Shown here: in pieces, positions 1 to 43,895 of the stretch | How positions within the stretch are numbered: position 1 is the stretch's first letter | Layout of the letters: each line of letters opens with the position of its first letter | DNA from: Desulfobacterales bacterium | GTDB lineage: Bacteria; Desulfobacterota; Desulfobacteria; Desulfobacterales; UBA11574 | Reading direction: 5' to 3' | Assembly: GCA_032126435.1 (NCBI GenBank) | Contig: JAQBBE010000147.1 | Location: 1-43,895 of the forward strand | Length of the DNA: 43,895 nt | Translations under genes and position numbers: made by a program | Notes under the pieces: generated by a model | What the model saw: the letters and a program-made list of their open reading frames with translations, nothing else | What the model was told of the DNA's origin: nothing | The model's database searches: none

Positions 1-265
1 TTTTAAAGTCGGTGCTTGAAACGTTGCGGTACGGACCGTTTGGGCAAATGTTTTGTTTTTTTTGGGTTTAATATTTTGAGAGATGGTTGAAAAACATTTG
101 TATTAAGGCTATAGTATTCAAAAGAAAATATTTAAGAAAAATCTAATTTTCACAGACAGTTTGCTTATTACAGATTAGAAAAAAGCTGATGAAGTGTCAA
201 GAAAAAAGCCTTCATCTCTCATTGGTTTTGCTGCGTATAAACGGAATTCAGACGGACTGAAAGAA

Positions 266-2707
266 ATGACAACGGTATCATCTTGTATAGAAGTCGCCAT
301 AGCCTTGCCGGTATACAGCACATATGTTTACAGCGTTCCAAAAAACCTGTTAGCGCTGGTTTCGACAGGGAAAAGAATTCTTGTTCCATTTGGCCGGCGC
401 AGAGTAACGGGATACATTCTGGGTGCATGCAAAAAAACGGATCAGGGGAAGATAAAAAATATTCTTGATATTTTTGATGAAGAGCCGCTTTTCCCTTCAA
501 GTATGATACATTTTTTCCGATGGACGGCTGATTACTACCTGCATCCCATCGGAGATGTCATCAAGAACGCACTCCCTGGCGGACTGAATGTTTTTGACGA
601 CCATATTGTTACCATTAAGACAAAAGGGGAACAAGTGCGGGCCGAAAATTCTGTTACACCTTTGGAAAGCGAGATTTTGAATCTGCTGACGGCAGCACCC
701 TTGCGCCTAAAAGAACTCCGAAAAAAACTCCATAAGCAAATCCCGAATGCCCTGATGTATGCCATGGAAGGTCAAGGGCTTATTGAGCATACGTGTAAGC
801 TTAAAGGTGGCACGACAAAGCCGAAGGTCGAACGGCATGTCGCGTTGACCGGTTCAAATATGCCTGTAGACGGTCTTTCCGATTCAAGAAAAAAAATCAT
901 TGGGATGATCGAAGCACAGGGTGAAATCTCGGTGAGAAAATTAAAGGCCGCGGTTCCGTCTGCCCCGAACTTAATCAAACATTTAGAAGCGGACGGTTAT
1001 ATTTCAATTTTTAATAAAAGAGTGTATCGCGATCCCTTGGGTGAAACCATCAGCTCGGACATCCCCCACAATCTCACCCAGGAACAGGCAACTGTAGTCT
1101 CCACCGTAATGGCATCTCTGTGTCAAAAATTTTCAGCCTACCTTTTAACCGGCGTGACCGGCAGCGGCAAGACCGAAGTTTACATGCAACTTGCGGCAAA
1201 GGCCATCAACGGCGGTTATTCCGTTTTAGTTCTGGTTCCTGAAATCGCCCTTATATCACAGATGGAGCGGCGTTTCCGGGCACGATTTGGTGAGCGCGTC
1301 GCCGTTCTTCACAGCGCACTTTCCCCCGGAGAACGCTATGATCAGTGGACCCGAATTGTCCGGGGTGAGGTCGCCATCGCCATTGGTGCCAGATCTGCCG
1401 TCTTTGCACCGTTTAAAAATATCGGAATTATCATCGTCGATGAAGAACATGACACATCCTACAAACAGGACAGTGGTTTGCGATACAATGCCAGAGATCT
1501 TGCCGTCGTAAGGGCAAAGCTTCAAAGCGGGGTTGTCCTTCTCGGATCCGCCACGCCGTCTCTACAGTCCTACTATAATGTTAATACGAATAAATTTAAG
1601 GAGGTTACACTAAAGAAACGTGTTGAAGAACGACCGCTTCCCAAGATAACAATGGTCGATCTGCGAAAAAATAGAGATGTCAGGGGAATCCGGCGCTTTA
1701 TTACGCCCGAACTCCACGAGGCCATGAAAACAACCCTTGCCCATGGCGAGCAGGTTCTCCTTTTTTTGAACCGCAGAGGCTTCGCCAGCTATCCGGTCTG
1801 CTCAGCCTGTGGTGAAGCCATGCAATGTAAAAACTGTGACATTTCTCTGACACTGCACCAAACGGCCAATGCATATAAATGTCATTACTGTGGTTTTACA
1901 CGGGCGGCGGTATCGAACTGCGAGACTTGCGGATCCTCAAAGATCACGCTGCTGGGACTCGGCACTGAAAAGATCGAATCTACGGTGAAGACCCTTTTCC
2001 CGGATGCCACCGTGGCCAGGATGGATCGTGATACCACCCGGAGAAAAGGATCGATCATCAAAATATTAAAAGGCCTGAGAAACCAAACCATTGATATTCT
2101 GGTGGGGACTCAGATGGTGGCCAAAGGACATGACTATCCGAACATTACTCTGGTGGGTATTATCTGTGCGGACCTTTCTCTCAACTTTCCGGACTTTCGC
2201 GCCGCAGAACGAACCTTTCAGCTTCTGGCCCAGGTCGCCGGACGTGCCGGGCGGGGGTCTGTACCCGGAAATGTAATCCTTCAAACCTATAACCCAAATC
2301 ATTCCAGTATCTTATATGCGACAGCTCAGGACTTTCAGGCCTTTTACAACGATGAGATCGGATTCCGTGAAAATCTAAATTATCCCCCATTTTCAAGGAT
2401 GGTCCAACTTAAAATTTCCGGGAAAAACAAGGAAAAAACCCGGCACCATGCCAAGGCGCTGGGAGACCTCTGCTTTGATTTAAAAAGAAGCGATCGATCC
2501 TTCTTGAGATCTTTGGAGATTTTAGGCCCCATTGAAGCGCCGATTCCAAAGATCGCCAAACACTACCGGTGGCAAATTTTTCTAAAAGGCCAAAACGTAA
2601 AACCGCTCCACAGGTTTCTTCATAAGATGTGGTTTGAGAACAGGGCCGCCATCCTAAACCGGGATGTCAAGGTTGTGCTGGACGTGGACCCGTTTTTTAT
2701 GACCTAA
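266..2707 (+). CDS. priA: Primosomal protein N' / replication-restart helicase PriA
   Basis: Long ORF 194..2707 with Walker A GVTGSGKT, DEEH box (IIIVDEEHD) and a Cys-rich zinc insert (CSACG..CKNC..CHYCG..CETCG). ATG 266 gives the usual PriA N-terminus (MTTV..VAIALPV..YSVP). GTG 194 is only the longest-ORF alternative. Confidence 0.93.
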   Translation: MTTVSSCIEVAIALPVYSTYVYSVPKNLLALVSTGKRILVPFGRRRVTGYILGACKKTDQGKIKNILDIFDEEPLFPSSMIHFFRWTADYYLHPIGDVIKNALPGGLNVFDDHIVTIKTKGEQVRAENSVTPLESEILNLLTAAPLRLKELRKKLHKQIPNALMYAMEGQGLIEHTCKLKGGTTKPKVERHVALTGSNMPVDGLSDSRKKIIGMIEAQGEISVRKLKAAVPSAPNLIKHLEADGYISIFNKRVYRDPLGETISSDIPHNLTQEQATVVSTVMASLCQKFSAYLLTGVTGSGKTEVYMQLAAKAINGGYSVLVLVPEIALISQMERRFRARFGERVAVLHSALSPGERYDQWTRIVRGEVAIAIGARSAVFAPFKNIGIIIVDEEHDTSYKQDSGLRYNARDLAVVRAKLQSGVVLLGSATPSLQSYYNVNTNKFKEVTLKKRVEERPLPKITMVDLRKNRDVRGIRRFITPELHEAMKTTLAHGEQVLLFLNRRGFASYPVCSACGEAMQCKNCDISLTLHQTANAYKCHYCGFTRAAVSNCETCGSSKITLLGLGTEKIESTVKTLFPDATVARMDRDTTRRKGSIIKILKGLRNQTIDILVGTQMVAKGHDYPNITLVGIICADLSLNFPDFRAAERTFQLLAQVAGRAGRGSVPGNVILQTYNPNHSSILYATAQDFQAFYNDEIGFRENLNYPPFSRMVQLKISGKNKEKTRHHAKALGDLCFDLKRSDRSFLRSLEILGPIEAPIPKIAKHYRWQIFLKGQNVKPLHRFLHKMWFENRAAILNRDVKVVLDVDPFFMT

Positions 2708-2881
2708 ATCCTGTATTCAGATACGGAACTTGCAAAATTTGGCACACTGTAGAAATGCGGTAACCTTGTAACATTTTTAACCCGGGTGAGATTATGGAAA
2801 AGACGGGCTGCCTGGCTTTTGCCGTGTCGATCCCGGCACAGGCCGAACAGAACGGGTCGGCTTAAAATAAAAAGATGCAAC

Positions 2882-2910
2882 TTGACATTCCAAAGGATGC
2901 AACTTAAATA
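2882..2910 (+). promoter_or_regulatory. Sigma70-type promoter candidate (TTGACA-N17-TAAATA) for the DUF1573 gene
   Basis: TTGACA at 2882-2887, a 17-nt spacer, then TAAATA at 2905-2910, about 97 nt upstream of ATG 3007. Two copies of GATGCAACTT overlap it. Confidence 0.45.
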
Positions 2911-3006
2911 AGCTGTTCATGCCCTGTGGGGTAACCGGATGATGGGGTCGAGAAGCGGATTTTTTAGACCATATTACAGCGTATTCTTTATAGGAATTTT
3001 TTTAAA

Positions 3007-3738
3007 ATGAAATTTAAAATCTGTGCTGCCTTTTTTCTACTGTTCTGCATGGTTTTTTCCCAAACCAGCGCTTTTGGCGTCTCAAAACAAACACCTCAAT
3101 CACCATCCGCCGTTATACCGGAAAGCCGTTTCACCTTTGCTCCGGTTACAGACGGCGTTGAAATAACACATGATTTTGTCATGCAAAACAAAGGAACCGC
3201 TGAGCTGAAGATTGAGAGCGTCAAAACCGGCTGAGGGTGTACCGCTGTCTCATACCCGAGACAGATCCCTGCCGGCGGCGAGGGAAAGATTGTCATTAAA
3301 GTCGATACATCGGGATACGGTGGAAGAACGCTCACCAAAACAATAACGGTCAAAACCAATACACCCGACCAACCCGTACTTCACCTGACCATTTCTGGTA
3401 ATGTTGAAAATTTTGTTACCATCGTCCCGAAGCGGGTCACTCTGCGCGGTTTTCCCGGCGATAAAATAACATCAACCGTAAAGATCATACCTGAAAAAAA
3501 GTATCCGTTCAAAATTTCAGACGTCACAGCTATTAATGGAAAATACATCCGTTATACGCTGGAAAAAAATAAATCCTCAGAAAAAATGGAATATGTTCTT
3601 ACGGTTGAAAACCTGAAAAATGATACGGGCCGCTTTTTCGATACCATCAAATTAACAACCGACAGCAAAATACGGCCGGAGATTAAAATCAATGTCTACG
3701 GTTATATCTCAGACCGGTCGGCAAACCCAAAAAAATAA
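3007..3738 (+). CDS. Secreted DUF1573-family protein with an in-frame TGA (candidate selenocysteine) at the first Cys of the CGCT motif
   Basis: Signal peptide MKFKICAAFFLLFCMVFSQTSAFG. The listed ORF stops at TGA 3232-3234, but the same frame stays open for 167 more codons to TAA 3736-3738. Read-through gives FTFAPVTDG..ITHDFVMQNKGTAELKIESVKTG-U-GCTAVSYPRQIPAGGEGKIVIKVD, which is the DUF1573 pattern (..SCGCT..) with TGA in place of the first Cys. Hairpins follow the TGA. Confidence 0.6.
3245..3285 (+). promoter_or_regulatory. Candidate SECIS region: two adjacent hairpins just 3' of the in-frame TGA
   Basis: Hairpin A is CTGTCTC(3245-3251)/GAGACAG(3258-3264) with loop ATACCC. Hairpin B spans 3266-3285 (TCCCTGCC..GGC(G)AGGGA) with a bulged G and apical loop GGC. 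The apical loops sit about 20 and 42 nt after the TGA. Neither is a textbook bacterial SECIS. Confidence 0.35.
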
Positions 3739-3739
3739 G

Positions 3740-4384
3740 ATGAAAAATATCAAAGTCGTTGCTTTCGATTGTGACGGCGTCATGTTCGACACAACAAAGG
3801 CAAACATTGCTTACTATAATCAGATATTGGACCATTTCGACCGGCCGACATTGACCCCCGATCAATTTGCTTACTGTCACAGCCATACTGCAGACCAGTC
3901 CATTGCATTCCTCTTTAATGACCCGGACGATATCCGGGCGGCCCAGAGTTATCGTAAAAATATGAGCTATCTCCCTTTTTTAAAATATATGACCATGGAA
4001 CCCAATTTAAAACAGCTACTTAAAACGCTCCGGCCAACATATAAAACCGCAGTTGCAACCAATCGATCGGACACCATGGACCGGGTTCTCAGCGAGCACG
4101 GCCTGGAAGGGTATTTTGACCTTGTGGTCAGTTCCATGGACGTGGAGCGTCCCAAACCTCACCCGGATCCGCTGATCAAGATTCTGGAATATTTTGGAAT
4201 AGAACCGAACAATGCGTTATATGTTGGGGATTCGAACCTCGACGAAATTGCGGCAAAAGCGGCAGGCGTGCCGTTTGTGGCGTATCAAAACAGATCCCTT
4301 TCCGCTGAGTTTCATATACACAGTTTGAAAGAAATCGCAAAGATCCTTGATTTAGAAATAGGGTGGCAGGAAGACGTCACATAA
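3740..4384 (+). CDS. HAD-superfamily hydrolase (phosphatase, PGP-like)
   Basis: DxDG motif at the N-terminus (MKNIKVVAFDCDGVMFDT), plus ATNR and GDSNLD motifs. ATG 3740 is preferred over ATG 3692, which overlaps the upstream gene. Confidence 0.85.
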   Translation: MKNIKVVAFDCDGVMFDTTKANIAYYNQILDHFDRPTLTPDQFAYCHSHTADQSIAFLFNDPDDIRAAQSYRKNMSYLPFLKYMTMEPNLKQLLKTLRPTYKTAVATNRSDTMDRVLSEHGLEGYFDLVVSSMDVERPKPHPDPLIKILEYFGIEPNNALYVGDSNLDEIAAKAAGVPFVAYQNRSLSAEFHIHSLKEIAKILDLEIGWQEDVT

Positions 4385-4444
4385 AACACATTGACTTCAA
4401 TGGATTGAAGAAAATCTGAGCCGCAAATCTATTATATCGGACGG

Positions 4445-4669
4445 CTATTGGTTGCCGAGACCATTGTTTTCACCGCAGTCCGGGCATTCCCAGGTTATTC
4501 CGTTGCAAGACATCCCCCAGAAATTTTCCAACATGCATTTCTGACAAATAGCAAAGCCGCAACGGCATCTCCAGCAGAAAGGTGGTTTCTCCCTGCAGCA
4601 GTGGCAGCCGCTTTGTCTGGCAATGCGCCGTTTTTCTCTATAAGATGTTCTTTTTACAGAGCCGGTCAT
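4445..4669 (-). CDS. Small Cys-rich (zinc-ribbon-like) protein, hypothetical
   Basis: 74-aa ORF with 13 Cys arranged as CxCC..CxxCxC..CxxC..CxxC. Its start overlaps the 3' end of the upstream CoA-binding gene by 32 nt. No family recognised. Confidence 0.4.
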   Translation of the reverse strand: MTGSVKRTSYREKRRIARQSGCHCCREKPPFCWRCRCGFAICQKCMLENFWGMSCNGITWECPDCGENNGLGNQ

Positions 4670-5072
4670 GTTCGATCTTTATGCATTTGTTCATCACCAC
4701 ATCGACGCCTGCTTCTGTTAAAAATGCTGCTGCTTCCGGGTTTTCGATGTTCAGCTGCATCCAGAAGACCTTCGGCGACAGGCGGACGGCTTCACGGGCA
4801 TGGGGCACAATCTGTGCGGGATTTCTGAATACGTCCACAATATCCACTTTTTCCTGGATATCATCCAGTGTGGCATAGGCCTTTTCCCCCAGAATTTCTT
4901 TTTGGCCGGGCCGGACCGGGATTATCCTGTATCCTTGATTTTTGAGATATTTTGCGACCTTATTGGAGTCCCTTTCGGGTCTGGGGCTTAAACCCACAAT
5001 GGCAATGGTCTTTGCATTTTCGAGTCTGCTTTTGATTTCATCATCTTCGGTAATTATCTTGCCGGGTTTCAT
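4638..5072 (-). CDS. CoA-binding domain protein (YccU/YneT-like)
   Basis: 144 aa with IAIVGLSPRPERDSNKVAKYL..GYRIIPVRP..VDVFR, typical of the single-domain CoA-binding Rossmann family. Confidence 0.85.
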   Translation of the reverse strand: MKPGKIITEDDEIKSRLENAKTIAIVGLSPRPERDSNKVAKYLKNQGYRIIPVRPGQKEILGEKAYATLDDIQEKVDIVDVFRNPAQIVPHAREAVRLSPKVFWMQLNIENPEAAAFLTEAGVDVVMNKCIKIEHDRLCKKNIL

Positions 5073-5229
5073 GGTATAATTCCTTAAGCGATCTTGCTGT
5101 TTTACTGAATTAGTGATAGGAACAGAATGGTCAACGACATATTATGGTAGAAAATTAACGCAACAAAAGAGCCATGTCAACCGGTACCGAGCCGGAACGA
5201 ACGCAGCCTGCAACACTATCTGAATCCAT

Positions 5230-7908
5230 ATGAAAAATGACAGAACAGTATATCTTATAGACGGCAGTGCATATATTTACCGTGCCTACCACGCCATACG
5301 GGGGTTGAGCAATTCAAAGGGATTTCCAACAAATGCAGCGTTCGGGTTCACCCGAATGTTAATAAAACTCATTGAAGATCGGTCCCCGGAGTATGTGGCG
5401 ATGTTTTTTGATGCCAAGGGGCCCACCTTCCGGCACGAAATATACCCGGACTACAAAGCCAATCGTCCCCCCATGCCTGAAGACTTGTCGGTTCAAGTCC
5501 CCTTCATAAAGGAAATCACCCATGGATTCAACATCCCGGTTATGGAAATGCAAGGCTTTGAGGCGGATGATCTTATCGGCACGTTTAGACAACGGGCGGA
5601 AGCGGCCGGATTTTCGGTTGTAATGGTCACCGGGGACAAAGATTTCGTGCAGCTGGTCACCGATACGGCCATTATCTGGGACCCCATGAAAGAAAAAATC
5701 ATCGATTTAGAAGGCGTTAGAAACTCTTTTGGTGTTGAGCCCGAACAAATGATCGACGTTATGGCGCTTTCCGGCGATTCGTCGGACAATATCCCCGGCG
5801 TTCCCGGCATCGGATCCAAAACCGCCCTGTCTTTGATTCAAACCTATGGAAACATTGAGCATCTTTATGACCAAATCGACACGATTACCAAGAAAAAACA
5901 GCATCAAAATCTTGTTCGATACAAAAACCAGGCTTTTTTGAGCAAAAAACTCGTTAAAATCGATACGGATGTGCCGGTTCCATTTAATCCTGAAAGCTTA
6001 AAATTCGAACCACCGGACAATAGCAGGCTGTCCGGCCTTTTTAAAACGCTGGAATTCAGGCAATTGCAGCAAGCCTTCCCTCAACAGACCGATCTTTCAA
6101 ATAAAAATTACTGTCCGATATTTGACATGCCGGCACTATCTGATCTGATCGTTCGCCTGGAAACAACCGAAATATTCGCCGTCGACACCGAAACCACCTC
6201 AAAAAATCCGATGCGGGCACGGATCGTGGGTCTCTCCTTTTCTATTAAGGCTCATGAGGCGTTTTACATTCCCTGTGCCCATAATTATCCGGATGCACCC
6301 GCACAGCTCGAACTTAAAGAAGTATTGAAACAGTTGAAACCGGTGCTGGAAAATCCTAAGATTAAAAAAGTCGGTCAAAATATAAAATATGACTGGATGG
6401 TCCTTAAACGACACGGAATACACCTGGCCGGCGTTATCTTCGACACCATGTTGGCATCCTATCTGATCGACCCTTCAAAACGTGCCCACAACCTGGATCA
6501 GATTGCCCTCGATTTTCTGGATCACAAAACAATTACCTACGAAGACGTTGCAGGCAAAGGCAAAAAGAGCATGTGTTTTGCAGAAATTCCCATTGAAAAG
6601 GCTGCTCCCTATTCTTGCGAAGATGCAGATGTTACATTAGCGGCCTATCATGTTCTGATGCCGAAAATCAAAGCCGCCGGTTTGATGGATCTGTTTGAAA
6701 ACGTCGAAATGCCCCTGGTACCTGTTTTGATGAAGATGGAAATGACCGGCATATGTGTTGACCGGGAAAAGCTCCAGGATCTCTCAAAATCGTTTGAACA
6801 CCAGCTCGAGTTGCTCGAAGAAATGATATATTCAATGGCCGGTGAAGAATTTAATATAAAATCGACCCAGCAGCTTGGAACGATACTGTTTGAAAAACTT
6901 AACCTGCCGGTTCAAAAAAAGACCAAGAAAAAGACCGGATATTCAACGGATGTTAACGTGTTGACATCCCTTGCAGACAAGCATGAACTTCCTGAACTTA
7001 TTTTAAGACACAGAACCCTTGCCAAGCTGAAATCGACCTATACGGATGCCCTGCTCAATCTCTTTCATCCGGAAACCGGAAGAATTCATACCTCCTACAA
7101 TCAAACGGTGACCGCCACCGGAAGATTGAGCAGCTCTGATCCGAACCTGCAGAATATACCCATCCGAACGGAAGAGGGGATAGAAATTCGCAAAGCATTT
7201 GTTCCCAGAAAGGGGTGGACGCTGGTTTCCGCAGATTATTCCCAGATTGAACTCCGTATCCTGGCCCATTATGCCGATGATGAAATTTTGATTCAAGCTT
7301 TCAAAGTTGATGAGGACATTCACACACGAACGGCAACTGAGGTGTTCCAGGTCTTTCCGTCGTTTATAACGCCGGAATTGCGACGGCAGGCCAAAGTGAT
7401 TAATTTCGGTATTGTATATGGTATGAGTCCTTACGGCCTTTCCAAAGAGCTGGGCATCAGCCGTAAAATGGCCAAAACCTATATCGACAATTATTTCTCC
7501 AGATATAAAGGTGTGAAAAGGTTTATCGACCAGACCATCGAAGACGCCAGAAAGACCCAAAGAACCAGTACCCTTCTGGGTCGCATCAGACTTCTGCCGG
7601 ATATCAACAGCCCCAACAAAACGGTCCGGGAGTTTGCAGAACGTACCGCCATCAATACGCCGGTGCAGGGGACAGCCGCCGACCTTATAAAACTGGCCAT
7701 GATCCATGTGGATGCCGCCTTCGGGGAAAAAGGCTTTAAAAGTGCGATGCTCCTTTCAGTGCATGATGAAATCGTGTTTGAAGTCCCTCCTGAAGAGCTC
7801 GAACCCGTTAAAAATCTTGTGAAAAAAACCATGGAAGAGATCTGGGACCTCAAGGTGCCTCTGAAGGTGAATGTGGTATCGGGCAGTAATTGGGCTGAAG
7901 CCCACTAA
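5230..7908 (+). CDS. polA: DNA polymerase I
   Basis: 892 aa. 5'-nuclease N-terminus (YLIDGSAYIYRAYHA), 3'-5' exonuclease (FAVDTETTS), polymerase motifs A (DYSQIELRILAH), B (RRQAKVINFGIVYG) and C (SVHDEIVFE). Confidence 0.97.
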   Translation: MKNDRTVYLIDGSAYIYRAYHAIRGLSNSKGFPTNAAFGFTRMLIKLIEDRSPEYVAMFFDAKGPTFRHEIYPDYKANRPPMPEDLSVQVPFIKEITHGFNIPVMEMQGFEADDLIGTFRQRAEAAGFSVVMVTGDKDFVQLVTDTAIIWDPMKEKIIDLEGVRNSFGVEPEQMIDVMALSGDSSDNIPGVPGIGSKTALSLIQTYGNIEHLYDQIDTITKKKQHQNLVRYKNQAFLSKKLVKIDTDVPVPFNPESLKFEPPDNSRLSGLFKTLEFRQLQQAFPQQTDLSNKNYCPIFDMPALSDLIVRLETTEIFAVDTETTSKNPMRARIVGLSFSIKAHEAFYIPCAHNYPDAPAQLELKEVLKQLKPVLENPKIKKVGQNIKYDWMVLKRHGIHLAGVIFDTMLASYLIDPSKRAHNLDQIALDFLDHKTITYEDVAGKGKKSMCFAEIPIEKAAPYSCEDADVTLAAYHVLMPKIKAAGLMDLFENVEMPLVPVLMKMEMTGICVDREKLQDLSKSFEHQLELLEEMIYSMAGEEFNIKSTQQLGTILFEKLNLPVQKKTKKKTGYSTDVNVLTSLADKHELPELILRHRTLAKLKSTYTDALLNLFHPETGRIHTSYNQTVTATGRLSSSDPNLQNIPIRTEEGIEIRKAFVPRKGWTLVSADYSQIELRILAHYADDEILIQAFKVDEDIHTRTATEVFQVFPSFITPELRRQAKVINFGIVYGMSPYGLSKELGISRKMAKTYIDNYFSRYKGVKRFIDQTIEDARKTQRTSTLLGRIRLLPDINSPNKTVREFAERTAINTPVQGTAADLIKLAMIHVDAAFGEKGFKSAMLLSVHDEIVFEVPPEELEPVKNLVKKTMEEIWDLKVPLKVNVVSGSNWAEAH

Positions 7909-7958
7909 CCCGGATCTCTCATTAAACACTTATTCGATTTTTTCGAAACCGTCACCGA

Positions 7959-8132
7959 TTATTCTTCGGATTTTTCAGGAGTTTCTTCCAAACCTTTCAC
8001 TGTTTCTTCCACAGTTTGGTAGATAGACTTGAATGTCTCGTTAAAACCGGCGGGGCCCAACCTTCCGGTTTCGATGAATTTTATGACGATTTCTTTGGTG
8101 GATCTGAGAATCAGCTCATCGAGGGAACTCAT
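7959..8132 (-). CDS. Small conserved-looking hypothetical protein
   Basis: 57-60 aa ORF (MSSLDELILRSTKEIVIKFIETGRL..). AAGGTG lies 6 nt before ATG 8132. GTG 8141 is the longest alternative. Confidence 0.5.
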   Translation of the reverse strand: MSSLDELILRSTKEIVIKFIETGRLGPAGFNETFKSIYQTVEETVKGLEETPEKSEE

Positions 8133-8271
8133 TAGCGTCACCTTTTTGTTAGGAGTTTTTATAATAAAATTGATCCGTTAACAGAAAAAACCTTCGATGT
8201 CAAGATTCTCTCTAACCGCCTTGTCCCCGGCAGTTAAAAATAAGGTTCTTCTCCAATATAGTTGGAGAAAA

Positions 8272-8521
8272 GGGGTCGAGGAGTCAAGGGGTCAAGGAGT
8301 CTGCAGTTGTCTTCCTGCCATATCCTTCTGCGATATTTGAAGGAATCAATACGGCGGCCCTTCTGATCTGAGATGTCAGACCCTATCTTTCTTTTTTTAA
8401 AATTTTTTTGTTATTATAGAAAGATCCAAACAGAGCCTGTACGATTTTTGCCAAACTTTCAGCTCTCTGTAATTCTTAAGCATTTCACTCGAATCCTTGG
8501 ACCCTTGACCCCTTGAATCCT
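8272..8521. repeat. Imperfect inverted repeat built from GTCAAGG units, flanking about 200 nt of AT-rich spacer
   Basis: GGAGTCAAGGGGTCAAGG at 8280-8297 matches the reverse complement of CCTTGACCCCTTGAATCC at 8503-8520 (17/18). Each arm is internally repetitive (GTCGAGG/GTCAAGG). Confidence 0.5.
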
Positions 8522-8572
8522 TTCAAAATAATCGATTCTTTTGGAGATGATTCAAAAATAATAAGGGTTTAT

Positions 8573-8601
8573 TTGACACCAACCGTTTTCTTAATTATTA
8601 A
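8573..8601 (+). promoter_or_regulatory. Sigma70-type promoter candidate for queF (TTGACA-N17-TATTAA)
   Basis: TTGACA at 8573-8578, a 17-nt spacer, TATTAA at 8596-8601, 27 nt before ATG 8629. GGAG RBS at about 8618. Confidence 0.5.
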
Positions 8602-8628
8602 AAGGATGAAATATACTGGAGCAAAAAA

Positions 8629-9036
8629 ATGACACCGACCTTTGAAAAGAATTTAAAATACAATATTGAAAGTCCGGACATTGTAAAGACCGACGTTTTG
8701 ACCCCCATCGAATATCAATATCGATCCCGAAGAGACGTTGATATCGTCATCCGACAACCGGAATATACATCGGTATGTCCCATGACCGGCTTGCCCGACA
8801 TAGGGTGCATAACCATTAAGTACCGGCCGGACGAGAAAATCGTTGAATTGAAATCCTTGAAATTTTATCTGTTGCAGTACCGGAATGTCGGTATTTTTTA
8901 TGAGCATGTGGTCAACCGGATTCTCGATGATCTTGTTGCCGTTCTGGCACCCAAATTTATGGAGGTTACCGGGGATTTTACAGCCAGAGGCGGAATCACG
9001 GCCAGAGTTACGGCGGTGTTCGAAGGGAATAAATAA
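8629..9036 (+). CDS. queF: NADPH-dependent 7-cyano-7-deazaguanine (preQ0) reductase, type I QueF
   Basis: 135 aa with YTSVCPMTGLPDIG (catalytic Cys) and ELKSLKFYLLQYRN (QueF motif). Confidence 0.93.
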   Translation: MTPTFEKNLKYNIESPDIVKTDVLTPIEYQYRSRRDVDIVIRQPEYTSVCPMTGLPDIGCITIKYRPDEKIVELKSLKFYLLQYRNVGIFYEHVVNRILDDLVAVLAPKFMEVTGDFTARGGITARVTAVFEGNK

Positions 9037-9995
9037 TGTCCAAAACAACCAAAACGCATATTGTAAATCGGTATCAAGTTGCTGCTATTTTATTTTTATC
9101 CCTAATTTTATCATTGACTACGGGGTGCTCAACGTATTCGTCCATGGAGAGAAAAGCCAAGCGAATGGTCAGAAATCTTCGGGCTCCAGACAGTGATTTG
9201 AAAAAAAGGGTTGGCATTACGCTTTTTGAAAACAAAACCGCTTTTGCTGATATGGAGATGCAACAACGCTTTTTAATCGATCTGACGGAAAAGATAATGT
9301 CTTCATGCCCGGACGTCCTTTTGGAAAAACCGGGCGATTCCGGCTACCCCGATTTCTTGATAAAGTTACCCAGGAAGGCATCCGGCCAGATCGACAACTA
9401 TGATCTGGCCGAGTCCGGCAGACGGTCCGGTTTGAATTCAATTGTAACCGGAGCGTTAAATGATGTCAGAGTCGATAAAAGGAAAGAGGGGATCTGGTGG
9501 TTTAAAGACATTCATCACTATGTCCAAGTGCAGATTGTGGCTGAAGTATACGATACCGAGACCGGCGCAAAGCTTCTCGACGAAAGTTTTATGCGCGAAA
9601 TCGAAATCGATGAATCAGACCTGGAATCCACGGGTGCAGACGCTGAAATTAAGGCGTATATAAAAGATGATATTTTAAAGCACATTGCCGTTGATATGGG
9701 CGAAAAAATCTGCAATGCCGTGGTGTTTGATCCCTGGACAGGTTACATTACTTCGACCGTTGAGGATAAGATCATCCTCTCCTCTGCAGAACGGGTGGGA
9801 ATAAAGCCCGGGGACATATTTGAAGTATATAACAGTACCGATACCTTCCAGGGAGTAGAAGGTCACCGATTCTTTATACCCGGTCTTAAGACCGGAGAGA
9901 TAAAAATAACTGCCGTCTATCCAGACACTGCTGAAGCTATTCGTATTTCAGGCCAAGACATTCGGGCAGGCTTTACGGTTCGACCAAAAGATTAA
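9036..9995 (+). CDS. Lipoprotein, unknown function
   Basis: Lipobox LSLTTGC after a hydrophobic h-region. The start overlaps the queF stop (TAATG). No catalytic motif recognised. Confidence 0.75.
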   Translation: MSKTTKTHIVNRYQVAAILFLSLILSLTTGCSTYSSMERKAKRMVRNLRAPDSDLKKRVGITLFENKTAFADMEMQQRFLIDLTEKIMSSCPDVLLEKPGDSGYPDFLIKLPRKASGQIDNYDLAESGRRSGLNSIVTGALNDVRVDKRKEGIWWFKDIHHYVQVQIVAEVYDTETGAKLLDESFMREIEIDESDLESTGADAEIKAYIKDDILKHIAVDMGEKICNAVVFDPWTGYITSTVEDKIILSSAERVGIKPGDIFEVYNSTDTFQGVEGHRFFIPGLKTGEIKITAVYPDTAEAIRISGQDIRAGFTVRPKD

Positions 9996-10053
9996 TCCTA
10001 CGGCCATAAAGCGTCTGCCTTGCTCTTAAAAAACAAACAATTTTTACGATCAA

Positions 10054-11046
10054 TTAGGGTTCAACTTTATAAACGGTAATCGGTTGGTCAATCCCCTTTA
10101 CGATGACTGAAGGGAGGGTTTCAACTTTTATTTCGCCCGAAAGTTTTTGAAACGTCGCATCACTGATGAGGATTTCACCGCCCTTTGCCATGCTTTGCAG
10201 CCGTGAGGCGATATTGACCGGCATTCCTATGGACGTAAATTCTTTGATTCTCAATGAGCCCAAAATGCCGGAAAATACCTTCCCTGTTGATATGCCGATG
10301 CCGATTTTCAGCCTCAGTCCATTTTTTTTGTATAGTTTTTTATCGATTTTTTTTGCGCATCTCTGCATTTCCATGGCCGTTTCCACAGCACGGATGGCAT
10401 TGTCTTCATACGCTACCGGCGAGCCGAAAACCACCATAATACTGTCGCCAATATGTTTGTCCACGGTTCCGTCATTCCGATAAGCGATCTCACCCAGCGG
10501 CGTGAAATAGTCGTTGTTTAAAAAGTCGGCGATTTTGTCGGGTTGAACCTGCTGAGACATCCGGGTGAAATCGCGAATATCGGAAAAAAGAATCGAAGCT
10601 TCATGGTACGTCGGCTTCAGAACCCCCGACGATTTTTCGATCTTTTGGTATACCTGTTCGGACACAAACTGTTTGAGGCGTTTTCGAACATGGATGGTGC
10701 GGATTTTGGCCCTGAGTTCCAGATTGTCAAACGGTTTGGTGAGAAAACCGTCAATCCCGTCGTTGGTGGCCTGAATTGCTGCTTCCATGGTTGCGTATCC
10801 CGTAAGGACGATGCGGGTGATTTCAGGATTGATGGATCCGATGATGGCCAGGGTTTCGATCCCGTCCAGTCCCGGCATTTTGTAATCGGAAATTACCGTT
10901 GTCGTGTCAGAAATGTTCTCTTTTACGAAGGCAATGCCGGTTTTACCGTTTTCGGCGGTATGGGTTTTATACGGCTCATGTTTAAGGGCACGAACCACCG
11001 AACGCCGGATGCCTTCTTCGTCATCGATGAAAAGCAGTTTGTCCAT
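10054..11046 (-). CDS. Response-regulator receiver fused to a class III adenylate/guanylate cyclase domain
   Basis: Receiver domain (MDKLLFIDDEEG.., DYKMPGLDG, TGYA) followed by a cyclase homology domain (ILFSDIRDFT.., GDSIMVVFG, TSIGMPVNIASR). ATG 11046 is preferred over 11085. Confidence 0.88.
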   Translation of the reverse strand: MDKLLFIDDEEGIRRSVVRALKHEPYKTHTAENGKTGIAFVKENISDTTTVISDYKMPGLDGIETLAIIGSINPEITRIVLTGYATMEAAIQATNDGIDGFLTKPFDNLELRAKIRTIHVRKRLKQFVSEQVYQKIEKSSGVLKPTYHEASILFSDIRDFTRMSQQVQPDKIADFLNNDYFTPLGEIAYRNDGTVDKHIGDSIMVVFGSPVAYEDNAIRAVETAMEMQRCAKKIDKKLYKKNGLRLKIGIGISTGKVFSGILGSLRIKEFTSIGMPVNIASRLQSMAKGGEILISDATFQKLSGEIKVETLPSVIVKGIDQPITVYKVEP

Positions 11047-11569
11047 CGGTGCTCTCTTGAACTGCATCAGCTCGCCCAGTTGCATTTCAGGAATTCAACT
11101 GGGCAAGCGTGTTGAAGTGAAGTTTATCCCGCCTTGCGGAGCTGCAGGGAGCTTCAAACTTTGGAAGTTGATTGAATTCGATCTCAAACTCTGTAAGTCA
11201 ATTTTCGTGCCAAAACCGGATTTCTTTTAAACCCATTGGAAACGTTGGGGTCGATTCAGCACCGTATGCTCGAAAATCTTTGTTTTAAAGATGGTTACGG
11301 TGGTTATAATTTTCCATCTTGATGATTTTGGTTTGCGCATTAAATCGAACCATAAAATCCATAAAAGCAGAATGCACAGAAAACGGTTCATATGCGCACA
11401 TGTTTTTGTGCATTTTGGCGCCGGCGATGAACCGATAACCACATGGGGCGTATAAACCATCTTTAGAAATTTCGTTTCGGTACCGACCGGAAAAAAGACC
11501 AAATAGTGTCTTGATATATCCTTGATAAAAAGTTATAAAATAAAATTTTTAATTTCCAACTATACAGAA

Positions 11570-11783
11570 GTGCGTGTTCAGGAGGTGCGCTTCGCCGTGT
11601 AACGATATTGGCGGAGTGGCTTCGTTATTTCAATGTCTTAGCAGTGGGGGAGACCGCGGCTCCCGCATGCTTTTTGCGGGAGAACGCGGAGGGGGCAGGA
11701 ATGCCCCCGCTGCTAAGTCATTGAAATGACCAGACACGTAGACACCGGAGTGAAGCGGGGGAGCGCACCCCCTGAACACTTAC
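11570..11783. mobile_element. MITE-like 214-nt imperfect palindromic element flanked by an 8-bp direct repeat
   Basis: Terminal inverted repeats are GTGCGTGTTCAGGAGGTGCGC (left) and the reverse complement GTAAGTGTTCAGGGGGTGCGC (right). A second internal inverted repeat is ATTTCAATGTCTTAGCAGTGGGGG / CCCCCGCTGCTAAGTCATTGAAAT. ATACAGAA occurs at 11562-11569 and again at 11784-11791, immediately outside both ends. Confidence 0.5.
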
Positions 11784-11810
11784 ATACAGAATCTTAGAGG
11801 GTTAAAACTG

Positions 11811-13379
11811 ATGACGTCGCCGAATTATAAATCCTGGCCTTTCAGAGAGGCCGACAAGTTACGCAAACGATTCTCAGAATCTTTAAATATCCCCGTCCGG
11901 TTTGAAACCGGCTTTGGACCCAGTGGTTTGCCGCATATCGGCACATTTGCCGAGATCGCTCGAACGACCTGGATACGCCGGGCCTTCGAATTTTTAACCC
12001 AGCGGCAAACCCAACTCATTGCTTTTAGCGATGACATGGACGGTTTGAGAAAAGTACCTTTAAATATGCCGCAACAGGAAATGTTGACTGAAAATTTGGG
12101 AAAGCCGCTATGTCGCATCCCCGATCCATTTGATGAGTGTGAAAGTTATAGCGCATATATGAACAAAAATTTACGTGAATTTTTAGATAGTTACAAATTT
12201 GATTGTGTGTTTCAAAGTTCATATGAAGCCTATACCCGAGGTGATTTTAATGAAGGTTTGGCCATTATCCTTCAAAAGGTTGAAGATATCAAAGCGATCA
12301 TTCTCCCCACCATGGGTGAGGAAAAGCGTACAAATTGGTCTCCGTTTTTCCCAATCTGCGAAAAATGCGGACGGATTTATAGCACCCGGGTGACCGCCTA
12401 TGACACTGAAAAAAATACCATCGACTACATCTGCGACCGAGAAGAAGGTTTGGTAAAAAGTTGCGGAAATAAAGGGACGATTTCGATCTTTAACGGCCAT
12501 GTCAAAGTGGGCTGGAAAATAGACTGGGCATTGCGATGGTATTCTTATGACATCGGATATGAGATGTATGGAAAAGACCTGATCGAATCCGCAAAGCTTT
12601 CCGGTAAGATTATCCGGTTAATGGGCAAACAGCCTCCCATAGGATTGTTCTATGAGCTCTTTTTAGATGAAAAAGGTCGGAAGATTTCAAAAAGCGTCGG
12701 CAAAGGGTTAACCATAGAATCTTGGATGAGTTACGCACCGTTAGAGTCTTTGTTGTACTATATTTTTCAGAACCCAAAGCAAGCGAAGCGGCTGTTTTGG
12801 GGGATCGTACCAAAGTCGGTGGATGAATACCTTACGGGTCTAAATAATTATGAAAAACTGGATGTCGAGAAACAGCCTGATTCGACGATTTGGCACCTTT
12901 TTAATCAGGGTGCAGCGGTTCCTGATTACAGGACATCCATCAATTTTTCATTGATCAACAACCTCATTTCAGCGGTGGGTGCAGACGATATAGATCTAAT
13001 ATTAGAATATCTAAAACGCTATGATCCTTCTATGGAAGAGTTCAGTGCTGTCATAGAAGATTTGGTAAAAAAGGCCATGAACTACTATAGAGATTTTATC
13101 TTGCCGAACAAGCATTATCGGACCCCGACTGAAAAAGAAAAAGAGATGTTAAAACGTCTTCGGGATGAACTCGCAACTTATGATGGCGATGATGAAAACG
13201 AAATTCAATCCATCCCGTTTTCGGTGGCTCGATTGTTTGATGAATCGCCGAAGAACTTTTTTAAAACGTTTTATGAAGTGGTCTTTGGTCAAGAACGTGG
13301 ACCACGCTTTGGAACCTTTGTTCAACTGGTTGGAAAGGAAAAAGCACTTTCATTGTTGGATACGGCCGCCAATACCTGA
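11811..13379 (+). CDS. lysK: Lysine--tRNA ligase, class I
   Basis: 522 aa. HIGH-type motif GLPHIGTFAE, KMSKS-type motif KISKSVG, and overall class I LysRS layout (SWPF..EADK N-terminus). Confidence 0.93.
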   Translation: MTSPNYKSWPFREADKLRKRFSESLNIPVRFETGFGPSGLPHIGTFAEIARTTWIRRAFEFLTQRQTQLIAFSDDMDGLRKVPLNMPQQEMLTENLGKPLCRIPDPFDECESYSAYMNKNLREFLDSYKFDCVFQSSYEAYTRGDFNEGLAIILQKVEDIKAIILPTMGEEKRTNWSPFFPICEKCGRIYSTRVTAYDTEKNTIDYICDREEGLVKSCGNKGTISIFNGHVKVGWKIDWALRWYSYDIGYEMYGKDLIESAKLSGKIIRLMGKQPPIGLFYELFLDEKGRKISKSVGKGLTIESWMSYAPLESLLYYIFQNPKQAKRLFWGIVPKSVDEYLTGLNNYEKLDVEKQPDSTIWHLFNQGAAVPDYRTSINFSLINNLISAVGADDIDLILEYLKRYDPSMEEFSAVIEDLVKKAMNYYRDFILPNKHYRTPTEKEKEMLKRLRDELATYDGDDENEIQSIPFSVARLFDESPKNFFKTFYEVVFGQERGPRFGTFVQLVGKEKALSLLDTAANT

Positions 13380-13666
13380 TTCTGACATGGACGGCCACAG
13401 CTGTTCCGCATGGACCCGGGGTATTGGGGTTCGGTTTTACGGCGATAAATCAACGATCCCCTATCATTCATTATGGGTCATCAAATCCGACCCATTTAAC
13501 TTGGTAACCAATTGACATCATGAAATTAATAGGACGTCCCGGCTGTGATGGGGTCGCCGGTTCGAGCCGGATCAGCGGCACCCAACATTTCAAAAAAAGT
13601 CAGTCTATCTGGCCGGCTTTTTTTATTGGACGCTTATTATTTACTCAATCTCTCCCCCTTCTTCCC

Positions 13667-13695
13667 TTGACATAACAATCATATTGGCTTAAAAA
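13667..13695 (+). promoter_or_regulatory. Sigma70-type promoter candidate (TTGACA-N17-TAAAAA)
   Basis: TTGACA at 13667-13672 and TAAAAA at 13690-13695, 35 nt upstream of ATG 13731. Confidence 0.4.
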
Positions 13696-13730
13696 ACCTT
13701 GTCATTTTGTTAACAATGCGTTGATGCGTC

Positions 13731-14300
13731 ATGATTAAAAAAAGCCGTGTATCATATTCTTGTTTTGCTGTTATTACCGGCGTTGTCATATGCACGGTTC
13801 TGGTGATGATGCCCTTTAAGTCCTGGGGGTTGGATCAATTTGAGCAAAAAGCAAGATTCGTTGAAGCACAAGATATAGACAAGTCTGTTGTCCATCTGTA
13901 TTTTTCCGACAAAAAAAATTCGTTTCTCATTGCAGAAGCGTGGAATCTGGGTCATTCTGACAATCCGGTCGAATTTGGTAAAATCATCGTCGAAGCCCTG
14001 GCAAACGGTCCCCGCACTGGACTTATGCGAACGCTTCCTGAAGGTACGACCCTCAATGCATTCTATGTTACCCGGGATGGAACAGCGTATGTCGATATGT
14101 CGAATAAAATAAGGCAGGCTCACCCCGGCGGAATTAAATCGGAACTTTTTATTATTTATTCAATCGTAAATTCATTGATATTGAATATTCCTGAAATCGA
14201 CGCTGTGAAGATTCTGATCGGCGGACGTGACACCATGACGCTGGCCGGCCATATCGATCTTCGCTTTCCCTTTAAGGCCAACATGCTTCTGATACGATGA
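13731..14300 (+). CDS. GerMN-domain protein (exported or membrane-anchored)
   Basis: N-terminal hydrophobic anchor, then a GerMN-like region (VHLYF..LIAE.., ALANGP.., LPEGT.LN.FYV..DGTAYVD.S). The stop overlaps the next gene's start (ATGA). Confidence 0.78.
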
Positions 14301-16336
14301 AAAAAAAGAGCCACATTAAAGATATAAGGAATATCGGCATTATCGCCCATATTGATGCCGGCAAGACCACCGTAACAGAGCGTATACTTTACTATACGGG
14401 ACGCTCCCACAAAATCGGCGAAGTTCATGACGGTGAAGCGGTTATGGACTGGATGCCCGATGAACAGGAACGGGGCATTACGATTACCTCTGCCGTTACA
14501 ACTTGTCCCTGGAAGGGGTGCAAGGTCCAGATAATCGATACACCGGGGCATGTCGATTTTACCATCGAGGTTGAACGTTCGCTGAGAGTACTCGACGGTG
14601 CCATCGGTGTCTTCTGCGCGGTTGGCGGTGTAGAACCTCAGTCGGAAACGGTATGGCGACAGGCTGACAAATATCGGGTTCCAAAGATTGCCTTTGTCAA
14701 TAAGCTCGACAGGGTGGGTGCCGATTTCTTCGGCACGATCGAAATGATAAAAGAGAGACTGCGTGCGAATCCGCTTATTTTACAACTTCCGGTTGGCTCG
14801 GAAGATAACTTTACAGGCGTCATCGATCTCATCAATATGAAACAGATTATCTGGGAAGACGAGACCCTGGGAGCTACGTACACTGCGGAGGAAATCCCTC
14901 CGAACTTGCTCGATTCCGCAACGGAATATCACGAAAAACTTATTGAAACCATTGCTGAAGTCGATGATGATATCATGGAAGATTATTTATCAGAAACACC
15001 GATTGCTCCGGAAAATCTGATTGCTGCCATACGAAGGGCAACCATAGATTTGAAGCTGGTTCCGGTTCTTTGCGGCAGTGCGCTGAGAAACAAGGGAATA
15101 CAACCGCTCCTTGACGCCATTGTGCTGTTTCTTCCGAGTCCTGTAGATATCCCCCCCATTAAAGGTGTACACCCTGAAACCGGAGAACCGATTGTATGTA
15201 AAGCGAAAGACACGGAGCCCCTTGCAGCGCTCATATTCAAAGTCGCCATGGTTGAAGGCCGCAAACTTTCCTATGTAAGAATTTACAGCGGGACGATGAA
15301 CGCCAAAACCGACGCTTACAACCCTTCTCGGAAAATAAATGAAAAACTTTCCCGAATATTGGGAATGCATGCCAACAAAAGGGAGCGGATCGATGCTGCC
15401 GGTGCCGGAAGTATTGTCGGGGTTGTTGGATTGAAGGAATCTACTACCGGCGAAACACTCTGCTCTATGGATCATCCTGTTTTGCTGGAAAAAATGGAGT
15501 TCTACGAGCCGGTCATTTCTGTGGCTGTGGAGCCGAAGACCCACGCTGATCAAGAAAAACTCGATCAAGTCATGGAAAAATTTATGGCTGAAGACCCGAC
15601 CCTCAAGCTTAAAAAGGACGAAGATACCGGACAATTAATTTTGTCCGGTATGGGAGAACTTCATCTTGAAGTTATCATCAGTCGCATGCAGCGTGAATTT
15701 AAAACCAATGTAAACGTGGGAAAACCGCAGGTTGTGTACAGGGAAACCATTGAAAAAGAGGGGCGGGCATCTGCTGTATTTGACAAGGAGGTTGCGGGAC
15801 ACCGACACTTTGCCGAGGTAACCTTGAAACTGTTACCACTGGACCGAGGTGTTGAAAAAAGATTCAGGTCTGAAGTGGATAATGAAATAATACCGGATAT
15901 TTTTATTCCCGCTATCCAAGAAGGGGTGATGGAATCTTTGGAAAGCGGTGCGCTGATGGGCTATCCGGTTGTGGATGTCGAAGCGGTTCTCATCGGCGGG
16001 GTGTATAAAGAATCCCTGAGCACGGCCTTGGCGTATAAAGTCAGTGCATCCATGGCGTGTAAAACAGCGTTTGAAAACGGTGAACCATTTCTCCTTGATC
16101 CGATTATGAATGTGGAAATTTTTATTTCAGAAGCCTTCATGGGCGATGTTATCGGGGACCTTAATTCCCGCGGTGGGAAAATTGAATCCATTGAGCACAA
16201 AATGGGGGCAAATGTTATTAAAGCCATCGTTCCGCTGTCACGCATGTTCGGGTACTCAACGTCATTACGATCGGCAACCCAGGGCAGGGGGACATTTACA
16301 ATGCAGTTCTCTCATTTTGACCGGTCTTTACGGTAA
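14297..16336 (+). CDS. fusA: Elongation factor G paralog (EF-G2-like translational GTPase)
   Basis: 679 aa with G1 [10 protein letters not shown]3 DTPGHVDF, G4 NKLD and EF-G domains II-V. It is not in a str-operon context. Confidence 0.92.
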
Positions 16337-16352
16337 CCGGTTTCAAAACCTC

Positions 16353-17768
16353 CTATTTTTCAGCTTTCGCTTTTTCTATCTGCTTTCCTTTGATGTCTTT
16401 CAACATATTTTCAATAACGGCCTTTTTATTTGGATCATTCATGAGTTCCAACGCCTTTTTCAGATGAAAAACGGCATTTTTAACATCCCCTTTTTTTTCG
16501 TAATAAATCCCCAAATTATAATGGGCATCCTCTAGTTTTCCGAGCTTCCCATAGGTTTCACCCAGGAAATAAAAAGCACGTGGATAATTGTATTTTTTGG
16601 CGATCAGCGCTTCAAATGTGGCGGCAGCATTCATAAGATGTCCGAGCTCTACCTGGGTCCGTCCGAGATAAAAGAGAATTTCCGGATCATTGGAAACAAT
16701 ACTGGCGGCGCCTTCGAAAATGCGGAATGCTTGCTCATACTGGCCGTCGTTGAAATAGATCAGGCCGAGATCTTTCAAAACATAAGGATCGAATGCTCTT
16801 TTGCCCAATGCTTCTTTAAGTTGGTCAACGGCAGCTTTGTGGTCGCCTTCTCTTTCCAGAACCAGGCCGTATCCGTAATGTGCCAAAGGATTGTCAGGAT
16901 TCTTTTCCACCGCCGATTTAAACTGTGTGAGTGCCGTGCTTTTATCCCCGTAAACGGCAACAAGCCGTGTGTGGGCCCTTTCAAAATTATAAGGATCCAT
17001 CGGAGCTGCTGTTTTTTCATGTTTCTCGAGCCAGGTGTCGACATAGGCCATCCGTTCTTCTGCACCGGGATGTGTCTGTAAATACGTTGGAATCTGGTTT
17101 GAATCGAACCACCGTTTGCTCCGGATTTTTTCGAGTACATCCAGCAGTCCTTTGCCGTTATATCCCGCTTTTCTTTCCATGTGGAGGCCGATCTGGTCCG
17201 CCTGCCTTTCGTCTTCACGGCTGTATGCCAGAGTCATGGATTGACCGGCAGCCATAGATCCCATGGTTACTGCATTGGCGGCTGCTGCTCCCCCGGCGGC
17301 GCCAAGGAGGACGCCGGCCACCATCCCGGCAAGTGTGGCTATGTTTATTTTTCGCGCTCTTTCTATTTTCTGGGAAATATGACGGCACACCACATGCGCT
17401 ATTTCATGGGACAGTATCCCTGCCAGTTCTTCTTCACTATCCATGGCTTCAAAGAGTCCGCTGTTTATAAAAATATGGCCTGCCGGGATTGCAAATGCAT
17501 TATAAACATCTTCTTTTATGACATAAAATTGGTAGGAAAACGGCTGGGGAGGAAGCACCGAAATTATTTTGTTGCCGACTTCGTTGACATAGTTGACGAT
17601 AAGAGGATCATCGATAATCTCGTAGTGAGTTAAAACGACTTTTATGAATTCCCGTGAAAGCTCCTCTTCTTCCTTTAGGGTAATGCCGAAAGCGAATTGA
17701 GGCGAAAAGGTGCTCCCCAGGACAATGAGCGCAGCGCATAGCAAAGTCAATTTTTCGAGAAATTTCAT
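16353..17768 (-). CDS. M48 family zinc metalloprotease with C-terminal TPR repeats (BepA/YfgC-like)
   Basis: Signal peptide, HEIAHV zinc motif, and a C-terminal half with TPR-like repeats (A..Y.LG..Y...G....A). Confidence 0.88.
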   Translation of the reverse strand: MKFLEKLTLLCAALIVLGSTFSPQFAFGITLKEEEELSREFIKVVLTHYEIIDDPLIVNYVNEVGNKIISVLPPQPFSYQFYVIKEDVYNAFAIPAGHIFINSGLFEAMDSEEELAGILSHEIAHVVCRHISQKIERARKINIATLAGMVAGVLLGAAGGAAAANAVTMGSMAAGQSMTLAYSREDERQADQIGLHMERKAGYNGKGLLDVLEKIRSKRWFDSNQIPTYLQTHPGAEERMAYVDTWLEKHEKTAAPMDPYNFERAHTRLVAVYGDKSTALTQFKSAVEKNPDNPLAHYGYGLVLEREGDHKAAVDQLKEALGKRAFDPYVLKDLGLIYFNDGQYEQAFRIFEGAASIVSNDPEILFYLGRTQVELGHLMNAAATFEALIAKKYNYPRAFYFLGETYGKLGKLEDAHYNLGIYYEKKGDVKNAVFHLKKALELMNDPNKKAVIENMLKDIKGKQIEKAKAEK

Positions 17769-17933
17769 AGTTGCCTCGACAGAAGAGACCGATATCCATC
17801 GATTCTTGGATTAAACCAAAACCAAAAGGGTTTATTTTTTATCCGCTATTATTGAATATTCAATGGTTAATAGTCAATTCATATCTGTATATGCCTTTTC
17901 AAACATCATATTTTATGATAGAGTTTTGTCGAT

Positions 17934-18749
17934 ATGACAGATATCATATGCATAGCCAATCAAAAAGGCGGCGTGGGCAAAACGACCACAGCCATAAATT
18001 TGTCCGCCGCCCTTGCAGTTTCCGAAAAAAAAACGCTCCTTGTGGATTGCGATCCCCAGGGAAATGCAACCACCGGACTCGGCATCGATAAAAATCGTAT
18101 TGATAAATCATTATACCACGGAATGATTGGAGAAGTCGATGCGAACAATCTCATTTTGGACAGCGACATCGATACGCTGAAAATCATTCCTTCACGCGTG
18201 GAGCTCATCGGTTTTGAAGTGGAAATGATGTCAAACCCGAAGCGTGAAATGGTGTTAAAAGACCTTTTATCCCGGGTTAAACATCCATTTGACTACATTG
18301 TCATCGACTGCCCGCCTTCTTTGAGTCTTCTGACGATCAATGCACTGACGGCGGCCGACTTCATACTGATTCCCCTTCAGTGCGAATTTTATGCATTGGA
18401 GGGCCTGGGGCAGCTTTTACAAACCATAAAACGTATCAAGCATCATTTGAATCCAAAACTTAAAATCGCAGGGATTCTTCTGACCATGTTTGATAAACGA
18501 ACAAACTTATCCCACCAGGTGGCTGAAGATGCTGAAAAATACTTCAAGTCCCTGGTATTCGAGACCGTGATTCCCAGAAATGTCCGCTTGGGCGAAGCGC
18601 CGAGCTTCGGAAAACCTATTTTGTTGTATGATGCAGCTTCTGCGGGGGCGCAAAGTTACTTCAGCCTGGCCAAGGAGATACTGCGCAATTTTGGGAGCTT
18701 ATCAAATCCGATCCAACGTCCCAAGGAACACTCAAAACTGGATAACTAA
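17934..18749 (+). CDS. parA: Chromosome partitioning ATPase ParA/Soj
   Basis: Deviant Walker A NQKGGVGKTTT, plus IDCPPSL and ParA family length. Confidence 0.93.
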   Translation: MTDIICIANQKGGVGKTTTAINLSAALAVSEKKTLLVDCDPQGNATTGLGIDKNRIDKSLYHGMIGEVDANNLILDSDIDTLKIIPSRVELIGFEVEMMSNPKREMVLKDLLSRVKHPFDYIVIDCPPSLSLLTINALTAADFILIPLQCEFYALEGLGQLLQTIKRIKHHLNPKLKIAGILLTMFDKRTNLSHQVAEDAEKYFKSLVFETVIPRNVRLGEAPSFGKPILLYDAASAGAQSYFSLAKEILRNFGSLSNPIQRPKEHSKLDN

Positions 18750-18764
18750 CTTCACTGAATAAAA

Positions 18765-19667
18765 ATGAAAAAAACTAAGAAAGAAAGAAAATCGGGATTG
18801 ACCTCAAAAAAACCCAAAAAATTGGCCCTTGGAAGAGGTCTTGATGCCTTGTTGCCCGATATCGAACCCATCGAAAACATTTCAGAAGTATATTTTGAGT
18901 GTGATATCGAGCGGATTTATCCAAATCGTTACCAGCCCCGCCTGCGGTTTCCAAACGATGAACTTGAGGAAATGTCCCGCTCTATTAAACAGCAAGGAAT
19001 CATACAACCCCTTCTGGTGAGAAAGGATGATCATGGATATGAACTCGTAACCGGCGAAAGACGCTTGCGTGCCGCAAAAAAGGCCGGCCTGAAACACGTG
19101 CCGGTTTTTGTCAAAACCATCACCGATGCAGATCTTCTGGAAATGTCCATTGTGGAAAATGTTCAACGAGAAGATTTAAATCCCATAGAAGAAGCAGAAG
19201 CGTATCACCGTCTGATCACCGAATTCGGGCTCACCCAGGATCAGGCTGCTGTGCGTGTGGGGAAAAGCAGGTCTGCTGTTGCCAACTTATTAAGGCTTCG
19301 TCAGCTGCCCGAACAGATTAAATCCAGCATAATGGATGGTGCCTTGAGCATGGGGCATGCACGCGCATTGCTGGGTGCTGCCAACTCTGCCCAGCAAAAC
19401 GCCGTTTGGCGGGTCGTTGTTTCCAAAAGGCTATCGGTCAGGGAAACTGAAAATCTGGTTAAACGTTTGAAAGCCGAACAGAAAAAGCCGAAACAGGCCT
19501 CACCCGGTTCTGAACAAAGATACTTTTTGAGCCTGAGCGACGATCTTTCGCGTCACTTCGGAACCAAGGTTCAGATTAAACGACGGGGGCAAAAGGGTAA
19601 GGTTGAGATCGAATTTTACAGCAATGACGATCTCGACCATCTGCTAAGACGATTGAAGCAGATATAA
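18765..19667 (+). CDS. parB: Chromosome partitioning protein ParB/Spo0J
   Basis: ParB box GERRLRAAK, an HTH region (TQDQAAVRVGKSRSAVANLLRL), and position immediately downstream of parA. Confidence 0.93.
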   Translation: MKKTKKERKSGLTSKKPKKLALGRGLDALLPDIEPIENISEVYFECDIERIYPNRYQPRLRFPNDELEEMSRSIKQQGIIQPLLVRKDDHGYELVTGERRLRAAKKAGLKHVPVFVKTITDADLLEMSIVENVQREDLNPIEEAEAYHRLITEFGLTQDQAAVRVGKSRSAVANLLRLRQLPEQIKSSIMDGALSMGHARALLGAANSAQQNAVWRVVVSKRLSVRETENLVKRLKAEQKKPKQASPGSEQRYFLSLSDDLSRHFGTKVQIKRRGQKGKVEIEFYSNDDLDHLLRRLKQI

Positions 19668-20188
19668 TGTCTATTCATATCATCATCGACGGCTATAATT
19701 TAATCCGACAGTCCAAATCCCTCGGCGCCCTTGACCGACAAGATTTACAATTGGGTCGTGAAGCGCTCCTTGACATGCTTTCAGCATACAAAAGAATAAA
19801 ACGCCACACGATTACCGTCGTTTTTGATGGAACCAAAGCACTGCCCTTCTCCCAGCACAAAGATCAAATAAAAGGAATCAAGGTGAAATTTTCCCGCCGT
19901 GGAGAATTCGCCGATGCCGTGATTAAACGGATGGCCGCCAAGCTAAGGGAAAAAGCCATGGTTGTAAGCTCTGATCTGGATGTTATTCATTTTTCGGCGT
20001 CCAAAGGGTCGGCGACCATCGACTCTCCCGGGTTTGAAGAAAAGATGGCCATGGCAGTTTATACGGATACAAAGGGGATGGAAAGCGAAGAAGCGGTGGG
20101 GTGGATTCCAACGACGAAAAAAAAAGGTCCCGGCAGACGGCTTTCAAAAAGACAACGGCACAGCAGGGTCAAAATAAAAAAACTGTAA
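19667..20188 (+). CDS. NYN/PIN-like domain protein (YacP/Rae1-like predicted RNase)
   Basis: MSIHIIIDGYNLI.., VVFDG.. and SSDLD motifs typical of the YacP-like NYN family. Lys/Arg-rich tail. The start overlaps the parB stop (TAATG). Confidence 0.8.
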   Translation: MSIHIIIDGYNLIRQSKSLGALDRQDLQLGREALLDMLSAYKRIKRHTITVVFDGTKALPFSQHKDQIKGIKVKFSRRGEFADAVIKRMAAKLREKAMVVSSDLDVIHFSASKGSATIDSPGFEEKMAMAVYTDTKGMESEEAVGWIPTTKKKGPGRRLSKRQRHSRVKIKKL

Positions 20189-20297
20189 AAAAAACAAGGA
20201 CCACCAGATGCTCGTTTCCATTGACGCGGCTGCCATTATCTGATAGTCACACAACGGTTCCGAGCGGTTTTTCCATAACGCTTTGAAATTTCTCAAC

Positions 20298-20762
20298 ATG
20301 AATACAAAAAAAACAAAATCAGACCTGTTTCGGATATGCGTAATAGACGGTCAGGGCGGCGGTATCGGAAGCGCGGTCATCAAAAAACTAAAAGACCTTT
20401 ACGGAGAAACCGTTGAAATTATCGCCCTGGGCACCAATGCAATCGCCACCGCTCAGATGCTGAAAGCCAAAGCCAACAGAGGTGCATCTGGAGAAAATGC
20501 AATTGTTCAGACGTCTAAAAAAGTGGATATTATCATCGGGACGGTCAGCATTATCCTGGCCCATTCCATGATGGGAGAAGTTACACCCAAAATAGCAGAA
20601 GCCGTGGCTGAGAGCCCCGCTAAAAAACTGCTGATACCGCTTACCCAGGAAAATGTTGAAATCGTCGGGTTACCCTCAACGCCGCTTCCCCATCTTATAG
20701 AGGCGCTTATCGAGGAAAATTTAAAAGGGAAAATACCATGTGTGAGGCAAACGCGTACTTGA
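20298..20762 (+). CDS. DUF3842-family protein
   Basis: ICVIDGQGGGIGSAVIKKLK..IIALGTNAIATAQMLKA.ANRGASGENAIV matches my recollection of DUF3842. ATG 20298 is preferred over TTG 20283. Confidence 0.65.
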   Translation: MNTKKTKSDLFRICVIDGQGGGIGSAVIKKLKDLYGETVEIIALGTNAIATAQMLKAKANRGASGENAIVQTSKKVDIIIGTVSIILAHSMMGEVTPKIAEAVAESPAKKLLIPLTQENVEIVGLPSTPLPHLIEALIEENLKGKIPCVRQTRT

Positions 20763-20923
20763 TTGAAGGAGATGAGAAAATACTGGTTATGGAAGCCGTT
20801 GATTCCGTGGAACCCGAGGAGAACGGCATCAGATTGACCAGTATATTTGGAGATCAGAAATTCATAAAGGCGCACATTCATTCGCTGGCACTTGTGGACC
20901 ACAATATTTTTCTGAAATCCTAA
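20738..20923 (+). CDS. cooT: CooT-family nickel-binding protein
   Basis: 61 aa starting MCEANAYL, with the hallmark Cys2 N-terminus of the CooT family. Overlaps the upstream gene by 25 nt. Confidence 0.7.
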   Translation: MCEANAYLIEGDEKILVMEAVDSVEPEENGIRLTSIFGDQKFIKAHIHSLALVDHNIFLKS

Positions 20924-20996
20924 CATTACGACCCGATACAATAAGCGGCTTTTATTCATAAAATTTGATGCGTTGAGCCGAACCAGCATGTGATAG

Positions 20997-22724
20997 ATGA
21001 AAATATTAATTGCAAAGAACGCTGGTTTCTGCATGGGAGTCCGCAGAGCCGTTGAAATGGTTCTGGATACCCCGAACAAACACGAAAATCCTATCTGCAC
21101 TTTTGGGCCTCTTATACACAATCCCCAGGTTCTAAATCTTTTGGAAGAAAAAGGGATATCCATTCTCGATGAAGTACCGGATCACGGATCCGGTACAGTT
21201 CTGATTAGAGCCCATGGCGTTCCACCCGACACCAAAAAAAATCTGAAAAAAGCCGGTTTCAAGGTTATCGACGCCACATGCCCCCGCGTTATAAAGGTAC
21301 AAACCATCATCCGGAAACATGCACGACAAGGTTGTGCCGCGATCATTATTGGAGACAAAGCACACCCTGAAGTCATCGGTCTTCTGGGGTATGCAGGGGA
21401 TAAAGGGTATGTTGTCGACAATATCGATGATCTTGATTCTCTTCCTTCGTTTAAAAGCGCCATCATCGTTGCCCAGACCACACAGAACACCCTCTTTTTT
21501 GAAAAGGTAAAAACCTGGGCAAACCAAAATTTTCCGCACTACAAGATCTATGATACCATTTGCGATTCCACGGCCAAGCGCCAGGCTGAAGTCCATCACC
21601 TGGCAGATTCTGTGGATGCCGTTATTGTTGTGGGGGGATATAACAGCGGAAATACAAAGCGGCTTGCCGAAATTGCCCGAAAGACCGGCAAGCCGACGTA
21701 CCACATCCAAGAGGAATCGGAAATCGATATGGGTGCACTTTCTGAAGCAAGCTGTATTGGGATTGCAGCCGGCGCTTCCACCCCGAACTGGATCATCAAT
21801 AAAATCTACAGAAAGCTCGAAGCCCTCCCTTATAAAAAGAAGCAGCGCTGGAAAAGGAGCGTGTTTGCTGCCCAGCGAGCCCTTCTTCTCACAAATATCT
21901 ATGTGTCCATGGGCGCCGGATGCCTTTGCTATGCCTGTATCAAGATTCAGGAGATTTCAAACTACTTGCCGTTTGTATTGATATCCGTGCTTTATGTTCA
22001 ATCCATGCATATCTTCAACAACCTGATCGGTACAAAGGCAGACCGATACAATGACCCTGACAGGTCTTTTTTTTATCACGAAAACAAGATCCCCCTTGCC
22101 CTTCTCGCCGTTACAGCTGGGGGCGTTGGGCTGATCATCGCCTATTCAACAGGAAAGATACCCTTTCTGATCCTTCTCGGCATGAGCATCATGGGACTTT
22201 CTTACAATCTGAGACTGATACCGGCAAATTTCGCAGGCAGCAAGTACCGGCGGATAAGGGATGTCCCGGGATCAAAAACTGTTCTGATTGCAATGGCATG
22301 GGGAATCGTGACATCTGTATTGCCCTCCCTGTCCGTACCCGAGAATATTCGTCTGAGTACGGTCATCATACTCCTGTGGTCTCTAAGCCTGGTCTTTGTC
22401 AGGACGGCATTTTTTGACGTTCTTGATATGCAGGGCGATCGCATTGTGGGAAAAGAGACGATACCCATACTTCTGGGAGAAAAGCGAACCTTGCGCCTTT
22501 TAAAAATGATACTGGCCATAAATTTTGGCATTTTGATTTTGTCCAGCGTCTTACATCTTATCTCGAGTCTCGGATTTGCCCTTGCGATCTGCCCCGCTTT
22601 TATCTTCATCGTTCTTTCAGCCCACGAACGCGGTTATATGCTCCCCGGGATCCGGCTGGAGTTTTTGGTTGAAAGTAACTTTGTTATGGCGGGCTTGATC
22701 GCCCTTTTTGGGTCTTTTCTTTAG
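20997..22724 (+). CDS. ispH: 4-hydroxy-3-methylbut-2-enyl diphosphate reductase (IspH) fused to a C-terminal UbiA-type polytopic prenyltransferase-like domain
   Basis: N-terminal ~285 aa are IspH, with three cluster Cys contexts (GFCMGV, ATCPRV, TICDST). The C-terminal ~290 aa have about 8 hydrophobic segments and Asp-rich motifs NNLIGTKADRYNDPD and FFDVLDMQGDRIVGKETIP (UbiA-like DxxDxxxD..G..T). One uninterrupted ORF. Confidence 0.85.
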   Translation: MKILIAKNAGFCMGVRRAVEMVLDTPNKHENPICTFGPLIHNPQVLNLLEEKGISILDEVPDHGSGTVLIRAHGVPPDTKKNLKKAGFKVIDATCPRVIKVQTIIRKHARQGCAAIIIGDKAHPEVIGLLGYAGDKGYVVDNIDDLDSLPSFKSAIIVAQTTQNTLFFEKVKTWANQNFPHYKIYDTICDSTAKRQAEVHHLADSVDAVIVVGGYNSGNTKRLAEIARKTGKPTYHIQEESEIDMGALSEASCIGIAAGASTPNWIINKIYRKLEALPYKKKQRWKRSVFAAQRALLLTNIYVSMGAGCLCYACIKIQEISNYLPFVLISVLYVQSMHIFNNLIGTKADRYNDPDRSFFYHENKIPLALLAVTAGGVGLIIAYSTGKIPFLILLGMSIMGLSYNLRLIPANFAGSKYRRIRDVPGSKTVLIAMAWGIVTSVLPSLSVPENIRLSTVIILLWSLSLVFVRTAFFDVLDMQGDRIVGKETIPILLGEKRTLRLLKMILAINFGILILSSVLHLISSLGFALAICPAFIFIVLSAHERGYMLPGIRLEFLVESNFVMAGLIALFGSFL

Positions 22725-22837
22725 CTTGATCCACTCGGCGGGCGGCTTGTTTCCTTTGTCAAACCGCTCCAAGGACAATGCTTTTTTCAACCCGTATATT
22801 AAAGTTCCACAAGGCAAAAATATCAGGATATCATAAA

Positions 22838-24529
22838 ATGACAAACAGAAAAAAATTGCTGATCGTTGGCGGTGTTGCAGGCGGAGCGTCGTGCGCCGCA
22901 AGGGCAAGAAGACTTCGCGAAGATGCCGATATTATCCTATTTGAACGCGGATCCCATATCTCTTTTGCCAATTGCGGTCTCCCGTATCATATCGGGAAAG
23001 TTATTCCAAGAGAGCGGTCGCTTTTTATTGCTTCACCGGAGTTGTTTAAAAGACAGCTTAATGTGGACGTAAGAACACAAAATAATGTCCGATATATTGA
23101 CCGTAAAAATAAAAGGATCGATGTCGAAAATTTAAAAACCGGGGAAGTATACCGTGAAAGCTACGATGCCCTTGTCCTTTCTCCCGGGGCGGCACCCATA
23201 AAACCTGATTTCAAGGGGATAGATCTCCCTGGCATCTTTACCTTGCGCACCATTCCGGACATGCGAAAGATTATCGACTGGATTAAAACCCGAACGGTGA
23301 AAAAAGCCGCTGTCATCGGCGGCGGATTCATCGGTCTGGAGATGACTGAAAATTTGAAAATACAGGGAATAGATGTCTCCATCATAGAAATGCTGCCACA
23401 GGTCATGCCTTTTTTAGATCCTGAAATTGCGGCGTTCATCCATGATCATCTTAAGTCCAAAGAAATATCACTCTTTTTGGGGAGTCCTGTTACCGGCTTC
23501 AGACAGAAAAACAATGGTATGATCGAGGTTATGATCGAATCCGGCAAAACGGTTGCAGCGGATGTGGTCATTCTTGCCATCGGTGTTCGTCCGGAGGTTG
23601 AGCTGGCAAAAACGGCAGGTCTTGCCATTGGCAGCCTGGGAGGGATTCTGGTTGACGATCAAATGCGCACCAGTGATGAAAATATTTTTGCTGTCGGCGA
23701 TGCCGTTGAAGTAAAAAACTTTGTCACCGCCGCACAAGGTTTGATTCCGCTGGCAGGTCCGGCCAACCGTCAAGGACGAATAGCGGCGGATGTCATCATG
23801 GGAAACAATAGAACTGCGTCGCCGCGATTCCGCGGCGTGCAGGCCACAACAGTTTGCGGTGTACTCGGCCTGACCATCGCTGCCACGGGCATCAGCGAAA
23901 AAGCATTGAGGCAGTTGGACGGAAATGAAGATTTAAAACCTTACGAAAAAATTTATCTCACCCCGAATCACCATGCCGGATATTATCCAGGCGCAAAACC
24001 CCTGACATTCAAATTGATTTTTTCAACCCAAAACGGACGGATACTGGGTGCCCAGGCCGTCGGGACGGAAGGTGTCGAAAAAAGAATCGATGTGATTGCA
24101 ACAGCTATTCAGCATAACGGAACCGTATTCGACCTTGAGGAATCGGAACTGTGCTATGCACCGCAATACGGCTCTGCTAAAGATCCCGTCAACCTCGCGG
24201 GTATGATCGCATCGAATCTGATGCAAGGATATACGTCAATTGTCCATTGGGAGGATCTTTCCGAATCTGATGCATTTATTCTTGATGTTCGCGGACCTTT
24301 CGAATTCAAAAACGGTTATGTTAAAAATGCGGTGAATATCCCTCTGGCTGATTTAAGGAAGCGGATGTCGGAACTTCCCCGGGATCGGGAAATATGGACA
24401 TACTGTTATGAAGGAAAACGGTCTTATTTTGCCTTGCGCATTCTGAAACAGTATGGTTTTAAAGCGGAAAATATTTCCGGAGGGTATTTGATGTATCTGG
24501 CCGTAAAACAATTCAAAGACATTGAGTAA
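22838..24529 (+). CDS. CoA-disulfide reductase / NAD(P)H persulfide reductase-type flavoprotein with C-terminal rhodanese domain
   Basis: FAD motif VGGVAGGASCAARA, redox Cys SFANCGLPY, second dinucleotide fold VIGGGFIGLE, and rhodanese active-site loop CYEGKRS. ATG 22838 is preferred over 22778. Confidence 0.88.
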   Translation: MTNRKKLLIVGGVAGGASCAARARRLREDADIILFERGSHISFANCGLPYHIGKVIPRERSLFIASPELFKRQLNVDVRTQNNVRYIDRKNKRIDVENLKTGEVYRESYDALVLSPGAAPIKPDFKGIDLPGIFTLRTIPDMRKIIDWIKTRTVKKAAVIGGGFIGLEMTENLKIQGIDVSIIEMLPQVMPFLDPEIAAFIHDHLKSKEISLFLGSPVTGFRQKNNGMIEVMIESGKTVAADVVILAIGVRPEVELAKTAGLAIGSLGGILVDDQMRTSDENIFAVGDAVEVKNFVTAAQGLIPLAGPANRQGRIAADVIMGNNRTASPRFRGVQATTVCGVLGLTIAATGISEKALRQLDGNEDLKPYEKIYLTPNHHAGYYPGAKPLTFKLIFSTQNGRILGAQAVGTEGVEKRIDVIATAIQHNGTVFDLEESELCYAPQYGSAKDPVNLAGMIASNLMQGYTSIVHWEDLSESDAFILDVRGPFEFKNGYVKNAVNIPLADLRKRMSELPRDREIWTYCYEGKRSYFALRILKQYGFKAENISGGYLMYLAVKQFKDIE

Positions 24530-24608
24530 AAAATCGTTGATCGGTGAACAGCCGGCGTGTTGTCCTTTTAATCATTGGACGAAACAACGGCCTTAGGTAC
24601 CCGTCTGT

Positions 24609-25214
24609 TTATTTCCAAATGGTGGGTTCCGTACCGGACAGAAGTCTTTTGATGTTTTCTATGTGGCGAAAACCGATGAATACAGCAGTTGCAACGGCAC
24701 ATCCTGTGAGGACTCCGGAGCCGGTGGCCTTCCAGACAGCAACCGGCAGAACGGCAGCGGCGGCGAGGGATGCCGCCGAGACACGGTTGGACCCGCAAAC
24801 AAACAGGATAAAGACCAGAATTACAACCCCCAATGCCGGCGGTGAAATTACGGCAAAACACCCGGCTGCAGTTGCAACGCCTTTGCCGCCGTTTTTAAAC
24901 TTCATATATATCGGATAAAGGTGGCCCATAAAGGCGGCAAAGGCAACCAGTGAAATGTAGAAGGAGGCCCACAATTCATTTGAATCTGTTAGCGATACCG
25001 CCAACCAGACCGGAACGGCGCCCTTGAGGACATCGCCGGCAAGGGTTAAAATCCCGAGCTTTGCCCCTGCCACGCGCCTTACATTGGTTGCACCGATATT
25101 TCCACTCCCCTCCTGCCGTATGTTTATCGAGGTGAACAGCCGGGTCAGGACAAGACCCCAGGGGATGGAGCCCAGGAGATACGCAAAAAACGGCAGAATG
25201 AGAAGTTTAATCAT
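24609..25214 (-). CDS. plsY: Glycerol-3-phosphate acyltransferase PlsY
   Basis: 201 aa polytopic membrane protein with GSIPWG and GSGNIGATNV motifs. Confidence 0.93.
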   Translation of the reverse strand: MIKLLILPFFAYLLGSIPWGLVLTRLFTSINIRQEGSGNIGATNVRRVAGAKLGILTLAGDVLKGAVPVWLAVSLTDSNELWASFYISLVAFAAFMGHLYPIYMKFKNGGKGVATAAGCFAVISPPALGVVILVFILFVCGSNRVSAASLAAAAVLPVAVWKATGSGVLTGCAVATAVFIGFRHIENIKRLLSGTEPTIWK

Positions 25215-25358
25215 TTAAGCGACACCACGATCTTATTTTAATGAAACGATACACAATGAGCCATACATCGTGTATCCTGAAAATATAGTGGATATCATAT
25301 CACTATCGACAGTAATATCAAGTCTATATAATATTTCTCAAAAGAGAGCCGTTTTTAC

Positions 25359-25634
25359 GTGAAACCTGTAAGAATGCCCATTGAAGATATTTTAGATCTT
25401 CACACCTTTAAACCTAAAGAGGTGCCTGATCTTCTGGTCGATTACTTTTATGCTTGTATCGATGCAGGTATTTATTCTGTACGAATCGTTCATGGAAAGG
25501 GCCGGGGAATATTGAAGAAGCGGGTTCAAGAGCTTTTGAAAAAAAATCCGCTGGTGGAATCCTATAAAAATGCACCCCTGGAAGCCGGCGGTTGGGGCGC
25601 TACCCTGGTGGAACTTAAACCAAGATTCGAATAG
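25359..25634 (+). CDS. Smr-domain protein (small MutS-related nuclease domain)
   Basis: LDLH.. and VRIVHGKGRGILKKRV motifs. GTG start; ATG 25374 is an alternative. Confidence 0.8.
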   Translation: MKPVRMPIEDILDLHTFKPKEVPDLLVDYFYACIDAGIYSVRIVHGKGRGILKKRVQELLKKNPLVESYKNAPLEAGGWGATLVELKPRFE

Positions 25635-25914
25635 CCATATGTCAGGGTGTTTGGGGGTGTCTGCGGTCATATAAAAGGAAATTATTATCCTGTGATGTTC
25701 CATACTGAATTCCATTTTCCATGTTACCTGAATTACCCAATATGTAACCAAAGTAATACTAAATGTGGTATTAATTTCACAATTTTACGGCCTGTTCGCC
25801 GTTTGTTTGAGCTAACCATTTGAAATATCAGGAAGCGAAAAAACTTCCTGATCCTGCATGATTTTTGCATGCATGTAACGCAATAACGAACGCATTCAAA
25901 ACAACCGGAGTTTC

Positions 25915-25939
25915 CTGCAGCGCCGTTGAAACGGGATCT
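25915..25939 (+). repeat. Copy A of a 25-nt direct repeat, CTGCA-N3-CCGTTGAAACGGGATCT
   Basis: The 17-nt core CCGTTGAAACGGGATCT (25923-25939) is identical to 27777-27793. CTGCA sits 3 nt upstream in both copies. Confidence 0.6.
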
Positions 25940-26017
25940 TTGAATTGCTTCAACAAACTGGGGAAATACGCACGCTGTTCCAATTTAAGAAAGACTCAAT
26001 AAGAATCTGTATCGCTT

Positions 26018-26167
26018 ATGACCCATGAATTACACGATAACGGCGGCCGGCGCTCAGGGACGGACCGGCGGGAATATTCTTACACCTCTTACATACCTGA
26101 ACGAAGATCGGGTAAGGAACGGAGAAGTGGGTTGGATAGAAGGGTGAAACCGAGAACATCAGAATAA
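26018..26167 (+). CDS. Arg-rich miniprotein with ERRSG/DRR repeats (49 aa), paralog 1
   Basis: Not in the supplied ORF track because it is under 60 aa. Sequence: MTHELHDNGGRRSGTDRREYSYTSYIPERRSGKERRSGLDRRVKPRTSE. It shares P-E-R-R-S-G-x-[DE]-R-R with the ORF at 26385, using different synonymous codons. A terminator follows. The RBS is weak. Confidence 0.5.
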   Translation: MTHELHDNGGRRSGTDRREYSYTSYIPERRSGKERRSGLDRRVKPRTSE

Positions 26168-26197
26168 AAAAAATACCGGGATATTTTGGATCAAAAA

Positions 26198-26229
26198 AGG
26201 CGGGGCCGGCAAAGGCTCTGCCTTTTTTA
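26198..26229 (+). terminator. Rho-independent terminator candidate
   Basis: AGGCGGGG (26198-26205) pairs with CTCTGCCT (26216-26223) including two G-U pairs. 10-nt loop, followed by a T6 run. Confidence 0.55.
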
Positions 26230-26230
26230 T

Positions 26231-26260
26231 TTGACAATACCCCCAAAGTTCCTGTATATA
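26231..26260 (+). promoter_or_regulatory. Sigma70-type promoter candidate (TTGACA-N18-TATATA)
   Basis: TTGACA at 26231-26236 and TATATA at 26255-26260, upstream of the second ERR-repeat ORF. Confidence 0.55.
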
Positions 26261-26276
26261 GTTTCACGTTAATATA

Positions 26277-26298
26277 ATTCTACTATATACAGTAGAAT
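26277..26298 (+). promoter_or_regulatory. Perfect 8-bp inverted repeat (ATTCTACT-N6-AGTAGAAT): operator or 5'-UTR hairpin
   Basis: Lies about 10-30 nt downstream of the predicted -10 and about 87 nt upstream of ATG 26385. Confidence 0.4.
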
Positions 26299-26384
26299 AG
26301 ACCGTTGAAAAACGATCCCTTTTTATCAATCCCGGCGTCAGACTCAAGTTTTGATCTTCGAAATTTTCGGTCAGGAGTGTCCTG

Positions 26385-26591
26385 ATGAGTGCTTATCCCT
26401 ATCTTCAAAAAGAGCGCAGAAACGGCATAGAAAGACGCAAAAGCAGGGTGCCGGTGGGAATAACTTTTGAGCTCGTCGACCGCAGGCAAAAAAACGACCC
26501 CTATTACAGTGGTCCTGAAAGGCGAAGCGGTATGGATAGAAGGGGTTTGATTTGGGATAGAAGAACACCCAAAGTAACCTGTTGCAGCTAA
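26385..26591 (+). CDS. Arg-rich miniprotein with ERR/DRR repeats (68 aa), paralog 2
   Basis: Sequence: MSAYPYLQKERRNGIERRKSRVPVGITFELVDRRQKNDPYYSGPERRSGMDRRGLIWDRRTPKVTCCS. AGGAG lies 7 nt before the ATG, and it has its own promoter. The antisense ORFs 26283..26645 and 26371..26568 look like shadows. Confidence 0.6.
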   Translation: MSAYPYLQKERRNGIERRKSRVPVGITFELVDRRQKNDPYYSGPERRSGMDRRGLIWDRRTPKVTCCS

Positions 26592-26841
26592 ATGAACCCT
26601 ATTCCCGTCCGTACTTTCTATAGACCATTTTGGGCCCTGGTACAATCCTCCTAAATAGGCATTTTTCGAATGTTTCCCCTTAATTGAGAGCGCGTCGAGG
26701 ATGCTCCACCCGCTGAAGAAAATCCCGTGAATAGTGGAAGTTTTCCGGTGTCATCGGTGTGTCCGCCTCTGGAGTGCTGTTCCTCAGGGTAACAACGTGG
26801 GATTTTTTTCAAAAAAAATGTTGCAATTTATAAATTAATAT

Positions 26842-26857
26842 GTTTAACAAAATAAAC
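26842..26857. promoter_or_regulatory. Operator candidate O1 (TAT-GTTTA-N6-TAAAC) in the repressor gene's promoter/leader
   Basis: GTTTAACAAAATAAAC lies 36 nt upstream of ATG 26893, with the same half-sites and spacing as 27564-27579. A separate 12-bp palindrome, AATTTATAAATT, is at 26825-26836. Confidence 0.4.
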
Positions 26858-26892
26858 AATCCTTCTCAACCCATAAGAAACCGGGGAATTAT

Positions 26893-27546
26893 ATGGCCAT
26901 CCATAAATTTGAATCCTTTTTACAACGGGTTTGTGAAGCCACGGGAATCGCATCACAAACTGAATTGGCGTCCGCCCTTAATATCAACCGATCGGCAATT
27001 ACCCAAGCCAGGAAAAAAGATTCTATACCTGACAAATGGATATTGAAACTGTATCGAACCTTTGGCTTAAACCCGGACTGGGTCGAAACAGGCTTCGGTC
27101 CAACATTCCTGAAACCATCGGCGTCCAGCGATTCCATATTTAAAAATATCCCGAAGGTCAAAGCCAGGCTGAGTGCTGGCGGCGGCTCTTTTGAAGTCGG
27201 ATCCGAAATAGAAGGTTATTATGCTTTTCGGAAGGAGTGGTTGACCACAAAGGGAAACATAAACAAAATCGTTTTAATGGACATTTTCGGTAACAGTATG
27301 GAACCAGAAATAAAGGATGGCGATACCGTACTGATAGACCAGTCTCAAAAAGATATCTTGGCAGGTGCTGTATACGCTGTTGGTATTGATGATACGATCA
27401 TGGTTAAACGACTGGAAAAACATCCCAATAAACTTGTTTTACACAGTGACAACAAGGATTATTCTCCCATTTATCTTCAAGGTAATGAAATAAATAGTGT
27501 CCGTATTATTGGTAAGATAATCTGGATTTGCCGAGAATTCAGGTAA
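26893..27546 (+). CDS. CI/PrtR-like repressor: phage-CI-type HTH fused to an S24 (LexA-like) self-cleaving peptidase domain
   Basis: The N-terminus (ATGIASQTELASALNINRSAITQARKKDSIPDKWILKLYRTFGLNPDWVETG) resembles the phage CI repressor HTH. Candidate Ala-Gly cleavage site in LSAGGG. Ser/Lys dyad GNSMEP ... VKRL. Confidence 0.88.
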   Translation: MAIHKFESFLQRVCEATGIASQTELASALNINRSAITQARKKDSIPDKWILKLYRTFGLNPDWVETGFGPTFLKPSASSDSIFKNIPKVKARLSAGGGSFEVGSEIEGYYAFRKEWLTTKGNINKIVLMDIFGNSMEPEIKDGDTVLIDQSQKDILAGAVYAVGIDDTIMVKRLEKHPNKLVLHSDNKDYSPIYLQGNEINSVRIIGKIIWICREFR

Positions 27547-27563
27547 TTTTTTTTGCCGTTTAT

Positions 27564-27579
27564 GTTTATATATATAAAC
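27564..27579. promoter_or_regulatory. Operator candidate O2 (perfect palindrome GTTTATATATATAAAC)
   Basis: Same TAT-GTTTA-N6-TAAAC architecture as O1. It overlaps a possible TTGCCG-N16-TAAACT promoter 35 nt upstream of ATG 27614. Confidence 0.4.
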
Positions 27580-27613
27580 TTTATGAAATTTAAATTAACA
27601 GGAAGGGTGAAAT

Positions 27614-27823
27614 ATGCAACAGCGGTTTTGTGCACATAGCAGTGTTATATGGGGCCAACCCCTATTTTTGAACATGAACTGCCAGACAAATTTCAGATCC
27701 GACGGTGACAGAATCGAAGATCGTCTCACAAGCTGTCCCTTTTATCGATTTTTTCATATTGAAGATCTCTGCAATCCCGTTGAAACGGGATCTCCGCCCC
27801 AGTTAAACAGAAAAGACCCATAG
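27614..27823 (+). CDS. Hypothetical 69-aa Cys-containing protein downstream of operator O2
   Basis: Good RBS (GGAAGGG, 6-nt spacer). The sequence has no recognisable family and its 3' end contains repeat copy B, so coding status is uncertain. Confidence 0.3.
   Translation: MQQRFCAHSSVIWGQPLFLNMNCQTNFRSDGDRIEDRLTSCPFYRFFHIEDLCNPVETGSPPQLNRKDP
27769..27793 (+). repeat. Copy B of the 25-nt direct repeat, CTGCA-N3-CCGTTGAAACGGGATCT
   Basis: 22/25 identical to 25915-25939. This copy forms a 7-bp hairpin, ATCCCGT-TGAA-ACGGGAT. Confidence 0.6.
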
Positions 27824-27825
27824 GT

Positions 27826-27949
27826 TTCACCCCGATGGAATATAAATAGAAAATGCATTCCATTGGGCAGGCGGGGTGAACTTCGCTTCAACATGGTTGG
27901 GGGGAATGCGCTTGCCCGGTTGAATCCTCGAAATTCAACCGGGCGAGCG
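27826..27949 (+). other. Two large adjacent hairpins (possible structured RNA, leader or terminator-less stem-loops)
   Basis: Hairpin 1: TTCACCCCG-ATGGAAT (27826-27841) pairs with ATTCCAT (27857-27863) and CGGGGTGAA (27872-27880). Hairpin 2: a 17-bp stem, CGCTTGCCCGGTTGAAT (27909-27925) with ATTCAACCGGGCGAGCG (27933-27949), and a 7-nt loop. No U-run follows on either strand. Confidence 0.4.
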
Positions 27950-27980
27950 GTTACAGTTCATAACTTTTAGGAGAATGGAA

Positions 27981-28142
27981 ATGACAAGACACGAAGTGTA
28001 CCCAGATTACCATGAAAGGTATGAATATCATGGAAACACCGCCATTGAAATAATCAGAAAACAGGGCCGAACGACCATTAAACAAGATTGGATATTGTTC
28101 GATTCCGTTGAGGAGGCTCAAGATTTTTTTTATGACAACTAG
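27981..28142 (+). CDS. Hypothetical 53-aa acidic/aromatic small protein
   Basis: Not in the ORF track. TAGGAG lies 7 nt upstream of ATG 27981. Sequence: MTRHEVYPDYHERYEYHGNTAIEIIRKQGRTTIKQDWILFDSVEEAQDFFYDN. The competing minus-strand ORF 27951..28187 has no RBS. Confidence 0.45.
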   Translation: MTRHEVYPDYHERYEYHGNTAIEIIRKQGRTTIKQDWILFDSVEEAQDFFYDN

Positions 28143-28257
28143 CGGGATCACAGAAGATACGATGCTGGATAAAATCATTGATGGCATATTGGATTGTATT
28201 TTTTTGGTGATGATCTTAATCCTGTCAATCCTGGGAACGTTGTGTTTCGGATTGTAA
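28132..28257 (+). CDS. Hypothetical 41-aa peptide with C-terminal transmembrane helix
   Basis: Sequence: MTTSGITEDTMLDKIIDGILDCIFLVMILILSILGTLCFGL. Its ATG overlaps the last codons of the 53-aa ORF (11-nt overlap). GAGGAGG lies 15 nt upstream. Confidence 0.35.
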   Translation: MTTSGITEDTMLDKIIDGILDCIFLVMILILSILGTLCFGL

Positions 28258-28432
28258 CCCTGGCAACCCGGCGATTATTTCATGCCGGGTAAACGCCTCG
28301 GGGTAGTATCCAAGGAATAAACATGCTATATCAAATCCATCTGCGCCTTTATAATAGTAGATGCGCTCAAGGGTAAGGCCCAGGCCGGCGAAAAAGCGCA
28401 GTTTCACAAAAAAAAATTCCCAATACCCGAAG

Positions 28433-29521
28433 ATGGAACAGATTATCCCGCTGACAAAAGATCTGATTCGATTCAAATCGATGCACTCAAAACCTATGGA
28501 AATTAGGCGATGTGTGGCGTTTATTGAAAATTTTTTGAAAACGTATGAGATTGAATACCGGTTGCTCGACCACCCGAAAGTTCCGTCGATTATAGTTGCG
28601 CCTTCAAGCGGTTTTGTTCCGGTATTGTTCATGTCTCACATCGATGTCGTCGATTCGCCGGATGAACGCTTCGTTCCTGTGGAAAAAGATCAAAGGCTTT
28701 ACGGCCGGGGAAGCCTCGATGATAAATATGCGGTGGCCCTGTCGCTGGTGCTGTTGAAAAAACACCTGAAGCGACTCCGAAAGCAGGGGAAACGCCCAGA
28801 CGATTTGCCATTCGGAATTTTGATTACCAGTGACGAGGAGATTGGCGGCTTCAACGGCGCAAAAAAGGCGCTTCAGAAGATTAAAGCAGACTTTTGCATC
28901 GTTCTGGACGGCGGCAGCGTCGAAAAAATCGTGGTTAAAGAAAAGGGGCTCCTCCGGCTGAAGCTCATCTCAAAGGGAAAGACCGACAACGACCCAAAAC
29001 CCTGGCGCGGTGAAAACGCCCTCGAAAAACTGATCGACGATTACATTAAAATTCGGACATATTTTGTGCGATCGGCCCCGGAACACTGGCACAGGGCTGT
29101 AAATATCAGCCGTATCGAGGCCGGGAAACAGTTTCACCGGGTTCCAAAATATGCCGAGGCGACGCTCGACATCCGTTACACGGAAAATGACAACATGGAA
29201 GCCTTCATCGCCAAGATTCAAAAAGAATTGCACAGCACGGTGGTGATCGAAGCCATCGCGCCGATTTTCGATGAAGGTCCCTCATCTTACCTGGATCTGC
29301 TGTTGGCGATTTCAAAAAACACCGCTGTGGGATTTGAAGACGGATCCAACGACGCTCGATTTCTTTCGGAATACGGAATCAAAGGAATCATCTGGGGTGC
29401 CGATGGAGACCAAAGCCAGCATTCCGAGACCGAGCACGTCAACGTTGAAAGCGTTTATAGCCTCTATCGTATCTTGAATGCGTTTATCGGTCAGCTGCCC
29501 ATCAGGCCGTACACCGTTTAA
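28433..29521 (+). CDS. M20 family metallopeptidase / deacylase (ArgE/DapE/CPG2-like)
   Basis: Metal-ligand motifs SHIDVV, GRGSLDDKYA and TSDEEIGG. ATG 28433 is preferred over the upstream longest start at 28361. Confidence 0.88.
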   Translation: MEQIIPLTKDLIRFKSMHSKPMEIRRCVAFIENFLKTYEIEYRLLDHPKVPSIIVAPSSGFVPVLFMSHIDVVDSPDERFVPVEKDQRLYGRGSLDDKYAVALSLVLLKKHLKRLRKQGKRPDDLPFGILITSDEEIGGFNGAKKALQKIKADFCIVLDGGSVEKIVVKEKGLLRLKLISKGKTDNDPKPWRGENALEKLIDDYIKIRTYFVRSAPEHWHRAVNISRIEAGKQFHRVPKYAEATLDIRYTENDNMEAFIAKIQKELHSTVVIEAIAPIFDEGPSSYLDLLLAISKNTAVGFEDGSNDARFLSEYGIKGIIWGADGDQSQHSETEHVNVESVYSLYRILNAFIGQLPIRPYTV

Positions 29522-29575
29522 ATTGTGGTATTCGGCCAAGGCAGGCAGGGGGGGCCGGAGACGGGTTTTTGTATA

Positions 29576-29971
29576 TCATTCCCACCGGTTGCCGCCGATA
29601 TTTTTCAAATCGATATACTGTACCGTCCCCCGCTCATTGACAAAAGAGGTGAGAATCGAACTGACCAGACTGATCAACAGCGACCCAAACACCGCCGACC
29701 AGAATCCGGAGACTTCAAATCCGGATATCACGCCCGATACCATCATAAGCATAATTGCGTTGATCACAAAGGTGAAAATACCCAGGGTCAATATATTTAT
29801 GGGAAGGGTCAATATTAATAGTATCGGCCGGAAAAAAGCATTCAGTATGCCTAAAATAGCCGCAGCAAAGAGTGCGGAGGAAAAACCACTGATGCGTATC
29901 CCGTCAAGCAGATATGACGTTACAACGATGGCAGCCGTTAAAATTAACCACCTCAGGAAAATTCCTTTCAT
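29576..29971 (-). CDS. Phage holin family 4 / DUF360 (YvlD-like) membrane protein
   Basis: 131 aa with four hydrophobic helices and the LGILNAFFRPILLILTLPINILTLGIF signature of the family. Confidence 0.82.
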   Translation of the reverse strand: MKGIFLRWLILTAAIVVTSYLLDGIRISGFSSALFAAAILGILNAFFRPILLILTLPINILTLGIFTFVINAIMLMMVSGVISGFEVSGFWSAVFGSLLISLVSSILTSFVNERGTVQYIDLKNIGGNRWE

Positions 29972-30020
29972 AAATTTTCTCCACGAACACCGTATAAAAT
30001 TTTCGGTAAAAATTGTCGTT

Positions 30021-31295
30021 TTAAAGCGGATCTTCAGAGGTCTCCAGGCTCAACAGTTTGGGGCCCTGTTTGAAGACGAATCGGTCCTCCACCGTCTCCC
30101 AGATCCATCCCGAGAAACCGTAACCCCCCACCGGCTTGTTGACAAATGCGCCGACCCATGATTCGGATCGGCCCTGATTAACCCCCACCGTTCCGAAGCG
30201 CCCGAAGGTCATTTCACGGACCCGATGACAATAGGGTTCGCCGACGAGCTTCTCTTCGAGTCTGCGTGCCTCATCTTCGCTGCCGTAAATTGCGGCTCTC
30301 AGGCCATAGCGATTGTCCCGGGCCAGACGGACGGCCGCTTCAAACGTCGGAAACGCGCTGACGAAAACAACTGGACCGAAGATCTCATTCTTCATGCCCA
30401 GCATCTCCTGACGGGCCTCCACCACCACCGTGGGATAAACCAGGTTGCCTTCGATGTTGCCGCCCAAAACGATTCGAGCGCCCCTATCCACAGCGTCTTT
30501 GAGCTGGGCCTTGATGGCCGAAACCGCTCTGGGGCTCGCCACCGGCCCCATTTCAGTAGCAGGATCTTCGGGATCGCCAATTTTCACCGCCCGGCTGAAA
30601 TCGAGAAACAGCTCAAGAAAATCGTCGTGGATGGACTCGTGCAAGTAGACCCGCTCCGGTGCCGTGCAGGTTTGACCGGCATAAATGTATTTGGAAAAGG
30701 CCAGTTCCCGGGCCGCTTCCTCTAGGTCGGCACCGGGAAGAACAATAAATGGGTCTTTGCCCGGTCCTTCGAAAACAAATTTTTTTCCAAGGCCCTTAAT
30801 GGCGTCCAGATAGTGTATGGCATATTCGTCGGTGCCGAACAGACAGATTGCGGGTATTTGCGGATCGGCAATGGCATTCTCGAGAAATTTCCTGCCGTCA
30901 GCGTATTCAAAACGGATGGCGTCGCCGAAGATAGGCTTGTAAAGAGATTCGGTAAGTCGGGAAATTTCAGAGCCTCGGGTAGCGAATTTCACGCGGACCC
31001 GGTTTCCCACCATGAAAATGGACACGACGGCCGTGTTCAGCCAGGCGCTGCCGTTGTATGGCAGTGCCAGGGCAACTTCCTGATCCGGACCGCATATGGG
31101 CAGGCGGTCCGCAAACACGGACGCCATTTGCTCAAAACCCTGTAAGTTGGTAAGGACAAGGTCCGTTTCGATCCTGCATTCTCTGCGTGTAAAGCCGGTG
31201 TCCCGCACTGCGGTGGCGATCATTTGATCCCGGTGTGTTGTGATGGCTTTAACTAATCGATGAACCTGATCAAGCTTTTCTTCGACTCCTTGCAT
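30021..31295 (-). CDS. Aldehyde dehydrogenase family protein (short form)
   Basis: Catalytic Cys context GQTCTAPERVY, general-base region FEGPGKDP and NAD-binding fold. 424 aa is shorter than classical ALDHs. Confidence 0.85.
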   Translation of the reverse strand: MQGVEEKLDQVHRLVKAITTHRDQMIATAVRDTGFTRRECRIETDLVLTNLQGFEQMASVFADRLPICGPDQEVALALPYNGSAWLNTAVVSIFMVGNRVRVKFATRGSEISRLTESLYKPIFGDAIRFEYADGRKFLENAIADPQIPAICLFGTDEYAIHYLDAIKGLGKKFVFEGPGKDPFIVLPGADLEEAARELAFSKYIYAGQTCTAPERVYLHESIHDDFLELFLDFSRAVKIGDPEDPATEMGPVASPRAVSAIKAQLKDAVDRGARIVLGGNIEGNLVYPTVVVEARQEMLGMKNEIFGPVVFVSAFPTFEAAVRLARDNRYGLRAAIYGSEDEARRLEEKLVGEPYCHRVREMTFGRFGTVGVNQGRSESWVGAFVNKPVGGYGFSGWIWETVEDRFVFKQGPKLLSLETSEDPL

Positions 31296-31338
31296 TTTTC
31301 CCCCATCAGGATATGAAACGTCCGCACAGGGTTATACA

Positions 31339-32946
31339 TCATTTCTGAAAAAGCAAGTCCTTTTCGTTGATCTCCCGGGTCTTGTAGAATGCTATCCCGG
31401 GCCACTCTTTTATGCAATAGTCGAGCTGCCATTCACTTGTGGTCAGATAGGCACTTGCCCCTTCGGCATCCACTGCAATGTTGGACCTGTTTTTCTTCTC
31501 AAAATCCGCCATCTTTTTAGGATCGTCGGATTCCACCCACCGTGCAACATGATAATCGACCGGCTCGTAAACCGCATCAACACCATATTCAGATGTGAGA
31601 CGTGCCATGGTAATGTCAAACTGCAGCAGTCCAACGGCGCCGAGGATATAGTAGTTTCCGGCAACCGGTCTGAAAACCTGAACCACCCCCTCTTCTGCGA
31701 GATGGGCCAGCCCTTTTTGAAGATGTTTTGCTTTCATGGGGTTCTTGAGAATGACCTTACGGAAAAATTCAGGGGCAAAATTGGGAATTCCGCAGAATTT
31801 TAAGGGCTCTTTTTCGGAAAACGTGTCACCGATCTTTATGGTGCCATGGTTATGAATGCCGATGATGTCGCCGGGATAGGCTTCCGCCACGTTTTCACAC
31901 GCATTGGCCATGAAAATGGTGGCATTTGAAAATGTAACTTCTTTTCCGATTCTGTGGTGAACCGCCTTCATGCCTCGGGTGAATTTCCCGGAACAAACCC
32001 GTATAAATGCGATTCTGTCCCTGTGTGCCGGATTCATATTCGCCTGGATTTTAAATGCAAATCCGGAAAAAGATTCCTCGTAGGGAGAGACGTCCCGTGT
32101 CACAGAAGCCCTGGAACCGGGAGCCGGAGCCATCTCAACAAAAGCGTCCAGCATCTCCTTGACACCGAAATTGTTGATGGCACTTCCGAAAAAAACAGGG
32201 GTCTGGTTGCCTTTCAGGTAATGGTCGAGGTTAAAAGGATCTGCAACGCCTTCGATCAATTCAACATCCTCTCTTAACTCGTCTGCCTGACTTCCAAGAA
32301 TCTCATCGAGCGTTGAGACCGAAAGATCGTTGATCAAAATGCCTTCCCTGCGCCGTGTCTCCCCACCCGGCGCAAAAAGATGAAGCTCTTTTTTATAGAA
32401 GTTGTAGACCCCCTTGAATCTTTTTCCCATGCCCACGGGCCAGGAAAGCGGTGTGCACTCGATCTGCAGCTTGCTTTCGATATCATCAAGGATGTCAAGA
32501 GGTGCCATCCCCTCTCGGTCGAGCTTGTTGATAAAGGTCATTATGGGCGTGTTGCGCATGCGGCAGACTTCCATCAGCTTCTCGGTCTGGGGCTCGACCC
32601 CCTTGGCATTGTCGATAACCATAAGGGCGCTGTCAACCGCCGTAAGAACCCTGTAGGTATCCTCGGAAAAGTCTTGATGCCCGGGAGTATCCAGAAGATT
32701 TATCTCAAAGTCCCGATAATTGAACTTCATCACCGATGTGGTGACGGATATGCCCCTTTCCTTTTCTACGGCCATCCAGTCGCTGGTGGCATATCTTTCC
32801 GCCTTGCGGGCCTTGACGGCCCCTGCCTGCTGAATGGCCCCGCCGTAAAGCAGAAGCTTTTCCGTCAACGTGGTCTTCCCTGCGTCCGGATGGCTGATGA
32901 TGCCAAACGTCCGGCGCCGGTCGACCTCTTTTTTGTTATTACGCAT
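31339..32946 (-). CDS. prfC: Peptide chain release factor 3
   Basis: G1 [15 protein letters not shown]3 DTPGHQDF, G4 NKLD, RF3 length and C-terminal domains. Confidence 0.95.
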
Positions 32947-33021
32947 GATATATTTCTCGGATCTTTACAACCCATCGGGGCCAAGCTTTTACGAATGGGG
33001 TTAAAAGCCAACGGTCGAAAA

Positions 33022-34881
33022 TTAATGAACTCCTTCGTTAGTTCTATTCTTTGGCGACCGCATCTGATGCCGCTTCGGTTTGGAAAGGACCCGCTTGTGC
33101 AGCCGGATGGATCTTGGTGTAACCTCCACCATCTCATCATCTGCTATAAAGTTTATGGCCCGCTCGAGGGTCATGGGCTTCACCGGCGAGCATGCCGTGC
33201 TTTCATCTTTTCCGGAAGCCCGCATGTTTGTGAGCTTCTTCTCCTTGCTCGGATTGGCATTGATGTCACCCTCTTTATTGTACTCCCCAATGATCATTCC
33301 CTCATAAACAGGTTCTCCGGGGGCAATGAAAAGACGGCCTCTGGGTTCAAGGTGAAAGAGTGCGTATGCAACAGCGCTCCCCTGCCTGTCTGAAACAATT
33401 GAGCCGGTAAACCGGGTGGGGAAATCACCGCGAAACGTTTCATACCCTGCAAAAAGGGTGTTCATGATTCCGGTTCCCTTTGTGTCCGTAAGGAATTCAT
33501 CTCTATAACCGATCAAAGACCGCGAGGGAATGGAAAATTCAGCCCGTATCCTTCCGTTTCTGTCATTGACAAGGTTTGTCAGCCGCCCCTTTCTCAAGGA
33601 GAGCTTTTCGGTCACAATCCCCAAAAAATCTTCATCACAATCCACAAACAGCTTCTCAATGGGCTCAAGGGTTTTCTCGTTTTCATGTTTCAAAATCACC
33701 TTGGGACGGCCGACAGAAAGCTCAAATCCTTCCCTTCGCATGGTTTCGATAAGGATGACCATCTGGAATTCTCCTCGTCCCTTCACAATAAAGCGGTCCC
33801 GGTCCTGGGTCTGTTCAAACCTCACGGCAACGTTTTGGAGCGTCTCCTTGATCAGCCGCTCACGGATCTTGCCGGACTGTACGATCCTGCCCTCCTTGCC
33901 GCGCAACGGCGACGTGTTTATCGTGAATTCCATGGAGATGGTCGGCTCGTCTACGGTGATTCTCTTTAAGGATTTCGGATACTCCTTTGTGCAGATCGTG
34001 TCACCGATCATGACATCTTCGATCCCGGAAAGAACAACAATTTCGCCGGTTTCTGCAATATCGGTCGTTTTGAGCGTCATACCGTCATATACCTGAAGCT
34101 TGGAGATCTTGAGGGGGAGGCGCTCCGCTTTATCATTGATGCAGGCCAAGGTATCATTGAATTGGGCATTCCCGTTAACAACTCTGCCGATGGCGAGCCT
34201 TCCGAGATAATCTGAATACCCGAGATCCGACACCAGCATCTGAAACGGTTCTTCGGGATCGTATTCAGGGGGCGGTATTTCATTGATGATGGTTTCAAAG
34301 AGAAGATGAAGATCATCGCTTTTTTCGGCCAGGGTCTTTTGTGCGACGCCTTCGCGTCCGATGGCATACAGATACGGAAAATCGAGCTGTTTACCGTCGG
34401 CATCAAGGTCTATGAAAAGGTCATATATCTCATCGAGCACCACATCGGGCCGGGCATCCTTTCTGTCGATCTTGTTGATCACTACAATAACCTTGAGGCC
34501 TATCTCCAAGGTTTTTTTCAACACGAAACGGGTCTGCGGCAGCGGCCCTTCAGAAGCATCAACCAGAAGAATCGCACCGTCAGCCATGGAAAGTGCGCGC
34601 TCGACCTCACCGCCGAAATCGGCATGGCCGGGGGTATCGATGATGTTTATTTTTACGCCCTTCCATCGCACCGAACAGTTTTTTGCAGCAATGGTGATCC
34701 CTCTCTCCCGCTCCAGATCCATGCTGTCCATCATTCTCTCGTCGACTTCAAGGCCCGGCCTGAAGAGCCCGCTCTGCTTTAACATGGCATCAACAAGGGT
34801 GGTCTTGCCGTGGTCGACATGTGCGATGATCGCGATATTCCTTATGTTTTCATTTCTTGCAACGTTTTTCACTGAATTCAC
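33022..34881 (-). CDS. typA: Translational GTPase TypA/BipA
   Basis: G1 AHVDHGKTT, G3 DTPGHADF, G4 NKID, BipA-specific C-terminal domain. GTG 34881 or GTG 34872 could be the start. Confidence 0.95.
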   Translation of the reverse strand: MNSVKNVARNENIRNIAIIAHVDHGKTTLVDAMLKQSGLFRPGLEVDERMMDSMDLERERGITIAAKNCSVRWKGVKINIIDTPGHADFGGEVERALSMADGAILLVDASEGPLPQTRFVLKKTLEIGLKVIVVINKIDRKDARPDVVLDEIYDLFIDLDADGKQLDFPYLYAIGREGVAQKTLAEKSDDLHLLFETIINEIPPPEYDPEEPFQMLVSDLGYSDYLGRLAIGRVVNGNAQFNDTLACINDKAERLPLKISKLQVYDGMTLKTTDIAETGEIVVLSGIEDVMIGDTICTKEYPKSLKRITVDEPTISMEFTINTSPLRGKEGRIVQSGKIRERLIKETLQNVAVRFEQTQDRDRFIVKGRGEFQMVILIETMRREGFELSVGRPKVILKHENEKTLEPIEKLFVDCDEDFLGIVTEKLSLRKGRLTNLVNDRNGRIRAEFSIPSRSLIGYRDEFLTDTKGTGIMNTLFAGYETFRGDFPTRFTGSIVSDRQGSAVAYALFHLEPRGRLFIAPGEPVYEGMIIGEYNKEGDINANPSKEKKLTNMRASGKDESTACSPVKPMTLERAINFIADDEMVEVTPRSIRLHKRVLSKPKRHQMRSPKNRTNEGVH

Positions 34882-34901
34882 TTCCCGATAAATTTAGTCA
34901 T

Positions 34902-34928
34902 AAAAAAAACCGGGTCCCTTGGGCCCGG
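34902..34928 (-). terminator. Intrinsic-terminator-like hairpin plus U8 on the minus strand, 20 nt upstream of the typA start
   Basis: The minus strand reads CCGGGCCCAAGGGACCCGG followed by TTTTTTTT. The stem is CCGGGCC/GG(A)CCCGG with a 4-nt loop. Confidence 0.55.
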
Positions 34929-35457
34929 ATCTTTGTTGTATAATGGATAACTAATAAAGATAAGCATCCAAACTTTTATTACAACTATTTATTCACGAAT
35001 TATTAACTAGTGCCCATCCATAAATACATTTGAGCACTGAGTAGTTTCCAATTCATAAATGAGATATTTTAAGCTGTTCGATCTGCCGTACGGAATATGG
35101 CACTCGCTGCACGGATATCTCATCGAATCCTCGGCGGGTTGAAATTTTTGGAAAAAAATGTTAAAAATTGCTTAAAAATCTTTCCTTTGCCCCATACCCT
35201 AGGATGCGAAGCCTTGTCGGTAACGTACGCGGAAGAAAATTTTTGCCGCTATTTTCCCAGATGCGTTTTTAATCCAACGCCGGGAGAAGAAGGGATGGTG
35301 GATGGTCTAAAGGGCGCACAAAAACTGATCAACATCATCATCGATTTCTTTGCGAATTACAGCTTCCAGGTCAGCCTGACGGTGTACCAACGTTTGAAAG
35401 CAAGGGATATAGAGATTCCGTTTTCGCAAAGAGACGTTCATATTGTTTCGCGATCCT

Positions 35458-35495
35458 GAAAATGAACACCACAGCCGGCGAAACCCGGGTGTTCA
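35458..35495 (-). terminator. Terminator candidate for azlCD
   Basis: The minus strand reads TGAACACC..(inner CCGG/CCGG)..GGTGTTCA followed by TTTTC. The stem overlaps the azlD stop codon. Confidence 0.5.
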
Positions 35496-35828
35496 CATGA
35501 CCTTTTGGACCGCCCAAAACAGCACCATCCCGACGACAACGGTACCTCCCAGGGATTTCGTTTTCAGCGCAAAAACAAAGGTCGGCAAGGCCACCCAAAG
35601 CTCCGGCCGCCACAGGATCAAGTGGCGGGGTGTGCCCACGGTGACCAGCTCCGGCACTAAAAGGGCGCTGAGAATCGCCGCAGGAATCAGGTCGAGCCAA
35701 TCGATCAACCATTGGGGGAGATTCCGCCGGGCCAGGAAAAACAGGGGAAACCACCGGGGCAGATAGGTCACCAGGCCCATGCCGAGAACGATCCATAAAT
35801 ATCCTGTATGAATTGTCATTGAATCCAT
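35493..35828 (-). CDS. azlD: Branched-chain amino acid transport protein AzlD
   Basis: 111-aa hydrophobic protein (YLPRWFPLFF..). The 13-nt overlap with upstream azlC is the typical pair arrangement. Confidence 0.85.
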   Translation of the reverse strand: MDSMTIHTGYLWIVLGMGLVTYLPRWFPLFFLARRNLPQWLIDWLDLIPAAILSALLVPELVTVGTPRHLILWRPELWVALPTFVFALKTKSLGGTVVVGMVLFWAVQKVM

Positions 35829-36544
35829 TTTCTTATACCCAGAACCGTCGTTGCCGCAAATATGGACGCCAGGACAATGTATGAGCTGCCGGGAATTACC
35901 AGTGACAGAATTGCCGCCGCCAGACCGGAGATGATCGCCGTGATCACATATATGCGCCCTCTGAGCTGAAATATCAACAGGCAGATAAACATCGCCGTCA
36001 GCGCATAATCGATACCGAAGGCACCTTCGGGAAAAAATCTGCCGCTGTATCCGCCGATGAGGGTGCTGGCAACCCAGGCAACGTTTGCCGTGTGGTTGAC
36101 CACCAGCGCCTGATCCAGCCCCCAGGTCTTCTGGCTGAACCGGGCATGGTTTACGGCAAAACTTTCATCGGTAACCCCGTAGGCAAAAAGGGCTAGTTTC
36201 TTTCGGGTTGTATCGCCCAAAAATACCGCCAGAGACGAACTCATCAAAAAATGCCTCAGATTAACCGCAAACGTCGTAACAATAATCGCGGCCGCCCCGG
36301 CCCCTGCGGACAACATGGATACGGCAATAAACTGAGCGCTACCGGCAAAGACCAGAATAGACATGAGCATGATTTCAACCGGATCAAGACCGGCCTTCTG
36401 GGCCAGTACGCCAAAAGCAAGTCCGATGGGAATATACCCGAGGCAAATGGGCCAGGCCGCCGCCAGACCCTGTAGAATTGAAACCTTGACATTCTGGCTG
36501 TTTTTTGGTGAATCAGACATCATCTTGTTACATTTCATAACCAC
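35816..36544 (-). CDS. azlC: AzlC family branched-chain amino acid permease component
   Basis: 242-aa polytopic protein (PIGLAFGVLA..GSAQF..) immediately upstream of azlD. Confidence 0.87.
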   Translation of the reverse strand: MVMKCNKMMSDSPKNSQNVKVSILQGLAAAWPICLGYIPIGLAFGVLAQKAGLDPVEIMLMSILVFAGSAQFIAVSMLSAGAGAAAIIVTTFAVNLRHFLMSSSLAVFLGDTTRKKLALFAYGVTDESFAVNHARFSQKTWGLDQALVVNHTANVAWVASTLIGGYSGRFFPEGAFGIDYALTAMFICLLIFQLRGRIYVITAIISGLAAAILSLVIPGSSYIVLASIFAATTVLGIRKWIQ

Positions 36545-36758
36545 CTAAAAAATGGGTTGTGCAGGGCTCCTGATCGGGCCGTCAACGACGATGGCTTCAC
36601 CCAAATGCGAAACATTCGCCGGGGCCCGCCAGGGTGTCGGTTTTCGCTGTCCGGGCCAACGCAAAATTATCTATACTTTCTTGGCTAATAAATTTTGTCA
36701 ATTATTTTCTAAACTCAAGCACAAAAGACGTCCCGCTGGCGCGAGGATATATCACCGA

Positions 36759-37745
36759 ATGAAAAGAATACAAATAGTTGGAATTATAGCGCTTTTAATT
36801 TTGGGCCTCGCTGCTGAGGCCAACACTGCACCTGTAAACACCCCGGATGTCCGCCGCTATGTTTACACCGGCGACGGGAGGCTTAATCTTGTCAGCGCAA
36901 AGAACGGGATGTCCTTCAATGGGAGGTACCGGACAGGCAAGGGCATCTATCATGAAAAGGCTCTCAAAGCCATCGATGGTCTGTTTGGGGTTGACCATGA
37001 CCCGGACGGTTTCATCGTATCCCTGCGGCTGATCGAGTTTATCGATTTTTTAGAAGATCGTTTTCATCCAGGGGCACGGATCACCATCGCTTCCGGATGG
37101 AGAAGCCCCCAATACAATACCGATCTTCGCAACAAGGGAAAACTGGCTGCAACGGCCAGCCTCCATCAATACGGGATGGCGGCAGACATAAAAATAGCCG
37201 GGACGTCATCCAAGGACATCTGGAACACTGTCAAAAAACTCGGGTTCGGCGGAACCGGCTACTATCAGGGAGAACTCGTCCATGTGGATGTGGGGCCCGC
37301 GCGTTCATGGGATGAGAAAACATCCGGCGTGGGTACGGATATTTCGGTTCACAACAAACTGATCGCGCTCGTCACAGACTATGACGTTTATCTCCCGGGA
37401 GAGACGATCGCACTCAGATTCATCCGGATGACGGCATTTCCCATCGGTGTAGTACCTGAATTTGTTATTGAAAGTGTAGAAAAGGCCGGTCCATCCAAGG
37501 AGATCACCCGTTTTAAACCGTCGTTTGCATCCGCCGCCGCCGGCGACTGCCCTCGGTTTTCCCATATGGACCAGATGGCGGGAATCCTTTGGCAATTGCC
37601 CCGGGGTATCGCTCCCGGTCGATATACGATCCGTGCGTCATTCTGCCAAAGGCTATGGGACGAGATGTCGGTTGAAATCACCACACCTGAATTCGAAATT
37701 TTCGAATCGAGCGCAAACAAAATGAAGATCAACAGTAAAAAATAA
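36759..37745 (+). CDS. DUF882 / peptidase M15A-like (YcbK/MepK-type) exported protein with C-terminal extension
   Basis: Signal peptide MKRIQIVGIIALLILGLAAEA. ITIASGWRSPQYN, SLHQYGMAADI and LVHVDVG correspond to the M15A zinc-ligand blocks. ATG 36759 is preferred over 36552. Confidence 0.85.
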   Translation: MKRIQIVGIIALLILGLAAEANTAPVNTPDVRRYVYTGDGRLNLVSAKNGMSFNGRYRTGKGIYHEKALKAIDGLFGVDHDPDGFIVSLRLIEFIDFLEDRFHPGARITIASGWRSPQYNTDLRNKGKLAATASLHQYGMAADIKIAGTSSKDIWNTVKKLGFGGTGYYQGELVHVDVGPARSWDEKTSGVGTDISVHNKLIALVTDYDVYLPGETIALRFIRMTAFPIGVVPEFVIESVEKAGPSKEITRFKPSFASAAAGDCPRFSHMDQMAGILWQLPRGIAPGRYTIRASFCQRLWDEMSVEITTPEFEIFESSANKMKINSKK

Positions 37746-37829
37746 AAATTTCTGTGTGATATATGCTTGAAATTATGATAGTTATAAAAAAGTGTGCCTG
37801 ATTTAAAGCTCCTCAAAAAAGGTCCCGGT

Positions 37830-38474
37830 ATGATCGAAAATAACAAAGAGCCCCGTCTGAACATTCGGCAGTGCCAAGTCGGCCCCTGGGGTCTGAATGC
37901 ATATGCTCTGGTTTGTTCAAAGACCCGAAAAAGTGTCCTGATCGACCCCGGAGCCGAGCCGGCGGCACTGGAGCGACTGCTGGCGGAAACTGACCCGATA
38001 GCCATATTACTGACCCACACCCATTCTGATCACACAGGCGCGTTGGCTGAAATGCGAAAACGACTGAAGGTCCCGCTAATGGCGCATCCCGGACATCACG
38101 CCGACGTTATGAAGGAGGCTGCCGACCAATGGCTACACCATGGGAGCACGATTCACGTCGGCGATCATCGAATAAACGTCTATCACACACCGGGCCACAG
38201 TGCGGATCAAATATCTCTGAGGGCGGAATACCATCATTACGCCATCGTCGGAGATACAATTTTCGAAGGTGGTCCGGGGAAAACAGGGTCTGGAGAAGAG
38301 TTCCGGATCACCCTGGAAACATTACGAAAAATCGTGTTGTCCTGGCCGGATGAGACCGTCTGTTATCCCGGTCACGGGCCTTCATTTTGTTTGGGGGATA
38401 AGCGGCAAGATATCGAAAAATTTCTCAATAAGGATCATGGATCTTTTTTTGGAGATGCAACCTGGGATATGTAA
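37830..38474 (+). CDS. MBL-fold metallo-hydrolase (glyoxalase II-like)
   Basis: HxHxDH motif (THTHSDHTGA), TPGHS, later GD..F and GHGP blocks. The start could be GTG 37794 or ATG 37830. Confidence 0.85.
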   Translation: MIENNKEPRLNIRQCQVGPWGLNAYALVCSKTRKSVLIDPGAEPAALERLLAETDPIAILLTHTHSDHTGALAEMRKRLKVPLMAHPGHHADVMKEAADQWLHHGSTIHVGDHRINVYHTPGHSADQISLRAEYHHYAIVGDTIFEGGPGKTGSGEEFRITLETLRKIVLSWPDETVCYPGHGPSFCLGDKRQDIEKFLNKDHGSFFGDATWDM

Positions 38475-38515
38475 CACCCTAATTGATCGTAAAAAGACTC
38501 GGAAAGGTTTTTAAT

Positions 38516-39778
38516 ATGTCGTCAGCAAAGGGTATGATTGTCCTCATGGGCTCCGGTGAACTCACCGCCACAATGGTGGAGGTGCACAAAAAAATACTCG
38601 CCCGGCTGCCGGACCCTCCCAATGCGATTTTTTTAGACACCCCCGCCGGGTTTCAGCTGAATGTCGAAGAGATTTCCAGGAAAGCCGTGGAATATTTTCG
38701 GGTTCACGTTCAAAAACCCCTCGCCGTCGCCTCGTATCAATCCGCTGAGAATACCACGGCATTTGAAGCCGAAACAGCGTATGATCTGCTGCGAAACGCA
38801 CATTTTGTGATAGTGGGACCGGGCAGCCCCACCTATGCGGTTCGTCAGCTTCAGAAAACACCGATCCCCGAAATTCTCAATACCGTCATTCAATCCGGCG
38901 GCTGCCTGGTGGCTGCAAGCGCAGCCGCCCTGACCATGGGCCGCCATACCCTGCCCGTTTACGAAATATACAAGGTCGGCCAGGAAATCCACTGGATCGA
39001 CGGACTCGATATTTTAGCACCATTCGGTTTCAACCTGGTTGTCGTTCCCCATTGGAATAACGCCGAAGGCGGAACCCACGACACACGGTTCTGTTTTATG
39101 GGAGAACCCCGTTTTCGGAAACTCGAGGCACTTTTGCCGGAAGACACAACGATTTTGGGTATCGACGAGCATACCGCCTGCATCATCGATCTTCACGCGC
39201 AACGAATCGACATCCAAGGAATCGGAGACGTCACCCTCCGAAAAATGGGGCGTGAAATAAAATTCAGCAAAGGAGACCCGCTGCCGTTTGAAGCACTGGC
39301 TGAGGAAATGGACCTCGGAGAATGGACCTCCAAAGAACCTGATGGAATCGACGGCGCCGTCGACCTGAAGGCCCCGGAAAAAAACGTGTTGAGTCGAGCG
39401 AGTGTCATCGAAGCTTCTCTTCGCAAAGGGCTGGCGCACCAGGATCAAAAAGCCGCCACCAATGCCCTTTTGGCGTTGGACAGCACCATCTGGAAAGCGC
39501 AAAGGGATTTGGAGGATGCCGAAAGCATTTCTCAAGCGCGTGAAATCCTGAGAGAATCGATTGTTCTTTTGGGGGCGGAATTGGGTCCTTCACCCCACCG
39601 CCTTCGAGAATCCCTGGCGCCATTGGTGGAACGAATGCTTCAATTGAGGGTGGAGTTTAGAAAAAAACAACAATGGTCGGACGCTGACAGCATCCGGGAT
39701 ATCCTTTTGCAAGCCAACATCCGCGTGGAAGATACCGAAGACGGGTTTCGCTGGCGAATCATCGATGAAAACCTTTAG
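38516..39778 (+). CDS. Uncharacterised two-domain protein: peptidase S51/cyanophycinase-like fold plus CysRS C-terminal-like helical tail
   Basis: N-terminal blocks (IVLMGSGE, FLDTPAG, FVIVGPGSPTYAVRQL, GGCLVAASAAALTMG) follow the order of S51 family blocks (GGxE, ..AS, GGdQ.rl, GTSAGA). The C-terminus (RVEFRKKQQWSDADSIRDILLQANIRVEDTEDGFRWR) resembles the extreme C-terminus of cysteinyl-tRNA synthetases. No HIGH or KMSKS motifs. Confidence 0.7.
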   Translation: MSSAKGMIVLMGSGELTATMVEVHKKILARLPDPPNAIFLDTPAGFQLNVEEISRKAVEYFRVHVQKPLAVASYQSAENTTAFEAETAYDLLRNAHFVIVGPGSPTYAVRQLQKTPIPEILNTVIQSGGCLVAASAAALTMGRHTLPVYEIYKVGQEIHWIDGLDILAPFGFNLVVVPHWNNAEGGTHDTRFCFMGEPRFRKLEALLPEDTTILGIDEHTACIIDLHAQRIDIQGIGDVTLRKMGREIKFSKGDPLPFEALAEEMDLGEWTSKEPDGIDGAVDLKAPEKNVLSRASVIEASLRKGLAHQDQKAATNALLALDSTIWKAQRDLEDAESISQAREILRESIVLLGAELGPSPHRLRESLAPLVERMLQLRVEFRKKQQWSDADSIRDILLQANIRVEDTEDGFRWRIIDENL

Positions 39779-39868
39779 CTCGCAGCTCTCAGGGTCCATG
39801 GATTCGGGCTGTGGAAACGACACGGAAGGCATTGAAATCCAAATAACGCCATTGGGATCCAACGAAAA

Positions 39869-40873
39869 ATGTCTATGATCCAGACAGAACAAGCGATAAA
39901 GATCCAGACAGAATCCTTCGAGGGTTTTGAATCTATTTTTTTAAACGAAGAATTCGCCCTCGGCTGGAATTGTCTGTTTGTCCTTCCGGTGTGGCTGAAA
40001 TCCTGGTGGGATGTATTCGGCGGCAATCAAGATCCGGAAATTTTGACGGGATATCGTCATGGAAAACTCATCGGTGTTGCGCCGCTGCATGTGGAAGAAA
40101 ACACCGCACGGTTCATCGGGGGAGAAAATATCTGCGATTACCAGGATATGGTCGTGGCCCCGAACCATCATCAGGAATTTCTTGGGGCCGTTTTATCCTA
40201 CCTGAAAAAAAGGGGAATCCAATCCCTTGAATTGGGCGCCTTGAGACCCGAGTCCATCTCGCTCACACAACTGCCCGACATGGCCCGGCGAAGGGGGCAC
40301 ACCGTTGTGTGTGACCCGGCGGGTATAAGCTCTGAAATCGCACTGCCCGGCACCTGGGAATCCTATCTCCAAATGCTGGGGGGCAAACAGCGCCATGAAA
40401 TTCGACGTAAAATTCGGCGGCTCAACGAGGCGGGTCACGTCCGGTTTCGAGTCATACAACGGCCGGAAGAGATTTCAGAACATATGGACATCTTTTTTTC
40501 TATGTTTACGGCGAGCCGACCGGACAAATCCGAATTTTTGACCGACCCCATGTTGTCTTTTTTTCTGCTGCTGGCCCGAAGAATGGCCCAGCACGGGTTT
40601 TTCAGAATGTCTTTTTTAGACGTCGATGGGGTGCCGGCAGCCGGTGTGATGTGTTTCGATTATAACCATACGATTTTCCTTTACAACAATGGATATGATC
40701 CTCGGTTTGGCCAGCTGGGTGTCGGGTTACTCAGCAAGGTATACAGTATTAGAGACAGCATCGAACAAAAAAGGCTCCGGTACGATCTGTTAAAGGGCAA
40801 TGAAGTCTATAAAAAACGATTGGGAAGCACGCCGGTTCCCCTGTATCGCTTAAAGATCGACCTTGAAGGATAA
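39869..40873 (+). CDS. FemAB/CelD-type GNAT-fold acyl or aminoacyl transferase (Acetyltransf_6-like)
   Basis: 334 aa. WxxL...P.FLS..WL..WW-type N-terminus, KQRHEIRRKIRRL block, and C-terminal YNNGYDP.F..LGVG.LL......D.I....R.YDLLKG.E.YK..LG typical of this family. Confidence 0.78.
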   Translation: MSMIQTEQAIKIQTESFEGFESIFLNEEFALGWNCLFVLPVWLKSWWDVFGGNQDPEILTGYRHGKLIGVAPLHVEENTARFIGGENICDYQDMVVAPNHHQEFLGAVLSYLKKRGIQSLELGALRPESISLTQLPDMARRRGHTVVCDPAGISSEIALPGTWESYLQMLGGKQRHEIRRKIRRLNEAGHVRFRVIQRPEEISEHMDIFFSMFTASRPDKSEFLTDPMLSFFLLLARRMAQHGFFRMSFLDVDGVPAAGVMCFDYNHTIFLYNNGYDPRFGQLGVGLLSKVYSIRDSIEQKRLRYDLLKGNEVYKKRLGSTPVPLYRLKIDLEG

Positions 40874-40888
40874 ACGGGGAAGCATCAA

Positions 40889-42115
40889 ATGAAGTCTCGT
40901 CCGTCTGCGTTGAATATTGCCATGCTCAGTATTCATTCGAGTCCCATTGGGGATCTGGGAACCCAAGATACGGGCGGTATGAGCATCTATGTTCGGGAGC
41001 TGGCCCAAGAAATCGGCCGCCGAGGGCATTGCATCGACATCTTCACCCAGCACAATTCCGGCCGGCACAAACGGGTGGTGGATCTATATGACAACGTCCG
41101 GCTCATCCACTTGTCCGGAGAAACGCGGGGCAACGTATCCAAACATTCCCTTTATGCATATTTGCCGCAGCTTTTTCACGATCTGGAATCCTTTAAAATC
41201 AAGGAAAGCATTGAATATGATATCCTCCACAGTCATTACTGGCTCTCCGGAGTTTTGGGAGCCATGGCCCAGTCCGCCTGGGATATCGATCACCTGCTCA
41301 CGTATCACACCATCGGCGCAGTAAAACAACAGACCTGTCCGTCGGAGCATGAGACTGAATTGCGGCTGACCAGCGAACGAAGACTGGCCAGGGTTTGTGA
41401 TGGGCTGGTCGTTGCCACCCAAAAGGAGAAGGAATATTTAAGCCGATATGATGATGTGTCTGATGACAAAATTACAGTGATCCCGTGCGGCGTTGATCTT
41501 GACCGATTCAAACCCTTGGACAAACCATCCGCCCGCCGGCAATTGGGGTTTTCCGGCGATGATTTCATAATACTCTACGTGGGACGGTATGCCCCCGTAA
41601 AGGGACTCAACCGCCTGTTGGAAACCGTTGGCCACCTGACACATCTTCCGGGTCTTCGGCTGGTCATGGTCGGAGGAGACGGTCCGCACACGCCAATGTT
41701 TCGACAGCTGCAGTCTGAAGCAACGGCGTTGAACATCCAAAATCGCGTAACGTTTGCCGGAAGGGTCGAACAGAAAATCCTGCCACAATATTACAGTGCT
41801 GCGGATGTTCTCGCCGTGCCGTCCTATTATGAGAGCTTTGGTCTGGTGGCGCTCGAAGCCTTGGCGTGCGGAACGCCCGTTGTGACAACACCGGTGGGGG
41901 CCATGGAAAAGATTGTAAAAGACGGCGTGACCGGATATGTGGCCACGGATTCGGATCCAAAACATTTTGCCCGTCAGATCGAAGCCATTGGGTTAAAACA
42001 GCAGCAAGGCGACCTGTCGCCGTCTAAAATTCGGGCGTCGGTGACGGAATTTACATGGGCACGATCCGCTTCTTTGTTGCTCGAAGCCTACCGACGGGCC
42101 TTGCACGAACAATAG
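40889..42115 (+). CDS. GT4 glycosyltransferase, MshA-like (candidate inositol-phosphate N-acetylglucosaminyltransferase)
   Basis: [38 protein letters not shown] and TYHTIGAVK track MshA blocks as I recall them ([46 protein letters not shown]). E-x7-E region [18 protein letters not shown]. Confidence 0.85.
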   Translation: [408 protein letters not shown]

Positions 42116-42142
42116 AAAAATTTAAAAAAGAGGAGATTCAAT

Positions 42143-42838
42143 GTGTCGGATAGATCAGAAATAATGGTGATTACCGCCCATCCGGATGACGCAGAATTCG
42201 GTTCGGCGGGTTCTGTCGCCAAGTGGACCCGGGAAGGTCGACGGGTTGTCTATGTTGTGTGCACCAGCGGTGACAAGGGCACCGAAGATCCGGATATAAC
42301 GCCGCAACAGCTTGCAAACATTCGAGAAAAAGAACAGAAAGCAGCCGCAGCGGTATTGGGGGTTTCTGATGTGGTTTTCCTCCGATATCCAGATCAGGAG
42401 CTCGAAGATACGCCGGATTTCCGCAAAACCATCGTGAGACAAATCCGAACGTATAAACCTGAAATGATCGTAACATCGGATCCATACCGGCGCTACATCT
42501 GGCACAGGGACCACCGCATCATCGGCCAGGTAACCCTGGATGCGGTCTTTCCCTATGCCCGAAACCTGCCGGCCTACCCGGATTTGATCGAAGAAGGGCT
42601 CATGCCCCATAACGTTCAAAAAATCCTGTTCTTCGGCGCTGAAGACGTCAACTTGCGTATCGACATTACCGAGACCTTTGACCTCAAGCTCGCTGCGCTG
42701 CGCTGTCACGAAAGCCAAATGTCCCAGCTAAACATTCCGGATCTGGAAAAAATGCTGTGGGAGCGGTGCCGGAAAATGGCCGAAGGGGCTGATTTCGAGG
42801 TGGCCGAAGCGTTCCACCAGGTGACGGTGCCCCTTTGA
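42143..42838 (+). CDS. PIG-L/LmbE family N-acetylglucosaminyl deacetylase (MshB/BshB-like)
   Basis: VITAHPDDAEFG, CTSGDKG and HRDH motifs. GTG start 6 nt after AGAGGAG. Confidence 0.88.
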   Translation: MSDRSEIMVITAHPDDAEFGSAGSVAKWTREGRRVVYVVCTSGDKGTEDPDITPQQLANIREKEQKAAAAVLGVSDVVFLRYPDQELEDTPDFRKTIVRQIRTYKPEMIVTSDPYRRYIWHRDHRIIGQVTLDAVFPYARNLPAYPDLIEEGLMPHNVQKILFFGAEDVNLRIDITETFDLKLAALRCHESQMSQLNIPDLEKMLWERCRKMAEGADFEVAEAFHQVTVPL

Positions 42839-42877
42839 TGGGGACCTTGAATCCGTCCTTCTGATATTCTGCGGGAT

Positions 42878-43483
42878 TTATGGAAATTCCAGCAACGCGT
42901 TTAATCGATCCGACAGTATCTCGGCAGTGGTAAAGCAGATGCCGTGAAGCCCCAATGCCTCAGCGGCCTTTACGTGCTCCAGGGTGTCGTCGATGAAGAC
43001 GGCCGCCCCGGGTTCAACCCCCAATCGGCCGAGGGTCATCTCGAAGGCCGCCGGATCGGGCTTGACCACCCCCTCGTCGCCGGAGCAGAAAACAACGTCG
43101 AACAAATTGCGTATATTCCAATCCACCAGCCAGTTCGCCAAACCCGGCGGCGAATTGGAGAGCACCGCCAGTTTGTAGCGGCCGTATAATAGACCCATGA
43201 GTTCTGCCACACCCGGGTTGATGGCCTCATCGGCATGATAACGTCGACGGAACGCATCGATTTCTTCGGCAGAGTTCAACCCGAGTTCAGGTCCGATAGC
43301 GTACCAGAACGCTTCGGCGGTCTTTCGGCCCAGCAGAGCGTCTTTCCAGGCGTCGCTGCCGAACATGATGGCGTTGATGGACTCGGGGGCGAGCCCCAGA
43401 TCCTTCTCGTATCGAGCAAACAGAGCGGGCGGCTTTTGGGCCGAGATGACCCGCCCGAAATCGAAAATTATCCCTTGTATCAT
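42878..43483 (-). CDS. HAD-superfamily hydrolase (phosphatase)
   Basis: MIQGIIFDFGRVI (DxG nucleophile motif), VLSNS, and FIDDTLEHV. ATG 43483 is preferred over 43525. Confidence 0.85.
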   Translation of the reverse strand: MIQGIIFDFGRVISAQKPPALFARYEKDLGLAPESINAIMFGSDAWKDALLGRKTAEAFWYAIGPELGLNSAEEIDAFRRRYHADEAINPGVAELMGLLYGRYKLAVLSNSPPGLANWLVDWNIRNLFDVVFCSGDEGVVKPDPAAFEMTLGRLGVEPGAAVFIDDTLEHVKAAEALGLHGICFTTAEILSDRLNALLEFP

Positions 43484-43603
43484 AACCAAAGAGATTGCCC
43501 GTTTGAAGTCAACGACCCCCCGCAAATCGGGTGTCTTGAATTTGTCCGCCTATTTTTAGCGGACAACGGCAAAAGCACGTGAGTGCTTTAATCGTTGCAC
43601 TTG

Positions 43604-43895
43604 CTACCGGGTGCCAACGCACCCGGTTTTTGCAAAAATAAAATCTTCCACCAATGAAAATGCAACATCGTCCGTGTATTGAACCGGTGGATGTTTGCAA
43701 TAATAAGCTGACGGGGCTTCCAACACACCCCCCACATTTCTTTGGATGGCCAGTTTGCACAACCGGATGCAATCGATGACAGCGCCGGCGGAATTGGGTG
43801 AATCCTCCACGGAGAGTCTCAGTTCGACATTCATGGGCAGATTGCCGAAAATCCGCCCTTCCATGCGAATAAAACATACTTTCTGGTCATCCAGC
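43604..43895 (-). CDS. ino1: myo-Inositol-1-phosphate synthase, 3' fragment (gene continues past the right edge of the window)
   Basis: The frame is open to the window edge. FGNLPMNVELRLSVEDSPNSAGAVIDCIRLCKLA..GGVLEAPSAYYCKHPPVQ matches the conserved MIPS C-terminal region. Confidence 0.85.
   Translation of the reverse strand, partial: LDDQKVCFIRMEGRIFGNLPMNVELRLSVEDSPNSAGAVIDCIRLCKLAIQRNVGGVLEAPSAYYCKHPPVQYTDDVAFSLVEDFIFAKTGCVGTR

Follow-up and report, generated by a model that had tools for sequence, protein, structure and literature searches.

Six new selenoprotein families were described by Zhang and Gladyshev in 2007, and one of them, OS_HP2 ('Olavius symbiont's hypothetical protein 2'), originated from the deltaproteobacterial symbionts (delta1/delta4) of the gutless worm Olavius algarvensis (PMC1976440). 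The table of the 2008 Global Ocean Sampling study places OS_HP2 under pfam07610 with the motif UxC and counts 2 sequences with Sec and 354 homologs with Cys (PMC2398784). Two reviews, from 2022 and 2026, list a 'DUF1573 domain-containing protein' (PF07610, motif UGC) among the known prokaryotic selenoproteins (PMC9312934, PMC13188914), and the source of the DUF1573/UGC entry in the 2022 review is the OS_HP2 paper of 2007 (PMC9312934, PMC1976440). In the established bacterial mechanism of selenocysteine (Sec) insertion, SelB together with Sec-tRNA(Sec) binds a hairpin located 3' of the UGA codon (PMC9312934), and the published consensus of this SECIS element includes a conserved guanosine in the apical loop (PMC1976440, Fig. 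5 legend).

The gene described here lies in a window of 43.9 kb (the whole stretch of DNA that was analysed), which represents ordinary chromosomal DNA of a member of the Desulfobacterales with 47% G+C; the lineage label JAAXQD01 appears in one ENA bin. Its reading frame is interrupted by an in-frame TGA. When this TGA is read as Cys, the product matches PF07610 (DUF1573) with 72.7 bits over aa 39-133 (cutoff 26.1), and the NCBIfam model NF041425, 'OS_HP2 family (seleno)protein', with 147.7 bits (curated cutoff 100), whereby aa 37-134 cover positions 1-98 of the 98 positions of the model. The position of the putative Sec, first in U-G-C and aligned with the Cys of homologs, agrees with the family motif. 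The gene is a typical representative of the OS_HP2/DUF1573 'UGC' selenoprotein family, which has been known since 2007.

A preliminary description of this DNA had presented the gene as a candidate new selenoprotein and had not counted DUF1573 among the described bacterial selenoprotein families. The first part of this proposal, a UGA that specifies Sec in place of the first Cys in CGC, is retained below as very probable on the basis of comparative sequence evidence. In view of the NF041425 match and of the OS_HP2 literature from 2007, 2008 and the later reviews, the claim of novelty fails: the family was published as OS_HP2 in 2007, linked to pfam07610 in 2008, and its NCBIfam model is curated. 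What can be added to the published OS_HP2 record is the fixation of the Sec form in the genomes of at least 80 Desulfobacterales species, the conserved priA - OS_HP2 - HAD locus, a second Ig-like domain and a predicted signal peptide.

The frame opens with the ATG at 3007, and the ORF 3007..3234, which encodes 75 aa, is closed by the TGA. Beyond it, the same frame continues through 167 stop-free codons (77-243) up to the TAA at 3736-3738, an event with a probability of approximately (61/64)^167, or roughly 3e-4 by simple arithmetic. All coordinates given earlier for the 75-aa ORF and the 167 open codons were confirmed, and the Sec-spanning peptide of the gene, VKTG-U-GCTAVSYPR, matches the sequence as had been claimed. 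Likewise, the PF07610 score and the predicted signal peptide support the earlier view that the read-through product is a complete exported DUF1573-like protein (the N-termini of all aligned homologs are basic and then hydrophobic), while the placement of the TGA at the first Cys of the CGCT motif agrees with the aligned Cys homologs and the invariant Cys78. The features of the locus are collected in Table 1.

Table 1. Features of the OS_HP2/DUF1573 locus, in window coordinates.
Feature	Position	Strand	Basis and remarks
OS_HP2/DUF1573 selenoprotein gene	3007..3738	+	243 codons including the proposed Sec76, stop TAA; NF041425 and PF07610 matches
UGA codon 76, very probably Sec	3232..3234	+	TGA in the corresponding column of 80/80 genome loci; Cys/W in protein homologs
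Cys78 codon TGT, partner of Sec76 in U-G-C	3238..3240	+	no other residue in alignment A1 or A2
Predicted Sec-type signal peptide, aa 1-22	3007..3072	+	MKFK, hydrophobic core and TSA|FG; no lipobox; probable cleavage site
DUF1573 Ig-like beta-sandwich domain, aa 39-133, bearing U-G-C	3121..3405	+	PF07610, NF041425, AF2 model
Second Ig-like beta-sandwich domain, about aa 136-236	3412..3714	+	boundaries approximate, taken over from the P0027 model
Putative SECIS core, stem GUCUC/GAGAC, 5 bp, 6-nt loop	3247..3262 (3247-3251/3258-3262)	+	covariation; 13 nt after the UGA
Second hairpin UCCCU...AGGGA	3266..3285	+	92% paired; 0 pairs changed on both sides
HAD-superfamily hydrolase gene	3740..4384	+	HAD_2 124 bits; ATG 1 nt past the selenoprotein stop

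The UGA codon very probably encodes Sec in an exported OS_HP2/DUF1573 protein, a reading supported by four lines of evidence: the TGA itself in all 80 loci retrieved, the existence of Cys orthologs, purifying selection on the codons beyond the TGA, and a hairpin that covaries and lies at the spacing of a SECIS. The loci were obtained by scanning one genome per species with the seed peptide GEGKI[TV]IK, which lies downstream of the Sec column, so that retrieval is unbiased toward TGA; a second seed pattern contained W encoded as TGG and was hence unable to match TGA. Both patterns were derived from the closer set of sequences (A2), as the 32-sequence alignment (A1) has no sufficiently conserved stretch. 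The scan retrieved 80 loci, nearly all from Desulfobacterales MAGs, with protein identities of 39-93%, and every one of them combines a TGA at the Sec column with an open frame beyond it, free of frameshifts and further stops. For codons 77-243, dN/dS (Nei-Gojobori, in comparison with 13 orthologs) is 0.08-0.5, and in nearly all 13 comparisons it is lower after the TGA than in the upstream part. In the protein alignment, Cys78 is invariant and conservation extends to the C-terminus.

These data bear directly on the possibility of a fresh pseudogene, in which a recent TGY-to-TGA nonsense mutation would have cut a DUF1573 gene to 75 aa while the downstream frame had not yet decayed. TGC and TGT are indeed one substitution away from TGA, and public gene calls end at 75 aa, but the same-column TGA in 80 of 80 species-level genomes at identities down to 39%, the low dN/dS after the TGA and the lack of frameshifts or extra stops in any ortholog make such an origin very improbable. 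Nor do redundant copies of one damaged gene account for the pattern, since the 80 loci are distinct sequences (73 distinct rows in the alignment used below). An error of sequencing or assembly that produced the TGA is the least probable explanation of all: at least 24 independent contigs in NCBI, JGI and ENA assemblies contain the identical locus, with a 75-aa call and fragments behind it, and the TGA is found in 80 other genomes as well. Examples of MAGs with this locus are GCA_032126875.1 and GCA_032124595.1. The preliminary description had preferred Sec over a fresh pseudogene on account of the intact frame and the conserved-Cys position, and the TGA in all 80 loci together with the purifying selection upholds this preference. 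It had also proposed a comparison of orthologs for TGY/TGA pairs at this column and for conservation beyond the TGA; TGA is present in 80/80 loci, Cys in distant as well as in syntenic orthologs, and the downstream conservation is reflected in the dN/dS values.

In the proteins deposited in public databases, the column looks different. Among the best 120 protein matches, it is occupied by W in 24 full-length sequences, by C in 26 and by S in 2, and the remaining 68 have no motif; many of the latter are 134-177 residues long and start just past the Sec column. Both the full-length proteins with W and the group without the motif are the output to be expected from gene callers meeting a TGA. A survey of these mis-calls over the protein matches P0001-P0120 and the loci L081-L084 reveals three kinds of fault: the gene is divided into a 75-aa stub and a 50-aa fragment, a C-terminal piece of 134-177 aa is called from an internal ATG, GTG or TTG, or the protein is given at full length with Trp wrongly placed at the Sec position.

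The Trp calls could in principle point to a reassigned genetic code (4 or 25), with TGA specifying Trp or Gly in the source organism. The W at this column in 24 of the best 120 protein matches would fit such a code, but TGA terminates the genes of LysRS and RF3 in the window, none of the 19 Pfam-verified genes (approximately 9,000 codons) contains an internal TGA, and homologs align Cys rather than Trp or Gly. The W calls occur on short contigs, for which the metagenomic gene caller probably chose an alternative code. Given the use of the standard code in the window, the W in public calls is an artefact, and a reassigned code is about as improbable as a fresh pseudogene. Pseudogene formation, recoding to Trp and sequencing error are therefore excluded for practical purposes.

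Six Cys forms were taken as DNA, three of which keep priA upstream and/or the HAD gene downstream. On account of this shared synteny, these three represent true orthologs in which Cys replaces Sec. Two further homologs, P0035 and one other, carry Ser at the Sec column (G-S-G-C-T); the column is hence not absolutely limited to Sec or Cys, and the Ser homologs could be natural loss-of-redox variants.

A 75-nt segment examined for a stem-loop downstream of the UGA folds with -28.2 kcal/mol (z = -2.4). Two hairpins within about 50 nt had been noted before; both are present (3245-3264 and 3266-3285), but covariation is seen only in the first. In the source sequence, the first hairpin extends to 7 bp, 3245-3264, and its outer pairs 3245/3264 and 3246/3263 are unpaired in approximately 40% of the orthologs. 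The conserved core was examined in a gapless alignment of 73 distinct 87-nt segments around the TGA, in which the stem comprises columns 28-32 paired with columns 39-43. Throughout the 73 rows, pair 29:42 is formed as UA (48), UG (17) or CG (8) and is never unpaired, while for pair 30:41 the counts are 64 CG, 6 UA and 2 UG. One coordinated substitution even changes the protein on both sides of the stem, with Val replaced by Ala in the 5' arm and Arg by Lys in the 3' arm, yielding GCUUC/GAAGC.

All five pairs are kept in 66 of the 73 Sec forms, in contrast to the Cys forms, only six in number, which keep 5, 4, 4, 3, 3 and 1. Furthermore, of the 66 Sec forms with Arg encoded in the 3' arm, 63 (95%) use AGA or AGG for it, against a background of 31% AGR among the 522 Arg codons of the verified genes in the source window. 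The compensatory pairs, the contrast with the Cys forms and the AGR bias are evidence for selection on the stem at the RNA level, beyond coding constraint. The conservation of the core hairpin is partly confounded by the conserved peptide that it encodes, V-S-Y-P-R-Q. The lower stem embracing the UGA is paired in most sequences of the 73-row alignment without any informative compensatory change. As neither this lower stem nor the second hairpin displays compensatory changes, both are inseparable from coding conservation, and the second hairpin may reflect the conservation of the encoded I-P-(A/P)-G-G-E-G.

The 6-nt loop (columns 33-38) contains no conserved G in the 73-row alignment. If the closing pair C32:G39 were open, the loop would include G39, a base with almost no variation that lies 24 nt past the UGA. 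Some accepted selenoprotein genes deviate from the consensus SECIS model, as stated in the 2022 review (PMC9312934). The RNAalifold consensus of the 73 rows did not recover the GUCUC/GAGAC stem. The weak fold that it gave (-6.4 kcal/mol), in which the UGA region pairs with the 5' arm of the hairpin, was rejected, with double-sided changes restricted to the weak pair 21:25. A scan against Rfam, at gathering as well as at permissive thresholds, returned no matching model.

With regard to the machinery of Sec insertion, no selA, selB, selD or tRNA-Sec gene was found within the 43.9-kb window, which contains no tRNAs at all and whose three translational GTPases are an EF-G-like protein, RF3 and BipA. 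A second TGA-interrupted gene is not evident in the window either, as other candidates resemble antisense or non-coding frames. The clade is reported to use Sec and to be rich in selenoproteins (PMC9312934, PMC1976440), and because of this documented richness, together with the conservation evidence, the machinery is presumed to be present in the source organism.

A process independent of SelB would offer a different account of the same data. In this case, the UGA would mostly terminate translation and release a 75-aa secreted peptide, or a near-cognate Trp or Cys tRNA would read through it, and the hairpin would be a by-product of the coding sequence. The shortness of the hairpin and its loop without a conserved G would agree with this account, as would the lack of compensatory change in the lower stem or second hairpin and the fact that the Sec machinery is not seen in the window. 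It is nevertheless improbable, although less so than a pseudogene or a changed code. That 80 species have fixed TGA and not TGY is difficult to account for unless Sec itself confers a benefit, the stem shows compensatory changes and a bias toward AGR (95% vs 31% background) and is relaxed in the six Cys sequences, and the clade is documented as selenoprotein-rich (PMC9312934, PMC1976440).

The preferred reading, namely insertion of Sec via SelB, suggests the following sequence of events. Once a ribosome arrives at the UGA at 3232-3234, the hairpin core 3247-3262 would serve as SECIS and recruit SelB-GTP-Sec-tRNA(Sec), and Sec would be inserted at position 76 in place of termination. The N-terminal signal peptide would carry the protein across the inner membrane, where Sec76-Gly-Cys78, predicted to occupy an exposed turn in the first beta-sandwich, may form a selenenylsulfide or act as a ligand of soft metals or metalloids. 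Such a redox or metal-binding role of U-G-C can be hypothesized for the family as a whole.

The predicted architecture is based on an AlphaFold2 model of a natural Cys ortholog (P0027), obtained with a mean pLDDT of 88.7 and a pTM of 0.72. The model consists of a signal helix followed by two Ig-like beta-sandwiches in tandem; the N-terminal helix (5-22) is of low confidence, and C-G-C is located in the turn between strands 65-72 and 76-81, within a block of somewhat lower confidence. The second Ig-like domain is matched by no Pfam model, and it is conserved and under purifying selection. In a sequence search of the PDB, the only solved relative was 2qsv from P. gingivalis (E=0.003), which is also among the fold matches; together, the sequence and fold searches of the PDB returned generic tandem-Ig/ASH-type domains and 2qsv, and no functional clue.

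The genomic neighbourhood is likewise conserved. In the window, the gene for PriA (194-2707) is followed by the selenoprotein gene, the HAD hydrolase gene, a gene for a CoA-binding protein on the other strand and the gene for DNA polymerase I, and farther along lie genes for LysRS, an EF-G paralog, ParA/ParB, IspH, RF3 and BipA. The HAD gene is directly downstream in 75 of the 80 Sec-form loci, and in Cys-form orthologs (L086, L088, L090) it is also downstream, overlapping the stop; PriA is found upstream in at least 47 of the 80 loci. The HAD hydrolase is a probable operon mate of the selenoprotein gene.

Upstream of the selenoprotein start, at a distance of approximately 110-130 nt, a direct repeat of GATGCAACTT (two copies, 2874-2883 and 2896-2905, 22-nt period) flanks a TTGACA-like hexamer. 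The repeat is kept only in the closest relatives (L002, L005), and locus L010 has another 9-mer repeated at the same spacing; GATGCAACTT may be an operator or promoter element. One of the scanned contigs, L059 (JBLMXM010000372.1), is labelled Hyphomicrobiales and yet carries a priA - OS_HP2(TGA) - HAD arrangement of the Desulfobacterales type, and it has probably been mis-binned. Elsewhere in the window, a single 575-aa ORF (20997-22724, + strand) comprises IspH/LytB (aa 3-275) and a UbiA prenyltransferase (aa 308-541), an apparent fusion of two isoprenoid-related enzyme genes. Two ORFs on the + strand, 9036-9995 (319 aa) and 38483-39778 (431 aa), gave no Pfam match at E<=1e-5. The stops of the 19 verified genes in the window are TAA (13), TAG (4) and TGA (2), with TGA the rarest.

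The scientific weight of this gene is small, as the literature of 2007-2008 already contains the family, its motif and the place of Sec in it, all of which are curated in NCBIfam. The remaining interest lies in the fixed Sec state and the synteny across the Desulfobacterales, in the minimal hairpin without a conserved G, and in the mis-annotation, since the gene is a clear example of a systematic fault in public protein sets. With its predicted export, its Sec form fixed throughout a whole order of sulfate reducers and its gene next to that of a conserved HAD hydrolase, the protein would be a reasonable target for studies of periplasmic selenium/sulfur redox processes. A more far-reaching interpretation, according to which the short G-less hairpin would define a distinct minimal class of SECIS and the priA - OS_HP2(Sec) - HAD arrangement, fixed in at least 80 Desulfobacterales species, would mark a housekeeping-level periplasmic selenol/thiol function, is speculative and rather unlikely.

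In comparison with known systems, the putative SECIS shares with that of the E. coli fdhF type its position as a hairpin directly 3' of the UGA, within the coding region. The spacing of the fdhF SECIS from the UGA is roughly 11 nt, and the start of the stem 13 nt after the UGA in the present gene is close to it. In contrast to the fdhF type, the conserved stem is limited to 5 bp and lacks a bulged U, and neither a G nor a GU is conserved in its loop of 6 nt. The Cys-type DUF1573 proteins (S-C-G-C-T), for example those of Bacteroidota and Planctomycetota, are likewise exported and have an Ig-like beta-sandwich bearing C-G-C, and the P. gingivalis protein of crystal structure 2qsv is a relative of this type; they differ by having Cys in place of Sec, with neither UGA nor SECIS, and often by their domain architecture. 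With the OS_HP2 family itself, the gene shares PF07610, Sec at the first residue of U-G-C and an origin in the clade of sulfate-reducing deltaproteobacteria. No substantive difference separates the two, and the gene at 3007-3738 is one more ortholog of OS_HP2.

Follow-up and report, generated by a model that had tools for sequence, protein, structure and literature searches.

The window analysed here, a 43,895-nucleotide stretch of a Desulfobacterales contig, contains a complete gene for a protein in which an S51-type hydrolase fold is fused to an anticodon-binding domain of the cysteinyl-tRNA synthetase (CysRS) type. A hydrolase gene lies directly upstream of this fusion gene, and genes for a Fem-like protein, a glycosyltransferase, a deacetylase, a second hydrolase and an inositol-1-phosphate synthase follow it (Table 1). 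A GGAAAGG Shine-Dalgarno-like motif is located 8–14 nt 5' of the ATG of the fusion gene. A TTG at position 38483 is an alternative start that would add 11 codons; M1 is conserved in at least 90% of relatives, which supports the ATG. A protein identical to the fusion protein (P0001) is encoded on two public contigs. Rfam searches at gathering thresholds detected no riboswitch, T-box or other structured RNA in the window. Because predicted promoter and terminator sites were no commoner than in shuffled sequence, that scan is uninformative on operon structure.

Table 1 Features of the fusion gene and its neighbourhood, with positions in the window
Feature	Position	Strand	Basis
MBL-fold hydrolase, glyoxalase II-like (hydroxyacyl-thiol hydrolase)	37794..38474	+	PF00753 E=3.5e-22
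S51/CysRS-anticodon-binding-domain fusion ORF, complete	38516..39778	+	ORF list; 420 aa plus stop
S51-fold (peptidase E/cyanophycinase-like) domain, residues 1–262	38516..39301	+	Foldseek, family profile
Ser135 codon, predicted nucleophile, AASAAA elbow	38918..38920	+	Ser in 125/126 representatives
Family-specific insert 1, residues 143–160, RHTLPVYEIYKVGQEIHW	38942..38995	+	Alignment with plain S51 paralogues
His179 codon, triad histidine, PHW motif	39050..39052	+	His in 126/126 representatives
Family-specific insert 2, residues 182–199, NAEGGTHDTRFCFMGEPR	39059..39112	+	Alignment with plain S51 paralogues
Glu218 codon, triad glutamate, GIDEHT motif	39167..39169	+	Glu in 121/126 representatives
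Linker, variable, probably flexible, residues 263–288	39302..39379	+	pLDDT <50
CysRS-type anticodon-binding domain, residues 289–420	39380..39775	+	Family profile vs CysRS structures
Anticodon-contact equivalents, R378 to W413	39647..39754	+	HMMER alignment to 1li5
Fem-like tandem-GNAT protein (Acetyltransf_6/FemAB_like)	39869..40873	+	Pfam PF13480 E=2.5e-30
GT4 glycosyltransferase, MshA-like	40889..42115	+	TIGR03449; linked in 29/35 loci
LmbE/PIG-L deacetylase, MshB/BshB-like, AHPDD motif	42143..42838	+	PF02585 E=3.8e-33; linked in 23/35 loci
HAD-family hydrolase	42878..43486	-	PF00702, PF13419; linked in 8/35 loci
Inositol-1-phosphate synthase (Ino1), 3' end, off window edge	43604..43895	-	Translation

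The original prediction had assigned the N-terminal ~270 residues of the fusion protein to the S51 fold, and both the family profile and the structural model agree with this assignment. None of the curated models reaches its cut-off with the fusion protein: Pfam Peptidase_S51 (PF03575) gives E=7e-4 and 19.7 bits (cut-off 23.9), NCBIfam cyanophycinase (TIGR02069) 16.8 bits (cut-off 126.6) and NCBIfam PepE 12.8 bits (cut-off 156). When Pfam matching was extended to 52 diverse members of the fusion family, PF03575 matched only 27 of them at E<=0.01. The solved structure 6nqc, a 'cyanophycinase-like exopeptidase', is matched at E=2.4e-5 by the single fusion sequence and at E=4.8e-14 by the fusion-family profile. 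Consistently, 6nqc is the top Foldseek match of the AF2 model (E=4.6e-13, TM 0.76 on target), followed by PepE 6a4r and cyanophycinase 3en0, and 20 S51 chains are matched at E<=3e-6 with TM values on target of 0.63–0.76.

The AASAAA segment aligns with the GxSAG nucleophile elbow, in agreement with its earlier placement there. Ser135 is aligned with the serine of the GSSAGA/CSAGA elbow of plain S51 proteins and 6nqc, His179 with their PHH/PHF motif and Glu218 with their GIDE motif, and all three residues are nearly invariant among 126 diverse representatives with overall identities of 34–57%. The catalytic triad is therefore intact. Two family-specific inserts that contain invariant residues flank the active site. 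Insert 1 holds P147, E150, Y152, K153 and G155, which are 96–100% conserved, together with W160; in plain S51 paralogues seven of its residues are missing outright and the remainder is unconserved. Insert 2 holds N182, G185, D189, T190, C193, G196 and R199, which are conserved among the representatives, and is largely absent from plain S51 paralogues, in which 12 residues are missing outright. Because the mean pLDDT of the N-terminal domain is moderate (70) and that of both inserts is below 50, the model does not fix the geometry of the active site.

The C-terminal part of the fusion protein is a complete CysRS anticodon-binding domain, which consists of a four-helix bundle followed by a C-terminal helix and a β-hairpin. 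It is connected to the S51 domain by the linker of about 26 residues, which is weakly conserved and differs in length between relatives. Pfam CysS_C matches the fusion protein at E=9e-4, below its curated cut-off, and matches 48 of the 52 diverse family members, with a best E value of 1.6e-11. TIGR00435 (cysS) matches residues 319–414 at E=5.8e-6 through positions 365–464 of its 466. In a search of the PDB, the family profile finds five CysRS sequences, the best being 8qhp (E=5.2e-16), and includes 3tqo (E=7e-13) and E. coli CysRS 1li5 (E=8.6e-13), in which residues 332–460 of 461 are aligned with positions 293–416. The same search gives no match to other synthetase families or to MshC structures. 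Because only CysRS is matched among the synthetases, the similarity of the tail is significant and covers about 125 residues rather than 45. The CysRS-like character claimed earlier for the last ~45 residues thus withstands a profile search for the CysRS C-terminal domain (E from 5e-16 to 9e-13), and its extent has to be enlarged to the whole domain. The AF2 model of this domain has pLDDT values of 73–90, and Foldseek aligns it with 1u0b_B at E=3.9e-3 over 131 columns.

Residues of E. coli CysRS that contact the anticodon have equivalents in the fusion protein. R378, R382, W387 and D391 correspond to R423, R427, W432 and D436 of E. coli CysRS, and R394, D406 and W413 correspond to R439, D451 and W458. 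They are conserved in 123 (R378), 120 (R382), 122 (W387, counted as aromatic), 123 (D391), 124 (R394), 121 (D406) and 119 (W413) of the 126 representatives. In E. coli CysRS, R427, W432, D436 and R423 read G34 of the anticodon (PMC12684709, PMC13449415). Motif searches with the fusion protein detect neither HIGH nor KMSKS, in agreement with the earlier statement that aminoacyl-adenylate-forming motifs are absent, and Pfam, NCBIfam and the motif search detect no adenylate-forming domain or motif. Ten longer members of the fusion family contain only the same two domains and no third one.

Relatives of the fusion protein are annotated in public databases as 'cyanophycinase-like exopeptidase' or 'peptidase E', and both of its Pfam matches lie below curated cut-offs. 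These facts would suit an ordinary dipeptidase of the PepE or cyanophycinase type whose C-terminal tail is a structural relic without tRNA function. However, a relic would not keep anticodon-contact residues in 120–124 of 126 representatives at 34–57% identity, and inserts with invariant residues are largely missing from plain S51 paralogues of the same operons. This explanation is therefore highly improbable.

The gene directly downstream encodes the protein that had been described as a Fem-type transferase, and its Fem-like character is confirmed. Although PF04339 (FemAB_like) does not reach its cut-off (22.5 bits, cut-off 27), the AF2 model of the Fem-like protein has a pLDDT of 92, and its top Foldseek matches are Sba18/Sbb17, followed by FemX, FemA and the synthase domain of MprF. 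Sba18/Sbb17 are matched at E ~4e-12 with TM values on target of 0.66–0.71 and sequence identities of 14–18%; both depend on aminoacyl-tRNA, and their structures (9WQY/9WQW/9WQX) were determined together with the amino sugar streptothrisamine. Tandem GNATs that use acyl-CoA (VipF, the clavulanate tandem GNAT and GlcN N-acetyltransferase) also match the model, with lower TM values. The structural matches make the Fem-like protein a candidate aminoacyl-tRNA-dependent transferase.

The remaining genes resemble those that build a sugar-inositol. TIGR03449 (mycothiol_MshA) matches the GT4 glycosyltransferase at E=8.3e-90, but its 301.6 bits lie below the cut-off of 462.5, and in the PDB C. glutamicum MshA (3c48, E=8.7e-62) and sucrose-phosphate synthase (6kih, E=5.2e-63) are equally close. 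The LmbE deacetylase scores best against BshB1 (E=5.9e-29), with MshB at E=9.7e-12, and the cut-offs of the MshB, BshB1 and BshB2 models are not reached. The HAD hydrolase is an uncertain candidate for the phosphatase acting on GlcNAc-inositol-phosphate, since its motif I reads FDFGRV and lacks the second Asp. The Ino1 gene, which is cut by the window edge, is present in full on an identical contig (PF01658, Inos-1-P_synth) and also occurs in six other loci (L003, L004, L005, L006, L047 and L052). About 15 clusters also contain two inserted genes for IolG-like oxidoreductases, a further hint at inositol. The glyoxalase II-like hydrolase, whose gene lies directly upstream of the fusion gene here and is close to the cluster in 7 of the 35 loci, matches TIGR03413 (GSH_gloB) at E=1.8e-23, under the cut-off. 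No MshC- or BshC-type ligase was found within the 10-kb flanks of any cluster examined, and no MshD acetyltransferase is present in the cluster; the positions of MshC and MshD are occupied by the fusion protein and the Fem-like tandem GNAT, respectively.

Linkage was counted in 10-kb flanks of 35 testable loci from other species of a near clade (Desulfobacterota, Nitrospirota and related lineages) and of 14 testable loci of a distant clade (Chloroflexi, Dormibacterota and Actinomycetota). Downstream of the fusion gene in the near clade, the Fem-like gene is found in 28 loci, GT4 in 29 and LmbE in 23; seven of the 35 loci lack the linkage. No linkage to any of the three genes was seen in the 14 distant-clade loci. 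The co-occurrence that had been suggested as a check is thus a feature of the near clade and fails in the distant one. In both clades a hydrolase gene can lie directly before the fusion gene; this hydrolase gene is of the plain S51 type in 14 loci and of the α/β hydrolase type in 10. QueG, an EAL/GGDEF protein and methylmalonyl-CoA mutase recur as neighbours in Dormibacterota; this was put down to gene order shared by closely related genomes and not to a functional link. A small GNAT acetyltransferase gene overlaps the fusion gene in one Syntrophomonadaceae locus and was likewise discarded as non-recurrent.

The fusion family has matches in at least 589 species, forms 1549 clusters at 50% identity, and extends over many phyla without a curated model. 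Its carrier genera include Desulfosarcina, Desulfatibacillum, Desulfofustis and Thermodesulfovibrio. In clusters at 90% identity it is at least 8 times richer than the Fem-like family. The genomic contexts of its most distant members (34–36% identity) vary, with one tight ClpS-DUF2017-fusion operon and otherwise unrelated neighbours, so that the sugar-inositol linkage is a property of one large clade and not of the whole family.

The variety of these contexts, in which the gene stands alone in distant clades, would be expected of a free-standing proofreading deacylase for tRNA-Cys, whose placement among sugar-inositol genes would be incidental. Such an enzyme would clear tRNA-Cys of incorrect or damaged aminoacyl groups such as phosphoserine or oxidised cysteine, which are acidic, as is aspartate, the residue preferred by S51 enzymes. 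A hydrolase fold with a tRNA-specific handle does resemble trans-editing factors, and the carrier lineages presumably overlap with anaerobes that use the phosphoseryl-tRNA-Cys route. However, most near-clade loci, which come from several phyla, carry the Fem-like, GT4 and LmbE genes beside the fusion gene, and chance would hardly account for this. In addition, aerobic Actinomycetota and Dormibacterota have members of the family. A deacylase role is therefore quite unlikely.

Since the fusion gene is part of a mycothiol-like sugar-inositol cluster without a cysteine ligase, it is probably the sign of a tRNA-dependent pathway, not described so far, by which anaerobic bacteria make a cysteine-containing thiol. 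According to the original prediction, an amino sugar could be aminoacylated from Cys-tRNA or another aminoacyl-tRNA, which would replace the ATP-dependent MshC step. This idea has become considerably more plausible because Ino1 and the HAD hydrolase complete a mycothiol-like set, the linkage recurs across loci, and the Fem-like protein matches aminoacyl-tRNA-dependent enzymes. The explanation that we consider best, although we hold it at somewhat less than even confidence, is that the fusion protein itself cysteinylates glucosaminyl-inositol (GlcN-inositol) from Cys-tRNA-Cys and thereby replaces the MshC step.

According to this mechanism, the acceptor would be made by inositol-1-phosphate synthase, the MshA-like GT4, the HAD hydrolase and the LmbE deacetylase. 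The CysRS-type domain would dock on the GCA anticodon of tRNA-Cys, and the flexible linker may allow the S51 domain to approach the charged 3' end. The attack on the ester of Cys-tRNA-Cys would come from Ser135, with His179 and Glu218 as activating residues, and would form a cysteinyl-enzyme, which the free amine of GlcN-inositol would resolve to yield Cys-GlcN-inositol. Very speculatively, the conserved residues H24, H188, H219 and C193 might bind a metal for the thiolate, comparable with the zinc of CysRS and MshC. The Fem-like transferase may then modify the cysteine amine in MshD's place, possibly with another aminoacyl group taken from an aminoacyl-tRNA, and the upstream glyoxalase II-like hydrolase would use the resulting thiol. 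A transferase is favoured because a futile Cys-tRNA hydrolase makes less biological sense. Several observations count against this explanation, namely the gaps in linkage, the moderate quality of the model, the ambiguity of GT4 and the lack of a nearby tRNA-Cys gene: neither the window nor 60 related loci gave a dedicated one, and the only tRNA genes detected were unrelated. In addition, we know of no S51 enzyme that acts as a transferase or on an RNA-linked substrate.

Because the best matches of the neighbour are Fem-type amino-sugar enzymes, cysteine transfer could be the work of the Fem-like protein alone. This protein would then move Cys from Cys-tRNA-Cys to GlcN-inositol, with the fusion protein as a partner that holds tRNA-Cys by its anticodon and supplies the specificity for the amino acid, which is missing from Fem enzymes. 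The hydrolase domain would in that case be auxiliary, for example in clearing wrongly charged or unused donor or in trimming the product. The matches to aminoacyl-tRNA-dependent peptide synthases with an amino sugar and then to FemX, FemA and MprF, the adjacency of the two genes in 28 of 35 loci and the fact that, to our knowledge, all known S51 enzymes are hydrolases agree with such a division of labour. However, the fusion protein belongs to a much larger family than the Fem-like protein, and its gene often occurs alone, an accessory role leaves a near-invariant triad across phyla unexplained, and a single protein combining the fusion and Fem-like parts was not found among the longer family members. 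This distribution suggests that the fusion protein has a catalytic activity of its own on a tRNA-bound substrate. The part of the original prediction in which it recruits tRNA for the Fem-type enzyme needs qualification, as the triad and the members without a Fem-like gene argue for an enzyme in its own right. Transfer by the Fem-like protein with the fusion protein as tRNA-holding partner is possible but rather unlikely.

A tRNA-gated amidase would retain the peptidase chemistry of the fold. As exopeptidases, S51 enzymes attack short peptides at the N-terminal residue, and the fusion protein might cleave an N-terminal cysteinyl amide, for example to release Cys from a store of Cys-GlcN-inositol. 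Since the anticodon domain would bind charged and uncharged tRNA alike, uncharged tRNA-Cys could switch this activity, so that a thiol reserve would be tapped when cysteine is scarce. The plain S51 and α/β hydrolase genes upstream of the fusion gene also suggest hydrolytic turnover. However, a plain S51 paralogue in the cluster could hydrolyse the amide without a tRNA handle, we are not aware of any other peptidase that tRNA regulates in this way, and the cluster would be left without a cysteine-adding enzyme unless the Fem-like protein takes this role. We regard such an amidase as improbable, and the fusion protein as cysteinyl transferase remains our preferred reading.

We know of no established main low-molecular-weight thiol for most sulfate reducers, Nitrospirota and many uncultured anaerobes. 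The cluster is a concrete candidate for a thiol pathway, with Cys-GlcN-inositol, with or without a further N-substituent, as its predicted product; the neutral mass calculated for Cys-GlcN-inositol is 444.14 and that of [M+H]+ 445.15. If this is true, the cysteine step of a mycothiol-like pathway would be powered by Cys-tRNA rather than by a dedicated ATP-dependent ligase, and thiol synthesis would be tied directly to the charging state of tRNA-Cys. A 2026 review distinguishes four classes of aminoacyl-tRNA-dependent enzymes, namely synthetase-like enzymes, GNAT/Fem enzymes, cyclodipeptide synthases and PEARLs (PMC12945691). An architecture in which the isolated anticodon domain of a synthetase is attached to a hydrolase lies outside all four. 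In the broadest form of the proposal, which is conceivable although we doubt it more than we believe it, the fusion protein founds a new class of aminoacyl-tRNA-dependent transferases with synthetase-derived anticodon reading and a seryl-ester intermediate. The fusion protein and the Fem-like protein would then jointly produce a new thiol of the cysteinyl-glucosaminyl-inositol type, analogous to mycothiol, in anaerobes such as sulfate reducers and Nitrospirota, independently of MshC. Because of the size of the family and its lack of a curated model, knowledge of the function would give an annotation to thousands of genes now labelled 'hypothetical' or 'cyanophycinase-like'. No paper describing the fusion family or the cluster was found in the literature on cyanophycinase-like proteins and tRNA, on mycothiol in Desulfobacterota, Nitrospirota and related groups, on tRNA dependence and MshC, and on low-molecular-weight thiols and Cys-tRNA, and the Aravind 2010 paper on synthetase-like peptide ligases mentions neither S51 nor LmbE.

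The fusion protein shares its fold and a Ser-His-Glu triad in the same order with the S51 enzymes PepE, cyanophycinase and the acI actinobacterial protein 6NQC. It differs from them in an identity of only ~15–21%, in the two inserts, in a nucleophile elbow that reads A-S-A-A instead of G-S-A-G, and in the added domain of tRNA-binding type. When compared with the E. coli CysRS-tRNA-Cys complex (1U0B), residues ~293–416 are homologous to CysRS 332–460 and keep the G34-contact residues. However, the catalytic, CP and stem-contact-fold domains of CysRS are absent, and the anticodon domain is linked to an unrelated hydrolase fold.

The Fem-like neighbour bears its best structural likeness to Orf11 of the BD-12 pathway, Sba18/Sbb17 and FemX. 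Fem-type enzymes of this group attach the aminoacyl moiety of a charged tRNA to an amino-sugar amine (PMC12945691), and this chemistry of Orf11 and Sba18 is the one proposed for the cluster. In contrast, Orf11, Sba18 and Sbb17 have no anticodon-domain partner and use Gly-tRNA in antibiotic pathways of Streptomyces. The bacillithiol pathway (BshA, BshB and BshC) likewise combines a GT4 enzyme, an LmbE deacetylase and a cysteine-adding step, and the LmbE protein of this cluster obtains its highest scores with the models of BshB1 and BshB2. However, Ino1 points to an inositol aglycone rather than malate, and the cluster contains no BshC homologue.

The closest parallel is provided by mycothiol, as the cluster has counterparts of Ino1, MshA, MshB and a second acyl-transfer step. 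MshC and the fusion protein each have a CysRS-derived part and a GlcN-inositol pathway setting, and the proposed net product, Cys-GlcN-inositol, is that of the MshC reaction. MshC has no C-terminal anticodon domain, but it retains the Rossmann catalytic domain and uses ATP to activate cysteine. Two paralogues of CysRS are known, MshC and CysRS*, and CysRS* is without the anticodon domain (PMC9437257). The fusion protein is the mirror image of MshC, with the anticodon domain only, and would depend on Cys-tRNA made by CysRS.

The fusion protein, whose S51-fold domain (residues 1–262) precedes a CysRS-type anticodon-binding domain (residues 289–420), was scanned as a single sequence against the Pfam models Peptidase_S51 (E = 7e-4) and CysS_C (E = 9e-4) and against TIGR00435 cysS (E = 5.8e-6, residues 319–414), all three matches lying under the curated thresholds. 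In the PDB it matches the "cyanophycinase-like exopeptidase" 6nqc (E = 2.4e-5) and Coxiella CysRS (E = 8e-4). With a profile built from 52 diverse family members (alignment A2), the PDB sequence search returns 6nqc at E = 4.8e-14 (profile positions 7–258) and the CysRS entries 8qhp (E = 5.2e-16, 293–416 on chain residues 359–487 of 490), 3tqo (E = 7e-13, 294–415 on 335–460 of 462), 1li5 from E. coli (E = 8.6e-13, 293–416 on 332–460 of 461) and 6ujd (E = 7.5e-11, 329–416 on 407–493 of 494). Because these matches span the end of CysRS and no other synthetase family is matched by this profile among the PDB sequences, the tail is more than a likeness of 45 residues. The CysRS similarity claimed in the original prediction is significant in profile searches, but its extent was underestimated: the tail corresponds to the entire anticodon-binding domain, with helical bundle, C-terminal helix and hairpin. 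In single-sequence scans, CysS_C is recognised in 48 of the 52 members (best E = 1.6e-11) and Peptidase_S51 in 27, and several distant family members exceed the CysS_C gathering score.

The AlphaFold2 model of the fusion protein has a mean pLDDT of 70, with 73–90 in the C-terminal domain and less than 50 at residues 263–288; the N-terminal domain is of moderate quality, its two inserts unmodelled. When this model is compared with the PDB by Foldseek, the best 20 matches are all S51 proteins (6nqc, PepE, cyanophycinase), followed by the CysRS–tRNA-Cys complex 1u0b over 131 columns. Together with the profile match to 6nqc, this bears out the predicted S51-like N-terminus. Neither HIGH nor KMSKS is present in the fusion protein, confirming that adenylate-forming motifs are absent. 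The two-domain architecture is real, ancient and widespread. A word-indexed search gives at least 8000 family candidates, every one scored with E ≤ 0.001, and an exhaustive search of 50%-identity representatives gives 1549 at E ≤ 0.001 and 455 at E ≤ 1e-30, most of the matched representatives aligning end to end at 34–57% identity. No NCBIfam model covers the family, and no description of it was found in the literature. The ATG start is favoured over an upstream TTG at 38483, since relatives begin there and a GGAAAGG motif lies 5' of it. A metagenomic scaffold of 54.9 kb and a MAG assembly encode an identical protein, and the closest GTDB relatives come from Desulfobacterota MAGs.

The equivalents of the S51 triad, Ser135, His179 and Glu218, are kept in 125, 126 and 121 of 126 full-length representatives, respectively. 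Plain S51 paralogues from related loci, aligned to the fusion family, have G-S-A-G at the nucleophile elbow, whereas the fusion family has A-S-A-A. They also largely lack the two inserts of the fusion family at residues 143–160 and 182–199, in which P147, E150, Y152, K153, G155, N182, G185, D189, T190, C193, G196 and R199 are near-invariant. In E. coli CysRS, Arg427 and Asp436 hydrogen-bond with G34 of the GCA anticodon, Trp432 stacks on it and Arg423 takes part in a water network; Arg439 is a fourth residue targeted in anticodon re-engineering (PMC12684709, PMC13449415). At a constant offset of 45 residues in the HMMER alignment, these correspond to R382, D391, W387, R378 and R394 of the fusion protein, which are conserved in 120, 123, 122 (as an aromatic residue), 123 and 124 of the 126 representatives; D406 (D451 of CysRS) is kept in 121 and W413 (W458) in 119. 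Because a relic domain would not retain exactly these contact positions at 34–57% identity, there is good indirect evidence that the fusion protein binds tRNA-Cys through its anticodon, and an ordinary peptidase whose tail is a relic is less likely. The fusion protein combines a hydrolase fold having an intact triad with a tRNA-Cys-type anticodon reader having intact contact residues.

Features of the window and of numbered related loci (L), which carry relatives of the fusion gene
Feature	Source	Position	Strand	Remark
Class I lysyl-tRNA synthetase	window	11811-13379	+	tRNA-synt_1f, E = 1.9e-115
IspH/LytB–UbiA ORF	window	20997-22724	+	IspH/LytB, E = 3e-92
Disulfide oxidoreductase–rhodanese fusion	window	22778-24529	+	14 kb upstream of cluster
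M15 (MepK-like) L,D-endopeptidase	window	36552-37745	+	also beside MBL gene in L001, L002, L004
GloB-like MBL hydrolase	window	37794-38474	+	first in cluster
Fusion gene	window	38516-39778	+	420 aa
Fem-like protein	window	39869-40873	+	tandem GNAT, Acetyltransf_6/FemAB_like
GT4 glycosyltransferase	window	40889-42115	+	best score against MshA model
LmbE/PIG-L deacetylase	window	42143-42838	+	after GT4
HAD hydrolase	window	42878-43486	-	motif I FDFGRV
Inositol-1-phosphate synthase (Ino1)	window			window ends in its 3' part
Plain S51 paralogue	L003	7862-8548		also L005, L006, L011, L019, L021, L030, L035, L036, L044, L047, L051, L052, L073
GFO/IDH/MocA insertion	L048	6369-7454		between fusion and Fem-like genes
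GFO/IDH/MocA insertion	L013	11518-14173		between fusion and Fem-like genes
Alpha/beta-fold hydrolase	L065, L066, L068, L070, L072, L074, L075, L080, L081, L082			Acidimicrobiia, other Actinomycetota, some Chloroflexi
clpS–DUF2017–fusion operon	L085	7256-9254		gaps 0–1 nt
clpS–DUF2017–fusion operon	L086	1255-3253		gaps 0–1 nt
tRNA-Glu(UUC)	L065	11257-11331		Acidimicrobiia
tRNA-Glu(UUC)	L066	11283-11357		Acidimicrobiia
tRNA-Glu(UUC)	L072	11293-11366		Acidimicrobiia
tRNA-like gene, 91 nt	L070	5461-5551		Chloroflexi MAG

In one large clade, the candidate genes for a deacetylated glucosaminyl-inositol and the gene for a Fem-like transferase are in conserved linkage with the fusion gene. Six-frame ORFs of 80 loci from different GTDB species, with 10-kb flanks, were searched with the window proteins; ORF calling is crude in high-GC loci, where six-frame ORFs and cross-locus conservation were used. 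In the near clade (46–88% identity; Desulfobacterota, Nitrospirota, Nitrospinota, Syntrophobacteraceae and others), 35 loci have at least 5 kb downstream, and within 10 kb the Fem-like gene is found in 28, GT4 in 29, LmbE in 23, HAD in 8, MBL in 7 and Ino1 in 6. The sugar-inositol/Fem-like linkage is missing from all 14 testable loci of the distant clade, which lies at about 40% identity and comprises Chloroflexi, Dormibacterota, Acidimicrobiia and other Actinomycetota. The predicted linkage to Fem-type, GT4 and LmbE genes thus holds for the near clade but not for the distant one, and the gene contexts of still more distant members vary.

Compared with the mycothiol-synthesis gene set, the cluster resembles that set minus the cysteine ligase and the MshD-type acetyltransferase; no ATP-dependent cysteine ligase is encoded within it. 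The HAD and Ino1 genes are convergent with the cluster. Because GT4 is equally close to sucrose-phosphate synthase and MshA, an inositol-phosphate acceptor rests mainly on the adjacent Ino1 gene. The HAD hydrolase lacks the second motif I Asp typical of HAD phosphatases, so that its presumed role as a GlcNAc-inositol-phosphate phosphatase is uncertain. The M15 protein has a C-terminal extension of about 140 residues that matches no family; it is conserved beside the MBL gene in L001, L002 and L004, the closest relatives. Elsewhere in the window, the fusion of a pyridine-nucleotide-disulfide oxidoreductase with a rhodanese domain resembles CoA-disulfide reductase and is possibly a thiol/disulfide or persulfide reductase. 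The lysyl-tRNA synthetase is of the type less common among bacteria, and the single ORF with IspH/LytB and UbiA prenyltransferase domains, an unusual fusion, joins isoprenoid precursor synthesis to prenyl transfer.

In 14 near-clade loci, a plain S51 paralogue (230–280 aa, same strand) directly precedes the fusion gene; it is absent from the window. Its GSSAGA, PHH and GIDE motifs are catalytically intact, and it resembles cyanophycinase, the four copies scanned matching TIGR02069 at E = 3e-14 to 8e-23, under the cut-off. It might pair with the fusion protein as a heterodimer or run the reaction in reverse, by hydrolysis. In 10 distant-clade loci, this place directly 5' of the fusion gene is taken by a hydrolase with an alpha/beta fold and about 300 residues. 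Therefore, a hydrolase–fusion pair recurs in both clades with different folds. In about 15 near-clade loci, two tandem GFO/IDH/MocA oxidoreductases, resembling inositol 2-dehydrogenase IolG and glycoside 3-dehydrogenases, stand between the fusion and Fem-like genes and may epimerise inositol or a sugar; the first carries a fused ThuA domain in L013, the one locus annotated. Four actinobacterial loci of the distant clade have a homologue further 5' of the fusion gene. The fusion gene of one distant family member, at 34% identity, is the last of the clpS operon. ClpS is an N-degron adaptor, and aminoacyl-tRNA transferases serve N-degron pathways; this association may be a coincidence. The tRNA-Glu(UUC) gene directly 3' of the fusion gene in three loci probably reflects local synteny. 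The tRNA-like gene that ARAGORN calls in L070, some 4.5 kb 5' of the fusion gene, has an undetermined two-base "anticodon" (gc).

The best available explanation of the cluster, backed by independent evidence, is the proposed tRNA-dependent cysteinylation; the product would be a cysteinyl-GlcN-inositol compound, with Cys-tRNA-Cys as the activated donor. The fusion family far exceeds the Fem-like family in size and is often found without a Fem-like gene, so the fusion protein must act alone on a tRNA-bound substrate. Since mere hydrolysis of Cys-tRNA would serve no purpose, a transferase is preferred, and tentatively the fusion protein itself may be the cysteine transferase: cysteine would pass from Cys-tRNA-Cys to Ser135 and from this cysteinyl-enzyme to the acceptor. 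The role of MshD would then fall to the Fem-like enzyme, which would modify the amine of the cysteine. The model of the Fem-like protein (pLDDT 92) matches first Sba18 and Sbb17 in the PDB, aminoacyl-tRNA-dependent peptide synthases solved with the amino sugar streptothrisamine, next FemX, FemA and the aminoacyl-phosphatidylglycerol synthase domain of MprF. Tandem GNATs that depend on acyl-CoA come last, at lower TM scores. Fem-type enzymes are known catalysts for such transfer chemistry, and in a competing, somewhat less likely assignment the Fem-like enzyme would transfer cysteine, with the fusion protein as its specificity or hydrolytic partner. A tRNA-gated amidase and a proofreading deacylase are less likely than either assignment.

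The fusion protein shares fold and triad with S51 proteins, yet falls outside S51 by curated thresholds. It is neither CysRS nor MshC, the ATP-dependent cysteine ligase of mycothiol synthesis, because the catalytic domain is absent. MshC is not known to have a C-terminal anticodon domain. A 2022 review (PMC9437257) names two CysRS paralogues, MshC and CysRS*, the latter without the anticodon domain. Both retain the catalytic domain; the fusion family is the complementary case. The aminoacyl-tRNA-dependent enzyme classes of a 2026 review are synthetase-like, GNAT/Fem, cyclodipeptide-synthase and PEARL, an S51 type not being among them (PMC12945691), and the fusion protein stands a fair chance of being a new enzyme class. 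The cluster as a whole is related to known kinds of system: aminoacyl transfer that depends on tRNA, and thiol synthesis of the mycothiol type.
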